A stretch of DNA of 42,860 nucleotides from a virus (IMGVR_UViG_3300047275_000196:1-42860), one strand, 5' to 3'; positions 1-42,860 are shown, counted from the stretch's first letter. The notes: a model not told the origin generated them from the sequence alone. Translations and numbers: made by a program.

Positions 1-43
1 CTGTGGGATAGCTTGAAACACCGGGCGGGGCGGCGAAGTTAGC

Positions 44-135
44 ACCCCAGAGCGACAAGGCTGACGGGTCATGCGACCGACGGGTCAGCGTGTGAAGGGC
101 AGGCCTAGGATGGGCTAGGTCTGCTCGCTCGGGGT
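44..135 (+). ncRNA. Candidate structured RNA (three-way junction) upstream of the replication gene; may be truncated by the window start
   Basis: Closing stem accccagagcga (44-55)/tcgctcggggt (125-135); arm gctgac (60-65)/gtcagc (84-89) with inner ggtc-atgc-gacc; arm gggcaggcctag (97-108)/ctaggtctgctc (115-126) with G-U pairs favouring the + strand. Confidence 0.5.
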
Positions 136-182
136 CAGTTGCATCCTAGTAGTCCTATAGGGCTATAACCTAAAGATCGGTA

Positions 183-212
183 TTGACGCCAGTTATTTAC
201 CGGGTGTAGTCT
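183..212 (+). promoter_or_regulatory. Possible sigma70 promoter for the replication operon
   Basis: TTGACG (183-188), 18-bp spacer, TAGTCT (207-212), then GAGGAGG SD before ATG 233. Confidence 0.4.
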
Positions 213-232
213 CCAGTTTCAGAGGAGGCTGC

Positions 233-667
233 ATGGAACTGAATCACTTTCCAATAAAGATTGCGATCAATCGCGAATCTCGTGTCGCCTGCATTACGCA
301 GATCGTACCGAACGGAAACCCACAAAAGCTTTTCATACACGCCGATCAGGCGATGCAGATTGCAGAGTTCCTGTCCAAGGAATTCGGCAAGCGCAAGGGC
401 AGGGGCATCCCAGAAGGAAGTGATGCGGACTTCGAGCGGTTCTGGTCTGCCTATCCAGTCAAGACATCCAAGGCCGGTGCGCTGTCATCTTGGAAGCGCA
501 GTCACGCCAACAAACATCTCGACAAGATCCTCGCCCACATCGAAGCGATGAAGGCTTCTGATCAGTGGAAGCGCGGATTCATTCCGCATGCGACCACGTA
601 CCTTAATCAGCGCAGGTACGAGGACGAGCAGAAACGCGCTGAAAATCCTTGGGACAACGCAGTGTGA
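233..667 (+). CDS. Phage replication initiator-like protein (C-terminal-type domain)
   Basis: FERFWSAYPVK...A...W and FIPHATTYLNQRRYEDE motifs typical of phage replisome organisers; strong SD; upstream of the helicase. Confidence 0.7.
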   Translation: MELNHFPIKIAINRESRVACITQIVPNGNPQKLFIHADQAMQIAEFLSKEFGKRKGRGIPEGSDADFERFWSAYPVKTSKAGALSSWKRSHANKHLDKILAHIEAMKASDQWKRGFIPHATTYLNQRRYEDEQKRAENPWDNAV

Positions 668-674
668 GGCAACC

Positions 675-788
675 ATGTCACGAGAAGACATTTTAATTTT
701 TGCTGCTTTCTGTATCGGCTGGATGTGCAGACCGGTCTGGGATGGATTCATCAAGCCAGAGATTCAATCCATGAGGAACCGGAGATGA
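675..788 (+). CDS. Small hypothetical protein with hydrophobic N-terminus
   Basis: GAGG SD before ATG 675; stop overlaps the next start (ATGA). Confidence 0.45.
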   Translation: MSREDILIFAAFCIGWMCRPVWDGFIKPEIQSMRNRR

Positions 789-985
789 CCAAGTCAAAGC
801 GCCGCATGTGGACGCTACTGCTGACAGTCACGTTCCCACTGTGGGTCATTCCTACTGTGGCGATTTTCTGGGTGGTGGCGTTCATTGCTCTGCTGTATGC
901 GGCATCTGCTGACTGCGTAGAGATTGTCGAAGACTTCATCTTGAATAGAGGCAAGCGTAGGAATGACATCGATGAACAAGGCTGA
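785..985 (+). CDS. Small membrane protein
   Basis: GGAG SD, ATG 785; basic N-terminus followed by a long hydrophobic segment. Confidence 0.55.
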   Translation: MTKSKRRMWTLLLTVTFPLWVIPTVAIFWVVAFIALLYAASADCVEIVEDFILNRGKRRNDIDEQG

Positions 986-1211
986 CAAAACAATCAAGGC
1001 AATCAACCCGGATCACTATCAGGGCGAGATCGAATGCATCGACGCACTTCGAGTGTGCCTGTCAGAGGAAGAGTTCCGTGGCTACTGCAAGGGCAGCGCT
1101 ATTGCGTACTTGTGGCGGCACGGCAAGAAGGATGACCCTGTTCAAGAGGCTGGCAAGGCAAGTTGGTACGTGCAGTGGCTTCGCAACGTAGACCCGAGAG
1201 GCGACCGATGA
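963..1211 (+). CDS. DUF3310 family protein
   Basis: INPDHYQGEIECIDA...FRGYCKGSAIAYLWR.GKK...KASWY signature. Confidence 0.85.
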   Translation: MTSMNKADKTIKAINPDHYQGEIECIDALRVCLSEEEFRGYCKGSAIAYLWRHGKKDDPVQEAGKASWYVQWLRNVDPRGDR

Positions 1212-1438
1212 GCAGTTCGTATAACCGTAGGCACCCAAGACTCAGCCTTGATCAATACAAACAGCTGATTCGCATCCACCAGAACCGCAAACAACTAGCG
1301 CGTGGCGTGTTCTCCAAGTTTGTCAGAGAACTTGGCGTACCCCAGTCAACAGTTGCGACATGCCTGCGAAGAGGCGTGAAGCGGTACGACTACATACTGT
1401 GGAAGTCCGGCGATGATTGTGCAATTGAACGAGGTTGA
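1208..1438 (+). CDS. Hypothetical protein, possible HTH
   Basis: ATGA coupling to DUF3310; ELGVPQSTVATCLRRG resembles an HTH recognition helix. Confidence 0.5.
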   Translation: MSSSYNRRHPRLSLDQYKQLIRIHQNRKQLARGVFSKFVRELGVPQSTVATCLRRGVKRYDYILWKSGDDCAIERG

Positions 1439-1895
1439 GTGCAGGATTGCCGAGTACATGGCGAAGCGGCGATATCAGATGTCGCGAGAGCAGGGAATCG
1501 TTGACCGCAAGATAGGCTCGCAGTCTAACGAACTGACAGACCTAGAAGGTATCGCCGCCGAGATTGCATTCTGCAAACTGGCCAACGTGTACCCAGACCT
1601 AGATCCGTCCAGCCCGAAGAAGGAGGACTGTGTGCTGCGAGACGGAAGGCGAGTCGATGTGAAGGCAACAGTCCACAACAACGGGCGATTAGTTGTTGCT
1701 CGATGGAAGCAGCCGGATGACGTTGACCTGTACGCACTCATGATCGGGAAGTTTCCAACCTACCGATGTGCGGGCATCATGACATCTGATGAAATAATTC
1801 GTAGTGACAGACTCAAAAGTTTAGGGTATGGTCTTAGTTATGTTGCAGATCAAGAGGAACTGCAACGTCCTGACGAATTCTTTGGTGGCGAATGA
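1413..1895 (+). CDS. Hypothetical phage protein, possible PD-(D/E)xK fold
   Basis: 160 aa in a tightly packed operon; E...D...VDVK pattern. Confidence 0.6.
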   Translation: MIVQLNEVECRIAEYMAKRRYQMSREQGIVDRKIGSQSNELTDLEGIAAEIAFCKLANVYPDLDPSSPKKEDCVLRDGRRVDVKATVHNNGRLVVARWKQPDDVDLYALMIGKFPTYRCAGIMTSDEIIRSDRLKSLGYGLSYVADQEELQRPDEFFGGE

Positions 1896-2350
1896 AACTT
1901 CCAGAAGGCGCTGATCGAATACTTCGAGTACGCATGCAAGGGAAAATCCCTAGCAACATGCTGATCGTTTCGTTCTTTGATAAGCCGCGCATTAACTACG
2001 ATCCGATTGTGTATGCAAGACCAGAGGAGACTTATGACTGGCGCTTCGCTGCCCGCATGGATACCGTGATGGTATGCCCGATTGATATGCGGAACATGCA
2101 ACGCCACATGAAGGCCATGCTCGCGCATGTCGCCCGACCGCTGAACTACTTCCATCCAGACGCGGAACTGGGTGGCAACGTGTATCTGTTCCCCGAGGCC
2201 GATTCGATTGACGCATGGGTGCAGGGGAAGATCACGAAGTCACAATGGAAGTGGCACCTAGACCATCTACCGTGGCTAGATTCCCAGAACTATGAATTCC
2301 AAAAATTTCTAAGGGAAACTGCTTGTGAATCTGATAGACGATACCATTGA
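1892..2350 (+). CDS. Hypothetical protein upstream of the helicase
   Basis: ATGA coupling, 152-aa ORF. Confidence 0.65.
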   Translation: MKLPEGADRILRVRMQGKIPSNMLIVSFFDKPRINYDPIVYARPEETYDWRFAARMDTVMVCPIDMRNMQRHMKAMLAHVARPLNYFHPDAELGGNVYLFPEADSIDAWVQGKITKSQWKWHLDHLPWLDSQNYEFQKFLRETACESDRRYH

Positions 2351-3311
2351 CTTCAAAGAGTATCTCGACTACGCAGAGGGAAGCGAGAAGGTACTGCCTG
2401 CCTCGACGTTCCTAGACGCTGTAATCGATAGGATACATGGCGAGACTGCCAACAACAGTCCGGTCACACCGTGGCCTCGTGTTGGCGATAACTTCCAGAT
2501 GCGACCCGGCGAAGTGACACTGTGGGCTGGCATCAACGGGCACGGCAAGACGCTCGTGACCAGTCAGGTTGCGCTGCATCTCATGGTGCAGGCCAAGAAG
2601 GTATGCATCGCATCGTTCGAGATGAAGGCCGACGCAACGATGGCGCGTATGGTCAAGCAGTCTGGCGCTAGCGGGCTGCCGACTCACGATTTCATTCGGC
2701 GATTCCACAACTGGACTGACGGGCTGCTGTGGATTTACGACCAGCAGGGCGTGGTCGATCCTGACACGCTGCGAGGCGTGATGCTTTACGCACGAAACAA
2801 GCTTGGCGTCGAGCATTTCTTTATCGACTCGATGATGAAGGTTGTTCGCGGCGACGACGACTACAACGGCCAGAAAGATTTTGTGAACAGCGTGTGCGCT
2901 ATTGCTCAGGACACTGGCATGCATGTCCACCTAATCGCTCACGTTCGCAAGCGCGAGGATGAGTACACCATGCCGAACAAGTTCGACGTGAAGGGCAGCG
3001 GCTCGATTACGGACTTGGTGGACAACGTGTGCATTGTTTGGCGCAACCGCTCGAAAGAACGTAAGTTGATGGACAAGCAGTTGTCCCCGGCGGAACTTGA
3101 AGATACAAAGAAACTGCCAGACTCTGTGCTTCAGTGGAGCAAGCAGCGGCACTTCGAGTGGGAAGGAAAGGCTGCGCTGTGGCTGACGCAAGGCGCACAG
3201 AGTTTCGTTGACCAACTCGGCAACTCACCGTATCGATGGGAGCCGCCGATGATTCAGGTCAAACCGGCATCGATTGTTGTGAAGGAGGACAACTGTGAAG
3301 TATTCGAGTGA
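2325..3311 (+). CDS. DnaB/Twinkle-like SF4 replicative helicase without a primase domain
   Basis: Walker A GINGHGKT, IASFEM, Walker B FFIDS, HLIAHVRK, DVKGSGSITD, KQR arginine finger. Confidence 0.9.
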   Translation: MNLIDDTIDFKEYLDYAEGSEKVLPASTFLDAVIDRIHGETANNSPVTPWPRVGDNFQMRPGEVTLWAGINGHGKTLVTSQVALHLMVQAKKVCIASFEMKADATMARMVKQSGASGLPTHDFIRRFHNWTDGLLWIYDQQGVVDPDTLRGVMLYARNKLGVEHFFIDSMMKVVRGDDDYNGQKDFVNSVCAIAQDTGMHVHLIAHVRKREDEYTMPNKFDVKGSGSITDLVDNVCIVWRNRSKERKLMDKQLSPAELEDTKKLPDSVLQWSKQRHFEWEGKAALWLTQGAQSFVDQLGNSPYRWEPPMIQVKPASIVVKEDNCEVFE

Positions 3312-3567
3312 GCAGGTCGCTGCCCTGAAGCAGTCGCGCATAAACAATCCCGACATCGCATCGTTCATTGACGCTGTGCGGCATCAATTCCCATCCGCCA
3401 AACTGACTCACCTGAGTAGCCCCGAGATCGAGGTTGGCGAGGCGTGGCCTGATGGAGTGTCTAGTGCGGAGGCAAAGAGTTGGTTCGTGAGGCCGACCAA
3501 GAAAGTGCCGAAGTCCAAGAGGCTGACCAAGAAAGAACTGGCAAAAGACGTGACGAGGTACAAGTGA
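3295..3567 (+). CDS. Hypothetical protein
   Basis: GGAGG SD before GTG; operon packing. Confidence 0.6.
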   Translation: MKYSSEQVAALKQSRINNPDIASFIDAVRHQFPSAKLTHLSSPEIEVGEAWPDGVSSAEAKSWFVRPTKKVPKSKRLTKKELAKDVTRYK

Positions 3568-3716
3568 AACAGAGGTATTGCTCGAACTGTGGGAAGCACC
3601 GCGACGAAACGAGCGGCATCTGGAAGAAAGTCAGCAGTGGTCGCCGCTGGATATGTAAGTCGTGCGTAGACCGATCAGTGAAGGGTAGTTTTCTAGCGCC
3701 GAGGGTAAAGAAATGA
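3564..3716 (+). CDS. Small zinc-ribbon protein
   Basis: GTGA coupling; CSNC...WICKSC. Confidence 0.6.
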   Translation: MKQRYCSNCGKHRDETSGIWKKVSSGRRWICKSCVDRSVKGSFLAPRVKK

Positions 3717-4150
3717 ATCAGGAAATGGTTGCGTTCCAAGGTGAGGTGATGTTGCTAGGCTGGGCTGACAGCAGCACGAGAGGCAGGACTGTTACGTTCC
3801 TGCTGGACGAAGACGCTGACGCTCATCCGTTCAAAGACTTTACGATCAAGTCTGGCAAGCGTTCTGGACAGCGCTTCATGTGCGTGTTGGTCGAGATCAA
3901 CGAAGACGAGCAGCCGGTCAAGCAGGAACAGCGCAACTCACAGTTGGCGTACCTGTGGTGCAACGACGCTGAGTTTTTATTCTGGTCGAAGGCCAAGGAT
4001 TCAAGCGATGCCCGCGAGAGAATGCTCAAGGCATGCAAGGTGAACAGTCGAGGACAGCTGGACACAGGCGATGCCGCTGTTGCATTTGAGAGTTTGATCA
4101 AGCAGCCATTCTTGCGATGGCGTCAGACAAAGAATCAGGTAGAACTGTGA
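3713..4150 (+). CDS. Hypothetical phage protein
   Basis: 145 aa with start/stop overlaps at both ends. Confidence 0.7.
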   Translation: MNQEMVAFQGEVMLLGWADSSTRGRTVTFLLDEDADAHPFKDFTIKSGKRSGQRFMCVLVEINEDEQPVKQEQRNSQLAYLWCNDAEFLFWSKAKDSSDARERMLKACKVNSRGQLDTGDAAVAFESLIKQPFLRWRQTKNQVEL

Positions 4151-4449
4151 CCTATCGGAACAGGCAACTGTTGGATGTGGCGCGTCACGCCACACAATGC
4201 ATGATGTGCGACAGGCACAATTGCGGAACAGTTGTCGCTGCTCACAGTAACCAGCAACGCGATGGCAAAGGTATCGGACACAAAGCAGCCGACTATCGCA
4301 TCGCATTCCTGTGCTACGACTGCCACACGCAGATCGATCAGGGCAATACGATGACTCGCGCAGAGAAGCAGGAGCAGTGGGAGAACGCTCACCGCAAAAC
4401 AGTCGGCTGGCTGTTCGAGAACGGATACCTGCAAGTGGTGAAGCCGTGA
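4147..4449 (+). CDS. DUF1364-type zinc-binding putative nuclease
   Basis: YRN..LL...R...C..C...TVVAAHSNQ.RDGKG.G.KA.D...AFLC..CH..ID signature. Confidence 0.8.
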   Translation: MTYRNRQLLDVARHATQCMMCDRHNCGTVVAAHSNQQRDGKGIGHKAADYRIAFLCYDCHTQIDQGNTMTRAEKQEQWENAHRKTVGWLFENGYLQVVKP

Positions 4450-4856
4450 AGCGCTGCCCGGTGTGCGGGCTGGAGAATACCGGTGGTGTTCCTCATGCAT
4501 ACCACAGGCAGCAGAGGAAGAGGCATCCAGACTTGGACTCGGTGATTGCCAGTCACAATTCGGATATCCGATACGCAATCTTTATCGCCGAATTAATGAT
4601 CGATGCGATAACTGAATACCAGAGGAGGAAGCGACGTGGGGAAAAGACAAAGGCAACGAGGCGCAGAAACGGAGCGAGAGGTGGCCAACTTCCTGAGCGA
4701 GCAGTTGGGCATGGAGATCAAGCGAAAGTTGGGGCAGGCTCGGGACTCGGGGGAAGATATCAGCGTCTATCCTTATCGTATCGAGGTAAAAAGAAGAAAG
4801 AAGCTAGCCGTCACGGATTTCATCGAGCAGTGCGAGACCGGGGTTCAGCCCGGTGA
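4446..4856 (+). CDS. Hypothetical CxxC protein whose 3' half overlaps the resolvase gene
   Basis: GTGA coupling and KRCPVCG start; the ~220-nt overlap makes the C-terminus doubtful. Confidence 0.35.
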   Translation: MKRCPVCGLENTGGVPHAYHRQQRKRHPDLDSVIASHNSDIRYAIFIAELMIDAITEYQRRKRRGEKTKATRRRNGARGGQLPERAVGHGDQAKVGAGSGLGGRYQRLSLSYRGKKKKEASRHGFHRAVRDRGSAR

Positions 4857-4968
4857 GGTTCCGATTGTGATCATGCGAGTCGATGGCGACACTCGACCAC
4901 TAGTGATGCTTCGGCTTGAGCATTTCATTGAGACCATGAAAGAGAAAATACAACGAGGACTAACATGA
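4636..4968 (+). CDS. Holliday junction resolvase-like PD-(D/E)xK endonuclease (Hjc-type)
   Basis: RQRGAETEREVANFL...GEDI...IEVKRR; GGAGG SD. Confidence 0.8.
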   Translation: MGKRQRQRGAETEREVANFLSEQLGMEIKRKLGQARDSGEDISVYPYRIEVKRRKKLAVTDFIEQCETGVQPGEVPIVIMRVDGDTRPLVMLRLEHFIETMKEKIQRGLT

Positions 4969-5228
4969 AGTTGATCAACGGTTTTGACGGAGCCATTGTT
5001 GGCACGGCATCAGTGCATGGCGAGTACGGCCAGACGCACCGAGCGATATACAGCGGACACGGGATCGTAAACATACTCATGTCTTCGAGCGGCATGTCGT
5101 ACGACGAAGCCATCGAGTACATCAGTTTCAACATCAGCGATTCGTTCTTGGAGAGCGATGCGCCTATCGTGATGTGGCCAGCCAGCAAGCAGCAGATACT
5201 TGAGGAGATGAGCGATGCCGAGCAATGA
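4965..5228 (+). CDS. Conserved phage hypothetical protein
   Basis: GFDGAIVG...AIYS...MSYDEAIEYISFNI pattern recalled from aquatic phages. Confidence 0.7.
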   Translation: MKLINGFDGAIVGTASVHGEYGQTHRAIYSGHGIVNILMSSSGMSYDEAIEYISFNISDSFLESDAPIVMWPASKQQILEEMSDAEQ

Positions 5229-5757
5229 AAGAATCGGCCTCGCGCTGAACTCGAAGAACCTGAAGAGCGACGAGACACACGTTGACTCCGACTTGGTTGC
5301 CGCGCTGGCGTATGCATCATCGCTAGGCGGTACGTTGCAAATGCTGGTATCTGGTGGGTACAACGAGGAGATGTCAAAGGCAGCGACCGAGTTGGCTCGT
5401 GTGCTGAAGAAAGCATGCAGAAGGCGGAACTGGGGGATGAGTTGGGATGCCGCGCAGAAGGCTGCGAGGCAGGGGCTGGCCGAGTGGATGATCGGCTGCT
5501 GCCGTGGGTGCAATGGATCAGGCAAGACGCTGCTCAATTACGGCATCGATGAGGCCGACCAGAAAGAAGAGCAGTGCCTGATATGCGAGGGGACTGGGGC
5601 GTTCATTCCGACGTGGGATTGGCGGGCTGAGGTGATGGGTCTGAGGGAGACCGATTCCGCCGTGTGGTGGGGGAAGCGCATCGAGTTGGCTAAAGAGATT
5701 GCCGACGATGCATTCAACACCGCCCGCAGGCAGGTCACCAAGCAGATGACCGCCTGA
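5215..5757 (+). CDS. Antitermination protein Q-like zinc-finger protein
   Basis: CRGCNGSG and CLICEGTG motifs; last gene of the early/middle block, followed by a strong promoter. Confidence 0.6.
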   Translation: MPSNERIGLALNSKNLKSDETHVDSDLVAALAYASSLGGTLQMLVSGGYNEEMSKAATELARVLKKACRRRNWGMSWDAAQKAARQGLAEWMIGCCRGCNGSGKTLLNYGIDEADQKEEQCLICEGTGAFIPTWDWRAEVMGLRETDSAVWWGKRIELAKEIADDAFNTARRQVTKQMTA

Positions 5758-5787
5758 CGGACGGGTTCAACAACAACTGAACAAATG

Positions 5788-5816
5788 TTGCAAGCGACTG
5801 TACACGCAGGTACAAT
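5788..5816 (+). promoter_or_regulatory. Sigma70 promoter downstream of the Q-like gene (pR'-like position)
   Basis: TTGCAA (5788-5793), 17 bp, TACAAT (5811-5816). Confidence 0.65.
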
Positions 5817-5879
5817 CTGTGGTAGGTGCATTCCAACTATAACTATATTGCGCGCCGACTCCGGGGAAGTCTTGTCTCC

Positions 5880-5905
5880 GAGAAGCAGAGGGGGTTGCCC
5901 CCCTC
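5880..5905 (-). terminator. Hairpin or weak terminator at the end of the leftward operon
   Basis: - strand GAGGGGG-GCAA-CCCCCTC followed by tgcttctc; overlaps the VWA stop; poor U tract. Confidence 0.4.
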
Positions 5906-7880
5906 ACGCCACCCGCCTGTGGTCGGCAGCCTTCAGTTGGTCAATCACCTTACGCAGCGCGATTGAGTGCAGGTCTTCAATGCGACGAACCGAAGCGCCA
6001 ATCTCGTAGGCTTCGGAAAGCAACTCATCGCAAGTGCCGATACCGAACGCGACCACCTCGACATCGAACATCGCCTTGCTGGCGCGGGTTAGCAGCCGAA
6101 CTTTCTTCGACTCGCCGAACCCGTCCGTGATCACGATCACGATGCGTCGGCCAGCCTTGCGCTGCGACAGTTGTTGGACAACTGCTCGAAGGCAGGTGTA
6201 GTCCGGCGTACCGCCGTTCGCGATCTGCCCCATCTTCACGAAGTGGTGCGGGATGCTGGCAGTGCGATCCTCGAAGCGCTTGGCGACCACGAGGACACCA
6301 TTGCGGACTTCGCGTGACTCGGTGGTTTTAATATCCCCGAACATGTCGCGGCCAGATGACATCTGGACGTGATCGTAAGTGCTGGGTGATCGGAACCCGA
6401 CCACCTCGCACTCAGCGCCAGCGGCCTCCGCAGCCTGAGCGATCGTCCACGCAAGGTGAGCCGAAGTTTTGGCGTTTTGTCCGTTCATTGAGCCAGACAA
6501 GTCAACCAGCACCGACACCGAAGTGTGGATGCCTTCGCTCTCCCATCGGCGCTTGAAGACTGACTCGCTGCCGCTGAACATGCGCGGCGCACGTCGGCCA
6601 TCGAACCGCCCGCTGACAGCACCGCTGTCCCAGCCGCAACGCTCGGGAGCCTTGAGGATCTGGTACAGGCGCGACTTCAGCGCGGGCAGCACCGCCTTCG
6701 ATAGCGTTCGAGCGGCTCGGCGCAAAGAGGCTTCGTCCTTTTGCATCGAACTCCACTTCCGCATTTCGCTGCGACCCGGAGCAGGCGCGACCGGCAGTTC
6801 AATCGAGAACGGCACACGCTCTCGAACGCGCTTGAACACCTCGCCGATATCCGGCTCAGGCGACTTGCACAGTTGTTCGTCGTACTGTTCAGTCTTGTCT
6901 TCAAAAGGCTCGTCACCTGAACCAGTACCGCAAGCGTCATCGCCGTCGCCCGAGTCATCGCTGTCACCAGCGCCTGACATCGAGACTTCACTTTCATCGC
7001 CAGCCTCGACCGTGTTGGCGATGTCAGAGTCAGCCTCAGCTAACTCGTCTTCGCCGTCTTCGCCGCTGTCACCAGCGTCGGACTCGTCGGACTCGTCGGA
7101 GTCGCCAGAGTCTTGCTGCTGCTGTTCCTGCTGTTGAGGCTGCTGCCACGGCATACGCTCAGGCTCATGTTCCTGATTGACATCTTCGAGTTGCTTCCAG
7201 CCTTCGAGGAACTTCACCGCCAGACCAAGCGCCTGACCGGTTCCATCACGATCCAGCGACAGGCTTGGCATCGCGTCGGCAACCGCCTTGTACAGGCTTC
7301 TCTTCGGCTCAGGAATGCGGGCGAGCAGCGACTTGGCGAACCCGTTGCCATCGCCGTATGCGGCGCGGCAGATCAGCGCGAGAGCGAACGGTGCGCTGTT
7401 GATCGATGCCGGGTTGAACGATGCGTCGAGTTTCGACGTGTAGTGCGACATCAAGCGCTTGAAGCCTGAACGCAGGCCATTAGCGCGGCCAGAGACGATC
7501 ATCGCATGCTCGATGCGGGCATCCTCAATGCCGTTCCACAGTTTGCAAATCAGGGCATGCTGAGGGCTGCTGTACCGATTCAGCGCCGTGTTGTCAGTGA
7601 AGGCAACGTGACCAAGTTCGTGACCAGTGTAGGCGGCGATCAGGTCAGCCTCTTGACGCGACACATACGAGTTGTCCGGCATCGCAGGGTAGTTGATCCG
7701 GTACGCGATGACCTTCGACTTGTCTATCGACATCTGCCACTGAGCGTATGCGATCTCGCCACCGAAGGTGACAGTGCCAGCGCCTGACATCACGGCATCG
7801 CTGCCGAGCAGCACTCGCAGTTGTTTTTGCGAGTGGACTAGTGCGGCAGCCTTGATGGCCGCAGATTTAATCTTTTGCAT
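5904..7880 (-). CDS. CobT-like VWA domain protein
   Basis: N-terminal GHELGH...WNGIEDARIE, long D/E/Q-rich linker, SGRFD, MIDAS DLSGSM, GGTP, ITDG. Confidence 0.85.
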   Translation of the reverse strand: MQKIKSAAIKAAALVHSQKQLRVLLGSDAVMSGAGTVTFGGEIAYAQWQMSIDKSKVIAYRINYPAMPDNSYVSRQEADLIAAYTGHELGHVAFTDNTALNRYSSPQHALICKLWNGIEDARIEHAMIVSGRANGLRSGFKRLMSHYTSKLDASFNPASINSAPFALALICRAAYGDGNGFAKSLLARIPEPKRSLYKAVADAMPSLSLDRDGTGQALGLAVKFLEGWKQLEDVNQEHEPERMPWQQPQQQEQQQQDSGDSDESDESDAGDSGEDGEDELAEADSDIANTVEAGDESEVSMSGAGDSDDSGDGDDACGTGSGDEPFEDKTEQYDEQLCKSPEPDIGEVFKRVRERVPFSIELPVAPAPGRSEMRKWSSMQKDEASLRRAARTLSKAVLPALKSRLYQILKAPERCGWDSGAVSGRFDGRRAPRMFSGSESVFKRRWESEGIHTSVSVLVDLSGSMNGQNAKTSAHLAWTIAQAAEAAGAECEVVGFRSPSTYDHVQMSSGRDMFGDIKTTESREVRNGVLVVAKRFEDRTASIPHHFVKMGQIANGGTPDYTCLRAVVQQLSQRKAGRRIVIVITDGFGESKKVRLLTRASKAMFDVEVVAFGIGTCDELLSEAYEIGASVRRIEDLHSIALRKVIDQLKAADHRRVA

Positions 7881-7889
7881 GTTGCTTCC

Positions 7890-9098
7890 TCACGCCACTT
7901 CCGGCGTACTGTTTTGATCAGGTTGCTCGACCGGCTCAGGGATCGCCAGCCCAGCCATCGCCGCCTCGATGACGGCGTCGGACATGTTTGCCTTCCAAAT
8001 TTGCTGTAGCACCTCGCGTGACTCAGGCGATGCTCGATTGACCATCGTCTGCTCAAACGCCATGCGCGTCGGCATTTTGTCAGCCAGCGCCTCAGCGAGA
8101 TAAAACGCCTCGCGCAGCGTCGGAACGTGATCCAACTGACTAGACTGACCAGCCTGCCGCATCACATCGAGCAGCCTGACAATCAACGTCGCAAGATTGA
8201 CGTGGACGCCAGTGCGATTGCTGATCACGAGTGCCTCGTCAGCAGGCTTCAGGTAACTGAACTCGACTGTGCGAGCGAAACGATTGACGAACGCGACGTT
8301 CATCTCGCGAACGCCCACATACATGCCGGTGTAGTCGCCGCGACCGTTCGAGTTGTCAGCAGCGAAGAACACCACGCCCGGAGCCTTGCGAATCACTTCG
8401 CCAGTCTCAGGCACCGTGACCACGCCCTCCGGCTCCAGCGGCGCGTGAAGTGCCGACAGGTACTCAGGGCGAGCGAACGACACTTCATCGAGCAGGATCA
8501 CAGCACCGGGTCGCACGAAGCCTCGCAGGATGATGCCGTGCTGGTACACGGTCGATCCGTTGCGGACACGCTCGCCGCCGATGAACTCGTACCGCTCAGC
8601 GCCAGAATCGAACGATACGCGAACAAAGGCGCGACCAAGGCCAGCGCACAGGTTGCGTACGAACTCGGTCTTGCCGGTGCCTGCTTGGCCAGCCAGCCAG
8701 ACGTTGCGACCGCGAGCAATCGCAGTCACAGCAGCGAACAGTTGTTCCGGGTTGAACTTGTACAGCGGATCGAGCGACGGCGCTGCCGGATCGTTCCACA
8801 CCTCGACCTCGTGATCAGCGTACCGCCCACGGATTCCGAAGACCTCGCGCAGCGACTTGCGGGCGACGATCTCGACATTCGGCACTTCGACCGACGCAGA
8901 AGGCGCAGGGGCGGCGACCGATCCGAGGGAGCCTGAGATAAGCCCCATCGATGCAATCGCCTCAGAAACGCTCTCAGGCGGTAATGATGACACTTGCTCG
9001 ATGAAGTCCTGCTTGGACTTGCGGGCGTAGTCGCCAGCGGAGCCGGTAACCCGGCGAACCAACTCCACGAGTTGGGACTTGGACATTTGGTTGATCAT
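7890..9098 (-). CDS. CobS/MoxR-like AAA+ ATPase
   Basis: Walker A GQAGTGKT, Walker B ILLDE, AADNSNG.GD.TGMY.G, AFVNRF; adjacent to the VWA gene. Confidence 0.9.
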   Translation of the reverse strand: MINQMSKSQLVELVRRVTGSAGDYARKSKQDFIEQVSSLPPESVSEAIASMGLISGSLGSVAAPAPSASVEVPNVEIVARKSLREVFGIRGRYADHEVEVWNDPAAPSLDPLYKFNPEQLFAAVTAIARGRNVWLAGQAGTGKTEFVRNLCAGLGRAFVRVSFDSGAERYEFIGGERVRNGSTVYQHGIILRGFVRPGAVILLDEVSFARPEYLSALHAPLEPEGVVTVPETGEVIRKAPGVVFFAADNSNGRGDYTGMYVGVREMNVAFVNRFARTVEFSYLKPADEALVISNRTGVHVNLATLIVRLLDVMRQAGQSSQLDHVPTLREAFYLAEALADKMPTRMAFEQTMVNRASPESREVLQQIWKANMSDAVIEAAMAGLAIPEPVEQPDQNSTPEVA

Positions 9099-9127
9099 GG
9101 GAGCCTCACAGTTGTTGTTGATTGTCT

Positions 9128-9189
9128 GACCTCGTCAGGCAGTGCATGACACTGCGACAGGGACGCCTCACGGCGAGCCTGTTTCGGTC
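9128..9189 (-). ncRNA. Type II hammerhead ribozyme HH1
   Basis: - strand gacc-GAAA-cagg[ct cgcc gtga ggcg tc]cctg-TC-gcagtg tcatg cactgc-CTGACGA-ggtc: complete core, three stems, GUC site (cut between 9156 and 9155). Confidence 0.93.
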
Positions 9190-9371
9190 TACTGAGCCAT
9201 CTCCTTGATGCCAGCGATGCGACCATCGAACCGGCCAAGTTGGTATATGTACACCAGCGTTGCGCGTACCGACTCAGCAGACGGCGGGAATCCGCACTGG
9301 GCGGTCTCGCCGAAGCGCCGCATCAGGGTCTCGACGATCCGCTCGACTTCGGCGTTGGGATACTTTTCCAT
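9189..9371 (-). CDS. Small hypothetical protein (MEKYPNAEV...)
   Basis: GGAGG SD before ATG 9371; TAG overlaps HH1. Confidence 0.65.
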   Translation of the reverse strand: MEKYPNAEVERIVETLMRRFGETAQCGFPPSAESVRATLVYIYQLGRFDGRIAGIKEMAQ

Positions 9372-9373
9372 GA

Positions 9374-9466
9374 TCAATCCTCCAAGCGGGTTGCGATTAG
9401 GTAGGCAGCGACCAGCATGACGGCGACCAGCCACATGCGTACGGCGTAGAACAGAAAGACTTCCAT
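9374..9466 (-). CDS. 30-aa hydrophobic peptide (MEVFLFYAVRMWLVAVMLVAAYLIATRLED)
   Basis: GGAGGT SD; TGATG coupling to the upstream ORF; single TM-like stretch; fills the gap exactly; not in the ORF track. Confidence 0.55.
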   Translation of the reverse strand: MEVFLFYAVRMWLVAVMLVAAYLIATRLED

Positions 9467-9657
9467 CACTTCACCTCCCAAACCTCGTGTCCGCGACCAC
9501 TGGTCGCGTCACGGTTGTCGCGGTCGCGGCTGAGTTTGAATTCAGCCACGGCAGCGTACTTGTGCCAGTCTTTGCCGGTCATCTCGATCCGAGCATTCTT
9601 GGCGTAATCGAAGCCAGCGAATTTGGTTCGCGGCGGCAGTTTGATCATTTTCATCAT
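9466..9657 (-). CDS. Small hypothetical protein
   Basis: GAGGT SD; 63 aa; operon packing. Confidence 0.6.
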   Translation of the reverse strand: MMKMIKLPPRTKFAGFDYAKNARIEMTGKDWHKYAAVAEFKLSRDRDNRDATSGRGHEVWEVK

Positions 9658-9662
9658 TCACC

Positions 9663-9917
9663 TCACAGGTCGTACAGCGATACGCTGGTGGACATCACTT
9701 CCGAAACGACTTCGGCGAGTTGCTCTTCAGTAAGCAACTGCCGCACCTTTTTCGCATCGATGCGGCTCGATGACCGCTCCGATACGACAGCGCGAAAAAC
9801 GTCGCCGCGATACTCGCCAGCGCCGGACTCACGCAGGATTTTCTTGATGGCCTCAGCCTGAGCATTCAGGGTGGCAATCTGTGCGTTAAGCGCACCAAGT
9901 TGATCGACGATTTGCAT
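9663..9917 (-). CDS. Small phage protein with N-terminal coiled coil
   Basis: GAGG SD after HH2; IVDQLGALNAQIATL...IDAKKV. Confidence 0.7.
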   Translation of the reverse strand: MQIVDQLGALNAQIATLNAQAEAIKKILRESGAGEYRGDVFRAVVSERSSSRIDAKKVRQLLTEEQLAEVVSEVMSTSVSLYDL

Positions 9918-9947
9918 ATAGCCTCACAGTTGTTGTTGATAGTTGTT

Positions 9948-10001
9948 GGTCTCGTCAGTGGCAGCGTGACTGCCAGACCGGGGCGAACCCCGGTTTCGAC
10001 C
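9948..10001 (-). ncRNA. Type II hammerhead ribozyme HH2
   Basis: - strand ggtc-GAAA-ccgggg ttcg ccccgg-TC-tggcag tcacg ctgcca-CTGACGA-gacc; GUC site (cut between 9976 and 9975). Confidence 0.95.
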
Positions 10002-10036
10002 TATTGCCCAGTGGCTTTCCATCGCTGCGCGTTCAT
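10001..10036 (-). CDS. 11-aa mini-ORF MNAQRWKATGQ
   Basis: ATGA-coupled to the upstream stop; in-frame TAG overlaps the first base of HH2. Confidence 0.35.
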   Translation of the reverse strand: MNAQRWKATGQ

Positions 10037-10230
10037 GCGGCCACCTGTGAGAGTTTGGTTTCATGTATGGACTCTTCAGCATGGACGCAGCCCAAATCTG
10101 TAAAGGCTTCGTCATCGTCCTCCCATGTTTCCATCGCCAGCTCTTCAGCCTCGGCGGCGTTCTCTGCCTCAACTTCAACTTGATAAATGCGGTGTTCGAT
10201 ACGGGCGATTTGTACTGTGTAAAGTTTCAT
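10033..10230 (-). CDS. Small acidic protein, DpnD/PcfM-like
   Basis: MKLYTVQI......VEVEAENAAEAEELA pattern; ATG 10230 follows the CAACAAC/GGAG leader. Confidence 0.65.
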   Translation of the reverse strand: MKLYTVQIARIEHRIYQVEVEAENAAEAEELAMETWEDDDEAFTDLGCVHAEESIHETKLSQVAA

Positions 10231-10252
10231 GCGGTTTCCACTCCAGTTGTTG

Positions 10253-10564
10253 TTAACAGTTGTTGGTCTCATCAGCACCCGCATCACGGGTATGCTGACT
10301 AAGTAGCAGGGCACGTTTTCGCATAAACTCGAAGAACCCCTGCAACCACTCGACGGCTTCGGGGTCGTTCTCGACGTTCGCCTCTGGATCGTCTAAGTCG
10401 CAGTAACCAAGGGCATCATCGACCAGTTCCACCCAGCCACTGAATTCGGCGCTGTAGCACTCGCCGTAAACGTGGCGCAGCCCGTACACGGCGCGAACGC
10501 TGCCGTCATCTAGTTGCAGTGCGCGGATGATCGACGCTGGAATAGCGGACTCGATGGGAAGCAT
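10253..10564 (-). CDS. Hypothetical protein; C-terminus reads through the half-ribozyme
   Basis: AGGAG SD after HH3; 103 aa. Confidence 0.65.
   Translation of the reverse strand: MLPIESAIPASIIRALQLDDGSVRAVYGLRHVYGECYSAEFSGWVELVDDALGYCDLDDPEANVENDPEAVEWLQGFFEFMRKRALLLSQHTRDAGADETNNC
10265..10292 (-). other. 3' half of a hammerhead (stem I, CUGAUGA, gacc) lacking the GAAA/stem III half
   Basis: - strand tacccg tgatg cgggtg-CTGATGA-gacc-aacaac; no ggtc-GAAA-stem III-UH upstream. Confidence 0.7.
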
Positions 10565-10585
10565 GGGGATCTCCTAGAAGTTGTT

Positions 10586-10637
10586 GGTCTCGTCAGTGGC
10601 GGCCTCACCGCCAGACCGGCTCGCGCCGGTTTCGACC
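10586..10637 (-). ncRNA. Type II hammerhead ribozyme HH3
   Basis: - strand ggtc-GAAA-ccggc gcga gccgg-TC-tggcgg tgagg ccgcca-CTGACGA-gacc; GUC site (cut between 10614 and 10613). Confidence 0.95.
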
Positions 10638-10840
10638 TAATCCTCGTAGTTGCTTGCTTCAGGGTGCGGCTCGACTGACCCCTTGTAGTACGGGTTGCGG
10701 TACCACACGTCCCGGTCGCTCAAGATCCAGCACACGTCACGCCGCTGGGCACCGACGTTATCCGCATACTCGCGGTCTGCCTGAGCCATCGTGGCGTACT
10801 CATCGTAGGCTTGAGCGATCATGTTGTAGTGACTGTTCAT
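10637..10840 (-). CDS. Small hypothetical protein, first gene of the leftward operon
   Basis: GGAG SD; WILSDRDVWYRNPYY.G...PHPE; TAG overlaps HH3. Confidence 0.75.
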   Translation of the reverse strand: MNSHYNMIAQAYDEYATMAQADREYADNVGAQRRDVCWILSDRDVWYRNPYYKGSVEPHPEASNYED

Positions 10841-10868
10841 GTCTGTCTCCAGTTGTTGTTAACAGTTG

Positions 10869-11046
10869 TGACTCAGTGCAGCGTCCTCAGCGAAGACGCT
10901 CTACTGAGTCAAGTTTCCCGGTACGTTGGGCAGATACTGGTCTGCTTTAGGCCGGACTCCCTTCGGAGCCGCCGGGGCTGCTGCTCGCCCATCCCGGCAC
11001 CAGAACCTTTGTTTTTCACCTAGCGGCTTGGCCTGTCTGGGAGGCC
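10869..11046 (-). ncRNA. Structured 5' leader with five hairpins
   Basis: Stems at 11030-11046, 10971-10998, 10955-10970, 10930-10945 and 10869-10911 between the promoter and the first ATG. Confidence 0.55.
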
Positions 11047-11056
11047 AGTGATGGGA

Positions 11057-11085
11057 AGTCTGAACAGTTCAACAACTGTTGTCAA
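11057..11085 (-). promoter_or_regulatory. Leftward sigma70 promoter overlapped by CAACAACT repeats
   Basis: - strand TTGACA (11085-11080), 17 bp, CAGACT (11062-11057); A-tract upstream; spacer holds the inverted repeat aacagtt-caac-aactgtt. Confidence 0.7.
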
Positions 11086-11145
11086 CAACTTTTTTTAACA
11101 TTTGTCGAAATAGATGTTTTCCCCTAGGAAAATAGGAGTTTTGAA

Positions 11146-11364
11146 ATGATGAAGGGCAAAATGCACGGGAAAAAGCGCGGAAAGATGCACGGCAAAGAGG
11201 AAGGCTCGAAGCACGGGCGTGCTGAGATGCGTGCGTTGAAGCGCGGCGGCGCGAGTCAGGCCGTGATGGCTGACGAGGCCGCTGAATACGGCATGAAGCA
11301 TGGCGGCATGGTCGGCAGCGGCTGTGGCGGATATCGCGGCAAGCAGGACTACGGCAAGCGCTGA
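11146..11364 (+). CDS. Small basic Met/Lys/Gly-rich protein
   Basis: AGGAG SD; GKMHGK twice; MKHGGMVG motif. Confidence 0.65.
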   Translation: MMKGKMHGKKRGKMHGKEEGSKHGRAEMRALKRGGASQAVMADEAAEYGMKHGGMVGSGCGGYRGKQDYGKR

Positions 11365-11546
11365 TGCCCGCGAAGAAGTCAACAGTCAATGCCGCTGGTA
11401 ATTACACCAAGCCAGCGTTACGCAAACGACTGTTCGAGGAAATCAAAGGGAAGGCCACTCACGGCACGAAAGCCGGACAGTGGTCTGCCCGCAAGGCACA
11501 GTTGTTGGCGAAAGAGTACAAGGCCAAGGGCGGCGGCTACCGATGA
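11364..11546 (+). CDS. DUF5872-like protein, N-terminal part
   Basis: NYTKPALRKRLFEEIK...GQWSARKAQLLAKEYKAKGGGY signature (recalled). Confidence 0.7.
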   Translation: MPAKKSTVNAAGNYTKPALRKRLFEEIKGKATHGTKAGQWSARKAQLLAKEYKAKGGGYR

Positions 11547-11776
11547 AAGCGCCGCAACGCAGCCTGAAAGAGTGGACGGCGCAGAAGTGGCGCACCAAGT
11601 CTGGGAAGCCCTCCAGCAAAACGGGAGAGCGGTATCTCCCGGAGGCCGCTATAAAGGCACTAACGCCGCAAGAGTACGCAAAAACCAGCGCCGCCAAGCG
11701 AGCAGGGACGAAGCGAGGCAAGCAGCATGTAAGGCAGCCCGAGAAAATCGCTCGCAAGACGGCTCGATACAGGTGA
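11543..11776 (+). CDS. DUF5872-like protein, C-terminal part
   Basis: QRSLKEWTAQKWRTKSG...ERYLPEAAIKAL; ATGA coupling. Confidence 0.7.
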   Translation: MKAPQRSLKEWTAQKWRTKSGKPSSKTGERYLPEAAIKALTPQEYAKTSAAKRAGTKRGKQHVRQPEKIARKTARYR

Positions 11777-11780
11777 GGCA

Positions 11781-12377
11781 ATGAGCGACAGTAAGCGTGA
11801 GGAAAAACGCCGCGCCGCCCGAGAGCGTAAAGACGCTGCACAGCGGCAAGAACTCGCCATAGAGCGAGAGAGAGAGCAGGAAGCCTTCAAGGCACTGCAA
11901 GAGTCCCGACAGAAGGGAATCATGGGGAGACCCAGTTCCTACACGGACGAGCGAGCAGACGAACTCTGCACATGGATCGCGCAGGGGAATAGCCTCCGCA
12001 GTTTCTGCAAGTTGCATGGGATGGAAGCCCAGACGGTGTACCGGTGGATGCGTGAGCGGCCAGACTTCCAACAGCGCTACGCACGCGCACACGAGGATCG
12101 TGCCGACTCCCTCGCGGACGAAATGTGCGATATCGCGGACGAAGTGGCCGCCAACGGGGGCAGCATCGAGGCCGTACAGGCCGCCCGACTGCGTATCGAC
12201 ACGCGTAAGTGGATCGCCGCCAAGTTGCGACCGGGCAGGTGGGGAGAGGTGCAGGCTCCCAAGGCGCAGACCGCCGTCACCTTCAAGATCGGACTGCCGC
12301 TCATGGACAAGGGGGGTGGGGGAATCACCATCGACGCGACTCCCGCTGTTGAGGCGCTGACAGACGAGTCCCGGTAG
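11781..12377 (+). CDS. terS: Terminase small subunit (Sf6-like)
   Basis: GRPSSYTDERADELC..IA.G.SLR..C...TVYRW...FQQRYARA...ARLRIDTRKWIAAKL.P signature. Confidence 0.85.
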   Translation: MSDSKREEKRRAARERKDAAQRQELAIEREREQEAFKALQESRQKGIMGRPSSYTDERADELCTWIAQGNSLRSFCKLHGMEAQTVYRWMRERPDFQQRYARAHEDRADSLADEMCDIADEVAANGGSIEAVQAARLRIDTRKWIAAKLRPGRWGEVQAPKAQTAVTFKIGLPLMDKGGGGITIDATPAVEALTDESR

Positions 12378-12738
12378 GCTAGCGGGCGACACGCGGTTCC
12401 TATCGTAGGCGAGCGGCACCCTCGGCGACGGCCAGCCAGCGGCACTCTCGCGACGCCCCCAGCGGGACTCGGGCAGCGACGTGGCGGCGGCTTTGGTTCC
12501 ACCACACATACCTCCTCACACGCACTGGTTGACTTCGGTCGCGCCAGACCCCCCATGCTGGCCATCGAGCAGCGCACCGGGGGGCTATGTTGACATCTCG
12601 TAAAATTTTTTTTCGGCTGCCCTAGGCGGCTATGTACCCAATCGGCCACGGGGTGCCTCCTCATCTACCCCAAGTCAGGTTCGCCTCCCCTGACGGTAGT
12701 GGCGCGGGATGTCGTAACCCGCAACTACTGGAGGTTTT

Positions 12739-13041
12739 ATGAGCTTGATACCGACGAAGTTTCAGGTGATGGGCTGCACAGTGGAAGTGCAGATACGTTC
12801 TGCTGAGGAGTGGGGATATGAGGATGGCGTGGTTGGGATCTACGACCCAATGCGCCACAAGATCCAACTCCTTCAAGCGGATCTCCAGATGATGGAGCAT
12901 GCGTACTTTCATGAGCTAGTTCACTGCGTGTTGCACACCCTAGGGCGGGAGAAGCTGTCCTCCGATGAGCAACTCGTGGACACCGTGGCGGGCCTGTTAC
13001 ATCAGGCGATGAAGACCGCCGTATACAACAAAGGTAAATGA
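12739..13041 (+). CDS. Small HExxH metallopeptidase-like protein
   Basis: YFHELVHCVLH followed by DEQLVD; GGAGG SD. Confidence 0.75.
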   Translation: MSLIPTKFQVMGCTVEVQIRSAEEWGYEDGVVGIYDPMRHKIQLLQADLQMMEHAYFHELVHCVLHTLGREKLSSDEQLVDTVAGLLHQAMKTAVYNKGK

Positions 13042-13045
13042 GGCA

Positions 13046-14113
13046 ATGAAGCGTAAGTATTCTGATGAGGAGATGCAGGCAGCCCTTGCTCGCAACGGAT
13101 TTGCCCGCGAGAAGACTGCTCTGGAATTGGGACTATCGATACGGAACCTGATGGTTCACTTGGCGCGATGGAAGGCGCAGGGTTACGAGATACCAGAATC
13201 CCCGTACCGCAAGAAGGTCGAGGGTCGGCTGATCAGTAAGCCTGAGTATGAAATCGAGACGCCGCCGGAAGACGACATCCCAATCGATGATCTGGTGGAA
13301 ATGCGGAAACGGCAGTTTGCCGCCAAGCGTGACCACGAAGAAGCGGCGAAGCTGATCCCGGTCAAGATCAAGATGAAGGGGGCTATCGGCCTCCTGCACT
13401 TTGGTGACCCGCACGTAGATGACGACGGCACCGATATCGCCGCCCTTGAGGAACACACCCGCCTCGTCCGCGAGACTGAGGGCATGTTTGCTTGTAACGT
13501 AGGCGATACGATCAACAACTGGTGCGGCAGACTAGCCCGCCTCTACGGCGAGCAGGCTACGTCAGCGGCGCAGGCTTGGCGTTTGGCTGAGTGGTTCGTT
13601 GGCCGGTGTGACTGGCTATACATGATCGGCGGTAACCACGACTTGTGGTCTGGTGCCGGTGACCCGCTCAAGTGGATCGCCAAGCAGCAGAACTCGATGT
13701 ACAAGGCCAGCGAGGCTCGTATCTCGCTAAACTTTCCGAATGGCCTGAGCGTGCGGGTGAATGCCCGCCATGACCACTCTGGCTCTTCGATCTGGAATCC
13801 GGCTCACGGGCCGATGAAGGCTGCGTTGATGGGTACTCGTGACCACATCTACGTTGCCGGACACAAGCACGAGTCAGCGTACTCTGTACTCAAGGACGCT
13901 ATCAGTGGCATTACTATGCATGCGCTGAAGGTTTCGAGCTACAAGATCTACGACCGATTCGCCAAAGAGAGAGGGTTCAGGGACAACACCCTGAGTCCTT
14001 GCGCTGTCACGGTAATCAACCCCGACCTGCCTGAGACGCACCCTGATCTGATCAAGGTGTTCTGGGAACCCAGCGAGGCGGTGAAGTACCTCAACTACTT
14101 GCGGAAGAAGTGA
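13046..14113 (+). CDS. Calcineurin-like metallophosphoesterase with N-terminal HTH
   Basis: GDPH, VGD, GNHD, H, GHKH motifs; N-terminal ALARNG..REKTALELGLS resembles a Fis-type HTH. Confidence 0.85.
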   Translation: MKRKYSDEEMQAALARNGFAREKTALELGLSIRNLMVHLARWKAQGYEIPESPYRKKVEGRLISKPEYEIETPPEDDIPIDDLVEMRKRQFAAKRDHEEAAKLIPVKIKMKGAIGLLHFGDPHVDDDGTDIAALEEHTRLVRETEGMFACNVGDTINNWCGRLARLYGEQATSAAQAWRLAEWFVGRCDWLYMIGGNHDLWSGAGDPLKWIAKQQNSMYKASEARISLNFPNGLSVRVNARHDHSGSSIWNPAHGPMKAALMGTRDHIYVAGHKHESAYSVLKDAISGITMHALKVSSYKIYDRFAKERGFRDNTLSPCAVTVINPDLPETHPDLIKVFWEPSEAVKYLNYLRKK

Positions 14114-14346
14114 TGGAACTTCAAACAGCATTCAATGTGATACTGGGCTTAGCATCTACAGCCCTAGGCTGGTTTGCTAGGGAACTCTGGTCGGCAGTTA
14201 ATGATCTGAAGAAAGACTTGTCGAAGCTCAGAGAAGATATCCCGAAGAGCTACTTGAGTAGAGATGATTACCGAGAAGACCTCAGAGAGTTGAAAGGCAT
14301 GCTCGAAAAGATCTTCGATCGATTAGAGAACAAGGCCGACAAATGA
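14113..14346 (+). CDS. Membrane-anchored coiled-coil protein of the lysis region
   Basis: N-terminal TM followed by a coiled coil ending LENKADK. Confidence 0.7.
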   Translation: MELQTAFNVILGLASTALGWFARELWSAVNDLKKDLSKLREDIPKSYLSRDDYREDLRELKGMLEKIFDRLENKADK

Positions 14347-14750
14347 GCGACGATATTGAATTACTGAAAGTGCAGATCAGAGCAGAGCTGCAGCGACTTG
14401 AGGCGAACTCATCTGCCAAGGACGTAGCAGGCAAGGCTATTGGAAAGCATGGCCTTGCTTACATCACAACGATTGTTGTTATCGGTGTTCTGTCGAGCCT
14501 TGCTCTGGACGCCGACAAGATTGCCGCCGTAATGGGGCTTCTTGGTGCCTCGCTGACCGCATTGATTTCAATGCTGGCTAACATCGCTGGGGCAACTGAG
14601 AAGGAAGAAAAGCCAGAGTTTGAGGTTATTAAGAGTCTTGTCGCCAAATTGGACAAGCTCGATCGCAAGGAGCAGCCCATGCGTGTTGACGTAGAGGGCG
14701 ACCATGTGACCGTTACCAAAGGCGAAGATGTAGTGAGGGCAAGCAAATGA
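14343..14750 (+). CDS. Two-TM membrane protein
   Basis: Two hydrophobic segments; ATGA coupling. Confidence 0.7.
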   Translation: MSDDIELLKVQIRAELQRLEANSSAKDVAGKAIGKHGLAYITTIVVIGVLSSLALDADKIAAVMGLLGASLTALISMLANIAGATEKEEKPEFEVIKSLVAKLDKLDRKEQPMRVDVEGDHVTVTKGEDVVRASK

Positions 14751-15232
14751 TGACTCTTATCTCGACATTCATGTCATTTCTTGCCGGAGGTCTTCCGAAG
14801 ATTCTTTCGATGCTGCAAGACCGTCAGGACAAGAAGCACGAGCTTGCGCTTGTCGCCGCTCAGAAGGAGCGAGAGCTTGCTTTGGCTGAGCGTGGATTCC
14901 TTGCTCAGGCCAAGGTCGAGGAAATTAAGCTGGAGCAGATCCAGACGCAGATGGCAGGCGAAGAGCGTCAAGCTTTGTACGCTCACGACATCGAGCTTGG
15001 CAAGGGTGCTTCTCAGTGGATGATCAACTTACGCGCTTCGGTGCGTCCGGTGGTAACCTACATTTTCGTTATCGAACTTGTAGCGCTTAACATCGCCGGG
15101 GTTTGGTACGCATACACGACTGGCATCCCGTTTGCGATTGCGATGGAGAATGTATTCTCGGATGACGAGATGCTGATCCTTAGCTCGATCATTGCATTCT
15201 GGTTCGGAACTCAAGCCTTCAATAAGAAGTGA
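14747..15232 (+). CDS. Putative holin (3TM-holin-like)
   Basis: LRASVRPVVTY...IIAFWFG signature; directly upstream of the lysozyme. Confidence 0.65.
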   Translation: MMTLISTFMSFLAGGLPKILSMLQDRQDKKHELALVAAQKERELALAERGFLAQAKVEEIKLEQIQTQMAGEERQALYAHDIELGKGASQWMINLRASVRPVVTYIFVIELVALNIAGVWYAYTTGIPFAIAMENVFSDDEMLILSSIIAFWFGTQAFNKK

Positions 15233-15762
15233 AGACGAGTCCAAAAGCACTGTCGATGATTCGACACCACGAGGGTGTAAGGAACAAGCCGTACCTTTGC
15301 CCTGCTGGTTTGTGGACTGTTGGAGTCGGTCACGTTCTGTATCCAGAACAGGCCAGCCTTCCGGTAGTTCGCACACCGGAGAACGTCGGGAAGATGCTGC
15401 GTAAGGAATTCTCCTTACGACCGGAGGATAACCGTGTCTGGTCTTCTGCTGAAGTGGACGATCTTCTTTGTAAAGACCTTGCGCGATTTGAGCGTGGCGT
15501 TACCAGATATTGCCCTAATACTGCTGGTGACCAAGGCCGCTTCGATGCGCTGGTCAGCTTTTCATTCAATGTTGGGTTAGGGAATCTGCAACGCTCTAGC
15601 TTGCGGATGAAGAATAATCGAGGCGAGTTTGAGGATGCTGCTACTGAGTTCATGAAGTGGACTAAGGGTGGCGGTAGAGTGTTACCGGGACTTCTGAAGA
15701 GGCGCAGAGATGAACAGGCTTTGTACCTCTCATGTCAAAACTCGACAAGCTCGCTGATATAG
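15229..15762 (+). CDS. Endolysin, GH24 phage lysozyme
   Basis: HEG....PYLCPAGLWTVGVGH, FDALVSFSFNVG, GLLKRRRDE. Confidence 0.92.
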   Translation: MKTSPKALSMIRHHEGVRNKPYLCPAGLWTVGVGHVLYPEQASLPVVRTPENVGKMLRKEFSLRPEDNRVWSSAEVDDLLCKDLARFERGVTRYCPNTAGDQGRFDALVSFSFNVGLGNLQRSSLRMKNNRGEFEDAATEFMKWTKGGGRVLPGLLKRRRDEQALYLSCQNSTSSLI

Positions 15763-16319
15763 CTGGTGCCGCATCAAACCCGCTGTCTGCCGCAAAGGCG
15801 ACTGTGGAGTCTGCCCGTGGTTTAGTAAACGAGACCTATGGTCTTGTTGAAGACGTAAGGGCCATTGCGGAGAAAGAAGTTGCTCGCAAAGAGCAGAAAG
15901 TTCGCACCGCAGTCAGTAGTGACGTTAAGGCTAGGGAACGCGCCACCAAGGCCGTTACCCGGCGCGACACAAACAATGCGGTCACCGACTACAACACGAC
16001 AACAGACGCCATCAAAGAGGCGACTCGTCAGACTCTGATCAACATCAAGAAAAAAGAAGAAGAGCATGCGCTGTACTGGTCTATGACTCAGGACGAGCGT
16101 TTTGAATATGATCGAGTAAGGAAAGAACAGAACGAGAAAATCCGCAAGGAACAATTACGCATTACTCGCGAAAAGTATGCGCGACAAGAACGCAACGAGC
16201 TGATAATAGGCGTTGTTATCGGACTTGTTTTGTTGGTCGGCGGACTTTACGGAATGCTCTTTTGGTTGGCATACGCCACACAAGATCCAAAGCTGATGTC
16301 CATTGTGGGCATCAATTGA
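15732..16319 (+). CDS. Coiled-coil protein with C-terminal TM
   Basis: 195 aa; LIIGVVIGLVLLVGGLYGMLFW segment. Confidence 0.65.
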   Translation: MSKLDKLADIAGAASNPLSAAKATVESARGLVNETYGLVEDVRAIAEKEVARKEQKVRTAVSSDVKARERATKAVTRRDTNNAVTDYNTTTDAIKEATRQTLINIKKKEEEHALYWSMTQDERFEYDRVRKEQNEKIRKEQLRITREKYARQERNELIIGVVIGLVLLVGGLYGMLFWLAYATQDPKLMSIVGIN

Positions 16320-16340
16320 CGCTTGAATAAGGAGGCACTT

Positions 16341-16652
16341 ATGAAAGCCAGTGATGTGAAGCGAGAGGGCGGCAAGATTGTCTACCGTGGACACAAGTTC
16401 CCCGGATTCAATAAGCCGATCAATGCTCCTGCTGGAGCAAAAGAGAAGAAGATGGTTCTTGCCAAGAAGGGCGAGGACGTAAAGCTTGTTCGCTTTGGTC
16501 TTCGTGGCATGCAGGACTACACGCAACATGGCAGCGAGAAACGCCGCGAGAACTACCTCTCTCGTTCCGCTGGTATCCGCGATAAGTCTGGCAAGCTGAC
16601 TAAGGACGACAAGTTCTCAGCGAACTACTGGGCCAGAAAAGTTCTCTGGTAA
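16341..16652 (+). CDS. Basic hypothetical protein, DUF5754-like
   Basis: KKMVL...VRFG..GMQDYTQH...RRENYLSR...SANYWARKVLW; AGGAGG SD before ATG 16341. Confidence 0.7.
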   Translation: MKASDVKREGGKIVYRGHKFPGFNKPINAPAGAKEKKMVLAKKGEDVKLVRFGLRGMQDYTQHGSEKRRENYLSRSAGIRDKSGKLTKDDKFSANYWARKVLW

Positions 16653-18094
16653 TGGAGGTTCAATACTTCCCACCGGGGCCAGCCTGCGAGGCCTTTCACT
16701 TAGACGACTCGTTCGTTCGGGGTCTGATGGGGCCGGTAGGTTCTGGCAAGTCCACTGCTTGCTGCTATGAGATTCTTATCCGTGGCGTTCGGCAGCAGCC
16801 GGGGCCGGACAAGATTCGACGCTCGCGATGGGCTGCGCTGCGTAACACCTATCCTGAACTCAAGTCCACCACGATCAAGACGTGGATGGATTGGATGAAG
16901 GATATTGCGGTCATGAAGTGGGACACGCCGATTACCTCAACCATTGCCATCGATAACATCGGTGACGGGACTGGGGTTGAGATCGAAGTCCTCTTCATCG
17001 CTATCGACAGACCTGAAGACGTGAACAAGCTTCGGTCGCTCGAACTCACAGGCGCGTGGATCAACGAAGCCTCTGAGATGGACAAGTCAGTCCTCGACAT
17101 GTGTACGCAGCGTATTGGACGTTACCCGTCCAAGCGCGTTGGCGGCCCGTCATGGACTGGCGTGATCATGGATACCAACCCACCGGACGATGACAGCTGG
17201 TGGTATAAGCTGGCCGAAGAAGACAGACCGAAAGGTTACAAATTCTTTCGCCAGCCGGGAGGCCTCATGCAGGACTTGGACGAAAAGTCCGAGACCTACA
17301 TGGAGTACATCCCAAACCCAAGAGCGGAGAACATCCAGAACCATAGCCTCGGTTACCAGTACTACTTGAATCAAGTTGCTGGAAAAACTGAAGACTGGAT
17401 TAAGGTCTTCCTGCTTGGGGATTACGGCACCACGATGGACGGCAAACCCGTCTATCCTGAGTGGAACGATAAGGAGCATTACAGCGATACTCCGCTTACG
17501 CCGGTAGATGGTATGCCGGTTATCCTGTCGTTTGACTTTGGTCTGACCCCCGCCTGCGTGTTCTTGCAGATGTCTCCGAAGGGACAGCTTCTCGTACTCG
17601 ATGAGCTTGTCTCTGAGGATATGGGCATTCGCCAGTTCTACTCAGAGGTGGTCAGGCCGTTCATTATGCAGAAGTACTCTCGCCATAGGATCGAGGCAGT
17701 TGGAGATCCGGCGGGCAACATTCGCGCACAGACTGACGAGAAGACCTGCATGCAGGAACTTCTTTCGCTTGGGATGATCTGCGAACCAGCACCGACGAAC
17801 GAATTCTTGGCCCGCCGTGAAAGCGTGGCCTTTTTTCTTCAGCGCCTCTCATCTAGCGGGCCGGGGTTTATTCTTAGCCCTGACTGCAAGATGCTGCGTA
17901 AAGGGTTCAACGGTGGATATCGGTACGAGCGTATCCGCTCATCCGGTACGACGAAGTTCAAGGATCGTCCCGTTAAAGACAAGTTCTCTCACGTTCACGA
18001 CGCCCTACAGTACGGCTGTCTACACATGAGGAATGAAATGAACCCCGTTCGACGCAAACCTATCAGAGAAGCAAGCACAGGCGGTTGGGTATAA
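16652..18094 (+). CDS. terL: Terminase large subunit
   Basis: Walker A GPVGSGKS, WINEA, DTNPP, nuclease FDFG, SHVHDALQY. Confidence 0.95.
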   Translation: MEVQYFPPGPACEAFHLDDSFVRGLMGPVGSGKSTACCYEILIRGVRQQPGPDKIRRSRWAALRNTYPELKSTTIKTWMDWMKDIAVMKWDTPITSTIAIDNIGDGTGVEIEVLFIAIDRPEDVNKLRSLELTGAWINEASEMDKSVLDMCTQRIGRYPSKRVGGPSWTGVIMDTNPPDDDSWWYKLAEEDRPKGYKFFRQPGGLMQDLDEKSETYMEYIPNPRAENIQNHSLGYQYYLNQVAGKTEDWIKVFLLGDYGTTMDGKPVYPEWNDKEHYSDTPLTPVDGMPVILSFDFGLTPACVFLQMSPKGQLLVLDELVSEDMGIRQFYSEVVRPFIMQKYSRHRIEAVGDPAGNIRAQTDEKTCMQELLSLGMICEPAPTNEFLARRESVAFFLQRLSSSGPGFILSPDCKMLRKGFNGGYRYERIRSSGTTKFKDRPVKDKFSHVHDALQYGCLHMRNEMNPVRRKPIREASTGGWV

Positions 18095-18097
18095 AAC

Positions 18098-20041
18098 ATG
18101 GCACTTAAATCGGTCAAGTTACAAAAAGCGCAAGAGGCCTCGGTCATCGCTGATGAACCGGCAGTCTTGTCGCTTGCATCCTACGTCCGTCGTTGCTACG
18201 AAGAAGCAAAGACCGCGAAGTCTGATGTGACTGAGCGTTTGCTCCGCGCTGAACGCCAGCGTCGAGGCATGTACGACCCGGACAAGCTCGCAATGATTCG
18301 CGAGACTGGCGGCTCGGATATCTACATGATGCTCACGGACATTAAGTGTCGCGCAGCTGAGTCGTGGATCAAAGATGTAATCCTCTCGACTGGCGAGAAG
18401 TCTTGGAGCCTTTCTCCGACTGCGGAGCCAACTGTCCCAGAGGATCTGCGTAACGAGATTATTGAGGCCGTCACAATGGAGGCAGATGCCGTCCAGAGTG
18501 CTGGCATTGGCGTGAACCCGCAGACAATCGAAAAGCGCATGGAAGAGATTCATGCGGAAGTGAAGAAGCGTCTGCTGGAGCGAGCCAAGATGGCCTCCTC
18601 CAAGATGGAGAAGCGCATTCTCGATAAGATGCAGGACGCTAACTTCAACGGCATGTTGAGCGAAGTGATCTACGACTTCGTGACATTCCCGGCTGCCTTT
18701 ATGAAAGGCCCGATGATCCGCACGAAGAACGTGCTGAAGTGGGGGCCGAATTGGCAGCCCAAGGTTGTCGAGGAGATCGTCGAGGACTTTGAGCGTGTCT
18801 CTCCGTACGACATCTTCCCGTCCCCGAACGCGACTACCTGCCAAGACGGATACTTGATCCACCGTCACCAGATGACTCGCGCCGACTTTGATGTCCTTCG
18901 CAACACTCCGTCGTTCAATACGGAAGCTGTTGACGAGGTCATGCGAGTTTATGGACGCTCTGGCTTGCGCGAACTTGTGCAGTCCGACACCGAACGTAAC
19001 CTGCTTGAAGGCCGCAACAATACGCTGATTGGAACCGAGCTTATCGAAAGCGTCGAGTTCTGGGGTTCAGTGTCTGGATACATGCTCCGCGAGTGGGGCA
19101 TGAAGGACGTTGAGGACTACCGCGAGTACGAAGTCAACGTCTGGCTGGTTGGTAGCTACGTGATCAAGTGCGTTAAGAACCCTGATCCGTTGGCCCGCCG
19201 CCCGTACTCCAAGGCTTCGTGGGAGTCCATCCCCGGCGCATTCTGGGGCTTGGCCCTGCCGGAAATGATGACCGACATCCAGACCGTGTGTAATGCCGCC
19301 GCTCGTGCGCTGGCAAACAACATGGGCATTGCCTCTGGCCCGCAGGTCGAAGTCTCTGTTGATCGTTTGCCGGACGGCGAGGATCTAACAAAGATCTACC
19401 CGTGGAAGATTTGGCAGACCACGTCTGACCGCACTGGCGGTGGCCAGCCTGCCGTTCGCTTCTATCAGCCGAGCATGAATGCAGACGCATTACTTGCGGT
19501 GTATCAGTACTTCCAGAGAATTGCTGACGAAGTGACTGGCGTGCCTAACTACATATACGGAAGCGGTCAGGCTTCAGGCGCTGGGCGTACCGCGTCTGGT
19601 CTTTCAATGCTGATGGAAAATGCCGCGAAAGGTATTAAGCAGGCTATCCTATCGCTCGATGCGGCAACTACCGATGTCATCCATCGCTTGTACGATCATC
19701 TGATGATCTACGACGACGACCAAGAAATTAAGGGCGATATGCAGATCGTCCCGGCTGGCGTCGTCGGAACGCTGCTCAAGGAGTCTGTACAGCAGCGCCG
19801 CAATGAGTTCTTGCAGATGACTGCCAACCCGGTTGACATCCAGATCATGGGGCCGAATGGCCGAGCCATGCTTCTACGAGAGGCGGCTAAGACTTTGAAC
19901 ATGGACGTTGACAAGATTATCCCTGACCCCGAGAAGGTCATGGAAGTGCAGCAGGCGATGATGGAACAGATGTCGCAGGCTCAACAACAGGCTCCCGCAC
20001 AACCGCCCGAGCAACTACCACCTGAAGGAATGATGCAATGA
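18098..20041 (+). CDS. Portal protein
   Basis: 647 aa directly after terL; podovirus portal-like motifs (RVSPYDIFP, PGAFWG, RTASGLSML), Q/P-rich tail. Confidence 0.85.
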   Translation: MALKSVKLQKAQEASVIADEPAVLSLASYVRRCYEEAKTAKSDVTERLLRAERQRRGMYDPDKLAMIRETGGSDIYMMLTDIKCRAAESWIKDVILSTGEKSWSLSPTAEPTVPEDLRNEIIEAVTMEADAVQSAGIGVNPQTIEKRMEEIHAEVKKRLLERAKMASSKMEKRILDKMQDANFNGMLSEVIYDFVTFPAAFMKGPMIRTKNVLKWGPNWQPKVVEEIVEDFERVSPYDIFPSPNATTCQDGYLIHRHQMTRADFDVLRNTPSFNTEAVDEVMRVYGRSGLRELVQSDTERNLLEGRNNTLIGTELIESVEFWGSVSGYMLREWGMKDVEDYREYEVNVWLVGSYVIKCVKNPDPLARRPYSKASWESIPGAFWGLALPEMMTDIQTVCNAAARALANNMGIASGPQVEVSVDRLPDGEDLTKIYPWKIWQTTSDRTGGGQPAVRFYQPSMNADALLAVYQYFQRIADEVTGVPNYIYGSGQASGAGRTASGLSMLMENAAKGIKQAILSLDAATTDVIHRLYDHLMIYDDDQEIKGDMQIVPAGVVGTLLKESVQQRRNEFLQMTANPVDIQIMGPNGRAMLLREAAKTLNMDVDKIIPDPEKVMEVQQAMMEQMSQAQQQAPAQPPEQLPPEGMMQ

Positions 20042-20397
20042 GCAAAGTAGGAAATTTCGCCGCAGGCTTGCTTGGCGGCTACGTTGGATACAAGCAACAG
20101 AAAGAAGCGCAGGCTGAGCGGAAAGAAGACCGCGAAATGATGCAGGCCATCCTTGGAAAGAAAAAGGATGAAACTGCTACCACCGCCAAGACCGTTATGG
20201 CTGAAGGCGCTGCCGCTGGAGATGCCGTTTCTGGAGCAACCGGAAAAGGCGCTGACATGATTAGCCGGGTTGGCCCGATCAATCCAATTGAAGAGCAGGC
20301 AATGGCCAACGGCGGCATGGTTGGGGAAATGCCCAAGCAGTACGACCGCTTCGGCTGGCAGCGCCAGTCGTTTAAGAAGGGAACTCCCAGCTTCTAA
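20038..20397 (+). CDS. Hypothetical, probably virion-associated protein
   Basis: ATGA coupling; MANGGMVG motif. Confidence 0.65.
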   Translation: MSKVGNFAAGLLGGYVGYKQQKEAQAERKEDREMMQAILGKKKDETATTAKTVMAEGAAAGDAVSGATGKGADMISRVGPINPIEEQAMANGGMVGEMPKQYDRFGWQRQSFKKGTPSF

Positions 20398-20597
20398 TGG
20401 ATCAAAAGGTTAGAGAGGCTCTGAACCGTCTGAGTGCCGACTCGGACTTTCAGATGTTCGTATCGCATCTAACGTCGTTGCGTGATGCGCGGCTTGTTGA
20501 ATTGGAAGATGCTACGGTGGCACTCCAAGTAAACAAGTTGCAGGGCTACTGCCAAGCAATACGCGATGTCGTACAGATGTGTGCTAGGAAACCCTAG
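20397..20597 (+). CDS. Small conserved protein between portal and scaffold
   Basis: 66 aa; DFQ.F...L...LQG pattern and position. Confidence 0.7.
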   Translation: MDQKVREALNRLSADSDFQMFVSHLTSLRDARLVELEDATVALQVNKLQGYCQAIRDVVQMCARKP

Positions 20598-20605
20598 CGC
20601 ACCGG

Positions 20606-20626
20606 AACCGGAGGAATCCGGGTTTT
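20606..20626 (+). terminator. Possible intrinsic terminator
   Basis: ccgga-ggaa-tccgg followed by gtttt. Confidence 0.45.
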
Positions 20627-20632
20627 ATAACG

Positions 20633-20699
20633 CCGAGAATACCGGATCGTAGGCAGAGAATACCGATAGGCTCTCTTGCGCGAAGGTCGGCTCACGGAG
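20633..20699 (+). promoter_or_regulatory. Candidate RNA operator in the scaffold leader (two nested AAUA-bulged helices)
   Basis: gagaataccg at 20635 and 20656; partners ggctc at 20669 and 20689; the outer stem reaches the GGAG SD. Confidence 0.5.
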
Positions 20700-20709
20700 T
20701 ATCAAAGTC

Positions 20710-21657
20710 ATGGCTAATAGGAACGCTGAGAAGCAAGCGCAACTTGCAGAAGAGATTTACAACAAGGTCTATAGGAACACCGAGCAATCGGCTCCCGAAG
20801 TCAAAGAAGACACAGCGCAGGAATCTGCGTCACCCGTCGAGGAACAAGCAGCGGAAACCGCCGTCGCTCCCGAAGCTCAAGAGCAGAAGGAAAACGTCGA
20901 GCAGCAACCAAAGCCAAAGTTCCCCGATGCCGATCCGAATGACAAGAGCTGGGAGCAGCGGTACAAAGTTCTAGCGAACAAGTACTCTGCTGAAGTCCCA
21001 CGTTACGCTGCCGAGATTCGCTCTCTCAAGTCAGAGATTGCGGAACTCAAGAAGGCTCAGGAGAATAAGCCTGTTGAGCCGAAGCGTGAAGAAACTCTGG
21101 TCAAGCCGGAAGAGGTTCAAGAGTACGGCGAGAAGTTCGTGGACTTCGTCAAGCGTGCAGCCAAAGAGGTTGTGCCTAACGACGTAAGCGAACTCAAGCA
21201 AACTGTTGAAGAGTTACGCAAGACAAATTCTGCGCTGGAAAAGAAACGATTCTTTGATGAGCTTGGAAGTTTGTCTCCGACATGGGAATCACTGAACACT
21301 GACAATGGCTTTCTTGATTGGCTTGGGGAGCTTGATCCCTACACCGGTCAGCAGCGCCAGTCTCTGTTCGACGATGCCTACGCAAAGTTAGACGCTTGGC
21401 GTGTCGCCAACTTCTTCAACGCCTTTAGCGATGGCCAGCAAAAACAGGAACCTCAAAGTCGAAAGCCGGAACTTGCGGAGCAGGTGACGCCCAAAACAAC
21501 GGGCAAGACCGCGCCGCCGCAAGGCAAGAAGATTTATACGAACGCAGAAGTCGCTCGTTTCTACGACGACGTGCGCCGTAATAAATATTCGCCGGAAGAG
21601 ATTAAGAGGATTGAGCAAGATATCTTCGCTGCTCAGACAGAAGGTCGCTTGAGATAA
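20710..21657 (+). CDS. Capsid scaffolding protein
   Basis: Acidic, E/Q/P-rich N-terminus, coiled coil, immediately upstream of the capsid gene. Confidence 0.75.
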   Translation: MANRNAEKQAQLAEEIYNKVYRNTEQSAPEVKEDTAQESASPVEEQAAETAVAPEAQEQKENVEQQPKPKFPDADPNDKSWEQRYKVLANKYSAEVPRYAAEIRSLKSEIAELKKAQENKPVEPKREETLVKPEEVQEYGEKFVDFVKRAAKEVVPNDVSELKQTVEELRKTNSALEKKRFFDELGSLSPTWESLNTDNGFLDWLGELDPYTGQQRQSLFDDAYAKLDAWRVANFFNAFSDGQQKQEPQSRKPELAEQVTPKTTGKTAPPQGKKIYTNAEVARFYDDVRRNKYSPEEIKRIEQDIFAAQTEGRLR

Positions 21658-21695
21658 GCCCCTGTCCAGCGAAGTCAACTTAAAGGAAACTTAAT

Positions 21696-22670
21696 ATGTC
21701 TCTCGCAGTAAGTGGTAACTACTACGGCGCTGGTTCAGGCGTCGATGCCTACACCGGCAAGTTCATTCCTGAGATTTGGTCAGGCAAGCTTCAGGTCAAG
21801 TTCTATCAGACGACGGTGTTGTCTGACATCACGAACAACGACTGGGAAGGTGAGATCAAGGATCAGGGCGACAAGGTCGAGATCCGCACGGTTCCGTCGA
21901 TCACGATCAACAACTACCTCAAGGGTCAGACCCTCGCCGCTCAGGTGCCGACGAATGACGTTGTTGAGCTGTTGATCGACAAGGGCAAGTACTTCTCGGT
22001 TGTTGTCGATGACGTGGACGACGTGCAGTCGGATCTCAAGCTCATGGACATCTTCACGAACGACGCTGCTCAGCAGATGAAGATTGCCGTGGACACGGAC
22101 GTGCTTGGCGCGTTGGTTGGCGCTTCGGCTGCCGCTAACGAGGGTGCGACTGCCGGTGCGATCTCTGGCGACCTGAACCTTGGCGTGTCGACCGGTGGTT
22201 CTAAGGCTGCCCGTAAGGTCACCTCGGCCAACGTGATCGACTATTTGATCGCGATGGGTCAGTGCTTGGACGAGCAGAACGCCCCAGAAGATGGCCGTTG
22301 GGTCGTCATCCCGGCGTGGATGGCGTCGAAGATCAAGACCTCCGACCTCAAGGATGCCTCGATCACGAACGACTCGCTCTCGCCGCTGCGTAATGGCCGC
22401 CTTGGCATGATTGATCGCTTCACGTTGTACGTCAGCAACCTCCTCCCGTCGCAGACCGCGATCACGGGCGAAGGTGCGGACACCAGCGTTAAGGCGTTCA
22501 GCTGCTTCGCTGGCACCCGTGATGCGATCACGTTCGCGTCTCAGATCACGAAGATGGAGTCGCTCCGTAGCACGTCTACGTTCGGCAACATCGTTCGCGG
22601 CTTGAACGTGTACGGCTACAAGGTCGTGAAGCCGGAGGCTCTCGTTGAGGGCTTCTTCTACAAGGGCTAA
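21696..22670 (+). CDS. Major capsid protein
   Basis: FIPEIWSGKL, GEIKDQGDKV.I, GRWVVIP, RGLNVYGYKVVKPEAL; strong codon bias. Confidence 0.92.
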   Translation: MSLAVSGNYYGAGSGVDAYTGKFIPEIWSGKLQVKFYQTTVLSDITNNDWEGEIKDQGDKVEIRTVPSITINNYLKGQTLAAQVPTNDVVELLIDKGKYFSVVVDDVDDVQSDLKLMDIFTNDAAQQMKIAVDTDVLGALVGASAAANEGATAGAISGDLNLGVSTGGSKAARKVTSANVIDYLIAMGQCLDEQNAPEDGRWVVIPAWMASKIKTSDLKDASITNDSLSPLRNGRLGMIDRFTLYVSNLLPSQTAITGEGADTSVKAFSCFAGTRDAITFASQITKMESLRSTSTFGNIVRGLNVYGYKVVKPEALVEGFFYKG

Positions 22671-22683
22671 TCCCTAGTAGATA

Positions 22684-22726
22684 AAAGAGGGGGTGGTTGG
22701 GGATTCTCGGCCACCCTCTCTCTTTT
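22684..22726 (+). terminator. Intrinsic terminator after the capsid gene
   Basis: ggtggttggg/ctcggccacc stem extended by purine/pyrimidine arms, followed by tctttt. Confidence 0.7.
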
Positions 22727-22742
22727 GAATGAGGAGAGGCAA

Positions 22743-22946
22743 ATGCTTTTGAGGAACAAGAGAACTGGTTTCGTTTACGCTTACAGTAAGGTTCTAGCAA
22801 ACGATCCTGAGTTTGAAGTACACGAAGAGACTCCGGTTCCTGAGAAGCATTCCGAAGTTGTTGAAGTTGTCACCGTCCCGGCCAGCAAACGCAAGCGCCG
22901 CAACGTAGGGGAATCTGATGGCACTCACGCCAAACAACCTGTTTGA
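22743..22946 (+). CDS. Small hypothetical protein
   Basis: GAGGAG SD before ATG 22743. Confidence 0.6.
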   Translation: MLLRNKRTGFVYAYSKVLANDPEFEVHEETPVPEKHSEVVEVVTVPASKRKRRNVGESDGTHAKQPV

Positions 22947-23619
22947 TACTGTCCGAGACATCATTCAGGACACGGGTAAGGTTCGCTGGAGCGATAACGA
23001 GCTTCTTCGATACCTAAATGACGGACGCCGCGATATCGCTGTCGTTCGCCCTGATTTGTACTCGGAGACCACCAACCTCACATTGGTTGCTGGCACGCGA
23101 CAGAGCGTTCCGACAGACGGAACTCGCCTCATGGATGTCGTGCGAAACGTGACTGCCGCTGATGTGGTTGGTCGCGCAGTGCGAATCGTGGAGCGTGAAG
23201 TGCTAGATGCTCAGTCTCCTGATTGGCACACAGAGCCTGCAAGCACGGTTATCAAGCACTTCATGTACGACGAGCGTGAGCCGAAGACTTTCTATGTCTA
23301 CCCGCCCGCAACGGCTGGCCATAAGCTGACCATCGTTTACTCGAAGGCTCCTACCGAGATCACCTCTGGCGACCTCAACTCAACGTCTGTTCTTGCCCGA
23401 GAAGATATCTTCGTTGGCGCATTGACCGACTACCTTGCCTATCGTTGCTTCAGCAAGGATGCCGAGTTCGCTGGAAACTCGCAGCGAGCAGTTATGCACT
23501 ACCAAGCCTTTGCCAACATTATTGGCATTGGCAACAAGAAACGCTTCACTAATTCGCCGAATCTCAACAACATTGGTGGCGCTGTGCCTCGTGCGGCTAC
23601 TGTGGAGGCTGGGGGTTAA
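22918..23619 (+). CDS. Head-tail adaptor-like protein (DUF6682-like)
   Basis: RWSDNELLRYLNDG....RPD, FYVYPP, DYLAYRCFSKDAE. Confidence 0.75.
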   Translation: MALTPNNLFDTVRDIIQDTGKVRWSDNELLRYLNDGRRDIAVVRPDLYSETTNLTLVAGTRQSVPTDGTRLMDVVRNVTAADVVGRAVRIVEREVLDAQSPDWHTEPASTVIKHFMYDEREPKTFYVYPPATAGHKLTIVYSKAPTEITSGDLNSTSVLAREDIFVGALTDYLAYRCFSKDAEFAGNSQRAVMHYQAFANIIGIGNKKRFTNSPNLNNIGGAVPRAATVEAGG

Positions 23620-23621
23620 AC

Positions 23622-24272
23622 ATGGCTACGCTATCCAACTTCTACCCGTACGTGCTGCCTGAAGTTCCGGGCTGCCCAGAGATGACGGTTGACCTAGCGC
23701 TAAAGTCCTCGATCATCGAGTTCTGCGAGAAGTCACTTATCCTGCAGCGCGACCATGACCCACTGACAGTTGTTGCTGGCGTTGTGGATTACGACTTCGA
23801 GCCGCCTACCGGAAGCCTTGTGGTTAAGATCATGAAGGCTTGGTACAAAAGCAAAGAGCTAAAACCTGTCGCGCCTGACGAGGTGGACAAGGCGGAGTTG
23901 TATAATCGGTCTTTCTCTGGCGCGGATACAAACCAGCAAGAGCCTCAGTACATCCTGCAGAAGGATGAGCGTACGTTCTCGCTGTATCCTGTCCCAGATA
24001 CTAATGCAGCCAATGCGCTAACCATGCGGGTTGCATACAAGCCAACTCGCGTGGCAACCGCATTCGAAGATGTCCTGTTTGAGGACTACGCGGAAGTAAT
24101 AGCTCATGGAGCCAAGGCGCGGTTGTTCATGTCACCGGGCAAGACGTATACGAACCCGCAGCTTGCTGTTGCAGCTATGGATCAATTCGGTCGCGGCGTG
24201 AACACCGCCCGCCAGCGAGCCGTTCGAGGACATGTGCGGTCTGACTTGTCCGTTCAGATGCGGAGAATCTAA
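23622..24272 (+). CDS. Second adaptor-like virion protein
   Basis: PYVLPEVPGCP...IEFCEKS, LYPVP, IAHGAKARL. Confidence 0.7.
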   Translation: MATLSNFYPYVLPEVPGCPEMTVDLALKSSIIEFCEKSLILQRDHDPLTVVAGVVDYDFEPPTGSLVVKIMKAWYKSKELKPVAPDEVDKAELYNRSFSGADTNQQEPQYILQKDERTFSLYPVPDTNAANALTMRVAYKPTRVATAFEDVLFEDYAEVIAHGAKARLFMSPGKTYTNPQLAVAAMDQFGRGVNTARQRAVRGHVRSDLSVQMRRI

Positions 24273-24643
24273 TGGCCTACAGCACTACTATCCCGCTGGT
24301 CGAGGGCGACACGCTCCCGATCCTGTACATGAACTTGAAGGACAGCAACGAGGCCGCCGTAGGCCAGACGCTGGACTCGACAAACCCGGCTACGTGGGCA
24401 CCTATCGATCTGACTGGATGCACCGTTCGCCTCAAGGTTCGTGCCGTAGGCTCCACGGAACTCAAGGCAACCATTGTTGGCTCTGTAACGGATGCCGTTA
24501 ATGGGCGAGTCGCCTTCCAGTGGACGACTTCTGCGCTGGACACTGCTGGCACATACGAGGCGGAGGTTGAAGTGACCGACGCCACGAACAACGTGCAGAC
24601 CGTGTTTGACCTGATCAAGCTGAAGGTTCGAGCCGACTTCTAA
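24272..24643 (+). CDS. BppU N-terminal-like Ig-fold virion protein
   Basis: GDTLP...IDLTG.TV...G.V.F.W....DTAGTYEAEVEV. Confidence 0.65.
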   Translation: MAYSTTIPLVEGDTLPILYMNLKDSNEAAVGQTLDSTNPATWAPIDLTGCTVRLKVRAVGSTELKATIVGSVTDAVNGRVAFQWTTSALDTAGTYEAEVEVTDATNNVQTVFDLIKLKVRADF

Positions 24644-25614
24644 TGATTCGCGCAATCTTCGAGGTTGCGGCTCCAAAACCAAGTGTTCAGGTCACAGAGC
24701 TTGGCGCAGAGACGCGCTACAGATATGCCGAGGCGCAGACCGAGTGGGTTTCCCTTGGTGCGCCTGTTGAATATGTAGAGGCCACTGCAGAGGTACGCTT
24801 CCGTAATCTTGTAGGGGACTTACGGTATATCAACCTGCAAGCTACTAACGTCTACGCAGATCCGACCCCGCCTGATCGTTGGGTCAATGACTTCCAGCTT
24901 CTTGCTGATCAGCTTGATATTGTATTCGTTAAGGTTCTGTCTGATGCCGCAGCAGCTTTAGATGCTATTGCGACGAAGAACCTTGGGAAAAGAAACGCTG
25001 ACACATTCGACGTGTCTGATTCAAGCTCGCTTGGATTCGGCAAGGGAGAGGCTGATTCATCCTTTGCTACGGACAGTCAACCTACTATTGGATTTGGCAA
25101 GAACCCGTCTGATATCCAGCCAACAGCTGATGTCAGTAGGTACGATTTTTCATCAAGCAAAGAAGACTATTTTTCTGCCCTTGATGCGTATTCATCTCAC
25201 CTGTACAAGCCAGCCGATGACTCTGCATCTTTAAGCGATGCACAGCACATCAACTTTGGCGGCACTTATAGCGACAATGTTTCTAATAGCGATGACCAAG
25301 TGTTTAGCTTTGAGAAAGCACTCGCTGACATCGCTACAACAGATGACATCTTTAGCGCAGAAGACGAGCTACAGCAGGCAATAGGGAAAACCCTATCCGA
25401 TGACTTCTCAGTTACTGATGAGTCATCAATCGTTGTAGACTTTAATAGAGAATTCGACGAAACGCTGTACATCATTGACGAGTCAGATATCTCGTTCCTG
25501 AAAGGTAACAGCGACTCGGCAGATACATCAGACTCCGGCTTGTTGTTTATGACCGACTATGCGGACATAACCTACTTCGCCGAAGACTATGTCGGCGTTT
25601 CACGCACGTTCTAA
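24643..25614 (+). CDS. Acidic repeat-containing virion protein
   Basis: D/S-rich with ~18-19 aa periodicity; ends YFAEDYVG. Confidence 0.7.
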   Translation: MIRAIFEVAAPKPSVQVTELGAETRYRYAEAQTEWVSLGAPVEYVEATAEVRFRNLVGDLRYINLQATNVYADPTPPDRWVNDFQLLADQLDIVFVKVLSDAAAALDAIATKNLGKRNADTFDVSDSSSLGFGKGEADSSFATDSQPTIGFGKNPSDIQPTADVSRYDFSSSKEDYFSALDAYSSHLYKPADDSASLSDAQHINFGGTYSDNVSNSDDQVFSFEKALADIATTDDIFSAEDELQQAIGKTLSDDFSVTDESSIVVDFNREFDETLYIIDESDISFLKGNSDSADTSDSGLLFMTDYADITYFAEDYVGVSRTF

Positions 25615-25629
25615 CCAAGGGGTTCTTAA

Positions 25630-26073
25630 ATGAAACTTGTAGAAGATATCAAGGCCACTGGTCGCCTCCAGATTCAAGTGTTCGATGAGAACGGGAATCT
25701 GAAGGACGAGCGAGAGTTTAATAACCTCGTCGTCACGACCGGAAAGTCTTTCATCGCGTCTCGCATGGTAGGCACAGCCTCTGCTGTCATGAGCCACATG
25801 GCTATCGGCGCTGGCTCGACCTCGCCTGTCGCTGGCGATTCAACGCTCGGCAATGAGCTTGGCCGGGTTACGCTTGCGAGCGGAACTTCGTCTGGCGCTG
25901 TTGCGACGTACGTTGCTTCGTTTGGCGCTGGCACTGGCACTGGTGCTGTGACAGAAGCTGGCATCTTCAATGCTGGCGCTGCTGGCACGATGCTTTGCCG
26001 AACTGTGTTTGCAGTCGTCAACAAAGGCGCTGCCGACAGCATGACCGTTACTTGGACTGTGACCATCTCCTAA
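25630..26073 (+). CDS. Tail-associated structural protein
   Basis: NLVVTTGK...MAIGAG...EAGIFNA...MLCRTVF.V.NK signature. Confidence 0.75.
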   Translation: MKLVEDIKATGRLQIQVFDENGNLKDEREFNNLVVTTGKSFIASRMVGTASAVMSHMAIGAGSTSPVAGDSTLGNELGRVTLASGTSSGAVATYVASFGAGTGTGAVTEAGIFNAGAAGTMLCRTVFAVVNKGAADSMTVTWTVTIS

Positions 26074-26085
26074 TAGGGGTAAGGC

Positions 26086-29000
26086 ATGTCGAATCTTACG
26101 ACCCGCGCAGGGAAGGGTAGTCCGCTTACTAATAATGAGCTGGACGCCAACTTCACGAACCTCAACGCAGACAAGGTTGAGGTTGGTGGAGACCTTTCCG
26201 GTACAGCTACCGCTCCAAACGTAGCAAAGATCCAAGGCCGTGCCGTGTCTGCGGACGCGCCGGAGGCTGGTGAAAAGCTCGTCTGGAACGGTAGCGCGTG
26301 GGAGCCGTCAACAGATCCGACTGGCGAGCCTATTGGACATGCCGACAAAAGTGAGTCAACAGTCAGCTTCAACTCGGGAACTCGTACATTCACGATTGCC
26401 CCAGTTGCGGCTTCGTTCACGGTCTGGTGTAAGGGCGTAAAGCACACCTATACATCTGCTCAAACTGTCGTCATCCCAGATACGACTGGTCTGCACTTCA
26501 TCTACTTCGATGCGTCCGGGGTTCTCTCGACGCAGATGACCTACTTTACGTGGGATGAACATGCACCTACCGCGTACATCTACTGGAACGCAACGACTCA
26601 GCAAGCGGTTTATTTCGGCGATGAACGCCATGGCATCACGCTTGACTGGCAGACTCACGAGTATCTTCACCGTACTCGTGGTGCTGCTATTGCTAGCGGT
26701 TTTGGCGCTAGTAATTATACGACGACTGGCGCTGGCGCGACCGATGCAGACGCGCAAATCGACATCGGTGGCGGCACGTTCTTCGACGAGGATCTTCAGG
26801 TCGATATCGTATCGACTAACACGCCTGTCGCAGGTACGTGGCAGCAGGACTTGTCTGGCCCTGCTCGGATTCCTGTTCTCTATCTTAGTGGCTCTGCTTG
26901 GGTCATAGACGAGCCGACGAACTTCCCGTTCAAGGTCGTATCAGGAGTTCCGCAGTACAACTTGTACAGCGGTGGAACTTGGTCTACCGCCCCTGTTAAC
27001 AACAACGAATACTTTGTCACTTGGATTCTTGCCACGCACAACCTGACATATCCGGTTGTCGCGGTCATTAGTCAGGCTCCGACTAACCAACTGTCTGCTG
27101 CCGAGGCCATGACTTTCGAGGGGCTGAATCTCAGCGGGTTCCCGTCTGTAGAGTTCCGTCCGCTTTATAAGGTCATCTACACGCACAAGCTTGGCTTTAC
27201 GAATAGCGTTAAGGCCAGCACCGTTGCCGTTTACGACCTTCGTAGCCTTCAGTCCGCTGGCGTTGCTGCTGCTCTTGTTCAAGACCATGGCAATCTCTCT
27301 GGACTGATCGACGACGATCATCCGCAGTACTTGCATGTATCGACGGTTCGCACACCGTCTGATGCAGTTAAGAACAGTTTCCTTCCGTCGCAGTCTGGCA
27401 ATAGCGGCAAGTACCTCACCACTGACGGCAGCAATCCGTCTTGGGGTGCAATCCCGTCAGGCTCTCTAACCTTTACTGGTGACGTAACAGGAACCGGAAA
27501 TACAGGCTCCTCGACCACGCTGACTCTCGCTAACAGCGGTGTCACTGCCGGAACTTTCACGAAAGTAACCGTTGACGAAAAGGGCCGCGTGACGAATGGC
27601 GCGTCGGCCAGCAGTTCAGATATCACGACGGCATTGGGCTTCACGCCTGAGAACGTCTCCAACAAGGCTGTTGCAGGCGGGTATGCTTCGCTCGACGGCT
27701 CTGGCAAAGTCCCGTCTAATCAGCTTCCGTCCTACGTGGATGACGTGCTGGAGTACGCTAACCTTGCCGCATTCCCCGGCACTGGCGAGACCGGCAAGAT
27801 CTATGTCGCCATTGACAGCGGGAAGACTTACCGCTGGTCAGGGTCTGCGTACGTAGAGATCTCTGCTTCACCGGGCAGCACTGACGCTGTTACGGAAGGC
27901 AGTACAAACCTGTACTTCACGAATGCCCGTGCGAGGGCGGCTGTTGATGCTGCTGGCTCCCTGAGCTACAACGTCTCGACTGGCATCTTCAGCTACACGC
28001 AGCCGACGAACGTCAGCGCATTTACCAACGACAGCGGCTACCTCACCGGCATCACCGGAACGCAGGTAACAACCGCGCTTGGGTACACGCCGTACAACAG
28101 TAGCAACCCGAGCGGGTACATCACCAGTTCCGCGCTGTCGAGTTATCTGCCGTTAAGCGGCGGAACGCTGACTGGTAGCCTGTTCGGAACTCTCGGATCT
28201 TTCAGCGGCGCTGTCGAGTGGGGGAATGGGTCAAGCGTAATGAATGCCGGGAACCCGCGTTCACTGCGGATCGGATACTCCGGCGGGAACTACGGCGCAG
28301 CAGGCTACGGGATTACTTTCACGACGAGCAGCGGCGTTCACAACTACGCCTTAAATGACATCGTTTCGTGGTGGGAGGCATACGACGGAATTAGAGTGTA
28401 CGCTGCTGCTGCAGGCGCTGTAGGAACACCAATTACGTGGACTACCGTTTTAGACGCGCGTCGCAACAACTCGTCGATGATCTTCAAAGGGCAGACTGTT
28501 CTCGACGCCGCCAACTACAGCTCCTACGCCCTACCGTTAAGCGGCGGAACGCTGACCGGGAATGTTGGAATTGGCTCTGGCTTCAACGGATTCAACAACA
28601 TATCCGGTACCGAGCAAACGCTCTACGTTGCTAACGGCAACGTCGCATCCTTGTATTTGCACGCGACCGGTGGCTCCGGCAGAAAATACATACTGCTTTC
28701 TAGTGCTTCGGGCAATCTCTCTATCTATGACGCGAACGCGGATGCGACTCGCTTTACATTAAGTACAGGCTCCGCCAACTTCTCGGTTGCTTTGCAGCAA
28801 AGCGGAAACCAAGTTCTCCATGCAGGTAACTACGGAAGCGGTTACTTCAAGACGATCAACGGCAGTTCGATCATCGGAACTGGCGATGTAACCGTATCCG
28901 GTACTGACAGCACGAAGCTTCCTCTTACTGGCGGGACAATCAGCGGAACGGTCACCATAAATGGTGGTTCATCACAGCCGCTAAACTTAATTACAAGTAG

Positions 29001-31833
29001 TGGTAGCCCGTGGGGATTCGGGCTTACTCGGTCGGACGCGGGTGTATCTAGCAAGATATTCCTACACAACGGCAGCGGCAGTTGGGCGTGGGTTTACGAA
29101 CACAACCCAGTGTTCTACAACGGCGGCGCATACAGCCCATTCCTGCACAGCGGAAACTACACATCCTACAGCCCCTCGCTCACCGGCAGCGGCGCGAGTG
29201 GTACGTGGGGCATTTCTGTTACAGGAAACTCGGCAAGCGTTGGTGGACTTGTCCCAGCCCAGTTCTTCAATAACATGGGGAACAACCACAGCACGTACAC
29301 TAATTTCAACAACATCCCCAACTTCGGCGCTTACTACGTTCAAGGGTCTACTAACGGGCCGGGAACAGGCTCGCAACAGTTTTACGGATTCACGCTCGGG
29401 CTTGGCAACGATTACGCCTACAGTAGCTACGCGCTACAGTTAGCCATCCCACGCTATAACTACGACGCAACAAGCGGCGGCCCAGACCGTTACCTTTCTA
29501 TTCGTTCTAGAGAAGCCGGAACATGGAACGCATGGCAGAAAATCTCTGCTGGATATGCCGACTCTGCCGGTTCAGTAAGTGGCGGTCTTACTACCAGCAA
29601 CTACAGCAGCTACGCCCTGCCGCTAAGCGGCGGAACAGTTACAGGTCAGGCAACCTTCAGCAAGACTGACGATCATGCGATTTCTGTCGGAACTATTCGC
29701 GGAAGAGCTGTTGGCGGTCAAGGCGGAGAATTCCTGCATATATACGAACGTGTCCATATTGGCTCTCCGAGCGGCTGGGGTTCTCGTAGCGCACCAAGCT
29801 ATGGCCTTTCGACATATGGCGGATGCAGCCTAGCTACCGATACTGGCTCTGTAACTATTGGCGGAAACACTGCTCTTCACGCCGGTAACTACACCAGCTA
29901 TTCGCCGTCTTACAGCTACTTCGACGACTACCAGCGTGGTAACTACCGCGTCATCGCTGACTACGGCGGCTTCAGTACGTGGTACATTCGTGGCGACGGC
30001 CGATGGGTTTTCGCCCGTGGGCACGACTGGACGGTCTCATTTGACTTAAATCTAGGCAGTGGTACAGCTGGCAGTAACAATGGCTGGGCGGTACTAGGTC
30101 AGGTAACGTCGAACGCCTCCAACGGAACGTGGAGAGGCGTTAGGTTTTCCCAGTATGTAAACGGCTCGCAGGTCGACGGCGATGTGCGCGCGCAACGCTA
30201 TTACCTTAATAACGATAGCGACTATATCCTTAATGCTGGAGATGGCTCTATGCGTCTCCAAAACGGCAACGGATACATCGATATTGGGCCAAAGAACTCG
30301 TCTTGGTGTCATATCTACTCAGACCGTACCTTCTATACAAACCAAGACATCTATTCCTACGGCAACTTGCAGATACATTCTGGTAACTACACCAGTTACG
30401 CCGTAGGAATCTCAAACAACTCCTCGCTAAACAGCGACAGCCGAAACACTCGCGGCGTAACTCGGCTTTATCGTCGGGATGACAACAGCGACTACAGCAT
30501 CCAAACGTATTGGACAGGCTCGCATTGGTATCTCGCTGGATATTCAGGCGATAATTTCCACGCCGACTGCCGCGTTCTTTACGCCGACACTGCTGGAAGC
30601 GCAGACCAGATTGATGGCGTTGCGTTTCGCAACACAAGCTCAAACGCCGGTGTAAATGCTGACACGCTTGCAAGCAATGGCATCACTTACTACACAAGCG
30701 GCGTCACCAACTTCTCTGGCAACTCAACTGATGGCGCACTGTACTCTCAGGTGTACAGCGGCGACTGGCAGCATCAGATAGCTGGCGACTACCGCTCTGG
30801 TCAGATAGCGCTTCGCGGCAAGAATGCCGGTAACTGGCAGTCGTGGCGCACGGTTCTGGATAGCGGTAACTACAGCAGCTACGCCGTTCCGCAGTCTGAC
30901 GTTTCTACCAGCGGCGGTGGTAGTAAGGTTCTAAAGACCGACGCAAACAGCTATCTTTATCTGTATAGCTGGATCAACACAGGAGGTGGCGGACTATTTA
31001 GCAGCACCAACGGCGCGCATTGGTATCCGAACAGCGGCTCCTACGGGTCATGGAGGGCAGACGGCACTCGCAACGGCTGGAATGGCATTGAGTTCGGCTC
31101 AATGAATAACGGCGTTATGAGCCTTATGATCAATCCATCGTCAAACGAGAGCGGGTTCTACAACCACAGCTATGGTTGGCAAATGCGCTGGTACAACGGC
31201 GTTGGGTATGTCGCGAAAAACGCCTACGGTGGCAACGAAGCAACTATCCTCGATAGCAGCAACTACACCAGCTACACAGCCGGTCTTTCGTCAGTTAATA
31301 CGTGGACTAATACAAACTATTTCCGTTCAAACAGAAACACCACATCAAGCGACCCACCGCTTCAGGCGTTCTCAAACGACAGTGGCGGCGCAATTATGGC
31401 TTTCCATCGTGGCGGCTATTACGCCGTTAACATGGGGCTTGATAGTGACAACGTGTTCCGTATCGGCGGGTGGTCTGCGTCAGCTAACCGCCTACAGATG
31501 GATATGTCCGGCAACCTAACGATGGCTGGCAACGTCACTGCGTACTCTGATGAGCGGTTGAAGAAAGACTGGTCTCCGATAGCTGCCGGGTTTGTTGACC
31601 GCCTTGCCGGGATACTTGCTGGTACTTACACCAGAATCGACAGCGAAGAGCGTCAGGCTGGTGTGTCCGCACAAAAGATGCGCGAGATTCTTCCAGAAGT
31701 TGTCTCCGAAGATAACGAAGGAACGCTTGCGCTTGCGTACGGAAATGCTGCAATGGTTTCCGCCGTCGAGCTTGCTAAAGAGTTGGTCACGCTCAAAAAA
31801 GAGCTGGCCGAGTTAAAATCACGACTCCACTAG
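26086..31833 (+). CDS. Long tail fibre with C-terminal peptidase S74-type intramolecular chaperone
   Basis: 1915 aa, G/S/T/N-rich; GTFTKVTVDEKGRVT and LPLSGGTLTG repeats; YSDERLKKD autocleavage motif followed by GVSAQ...LPEVV and a coiled coil. Confidence 0.9.
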   Translation: MSNLTTRAGKGSPLTNNELDANFTNLNADKVEVGGDLSGTATAPNVAKIQGRAVSADAPEAGEKLVWNGSAWEPSTDPTGEPIGHADKSESTVSFNSGTRTFTIAPVAASFTVWCKGVKHTYTSAQTVVIPDTTGLHFIYFDASGVLSTQMTYFTWDEHAPTAYIYWNATTQQAVYFGDERHGITLDWQTHEYLHRTRGAAIASGFGASNYTTTGAGATDADAQIDIGGGTFFDEDLQVDIVSTNTPVAGTWQQDLSGPARIPVLYLSGSAWVIDEPTNFPFKVVSGVPQYNLYSGGTWSTAPVNNNEYFVTWILATHNLTYPVVAVISQAPTNQLSAAEAMTFEGLNLSGFPSVEFRPLYKVIYTHKLGFTNSVKASTVAVYDLRSLQSAGVAAALVQDHGNLSGLIDDDHPQYLHVSTVRTPSDAVKNSFLPSQSGNSGKYLTTDGSNPSWGAIPSGSLTFTGDVTGTGNTGSSTTLTLANSGVTAGTFTKVTVDEKGRVTNGASASSSDITTALGFTPENVSNKAVAGGYASLDGSGKVPSNQLPSYVDDVLEYANLAAFPGTGETGKIYVAIDSGKTYRWSGSAYVEISASPGSTDAVTEGSTNLYFTNARARAAVDAAGSLSYNVSTGIFSYTQPTNVSAFTNDSGYLTGITGTQVTTALGYTPYNSSNPSGYITSSALSSYLPLSGGTLTGSLFGTLGSFSGAVEWGNGSSVMNAGNPRSLRIGYSGGNYGAAGYGITFTTSSGVHNYALNDIVSWWEAYDGIRVYAAAAGAVGTPITWTTVLDARRNNSSMIFKGQTVLDAANYSSYALPLSGGTLTGNVGIGSGFNGFNNISGTEQTLYVANGNVASLYLHATGGSGRKYILLSSASGNLSIYDANADATRFTLSTGSANFSVALQQSGNQVLHAGNYGSGYFKTINGSSIIGTGDVTVSGTDSTKLPLTGGTISGTVTINGGSSQPLNLITSSGSPWGFGLTRSDAGVSSKIFLHNGSGSWAWVYEHNPVFYNGGAYSPFLHSGNYTSYSPSLTGSGASGTWGISVTGNSASVGGLVPAQFFNNMGNNHSTYTNFNNIPNFGAYYVQGSTNGPGTGSQQFYGFTLGLGNDYAYSSYALQLAIPRYNYDATSGGPDRYLSIRSREAGTWNAWQKISAGYADSAGSVSGGLTTSNYSSYALPLSGGTVTGQATFSKTDDHAISVGTIRGRAVGGQGGEFLHIYERVHIGSPSGWGSRSAPSYGLSTYGGCSLATDTGSVTIGGNTALHAGNYTSYSPSYSYFDDYQRGNYRVIADYGGFSTWYIRGDGRWVFARGHDWTVSFDLNLGSGTAGSNNGWAVLGQVTSNASNGTWRGVRFSQYVNGSQVDGDVRAQRYYLNNDSDYILNAGDGSMRLQNGNGYIDIGPKNSSWCHIYSDRTFYTNQDIYSYGNLQIHSGNYTSYAVGISNNSSLNSDSRNTRGVTRLYRRDDNSDYSIQTYWTGSHWYLAGYSGDNFHADCRVLYADTAGSADQIDGVAFRNTSSNAGVNADTLASNGITYYTSGVTNFSGNSTDGALYSQVYSGDWQHQIAGDYRSGQIALRGKNAGNWQSWRTVLDSGNYSSYAVPQSDVSTSGGGSKVLKTDANSYLYLYSWINTGGGGLFSSTNGAHWYPNSGSYGSWRADGTRNGWNGIEFGSMNNGVMSLMINPSSNESGFYNHSYGWQMRWYNGVGYVAKNAYGGNEATILDSSNYTSYTAGLSSVNTWTNTNYFRSNRNTTSSDPPLQAFSNDSGGAIMAFHRGGYYAVNMGLDSDNVFRIGGWSASANRLQMDMSGNLTMAGNVTAYSDERLKKDWSPIAAGFVDRLAGILAGTYTRIDSEERQAGVSAQKMREILPEVVSEDNEGTLALAYGNAAMVSAVELAKELVTLKKELAELKSRLH

Positions 31834-31836
31834 GAG

Positions 31837-32205
31837 ATGACTATGCCCATTGTTTACTCGTATAAGATCAACGCCGCCCGAGTGGTGGCTCAGGATGGTT
31901 TGGCCGATGTGGTCAAGGAAGTCGAAGTCACCGTGACCGGCACTGACGGCGCGGCGAAGTTCGACCTGCCCGTCGTCGTCAAGCTTGCGGATGCTGACCC
32001 GACCAGCTTCACCGAGTTCGCCTCGCTGACCGAGGAGCAACTGGTGTCGTGGGTTGAGAACGATTCGTCGCTGGATGGCACTAAGGCGCACATCGCGTTC
32101 GTGGTTGCCAAAGAAGTGGAAAAGCTTGCGATGGAAAAGAAGCCGCTGCCGTGGGCACCTGCCCCAGAAGTTCCGGCTCCTGCTGCTCCGCCGACTGCTG
32201 AGTAA
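31837..32205 (+). CDS. Tail fibre-associated protein
   Basis: AGGAG SD; F..FASLTEEQLVSWV...PLPW pattern. Confidence 0.7.
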   Translation: MTMPIVYSYKINAARVVAQDGLADVVKEVEVTVTGTDGAAKFDLPVVVKLADADPTSFTEFASLTEEQLVSWVENDSSLDGTKAHIAFVVAKEVEKLAMEKKPLPWAPAPEVPAPAAPPTAE

Positions 32206-32208
32206 TAG

Positions 32209-33435
32209 ATGACGACGCCTACCGGCACGATTGCGATGTCCGATGTCAACGTGGAGCTTGGCAGGTCAAGCTCTGCGCTGATATCACTTAATGATGCGGA
32301 CGTTCGTGCGCTTGCTGGTATTGGCTCTGGCGCGATATCGCTTAACGATCTTCGTGGAAAATCGATATCGTCTAATTACATCTTTTCAGGCGGAATTAGC
32401 TCACCGCATGTTGAAGCTTATAACTGGTCTAGTTCTGGATGGGGAAGCAAGTTTACAAATCCGACTGGTACGGCCAGTGGGTACTCATCTGCAACTTCAT
32501 CTACCTACGGTCTCGTTAGAAAGGGCGAGTATGTATTCGCTGCGCTACTGAGTTCGCCAAGAATTTGGGCTAGAGTTTTTAACTCTAGCGGATGGGGTAC
32601 TTTATCTGCGGCCCCACAGAGTACGCTCGATACAAGCTCAAATGCGATTGCAACTAACCCTGCTGGCACGGTTGTTGGAACTGCGAACAGCACTACTTCG
32701 CCCTACCTTCAAATATACCCTTGGACTCCCGGAAGCGGGTGGAACGGTGGCGGTTTTGGCACTTGGTACTCTTTCCCAAGCACGCCGCCAACAGGTACGG
32801 GAGAGTCTATTGCGTGGTCTAGGTCTGGAGATTTTGTAGCTATAGGTCACGCAAACTCCCCAAGAGTTAGTGTTTATCCGTTTAGTGTTTCAAGTGGCTT
32901 TGGCACAAAGGTTTCAAACCCAGCTACGCTACCGTCCACCACGGCTCGCGGCGTGGTCTTTACTAACGGAGCAATCATTGCTGCATCCAGAAGCTCATCT
33001 AGCGCTGCAACAGCCGCATTCCCAGAGGCTTGGGCGTGGAGCGACTCAACTGGCTTTGGTACTAGGTACAGCAACCCATCAAACGGGTATAAGCAGACCT
33101 TCCCGTCGTCTCTTGCCGTGTCTCAAAATGGATCTTTGGTGACCGCAACGACCTTTTATAATGACACCACCAGTTACGCACTGCCGAGCGTTCACATGTG
33201 GACTTGGAGCGACGCTTCTGGGTGGGGAACTTATTACACCAACCCAACTGGCTCTCCTTCTAGCGGTACCCAAAATGGCACCGGCATAAACGCGACTTCT
33301 GACGCGGCGGCTTATGCTGGTGCACAGTCTCCCACCGTCAGGGTTTGGAGTGTATCCAGTAGTGGATTTGGCTCTAAGTTTGCTGACCCGTCGCCTTTGA
33401 CAACTGGGACTAAGTACGCTGTTGTATTTGGATAA
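32209..33435 (+). CDS. Putative fibre-tip adhesin with a seven-repeat beta-propeller
   Basis: N-terminal GTIAMSDVNVELG...ISLND.RGK module; seven repeats ending in an SxG(F/W)G(T/S)xxxxP motif. Confidence 0.7.
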   Translation: MTTPTGTIAMSDVNVELGRSSSALISLNDADVRALAGIGSGAISLNDLRGKSISSNYIFSGGISSPHVEAYNWSSSGWGSKFTNPTGTASGYSSATSSTYGLVRKGEYVFAALLSSPRIWARVFNSSGWGTLSAAPQSTLDTSSNAIATNPAGTVVGTANSTTSPYLQIYPWTPGSGWNGGGFGTWYSFPSTPPTGTGESIAWSRSGDFVAIGHANSPRVSVYPFSVSSGFGTKVSNPATLPSTTARGVVFTNGAIIAASRSSSSAATAAFPEAWAWSDSTGFGTRYSNPSNGYKQTFPSSLAVSQNGSLVTATTFYNDTTSYALPSVHMWTWSDASGWGTYYTNPTGSPSSGTQNGTGINATSDAAAYAGAQSPTVRVWSVSSSGFGSKFADPSPLTTGTKYAVVFG

Positions 33436-33444
33436 GGAGGATCT

Positions 33445-33819
33445 ATGTTTTATTCAGTTTCAGATACAGACAAGTATCGCGTTCTTGCTGAAAACGCAGT
33501 TATGAGAGAACGCGAGGTAATGGGATATGACATCAACATTACCAATTACACGGCAATGCTTTTGGCACTGCCGGACGATGAGTGGCCGGGTAACTTGGCT
33601 CAATACAAGACGGCGACCCTTGATCAGGTGCCGGACGAGTTCGACGACATCGTCTCCCAGTACCAGTACCGCGACCGGCTGCGTTATCTTCTCAAGACCG
33701 AGAAGGCGGAGCGGGCAAAATCGTTCCGCGTTTACGAGGCGCTATTGGCTCAGCTGCCAGCCGACCAGCGCGACACCTTGATGGCAGAAGCAATTGCCCG
33801 TGCCAACGGGCAGGTTTGA
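33445..33819 (+). CDS. Hypothetical protein
   Basis: AGGAGG SD; 124 aa. Confidence 0.7.
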   Translation: MFYSVSDTDKYRVLAENAVMREREVMGYDINITNYTAMLLALPDDEWPGNLAQYKTATLDQVPDEFDDIVSQYQYRDRLRYLLKTEKAERAKSFRVYEALLAQLPADQRDTLMAEAIARANGQV

Positions 33820-33837
33820 TTTAACAGGAGGTAATTT

Positions 33838-34002
33838 GTGAATACGTTGAAGTTTGAAGTGTCGATGGAGGAAGCCAATCTGTTGATTGCGGCCCTTGCC
33901 AAGCAGCCTTTCGAGACTGTGGCTGGCCTGATCCAGAAGCTTCAAGGTCAGGCTCAGGGTCAGATGCAGCCGCCTGTCGCCGAAGAGGCTCCAAAAGCCT
34001 AA
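33838..34002 (+). CDS. Small hypothetical protein (54 aa)
   Basis: AGGAGGT SD, GTG start; EEANLLIAALAKQPFETVAGLIQKLQGQA; not in the ORF track. Confidence 0.7.
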   Translation: MNTLKFEVSMEEANLLIAALAKQPFETVAGLIQKLQGQAQGQMQPPVAEEAPKA

Positions 34003-34068
34003 ATGGTCTGGGGGCAGAAATGCCCCCGTCCCTTTGGGAGGCTCACTTAACCTACTCAGGAATAAAAC

Positions 34069-36708
34069 ATGGCAGGTTTCGTTATTCGAGGATTCCGTGG
34101 CATGCGTCCGATCCTCGACCCAAAGCTCCTTGATAATGGCGAGGCGCAAGAAGCGGTAGACGTACGCCTGTTTTCTGGGAACATTGAGCCTGTCGAGGGT
34201 AACACCATAGTTACGCCGCTGAAGACAACCACCGGGACTGTCAAAACTATTTTCCGCGCAAGGGACAATGTTGACGAAGCCATGAATTGGCTTGAGTTTA
34301 CGGAGGATGTGGATGTTATCCGTTCACCGATTACACAGGATGACTATGGGCGTCTGTACTGGACGGGGCAAGATGTACCCCGCTACTCAACGGAGACCCT
34401 CGCGTTCGCCTTCGGCTCAAGCCCATACCCTCGCAATTCATACACGCTGGGAATACCCAAACCAACTGTTGTCCCACTTGTATCAGGAACTCCTGTCACT
34501 GATGCCGCAACCGTAGAGCGAACATACGTCATCACTCTGGCAAACTCTGACGCCAGCAAGGAATCAGCCCCGAGTGATGAGATCAAGGTAAAGGCACTAG
34601 CAGCGAACTCAGACGTTGGCGCTGTCGTTTCTCCGACGTTTACCTATCAGAGTTCCACATCTTACTTGGTGACCTGCACGGAGCCTCCGCGCCTCGCTGT
34701 AGGCGAATACATAGGCATCACTGGCGCATCGGATGCTGGTTGGAATAAAACGTGGGAAGTCGCATCTGTTGTTGATTCGCTACAGTTTACGATCAAGAAC
34801 ACACAGGAGTTTCCGGCTTCTGCCCCGAGCGGTGGCTATGTCGTAAAGAAACGATACCCGCCAAAGGTTAAGCTGTTCAGCCTCCCGACTGATAACAACG
34901 GCAACCTTGAGGTTGTCAATAAGCGCATCTATCGCAAAGTAAGCGACGTATTCCGCCTAGTGGCCATGATTCCACTGAGCGATAGCGAATATACGGATCT
35001 GCTCTTGGATGCCGACATTGCGTCTGCCGATCCGCTTGGAGGCTCGGTTGAGAACCGACCTGCCAGACCGGCAATCATTCCTGTTGCGGCCATCCCATTT
35101 GACGATGTCAGCGTCACTCCGGGTGCAACAACTGTCGCTCATGTGTACGCAATCTCTTTTGTAACGGCGACAGACATCGAAGGCCCGCTAAGCAAGTCAT
35201 CCGGCGTAGTTAATGTTGTAAACGGCGTCACGGCTGTAAACATCACGCACGCTGAGACCGCCTCGTCTGATGTGACCAAGAAGCGCATCTATCGGCAAAC
35301 AGTCACGTACTCCCCAACCGGCACGTACACGGCTCTTGATGCAAACTATCGCCTTGTTGCTGAAGTCCCTGTCTCGCAGTCTAGCTATCGAGACACCCAG
35401 TCTGACTCGGCAATCAACGGAAATGCTGCGCCGGGGGTGCAGAATGGAATTGATTCACCAGTCGTTTCTGGTGTTGCTACCTTCGGTGCAGTTGCCTCTC
35501 TGCCGCAAAAGATCACACCGGAAAGCCGCGTATATGTGTACACGTACGTGTCTGAATATGGAGAAGAAGGCCCGCCGTCAGATCCGTCTGCACTGATAGA
35601 TATCAATGCGAACGAAGGGGTTACCGTTTTAATGGGCGGTGCGCCTACTGGTAACTACAACATCACGAAGAAGTACATTTATCGAACCTCAACAGGAACA
35701 AACGCTACCGATTATCAGTTTGTTGCAGAGGTTCCTGTCGCCACAGCATCCTATCTCGACTACAAGCGCCAGTCAGATCTCGGTGAGATACTCCCGTCTA
35801 TTGATTGGCAAGCGCCGCCAACAGATATGAAAGGCTTGCGCCTGATGGCGAATGGCATCTTCGTTGGATTCTCAGGGCGTGACGTATGCTTCTCAGAGCC
35901 ATACATGCCACACGCTTGGTCTCCGAAGAACTACCTTCCAGTTGACTCAAACATAGTTGGGCTAGGCGCGTTTGGCCAGTCAATCGCTGTGCTGACGGAC
36001 TCATTCCCGTACATAGCCACTGGTGTTGACCCAGAGGCCATGACACTAGTGAAGACCTCGCTACAGCAGGCATGCGTGTCTAAGCGTTCTATCGTAGAGG
36101 CTGGAGACTCTGTTTTGTACGCATCTCCAGATGGCATCGTTCAGATTGGAATGGGCGGCACGAATGTAATTACCTCGAAGATCCTGTCTCAGAAACAGTG
36201 GAACGAGTACAATCCGTCATCCATTCACGCCTATTTACATGAAGGGCGTTACTACGCTTTCTATTCTAAGTTAGACGGCACTGGCGGGCTTTTGATATTC
36301 AACCTAGTTGGGAGCGATGCGCCATTTTCTATTGGCCCGCAAACAACTACCGCCGGACATGTTGTTCCAACCGCAGACTCTCTGCATATCGTCGAGGGTG
36401 GAAACATAGTCAAGCTGGATAAGTCCAGTACAAAAAAGACTTACTTCTGGAAGTCGAAGCTATTCGAGGCAGCGACTCCAACTAACTTTGCTGTCGCGCA
36501 GGTTATGTCCCCAGACTTTACTGGCGGATGCACATTCAAGATATACGCTGATGGCGTGCTAAAGCACACTCAGGTTGTTACCAGTAATGAACCATTCCGG
36601 CTGCCAGCAGGGTTTTTGGCTCGCGATTGGTACGTCACCGTTGAAGGTCAAGCCAAGGTTCAAATGATTGGTGTGGCTCACTCTCAAGCTGAGTTGAAGA
36701 CGGTATGA
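34069..36708 (+). CDS. Tail nozzle/stabilisation-type protein with three FN3-like repeats
   Basis: FRGMRP..DP.LL N-terminus; C-terminal FSEPYMPHAW, QACVSKRS, YASPDG, WKSK, FRLPAG. Confidence 0.75.
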   Translation: MAGFVIRGFRGMRPILDPKLLDNGEAQEAVDVRLFSGNIEPVEGNTIVTPLKTTTGTVKTIFRARDNVDEAMNWLEFTEDVDVIRSPITQDDYGRLYWTGQDVPRYSTETLAFAFGSSPYPRNSYTLGIPKPTVVPLVSGTPVTDAATVERTYVITLANSDASKESAPSDEIKVKALAANSDVGAVVSPTFTYQSSTSYLVTCTEPPRLAVGEYIGITGASDAGWNKTWEVASVVDSLQFTIKNTQEFPASAPSGGYVVKKRYPPKVKLFSLPTDNNGNLEVVNKRIYRKVSDVFRLVAMIPLSDSEYTDLLLDADIASADPLGGSVENRPARPAIIPVAAIPFDDVSVTPGATTVAHVYAISFVTATDIEGPLSKSSGVVNVVNGVTAVNITHAETASSDVTKKRIYRQTVTYSPTGTYTALDANYRLVAEVPVSQSSYRDTQSDSAINGNAAPGVQNGIDSPVVSGVATFGAVASLPQKITPESRVYVYTYVSEYGEEGPPSDPSALIDINANEGVTVLMGGAPTGNYNITKKYIYRTSTGTNATDYQFVAEVPVATASYLDYKRQSDLGEILPSIDWQAPPTDMKGLRLMANGIFVGFSGRDVCFSEPYMPHAWSPKNYLPVDSNIVGLGAFGQSIAVLTDSFPYIATGVDPEAMTLVKTSLQQACVSKRSIVEAGDSVLYASPDGIVQIGMGGTNVITSKILSQKQWNEYNPSSIHAYLHEGRYYAFYSKLDGTGGLLIFNLVGSDAPFSIGPQTTTAGHVVPTADSLHIVEGGNIVKLDKSSTKKTYFWKSKLFEAATPTNFAVAQVMSPDFTGGCTFKIYADGVLKHTQVVTSNEPFRLPAGFLARDWYVTVEGQAKVQMIGVAHSQAELKTV

Positions 36709-39700
36709 CTTCAGAGACAAAAGTCCCTGCTATACCAGATATCCAGACTGGCTCCGTTGAGTCAGTCCTTAGCGCGGTCAAGATGGTTCTTGACGTTCGA
36801 GAGGGTCGTGCTGGCAATGAGCTAGACGCCAACGTCACGTATCGAGACTTGATTGCGCTTGGTGTCGCAAAGGACGCATCAGGTCAGTTTCAGTACTCGC
36901 CATCTACCGCCAGCAGACTTGGTCTGCCGGTAAATCCTTCCGGTGTTGACCCTGATGGGTACGATCCGAAGGTAGACCTGACACCGCCTCCAGCGCCAAC
37001 TAATGTGCAGGCTAACGGTGGCATCGGCGTTATCTTCCTGACTTGGGATCAGTCCGCTTACAAGAACCATCAGTACGCTGAGGTTTGGCGAGCAGAGGTT
37101 GACAACGTAGGCGATGCTACGCTGCTTGGAACCAGCACCTCTCAGGGCTTCATGGATAGCCCTAACGCTAAAGACTTCACCTATTACTACTGGGTTCGGT
37201 TTGTATCCAAGGCTGAGGTAAAGGGGCCATACAGTCAGGAGTCTGCATCTGCACAGGCCGCTGAGAATCCTGCAATAACGATTGCGCGTCTTGAGAAGGA
37301 GATCCTTGAGACTCAGTTCGCAAAAGATCTAGCCAGCCGAATCCAGCTTATCGACGGGCCTGCAGAGTTAGTCAACTCGGTGAACTACCGCATGAAGCAG
37401 GAGTTCGCCGCTCGTGTTGCCGCCATCAATGCTGAGGCTGCAATCCGCGCACAAGCACTTCTCGATGAGGCTGAGGCTCGCGGAACTGCCATTACCAATG
37501 AGCAGATTGCAAGGCAGACGGAAGACGAAGCTCTTGCCCTTGATATCACGACTCTGACTGCGACGGTCAACGAGAACAATGCAGACCTTATCGCCGCAAT
37601 CGAGACCGAAGCCTCTACCAGAGCGACTGCGGACGAGGCCGAGGCTATTCAGAGAAACACGCTAGCGACTCAGATGCGCGGCGGTTATACCGGAAGTGAT
37701 CTTAATCAGGTCACAACCGGACTCATATTCCAAGAGCGGAAGGCTCGCTCAGAGCAAGACTCTGCTCTAGCACAGCAGATTTCGCTACTGACTGCAGGCG
37801 TGTCTGGCGGCTTCGATCCATACGATACCTATCACTTCGACAGCTCTGTTGATGGATGGGCTGGGTCTAACTGCACGCTGTCTGTTGGCAACGGATACGT
37901 CACCCTCACTCCGACAGGCGCTGATCCTTCAATCAGCTTGTCTGCGGACTTCAACCCCGGATTTAGCGGCGCTTCATATCGGATTGTGAAGGTGCGCTTC
38001 AAGCGAGTGGCAGGCACTGGCTGGGTAGGCAAGCTGCGCTGGAAGACTTCTGGCCACGGGTTCTCTACGTCTTACGAGAAAACTATCGCAGACCCCGGAA
38101 TTGGAGTCGGTGACACGACCATTGTTGACTTTGACGTTGATGGAATTACTGACTGGACTAGCGGCACGATTCTGAACATACAGATCCTGCTTGGCACCAG
38201 TTCTGATACATTTGACATTGACTGGATCTCGGTTGGCCGTAATGCGCCAGCCGCATCTCAGGCATCAATTTTGGAAGAGGCAATTGCTAGAGCCGCTGCC
38301 GACTCTGCTGAGGTACTCGCAAGACAGCTGCTTTCTACTTCAGTAATTGGCTCAACAGATCCTTCGGGCGTTACGTTTGCAACGGTAGGAGGATTGATTG
38401 GAAGCGAAAAAACTGCCCGTGCTAATGCTGACAGCAGCGAAGTTGCTGCGCGTGAGCTTCTTTCTACGACGCTTACTGGGCAACCAACAGCGTCTGGCTT
38501 AACACTTTCAAACATTTCAGGAATCATTGGGGAAGAGAAATCTGCTCGGATTGACAGAGACTCTGCCTTAACCACCATAACAAACGGTCTGCAGTCTCAG
38601 GTCAACCTGAAGACAAAGGTTTATCAGCAAAACACACAGCCAACTGCACCTCCTCTTCCGCTTACTTCGTTCACTGTTGGCGATTTGTGGATTGATACGA
38701 CACCAGATGTCAACAAGATGTACCGCTGGACTGGCAGCGCTTGGGTAGAAACAACAGACGCCAGAATTCAAACCCTAACATCTGACGTATCAGATCTTCA
38801 GGAAACCTACGCAGATCTGAATGACGACGTTAATGGCCCAACTGGACTTGCCACTCGCGTCAGCGCTACAGAAGTAGCCATATCCAGCAAGAACAGAACC
38901 TATCGTCAAACTACAGCGCCTACTGGCGCACTTGTTGCTGGCGATATTTGGTTCAACACATCAAGCAATAACGCCGCTTATCGATGGGACGGAAGCAGTT
39001 GGGTTCTTACTGAAGACACAAGAATCCCGCAGACTGCATCCGCTATCGTCAATGTCGAGCAAACCAAGATAGGTTACGCAACACTTAACGCCACTGGAGA
39101 AGTGTTCGACAACAACGGCGCTATTCGCACCGCGACTGATGTTGCCGCTTGGAACTCTGCGAACCCCGGAAATCAGGCTACGTGGAATATTGGAATCCCG
39201 TTCGCCTCAGCCGTGAAGCAAGTCAGTATTTCTGACGGCCTTTCATCTGTTCGCCTTGAACAGCGTTTCACTGCACAGCGCGGCACTAATAACACGCTGC
39301 TTGGGCAGTATTCAGTCAAGATTGACAACAACGGTCATGTTGCCGGATTCGGTCTATCAAGCTCCGAAGTAAACGGAACACCGACATCTGCGTTCATTAT
39401 TCGCGCAGACAAGTTTGCCATCATCGATCCGGCAAGTACGGCAAACAGCCTGACGAATACGCCGTCTGCAGATACTGTCCCGTTCTTTGTTGAAAGCGGC
39501 AACGTCTACATGAAGAGTGCGTTTATTAAAAACGCAACTATCACGTCCGCGCAGATTGCATCGCTTACTGCAAACAAGATTACGACCGGCTACATCAATG
39601 CAGTCGTTGGAATCAACGGTGCAAAGACTTACGGCACTGAGCTTTATGCTGGCGGAAGCACTAGTGTGCAGACTGACGGCAACGGCAATATCATCGGATT

Positions 39701-40772
39701 CACCACACAGAATCCAACGCTGTCCATAGTTGACGGCGTGGCGACGTTCGTTGCGTCTTCATTCCGCATCGCGAACTCCGCATCCGGAACGCCGACAAAC
39801 GTATTTCCATTCAAGGTTGAAGGCGGCGTCACATACCTAGATACCGCAATCATAAAAAATGGCACGATTACTACCGCGCAGATAGAGAACGCTCAGATCA
39901 GCAACGCGCAGATTACTTCGCTTTCTGCTGACAAGATTACTAGCGGAACTATCTCGACATCGCGCCTTGCGATTGACTCCAATACGCTAACCTCAAGCGG
40001 CGGATTGCTGACAATTACTGGTGGCGCAATTACTAACCAGCTGATTGCCACCAATGCAAACATTGACGGCGCTAAGATTGCCAGCCTGAATGTCACAAAG
40101 CTGACTGGAGACGTAACGAAGTTCGTTACATCAAAAACGTCACCCGGAACTTTGACGACATCAGATGTAGCTGCGATGATAGTCCAGCTTCCAGCATCAA
40201 CCCATGTCGATGGGCATGCCCCGTATATTCAGGTAAACGTCAATCAGTCTGTGTACGCGCAGGCCCTGACATACCTTACGGTTCAATCCGCCAGAGTTGG
40301 CGACGGAACCACAACGCCGCCGATTGGCCCGCTTACTCCAATATCTCAAGAGTTGGATGTATTTATTGACTACTACTTTGGGATCTACACCCAATATGGC
40401 TGGATACTAACCTTTAGTGGTGAGTTAGATATCGATGTTGGCGACACTATCACCTCAGAGACTGGCGCTTCTGGGCCAGTCAATAATGTCGCATTTGATG
40501 GAACCAACACAATCGTCACTGTCACCCAGACAACTGACTACCTTGGAACCGTCTACACCAGAACTCGTCCAACACTAGCCCCCGGACAGATTGGGACGTA
40601 CAACACCATAGGATCAACGTACTGGGACTCCTATGACATGATCGGAACTACCCTGTTTGCCGGTCTTGGAACGACAAAGCAGCCAAGATCCTTCAAGATC
40701 CTGTTACGCGCACAGTACAACAACACAGTTACAATACAGTCTGTTAATGCTGTTGTTATGGGGATACGTTAA
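36705..40772 (+). CDS. Tail fibre/tip protein (FN3, coiled coil, DUF1983-like)
   Basis: PPAPTNV...YYYWVRFVS; A/E-rich coiled coil; YSVKIDNNGHVAGFGL...FIIRADKFAI...AFIKNATITSAQI. Confidence 0.75.
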   Translation: MTSETKVPAIPDIQTGSVESVLSAVKMVLDVREGRAGNELDANVTYRDLIALGVAKDASGQFQYSPSTASRLGLPVNPSGVDPDGYDPKVDLTPPPAPTNVQANGGIGVIFLTWDQSAYKNHQYAEVWRAEVDNVGDATLLGTSTSQGFMDSPNAKDFTYYYWVRFVSKAEVKGPYSQESASAQAAENPAITIARLEKEILETQFAKDLASRIQLIDGPAELVNSVNYRMKQEFAARVAAINAEAAIRAQALLDEAEARGTAITNEQIARQTEDEALALDITTLTATVNENNADLIAAIETEASTRATADEAEAIQRNTLATQMRGGYTGSDLNQVTTGLIFQERKARSEQDSALAQQISLLTAGVSGGFDPYDTYHFDSSVDGWAGSNCTLSVGNGYVTLTPTGADPSISLSADFNPGFSGASYRIVKVRFKRVAGTGWVGKLRWKTSGHGFSTSYEKTIADPGIGVGDTTIVDFDVDGITDWTSGTILNIQILLGTSSDTFDIDWISVGRNAPAASQASILEEAIARAAADSAEVLARQLLSTSVIGSTDPSGVTFATVGGLIGSEKTARANADSSEVAARELLSTTLTGQPTASGLTLSNISGIIGEEKSARIDRDSALTTITNGLQSQVNLKTKVYQQNTQPTAPPLPLTSFTVGDLWIDTTPDVNKMYRWTGSAWVETTDARIQTLTSDVSDLQETYADLNDDVNGPTGLATRVSATEVAISSKNRTYRQTTAPTGALVAGDIWFNTSSNNAAYRWDGSSWVLTEDTRIPQTASAIVNVEQTKIGYATLNATGEVFDNNGAIRTATDVAAWNSANPGNQATWNIGIPFASAVKQVSISDGLSSVRLEQRFTAQRGTNNTLLGQYSVKIDNNGHVAGFGLSSSEVNGTPTSAFIIRADKFAIIDPASTANSLTNTPSADTVPFFVESGNVYMKSAFIKNATITSAQIASLTANKITTGYINAVVGINGAKTYGTELYAGGSTSVQTDGNGNIIGFTTQNPTLSIVDGVATFVASSFRIANSASGTPTNVFPFKVEGGVTYLDTAIIKNGTITTAQIENAQISNAQITSLSADKITSGTISTSRLAIDSNTLTSSGGLLTITGGAITNQLIATNANIDGAKIASLNVTKLTGDVTKFVTSKTSPGTLTTSDVAAMIVQLPASTHVDGHAPYIQVNVNQSVYAQALTYLTVQSARVGDGTTTPPIGPLTPISQELDVFIDYYFGIYTQYGWILTFSGELDIDVGDTITSETGASGPVNNVAFDGTNTIVTVTQTTDYLGTVYTRTRPTLAPGQIGTYNTIGSTYWDSYDMIGTTLFAGLGTTKQPRSFKILLRAQYNNTVTIQSVNAVVMGIR

Positions 40773-41086
40773 TGTACATCCTCTGGGACTTAGATGGCCC
40801 CGCCAGTTCCCCCCAAAGCGTTCCGGGGCCGTATGGCGAGTGGCTGCCGGTTATTCCGGCAAAGCTAGATAACTTCAACCCTGTCACCCAGACTATCGCC
40901 TATGTCCGCGACGGCGGGTTTGTCCGCGAGGTGGTCAGTGGGAACTCGGAAAAGACCTACTGGCAAAAACGCAGCCGAGAGTACCCAAAGCTAGAAGATC
41001 AGCTTGACGCCATCTGGAAGGGCGGAGAGGCGATGGAAGAGATGCGCCGCCGGGTCTTGGCCGTCAAGGAGAAGTACCCGAAATGA
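40772..41086 (+). CDS. Tail-associated hypothetical protein
   Basis: R.REYP.LEDQLDAIW...VKEKYPK C-terminal motif. Confidence 0.7.
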   Translation: MYILWDLDGPASSPQSVPGPYGEWLPVIPAKLDNFNPVTQTIAYVRDGGFVREVVSGNSEKTYWQKRSREYPKLEDQLDAIWKGGEAMEEMRRRVLAVKEKYPK

Positions 41087-41676
41087 AGGATCTCGCGAGC
41101 GTCCTGCAGCAGAACATCGGTAATGTACTCACGGAAGAGCTTGCGCTTGGGATCTTGTTGTCGGTGTCTGGCAACGATAACCAATACATCAATATCATGG
41201 ACATCCCGGCTGAGGAATACGGGGATGCCGTTATCAATGTCGAGTTCCTCAAGGACTGCTTGGAGGAGATCAAGCCAGTCCATGCCCAGCACTGGGCCGA
41301 GACCGAGTCCTATCGGCACGGAATAGCCCTAGATCCAAACTACGAATACATGTGCAACGCTGAAGCGCAGGGCCGCTTTATGCTGTTCACGGTTCGGGTT
41401 GCTGGCCGACTGGTCGGCAACTGCATGATGTACTTGTCCAAGAGTACGCATACCCAGAAATGGGTGGCAGAAGAGGACACCATTTTCATTCTCCCCGAAT
41501 ACCGCAAGGGTCGGCTCGGGGTGCGTCTCATCCGATACGTGGAAGACGTTCTCGTAAACATGGGTGTGACGGAGATTCGTGTAACAGTTAAAACAGTCAA
41601 TGAAGTTGGTCGGCTGTTACAGCATCTCGGATATGTCCACACCGGCAACCAACTGACAAAGACTTTTCAGGAGTAA
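41083..41676 (+). CDS. GNAT family acetyltransferase
   Basis: IFILPEYRKGRLGVRLI acetyl-CoA-binding motif A; LLQHLGY. Confidence 0.8.
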   Translation: MKDLASVLQQNIGNVLTEELALGILLSVSGNDNQYINIMDIPAEEYGDAVINVEFLKDCLEEIKPVHAQHWAETESYRHGIALDPNYEYMCNAEAQGRFMLFTVRVAGRLVGNCMMYLSKSTHTQKWVAEEDTIFILPEYRKGRLGVRLIRYVEDVLVNMGVTEIRVTVKTVNEVGRLLQHLGYVHTGNQLTKTFQE

Positions 41677-41680
41677 GAGA

Positions 41681-42757
41681 ATGTGCAGTGACGCTCCCCC
41701 GCCGCCAGATTTCACGCCGCTCGCAAATGCGATGCGCGAAGTCGGCGATAAGATGGCAGCCCTTGGCGAACGACAACTGGCCTTCGGTCAGCAGCGGTAT
41801 CAGGAAACTATGCCGCTCTACCAGCAGCTAGTCTCGTCCAACCTTGAAGGGCAAAAGCTGGCTATGGAGATGGCCAGAGATGCCGCCAAGGAGCGGATCA
41901 AGTACCGCGCCTTAGAAGACAGCATCTTGGAAGAGACGCAGCGCTTCAGTGAAGCCGAAGCGGCTGATCGTTTTGCTGGTCAGGCTGGCGCGGACGTTCA
42001 GCAAGCTCTCGGGCAGCAGCGTTCTGCGGCAATGCGAAACCTGACGCGCATGGGTGTTAACCCGAATGCTGCTCGGTTTGCTGCGCTGAACAACGAGTTC
42101 GCCTTGCGAGGCGCTGCCGCCACCGCTGGTGCCAAGACTTCCGCAAGATTCGCCGCGCAAGACCTTGGTCAGCGTTTACGATACAACGCCGCTGCAATGG
42201 GTCGCGGGCTGCCTGCACAGCAGCTTTCGGCTATCGGCACTGGCGTACAGGCTGGTGGCGCTACGAGTGCGCTTGTTCAGCAGCAGAATGCTCCGATGTA
42301 TGCTGGCTTCCAAGGCGCGATGGGCGGATTGCAGGGCCAGATGGGCGGCATTCAAGGCGCTGGCAGCCTGATGAACATGGGCTACCAGAACCAGCTTGCC
42401 TACAGTCAGGCCAACAGCGGACTGGCTGGCGCACTTGGCCAGCTTGGCGGCATGGCTCTCGGCTATTTCATGCCCGGAGCAGCAGACGGCGGTCAGGTAG
42501 ACGACGTAGTCAGCGATGCTCGCAAGAACGAGAACGGCTCTGGCGGAAAGATCACTGGCCCCGGCACGGGAACGTCGGACAGCGTTCAGGCAATCAACAT
42601 GTCTGACGGAACTCCGATTCGCCTGAGTAACGGCGAGTACATCATCCCAGCTGATGTCGTTCGAGAGAAGGGCAAAGAGTTCTTCGACAACATGGTTGAG
42701 AAACATCACACGCCTGTACGCAAGAGTCGTCGGCGCAAAGCTCTCAGGAAGGGTTAA
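41681..42757 (+). CDS. Internal virion (ejection-type) protein
   Basis: Follows the GNAT; A/G/Q-rich; RMGVNPNAARF; C-terminal GPGTGTSDSV...LSNGEYIIPADVV. Confidence 0.7.
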   Translation: MCSDAPPPPDFTPLANAMREVGDKMAALGERQLAFGQQRYQETMPLYQQLVSSNLEGQKLAMEMARDAAKERIKYRALEDSILEETQRFSEAEAADRFAGQAGADVQQALGQQRSAAMRNLTRMGVNPNAARFAALNNEFALRGAAATAGAKTSARFAAQDLGQRLRYNAAAMGRGLPAQQLSAIGTGVQAGGATSALVQQQNAPMYAGFQGAMGGLQGQMGGIQGAGSLMNMGYQNQLAYSQANSGLAGALGQLGGMALGYFMPGAADGGQVDDVVSDARKNENGSGGKITGPGTGTSDSVQAINMSDGTPIRLSNGEYIIPADVVREKGKEFFDNMVEKHHTPVRKSRRRKALRKG

Positions 42758-42759
42758 TC

Positions 42760-42860
42760 ATGGCAAGCTTCGCAGAAGGTATCGTTCAGGGTCTCCAGCG
42801 TCAGCAGGAGTTGAACCTGCGTAAAGCTGAGCAGCGCCGTCAACAGGCCGTCAGCATGTC
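42760..42860 (+). CDS. Start of a probable internal virion protein, truncated by the window
   Basis: ATG 42760, MASFAEGIVQGLQRQQE..., open to the window end. Confidence 0.55.
   Translation, partial: MASFAEGIVQGLQRQQELNLRKAEQRRQQAVSM

Follow-up and report, generated by a model that had tools for sequence, protein, structure and literature searches.

Three type II hammerhead ribozymes in a variable phage operon as likely self-cutting insulators of its gene blocks

A minus-strand operon in the 42,860-base stretch of viral DNA analysed here (the window) carries three complete intergenic hammerhead ribozymes, in each of which stem I and stem III both end in a loop and stem II is left open, as defines the type II arrangement. 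We consider it fairly likely that these elements act in cis, cutting the transcript while it is being made and thereby serving as insulators.

The window is a linear viral record with an estimated completeness of 77%. Replication genes occupy 0.2–5.8 kb, and terminase, capsid and tail genes run along the plus strand from 11.8 kb, a gene content that identifies the record as a phage genome. Between these two regions, the minus-strand operon extends from ~11.05 kb to 5.9 kb and comprises seven small ORFs followed by genes for a CobS-like MoxR-type AAA+ ATPase (7890..9098; 402 aa; phrog_249, E 6e-49; Pfam AAA_5) and a CobT-like VWA protein (5904..7880; 658 aa; Pfam CobT_C above cut-off; phrog_1576 and phrog_5298). 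The small ORFs, all on the minus strand as well, are ORF A (10637..10840; 67 aa; phrog_36991, function unknown), ORF B (10253..10564; 103 aa, no family), ORF C (10033..10230; 65 aa; a weak DpnD/PcfM-like match under the Pfam cut-off) and a run of four (9189..9917; 84, 63, 30 and 60 aa) with no ribozyme between them; PHROGs, Pfam and the ESM Atlas gave no function for the small ORFs. Freshwater metagenome runs that contain the full record are its probable source, and four aquatic runs from one other study contain 34–47% of its words. The search for cultured close relatives returned none, the best CobS match being 34%. The record probably belongs to a tailed freshwater phage, in which the operon is a variable and probably early region.

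A promoter for this transcript had been proposed at 11057..11085 on the minus strand. The site has a perfect -35 element (11085–11080), kept in all six aligned relatives, a 17-nt spacer with an inverted repeat and an A-rich tract upstream; its -10 element is weak, however, matching the consensus at 3 of 6 positions, and a consensus promoter scan did not pick it up, such that we describe it as a candidate sigma-70-type promoter. Downstream lies a conserved, structured 5' leader RNA (10869..11010, minus strand), in which a multi-stem junction with arms of variable length is followed by a long hairpin. Thirteen distinct versions of this leader were found, and a consensus fold of ten of them revealed two-sided changes in 8 of 41 pairs. 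Comparison of the leader with Rfam gave no family near its gathering score (the best relevant one, RT-17, reached 15.5 bits against 40.4) and no tRNA match. A CUGAGGA in the leader hairpin (10890) was considered as a hammerhead core and rejected, as it has neither stem I nor stem II. On the minus strand, no promoter-like or terminator-like site was seen at the ribozymes. As a separate observation, the heptamer ACAACUG occurs 10 times in 5.4 kb on the minus strand of the operon and 4 times in 37 kb, with several copies inside coding sequence.

Inspection of the sequence together with a structural scan bore out the three complete minus-strand hammerheads in type II order that the sequence-only reading had described. 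Ribozyme 1 (10586..10638), ribozyme 2 (9948..10002) and ribozyme 3 (9128..9190) have predicted cuts at 10614/10613, 9976/9975 and 9156/9155. All had been located correctly, although each starts one base earlier than had been stated, on a conserved A at 10638, 10002 and 9190. Every element runs from one stem II strand through GAAA, stem III, GUC, a 6-bp stem I with a 5-nt loop and CUGACGA to the other stem II strand, and every core combines CUGACGA, GAAA and GUC with the pairs G10.1-C11.1 and A15.1-U16.1. The stem sequences, the swapped stem II of ribozyme 3 and the loops UGAGG, UCACG and UCAUG likewise agree with the earlier description, as does the CA-rich leader with a Shine-Dalgarno site that follows each ribozyme, its AUG lying 50, 59 and 58 nt past the cut. 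Ribozymes 1 and 2 are identical in stem II sequence.

Scanning both strands of the whole record yielded exactly three elements, with H17 at 10614, 9976 and 9156. By comparison, 100 dinucleotide shuffles gave a mean of 0.02 elements (maximum 1) at loose thresholds and none at strict ones. A check against the Rfam model Hammerhead_II (RF02276), suggested with the original description, recovered two of the three ribozymes, at 27.1 and 20.1 bits, but both fall under the gathering score of 37; the middle element (9976) has no listed match to this model, and gathering-level Rfam thus misses all three. The sole gathering-level match in the 42,860-base record is a Betaproteobacteria-1 RNA at 1–69. When folded in a 220-nt context, ribozyme 1 forms stems I, II and III with probabilities of 0.96, 0.92 and 0.98; stem II probability is 0.09 for ribozyme 2 and 0.01 for ribozyme 3, in a model of secondary structure that leaves tertiary contacts outside. 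For the minimal sequence of ribozyme 2, the hammerhead is the minimum-energy fold. In none of the three did a search for a pseudoknot reveal more than two Watson-Crick pairs joining loop I to the first 12 bases of the tail.

Examination of the 5' edges revealed that all three ribozymes open on a UAG: stem II begins with the G of this triplet, and the A sits immediately 5' of the stem. This UAG is the stop codon of the 67-aa ORF A at ribozyme 1 and of a 60-aa ORF, the last of the run of four, at ribozyme 3. At ribozyme 2, it closes a putative ORF of 11 codons (10001..10036, minus strand) that overlaps the stop of ORF C (AUGA) and is coupled to it; the ORF C stop itself lies 34 nt before stem II.

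This anatomy suggests how the elements could act as insulators. On a transcript from the ~11.05-kb promoter, each ribozyme would fold and cut after GUC during synthesis. The upstream piece would finish ~25–35 nt past the stop codon, its last features being the stem III hairpin and, at the very end, a 2',3'-cyclic phosphate. In the downstream piece, a 5'-OH right on the stem I hairpin would come first, then a CA-rich leader lacking structure and finally a Shine-Dalgarno site. The predicted pieces measure ~440 nt (leader and ORF A), 638 nt (ORFs B and C), 820 nt (the run of four small ORFs) and, for cobS and cobT, at least 3.2 kb. RNAs with 5'-OH ends resist 5'-monophosphate-dependent decay. With such a layout of cuts, every gene block, whatever precedes it, would carry a uniform 5' end resistant to nucleases and have ribosomes enter at a site of its own. 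The count of four mRNAs given by the sequence-only reading assumes full cutting at all three sites, but ribozyme 3 slightly prefers a hairpin that buries its core (see below) and the inner ribozymes are absent from some close relatives. Processing of one transcript into shorter mRNAs is plausible, as it follows from the anatomy and from hammerhead chemistry; the idea is not new, however, and already stands in the main text of Perreault et al. (2011; PMC3088659).

Six metatranscriptome runs contain ~5% of the words of the record. In two of them, contigs of a relative span the sites that match cuts 1 and 3; since contigs are blind to ends, strand and level, and since records of 16–25 kb suggest library DNA, these runs speak neither for nor against cleavage or transcription.

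To place the three elements in a wider family, viral contigs were searched with three motif scans, which returned 34, at least 128 and at least 128 loci, the latter two being samples. The second scan fixed the A and G ahead of the core and was therefore not used for those positions, and the pattern of the third placed no constraint on the stems, U1.7 or the 5' flank. Among the matches listed for the third scan, 145 of 147 unique sequences fold as hammerheads; of these listed folds, 137 have a stem II of 4 bp, 142 keep U1.7 and 141 have an A before stem II, and two of the three members without U1.7 also lack that A. Pairing was counted in the 140 listed members with at least 300 nt of upstream DNA. 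The five free pairs of stem I are intact in 140/140 listed members, with four to six pair types each, and the three free pairs of stem II hold in 135–138 of them, with several pair types (a fifth pair occurs in 1/140). On this evidence, covariation supports the three stems, as identifies a hammerhead.

The predicted products of these relatives resemble those in the window. A Shine-Dalgarno site and start codon follow the ribozyme in 123 of the 140 listed members, at a median of 22 nt past stem II, and the downstream leader is 43% A, compared with 27% in the loci (again among the matches listed). Among the matches listed, the hairpins at the new 5' end and near the new 3' end have median energies of -8.6 and -11.2 kcal/mol. 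A pseudoknot between loop I and the 3' tail was sought and found in 4 of the 140 listed members, against 9 with shuffled partners, and one between loop I and the 5' flank showed no excess over shuffled partners. A pair of U1.7 with an A beside stem II is a known tertiary contact of hammerheads, of the trans Hoogsteen kind; passages of PMC11875169 provide this precedent and also report U1.7 as dispensable for fast cleavage in the trans constructs of that study. We suggest that such a U1.7-A contact, rather than a pseudoknot, probably stabilises the fold of the subtype; the A in question is often part of a stop codon. The six type II hammerheads in the right-end operon of Streptomyces phage Haizum have a longer stem I and a different build. 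With scores under the Rfam threshold, members of the subtype go under-annotated; they also provide compact, natural parts for insulators.

The stop codon at the edge of stem II proved to be common in the subtype. Among the matches listed, the stop of an ORF of at least 40 codons lies 2–7 nt before stem II in 92 of 140 members, and the same test gave control means of 3.4 at random positions, 6.1 at random AG and 3.4 on the opposite strand. Where a stop falls within 60 nt upstream (119 listed members), it lies at most 4 nt from the conserved A in 94 and includes that A in 49; ORFs seldom extend into the ribozyme in these listed matches. At junctions without a core, by contrast, the stop lies at most 4 nt from the Shine-Dalgarno site in 21 of 156, after 99 junctions with the site inside the upstream gene were set aside; this comparison was made with a crude gene caller that misses genes. 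Folding with the sequence blocked through the stop codon reduces the probability of stem II to 0.00–0.03.

A second feature was found on the 3' side. In ribozyme 3, CUGAC of the core can pair with a GUCAG formed by the stem II strand and the tail, yielding an anti-core hairpin (9126..9138, minus strand); nearest-neighbour folding gives -30.0 kcal/mol for this fold, in which the core is buried, and -29.3 kcal/mol for the hammerhead. We therefore assembled, from the second and third scans, 287 unique members with a 17-nt stem I plus loop, a 4-bp stem II and no extra base. UCAG starts at most 12 nt after A9 in 91 of these 287 listed members, and control windows gave 5–17. The base that precedes UCAG varies together with core position 7: among the matches listed, the combinations C/G, C/A, U/A and U/G occur 53, 6, 20 and 7 times (Fisher p 6e-9). 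Restricting the comparison to 45 listed motifs that lie wholly beyond stem II, grouped in 24 clusters, gave 13, 1, 9 and 3 in the same order (p 8e-4), and two of these clusters contain both C-G and U-A forms, with the reservation that clustering removes kinship only partly. Where the 3' stem II strand is GGUC, AG comes next in all 29 such listed members.

A RUCAG tail of this kind is complementary to CUGAY, and if the two pair, the core becomes buried and stem II is displaced. Among the matches listed, the anti-core fold is favoured over the hammerhead by a median of 1.6 kcal/mol (0.7 kcal/mol for ribozyme 3), tertiary contacts being uncounted. In this folding model, the hairpin may keep the precursor in an off state, or it may serve to lock the product. 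Presence of the tail shows no link to the length of the downstream ORF or to the last place in an array. Pairing with loop I was considered as the cause of the tail and rejected, UGA being present in the loop of 19/91 members with and 42/196 without it. In the literature listings searched, mainly open-access ones, neither overlap with a stop codon nor a core-complementary tail was found for phage hammerheads, a silence that is a weak sign of novelty for the tail.

Together, these two features raise the alternative that cutting is gated by translation. A ribosome terminating on the upstream stop would mask the conserved A together with GAAA and the 5' stem II strand, and the ribozyme could then not fold; cutting would thus report translation of the upstream gene, as in attenuation, and the RUCAG tail would trap a freed core in the off state. 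The close stops, their rarity at the crudely called junctions without a core, the collapse of stem II on blocking and the covarying, energetically favoured tail all point in this direction. Nevertheless, we regard such gating as rather unlikely. Either compaction of the genome against a hard edge or selection for coupling can explain the position of the stop, and the decay in stop positions away from -2 fits plain compaction. Ribosomes leave stop codons fast, so that gating would be only partial. Among the matches listed, moreover, the anti-core tail and a close stop are not significantly associated (73/89 against 140/195, p 0.08), and 196 of 287 members, ribozymes 1 and 2 included, have no tail; at ribozyme 2, the adjacent stop belongs only to the 11-codon ORF. 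A broader version of the idea is one that we advance tentatively and hold to be somewhat unlikely: the widespread pseudoknot-free subtype would be a two-state switch set on the upstream stop, which supplies the contact A and the start of stem II, with the ribosome blocking folding and the tail, in about a third of members, locking either the core off or the product against re-joining, such that release of cobS-cobT and similar blocks would depend on upstream translation. If true, this would be a ribozyme form of attenuation and would provide a concrete biological role for phage self-cleaving ribozymes.

Cutting might instead shorten the life of early mRNA, the pieces passing to host nucleases and the early genes being shut off. 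Passages of PMC6765202 offer glmS as a precedent, in which ribozyme cleavage leads to decay and not to stability, and suggest that individual pieces may acquire different stabilities. Each predicted cut, however, would leave hairpins both at the fresh 5' end and close to the fresh 3' end; with the new Shine-Dalgarno leader present in most of the listed members, this is a build for translation, which makes the explanation quite improbable.

Comparison with relatives indicates which parts of the layout persist. A CobS search gave 27 loci, two of which had no upstream DNA and were dropped. At 78–90% CobS identity, a counterpart of ribozyme 3 lies 54–59 nt before cobS in 13/13 relatives, with changes in its stems and, in 6/13, an extra U after A9; the 13 are not all independent, several being near-identical. 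The wider survey proposed by the sequence-only reading thus found the expected architecture in front of cobS, but a second ribozyme is present in 11/13 close relatives, the other two having the cobS-proximal one only, and at 67–71% CobS identity a type II hammerhead was found in 0/12, within 664–3500 nt of upstream DNA. The dispensability of the inner ribozymes and their absence from this more distant group argue that the operon works without ribozymes. Promoter and leader are common to the relatives, and the small genes are exchanged. Ribozyme 1, for example, has a counterpart of 98% identity across 62 nt in another locus (L035), where both flanking genes differ, and in two pairs of close relatives (L043 and L042, L037 and L036) the same gene occurs with and without a preceding ribozyme.

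A fourth, half ribozyme, overlooked by the sequence-only reading, lies at 10265..10292 on the minus strand and consists of stem I with the loop UGAUG, then CUGAUGA and a single strand of stem II; a CA-rich leader comes next. It would be unable to cut in cis, as the half with GAAA, stem III and GUC is missing, and the 3' end of ORF B reads through it. The half ribozyme is 91% like the 3' half of an intact ribozyme in L043. In a low-depth contig from the probable source run, a full 5' half precedes this 3' half, and the contig then leads into a different gene. A further contig shares 10279–10311 only; a search with the 33-nt stretch that ORF B shares with another contig found no viral record, and homologues of ORF B amounted to seven weak 27-residue matches in metagenomes. 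In a contig of a related strain, from a DNA run of another study, 10257–10579 is skipped, so that both the half ribozyme and ORF B are missing, and 13 letters fit on either side. In our view, the half ribozyme is a scar of recombination: ORF B presumably arrived at a position flanked by repeats, and a short stretch in common cost it its own stop as well as the 5' half. For this origin of the ORF B 3' end, the basis is a single loose-end table.

Near-identical ribozymes between different gene pairs and a skip bounded by repeats raise the question of whether the repeats persist chiefly because accessory genes are shuffled by recombination at them, as with the PeSL cassettes of PMC2839356, cutting being incidental. 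We think this very improbable. The stems covary freely with pairing and core intact, which argues that RNA structure, and not DNA identity, is under selection; the best-kept copy, in front of cobS, is the least similar in sequence; and gene swaps also occur at ribozyme-free junctions (a skip of 9467–9658). Under the insulator reading, the ribozyme-plus-leader units, being near-identical repeats, would also provide joints for gain, loss and exchange of blocks. That pairs of ribozymes free pieces which circularise or re-join, the piece between cuts 1 and 2 forming a chimeric hammerhead across the joint, is barely credible: ribozymes 1 and 2 do share stem II and the idea was raised in PMC3088659, but passages of that paper state that spliced or circular products could not be detected, ribozyme 3 has a swapped stem II, only one ribozyme is present in 2/13 close relatives, re-joining would be impeded by the anti-core tail, and no back-joint is listed in the two RNA runs, whose contigs of a relative are weak evidence here.

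In sum, the insulator reading draws on the complete cores, the covarying stems, the ribosome-binding leaders of the listed members and the constancy of the cobS-proximal ribozyme; on ribozyme 1 and its L035 likeness amid other flanking genes and the skip of ORF B; and on the cleavage of such arrays in vitro and in E. coli (passages of PMC3088659) and their engineered counterparts (PMC7536230, in part). Against it stand the dispensable inner ribozymes, the distant relatives with none, the low stem II probabilities of ribozymes 2 and 3, the swaps at ribozyme-free junctions, the decay precedent of glmS and the dispensability of U1.7 in trans (passages of PMC6765202 and PMC11875169).

The layout itself has been known since 2011. 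In the main-text passages of Perreault et al. (PMC3088659), multiple prophage hammerheads flank single genes or short gene blocks, a role in mRNA processing is proposed, and three such arrays cleave in vitro and one in E. coli; triple arrays are given for Clostridium scindens, Azorhizobium caulinodans and Agrobacterium tumefaciens. The present array is thus a small example of a described layout and in itself adds little: its type II cores likewise separate small, variable genes that stand singly or in short blocks, with three cores within 1.5 kb, and it equals the tested triples in size and invites the same proposal of gene- or operon-length mRNAs. Judged from those main-text passages (Dataset S1 and Figures S4–S5 may contain the subtype), it differs from the published consensus in having no loop I/tail pseudoknot of at least 4 pairs, a trait of the majority there though not universal, and from the published arrays in its fixed 6-bp stem I, 5-nt loop and 4-bp stem II, in the stop codon abutting stem II and in the covarying anti-core tail of a third of the family. 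Lack of the pseudoknot, the stop at stem II and the covarying tail lead us to count the subtype as a variant. RF02276 describes the same core and permutation with a stem II of 2 bp, where the elements here have 4 bp.

With engineered hammerhead insulators, the 5' UTR becomes uniform and stability increases, according to passages of PMC7536230. Insulators of the RiboJ type likewise set a hammerhead before the ribosome binding site and give one standard 5' end, but they are engineered, stand after the promoter and carry an added hairpin, whereas the elements here are natural, type II and intergenic, with stem I capping the product (PMC7536230, in part). T4-type PeSL cassettes are also repeated regulatory units that mediate gain, loss and replacement of small genes; PMC2839356 portrays them as promoter-terminator units acting on transcription, in contrast to units that would cut RNA within one transcript, and the ribozyme units here are not PeSLs by that definition. 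No more than a remote parallel comes from eukaryotic RNA viruses, in which self-cleavage promotes translation (PMC13725137, in part). Passages of PMC6765202 and PMC6155905 call the biological role of bacterial and phage self-cleaving ribozymes open. The value of the present set lies in three measurable features, namely a stop abutting stem II, U1.7/A in place of the pseudoknot and a tail that covaries with the core, which, with relatives that have or do not have a given ribozyme, make that question simply testable. The early transcript of T7 provides a last comparison, already drawn in the sequence-only reading, as there, too, an early polycistronic RNA of a phage is cut at hairpins that lie between genes. 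The analogy holds for the outcome but not for the chemistry: RNase III is a host protein enzyme whose products carry 5'-phosphate and 3'-OH ends, whereas self-cleavage here would leave a 5'-OH and a cyclic phosphate.

Between the candidate promoter and the first gene of the minus-strand operon lies a conserved, structured leader RNA (11010-10869), which spans 140-200 nt across the window and its relatives (L334, L337, L338, L341, L342, L344, L346, L355, L361, L362, L364 and L365, all loci from other contigs). The element is organized as a closing stem that opens into a junction with an invariant linker sequence, followed later by a long hairpin; one arm varies in size, from about 10 to 70 nt. 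Comparison of the different leader versions shows two-sided covariation in the long hairpin. A search of the leader against Rfam returned no family near threshold; the element may act in antitermination, bind a protein or be a further ribozyme.

In the candidate promoter, the spacer (window 11062-11079) is built as an inverted repeat of the 7-base word ACAACUG, which is present again in every translation leader (minus strand, at 10869, 10263, 10250, 9933 and 9115). In total, the minus strand carries 10 copies of this word within 5.4 kb, and the word may serve as an operator or RNA-binding site.

Within the hammerhead that directly precedes cobS, a U is inserted between core positions A9 and G10.1 in 6 of the 13 close relatives (L035, L036, L037, L038, L041 and L045). 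This insertion would enlarge the loop of the anti-core hairpin, formed with the RUCAG tail complementary to the catalytic core, from 3 to 4 nt. Additional bases are known at the same site in a viroid hammerhead.

The CobS-like and CobT-like genes themselves (7890-9098 and 5904-7880, minus strand) sit in the variable operon rather than among the late genes of this roughly 50-kb phage. Downstream, cobT converges on plus-strand genes, and a scan of the minus strand 3' of cobT found no terminator-like site. At the start of the window, positions 1-69 of the plus strand match the 3' part of the Betaproteobacteria-1 RNA (RF02932; 50.5 bits, above the Rfam gathering threshold), the remainder of which is truncated by the window end.

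A motif scan of viral contigs located bigger arrays of the same pseudoknot-free subtype in L204 and L205 (one contig), L219 and L192; among the matches listed, up to eight fall within one 5-kb locus. The anti-core subtype also occurs in six contigs of bacterial metagenome-assembled genomes (L327-L332) from at least four phyla; these six are probably prophage or viral contigs. Streptomyces phage Haizum (L333, MH590601) carries six unannotated type II hammerheads at 44-50.6 kb, situated between small genes and having a longer stem I; this phage is a cultured system for testing such ribozymes. The last of these lies immediately 5' of an OCR-like antirestriction gene; Perreault 2011 (PMC3088659) reported an antirestriction gene, ardA, beside ribozymes of this kind.
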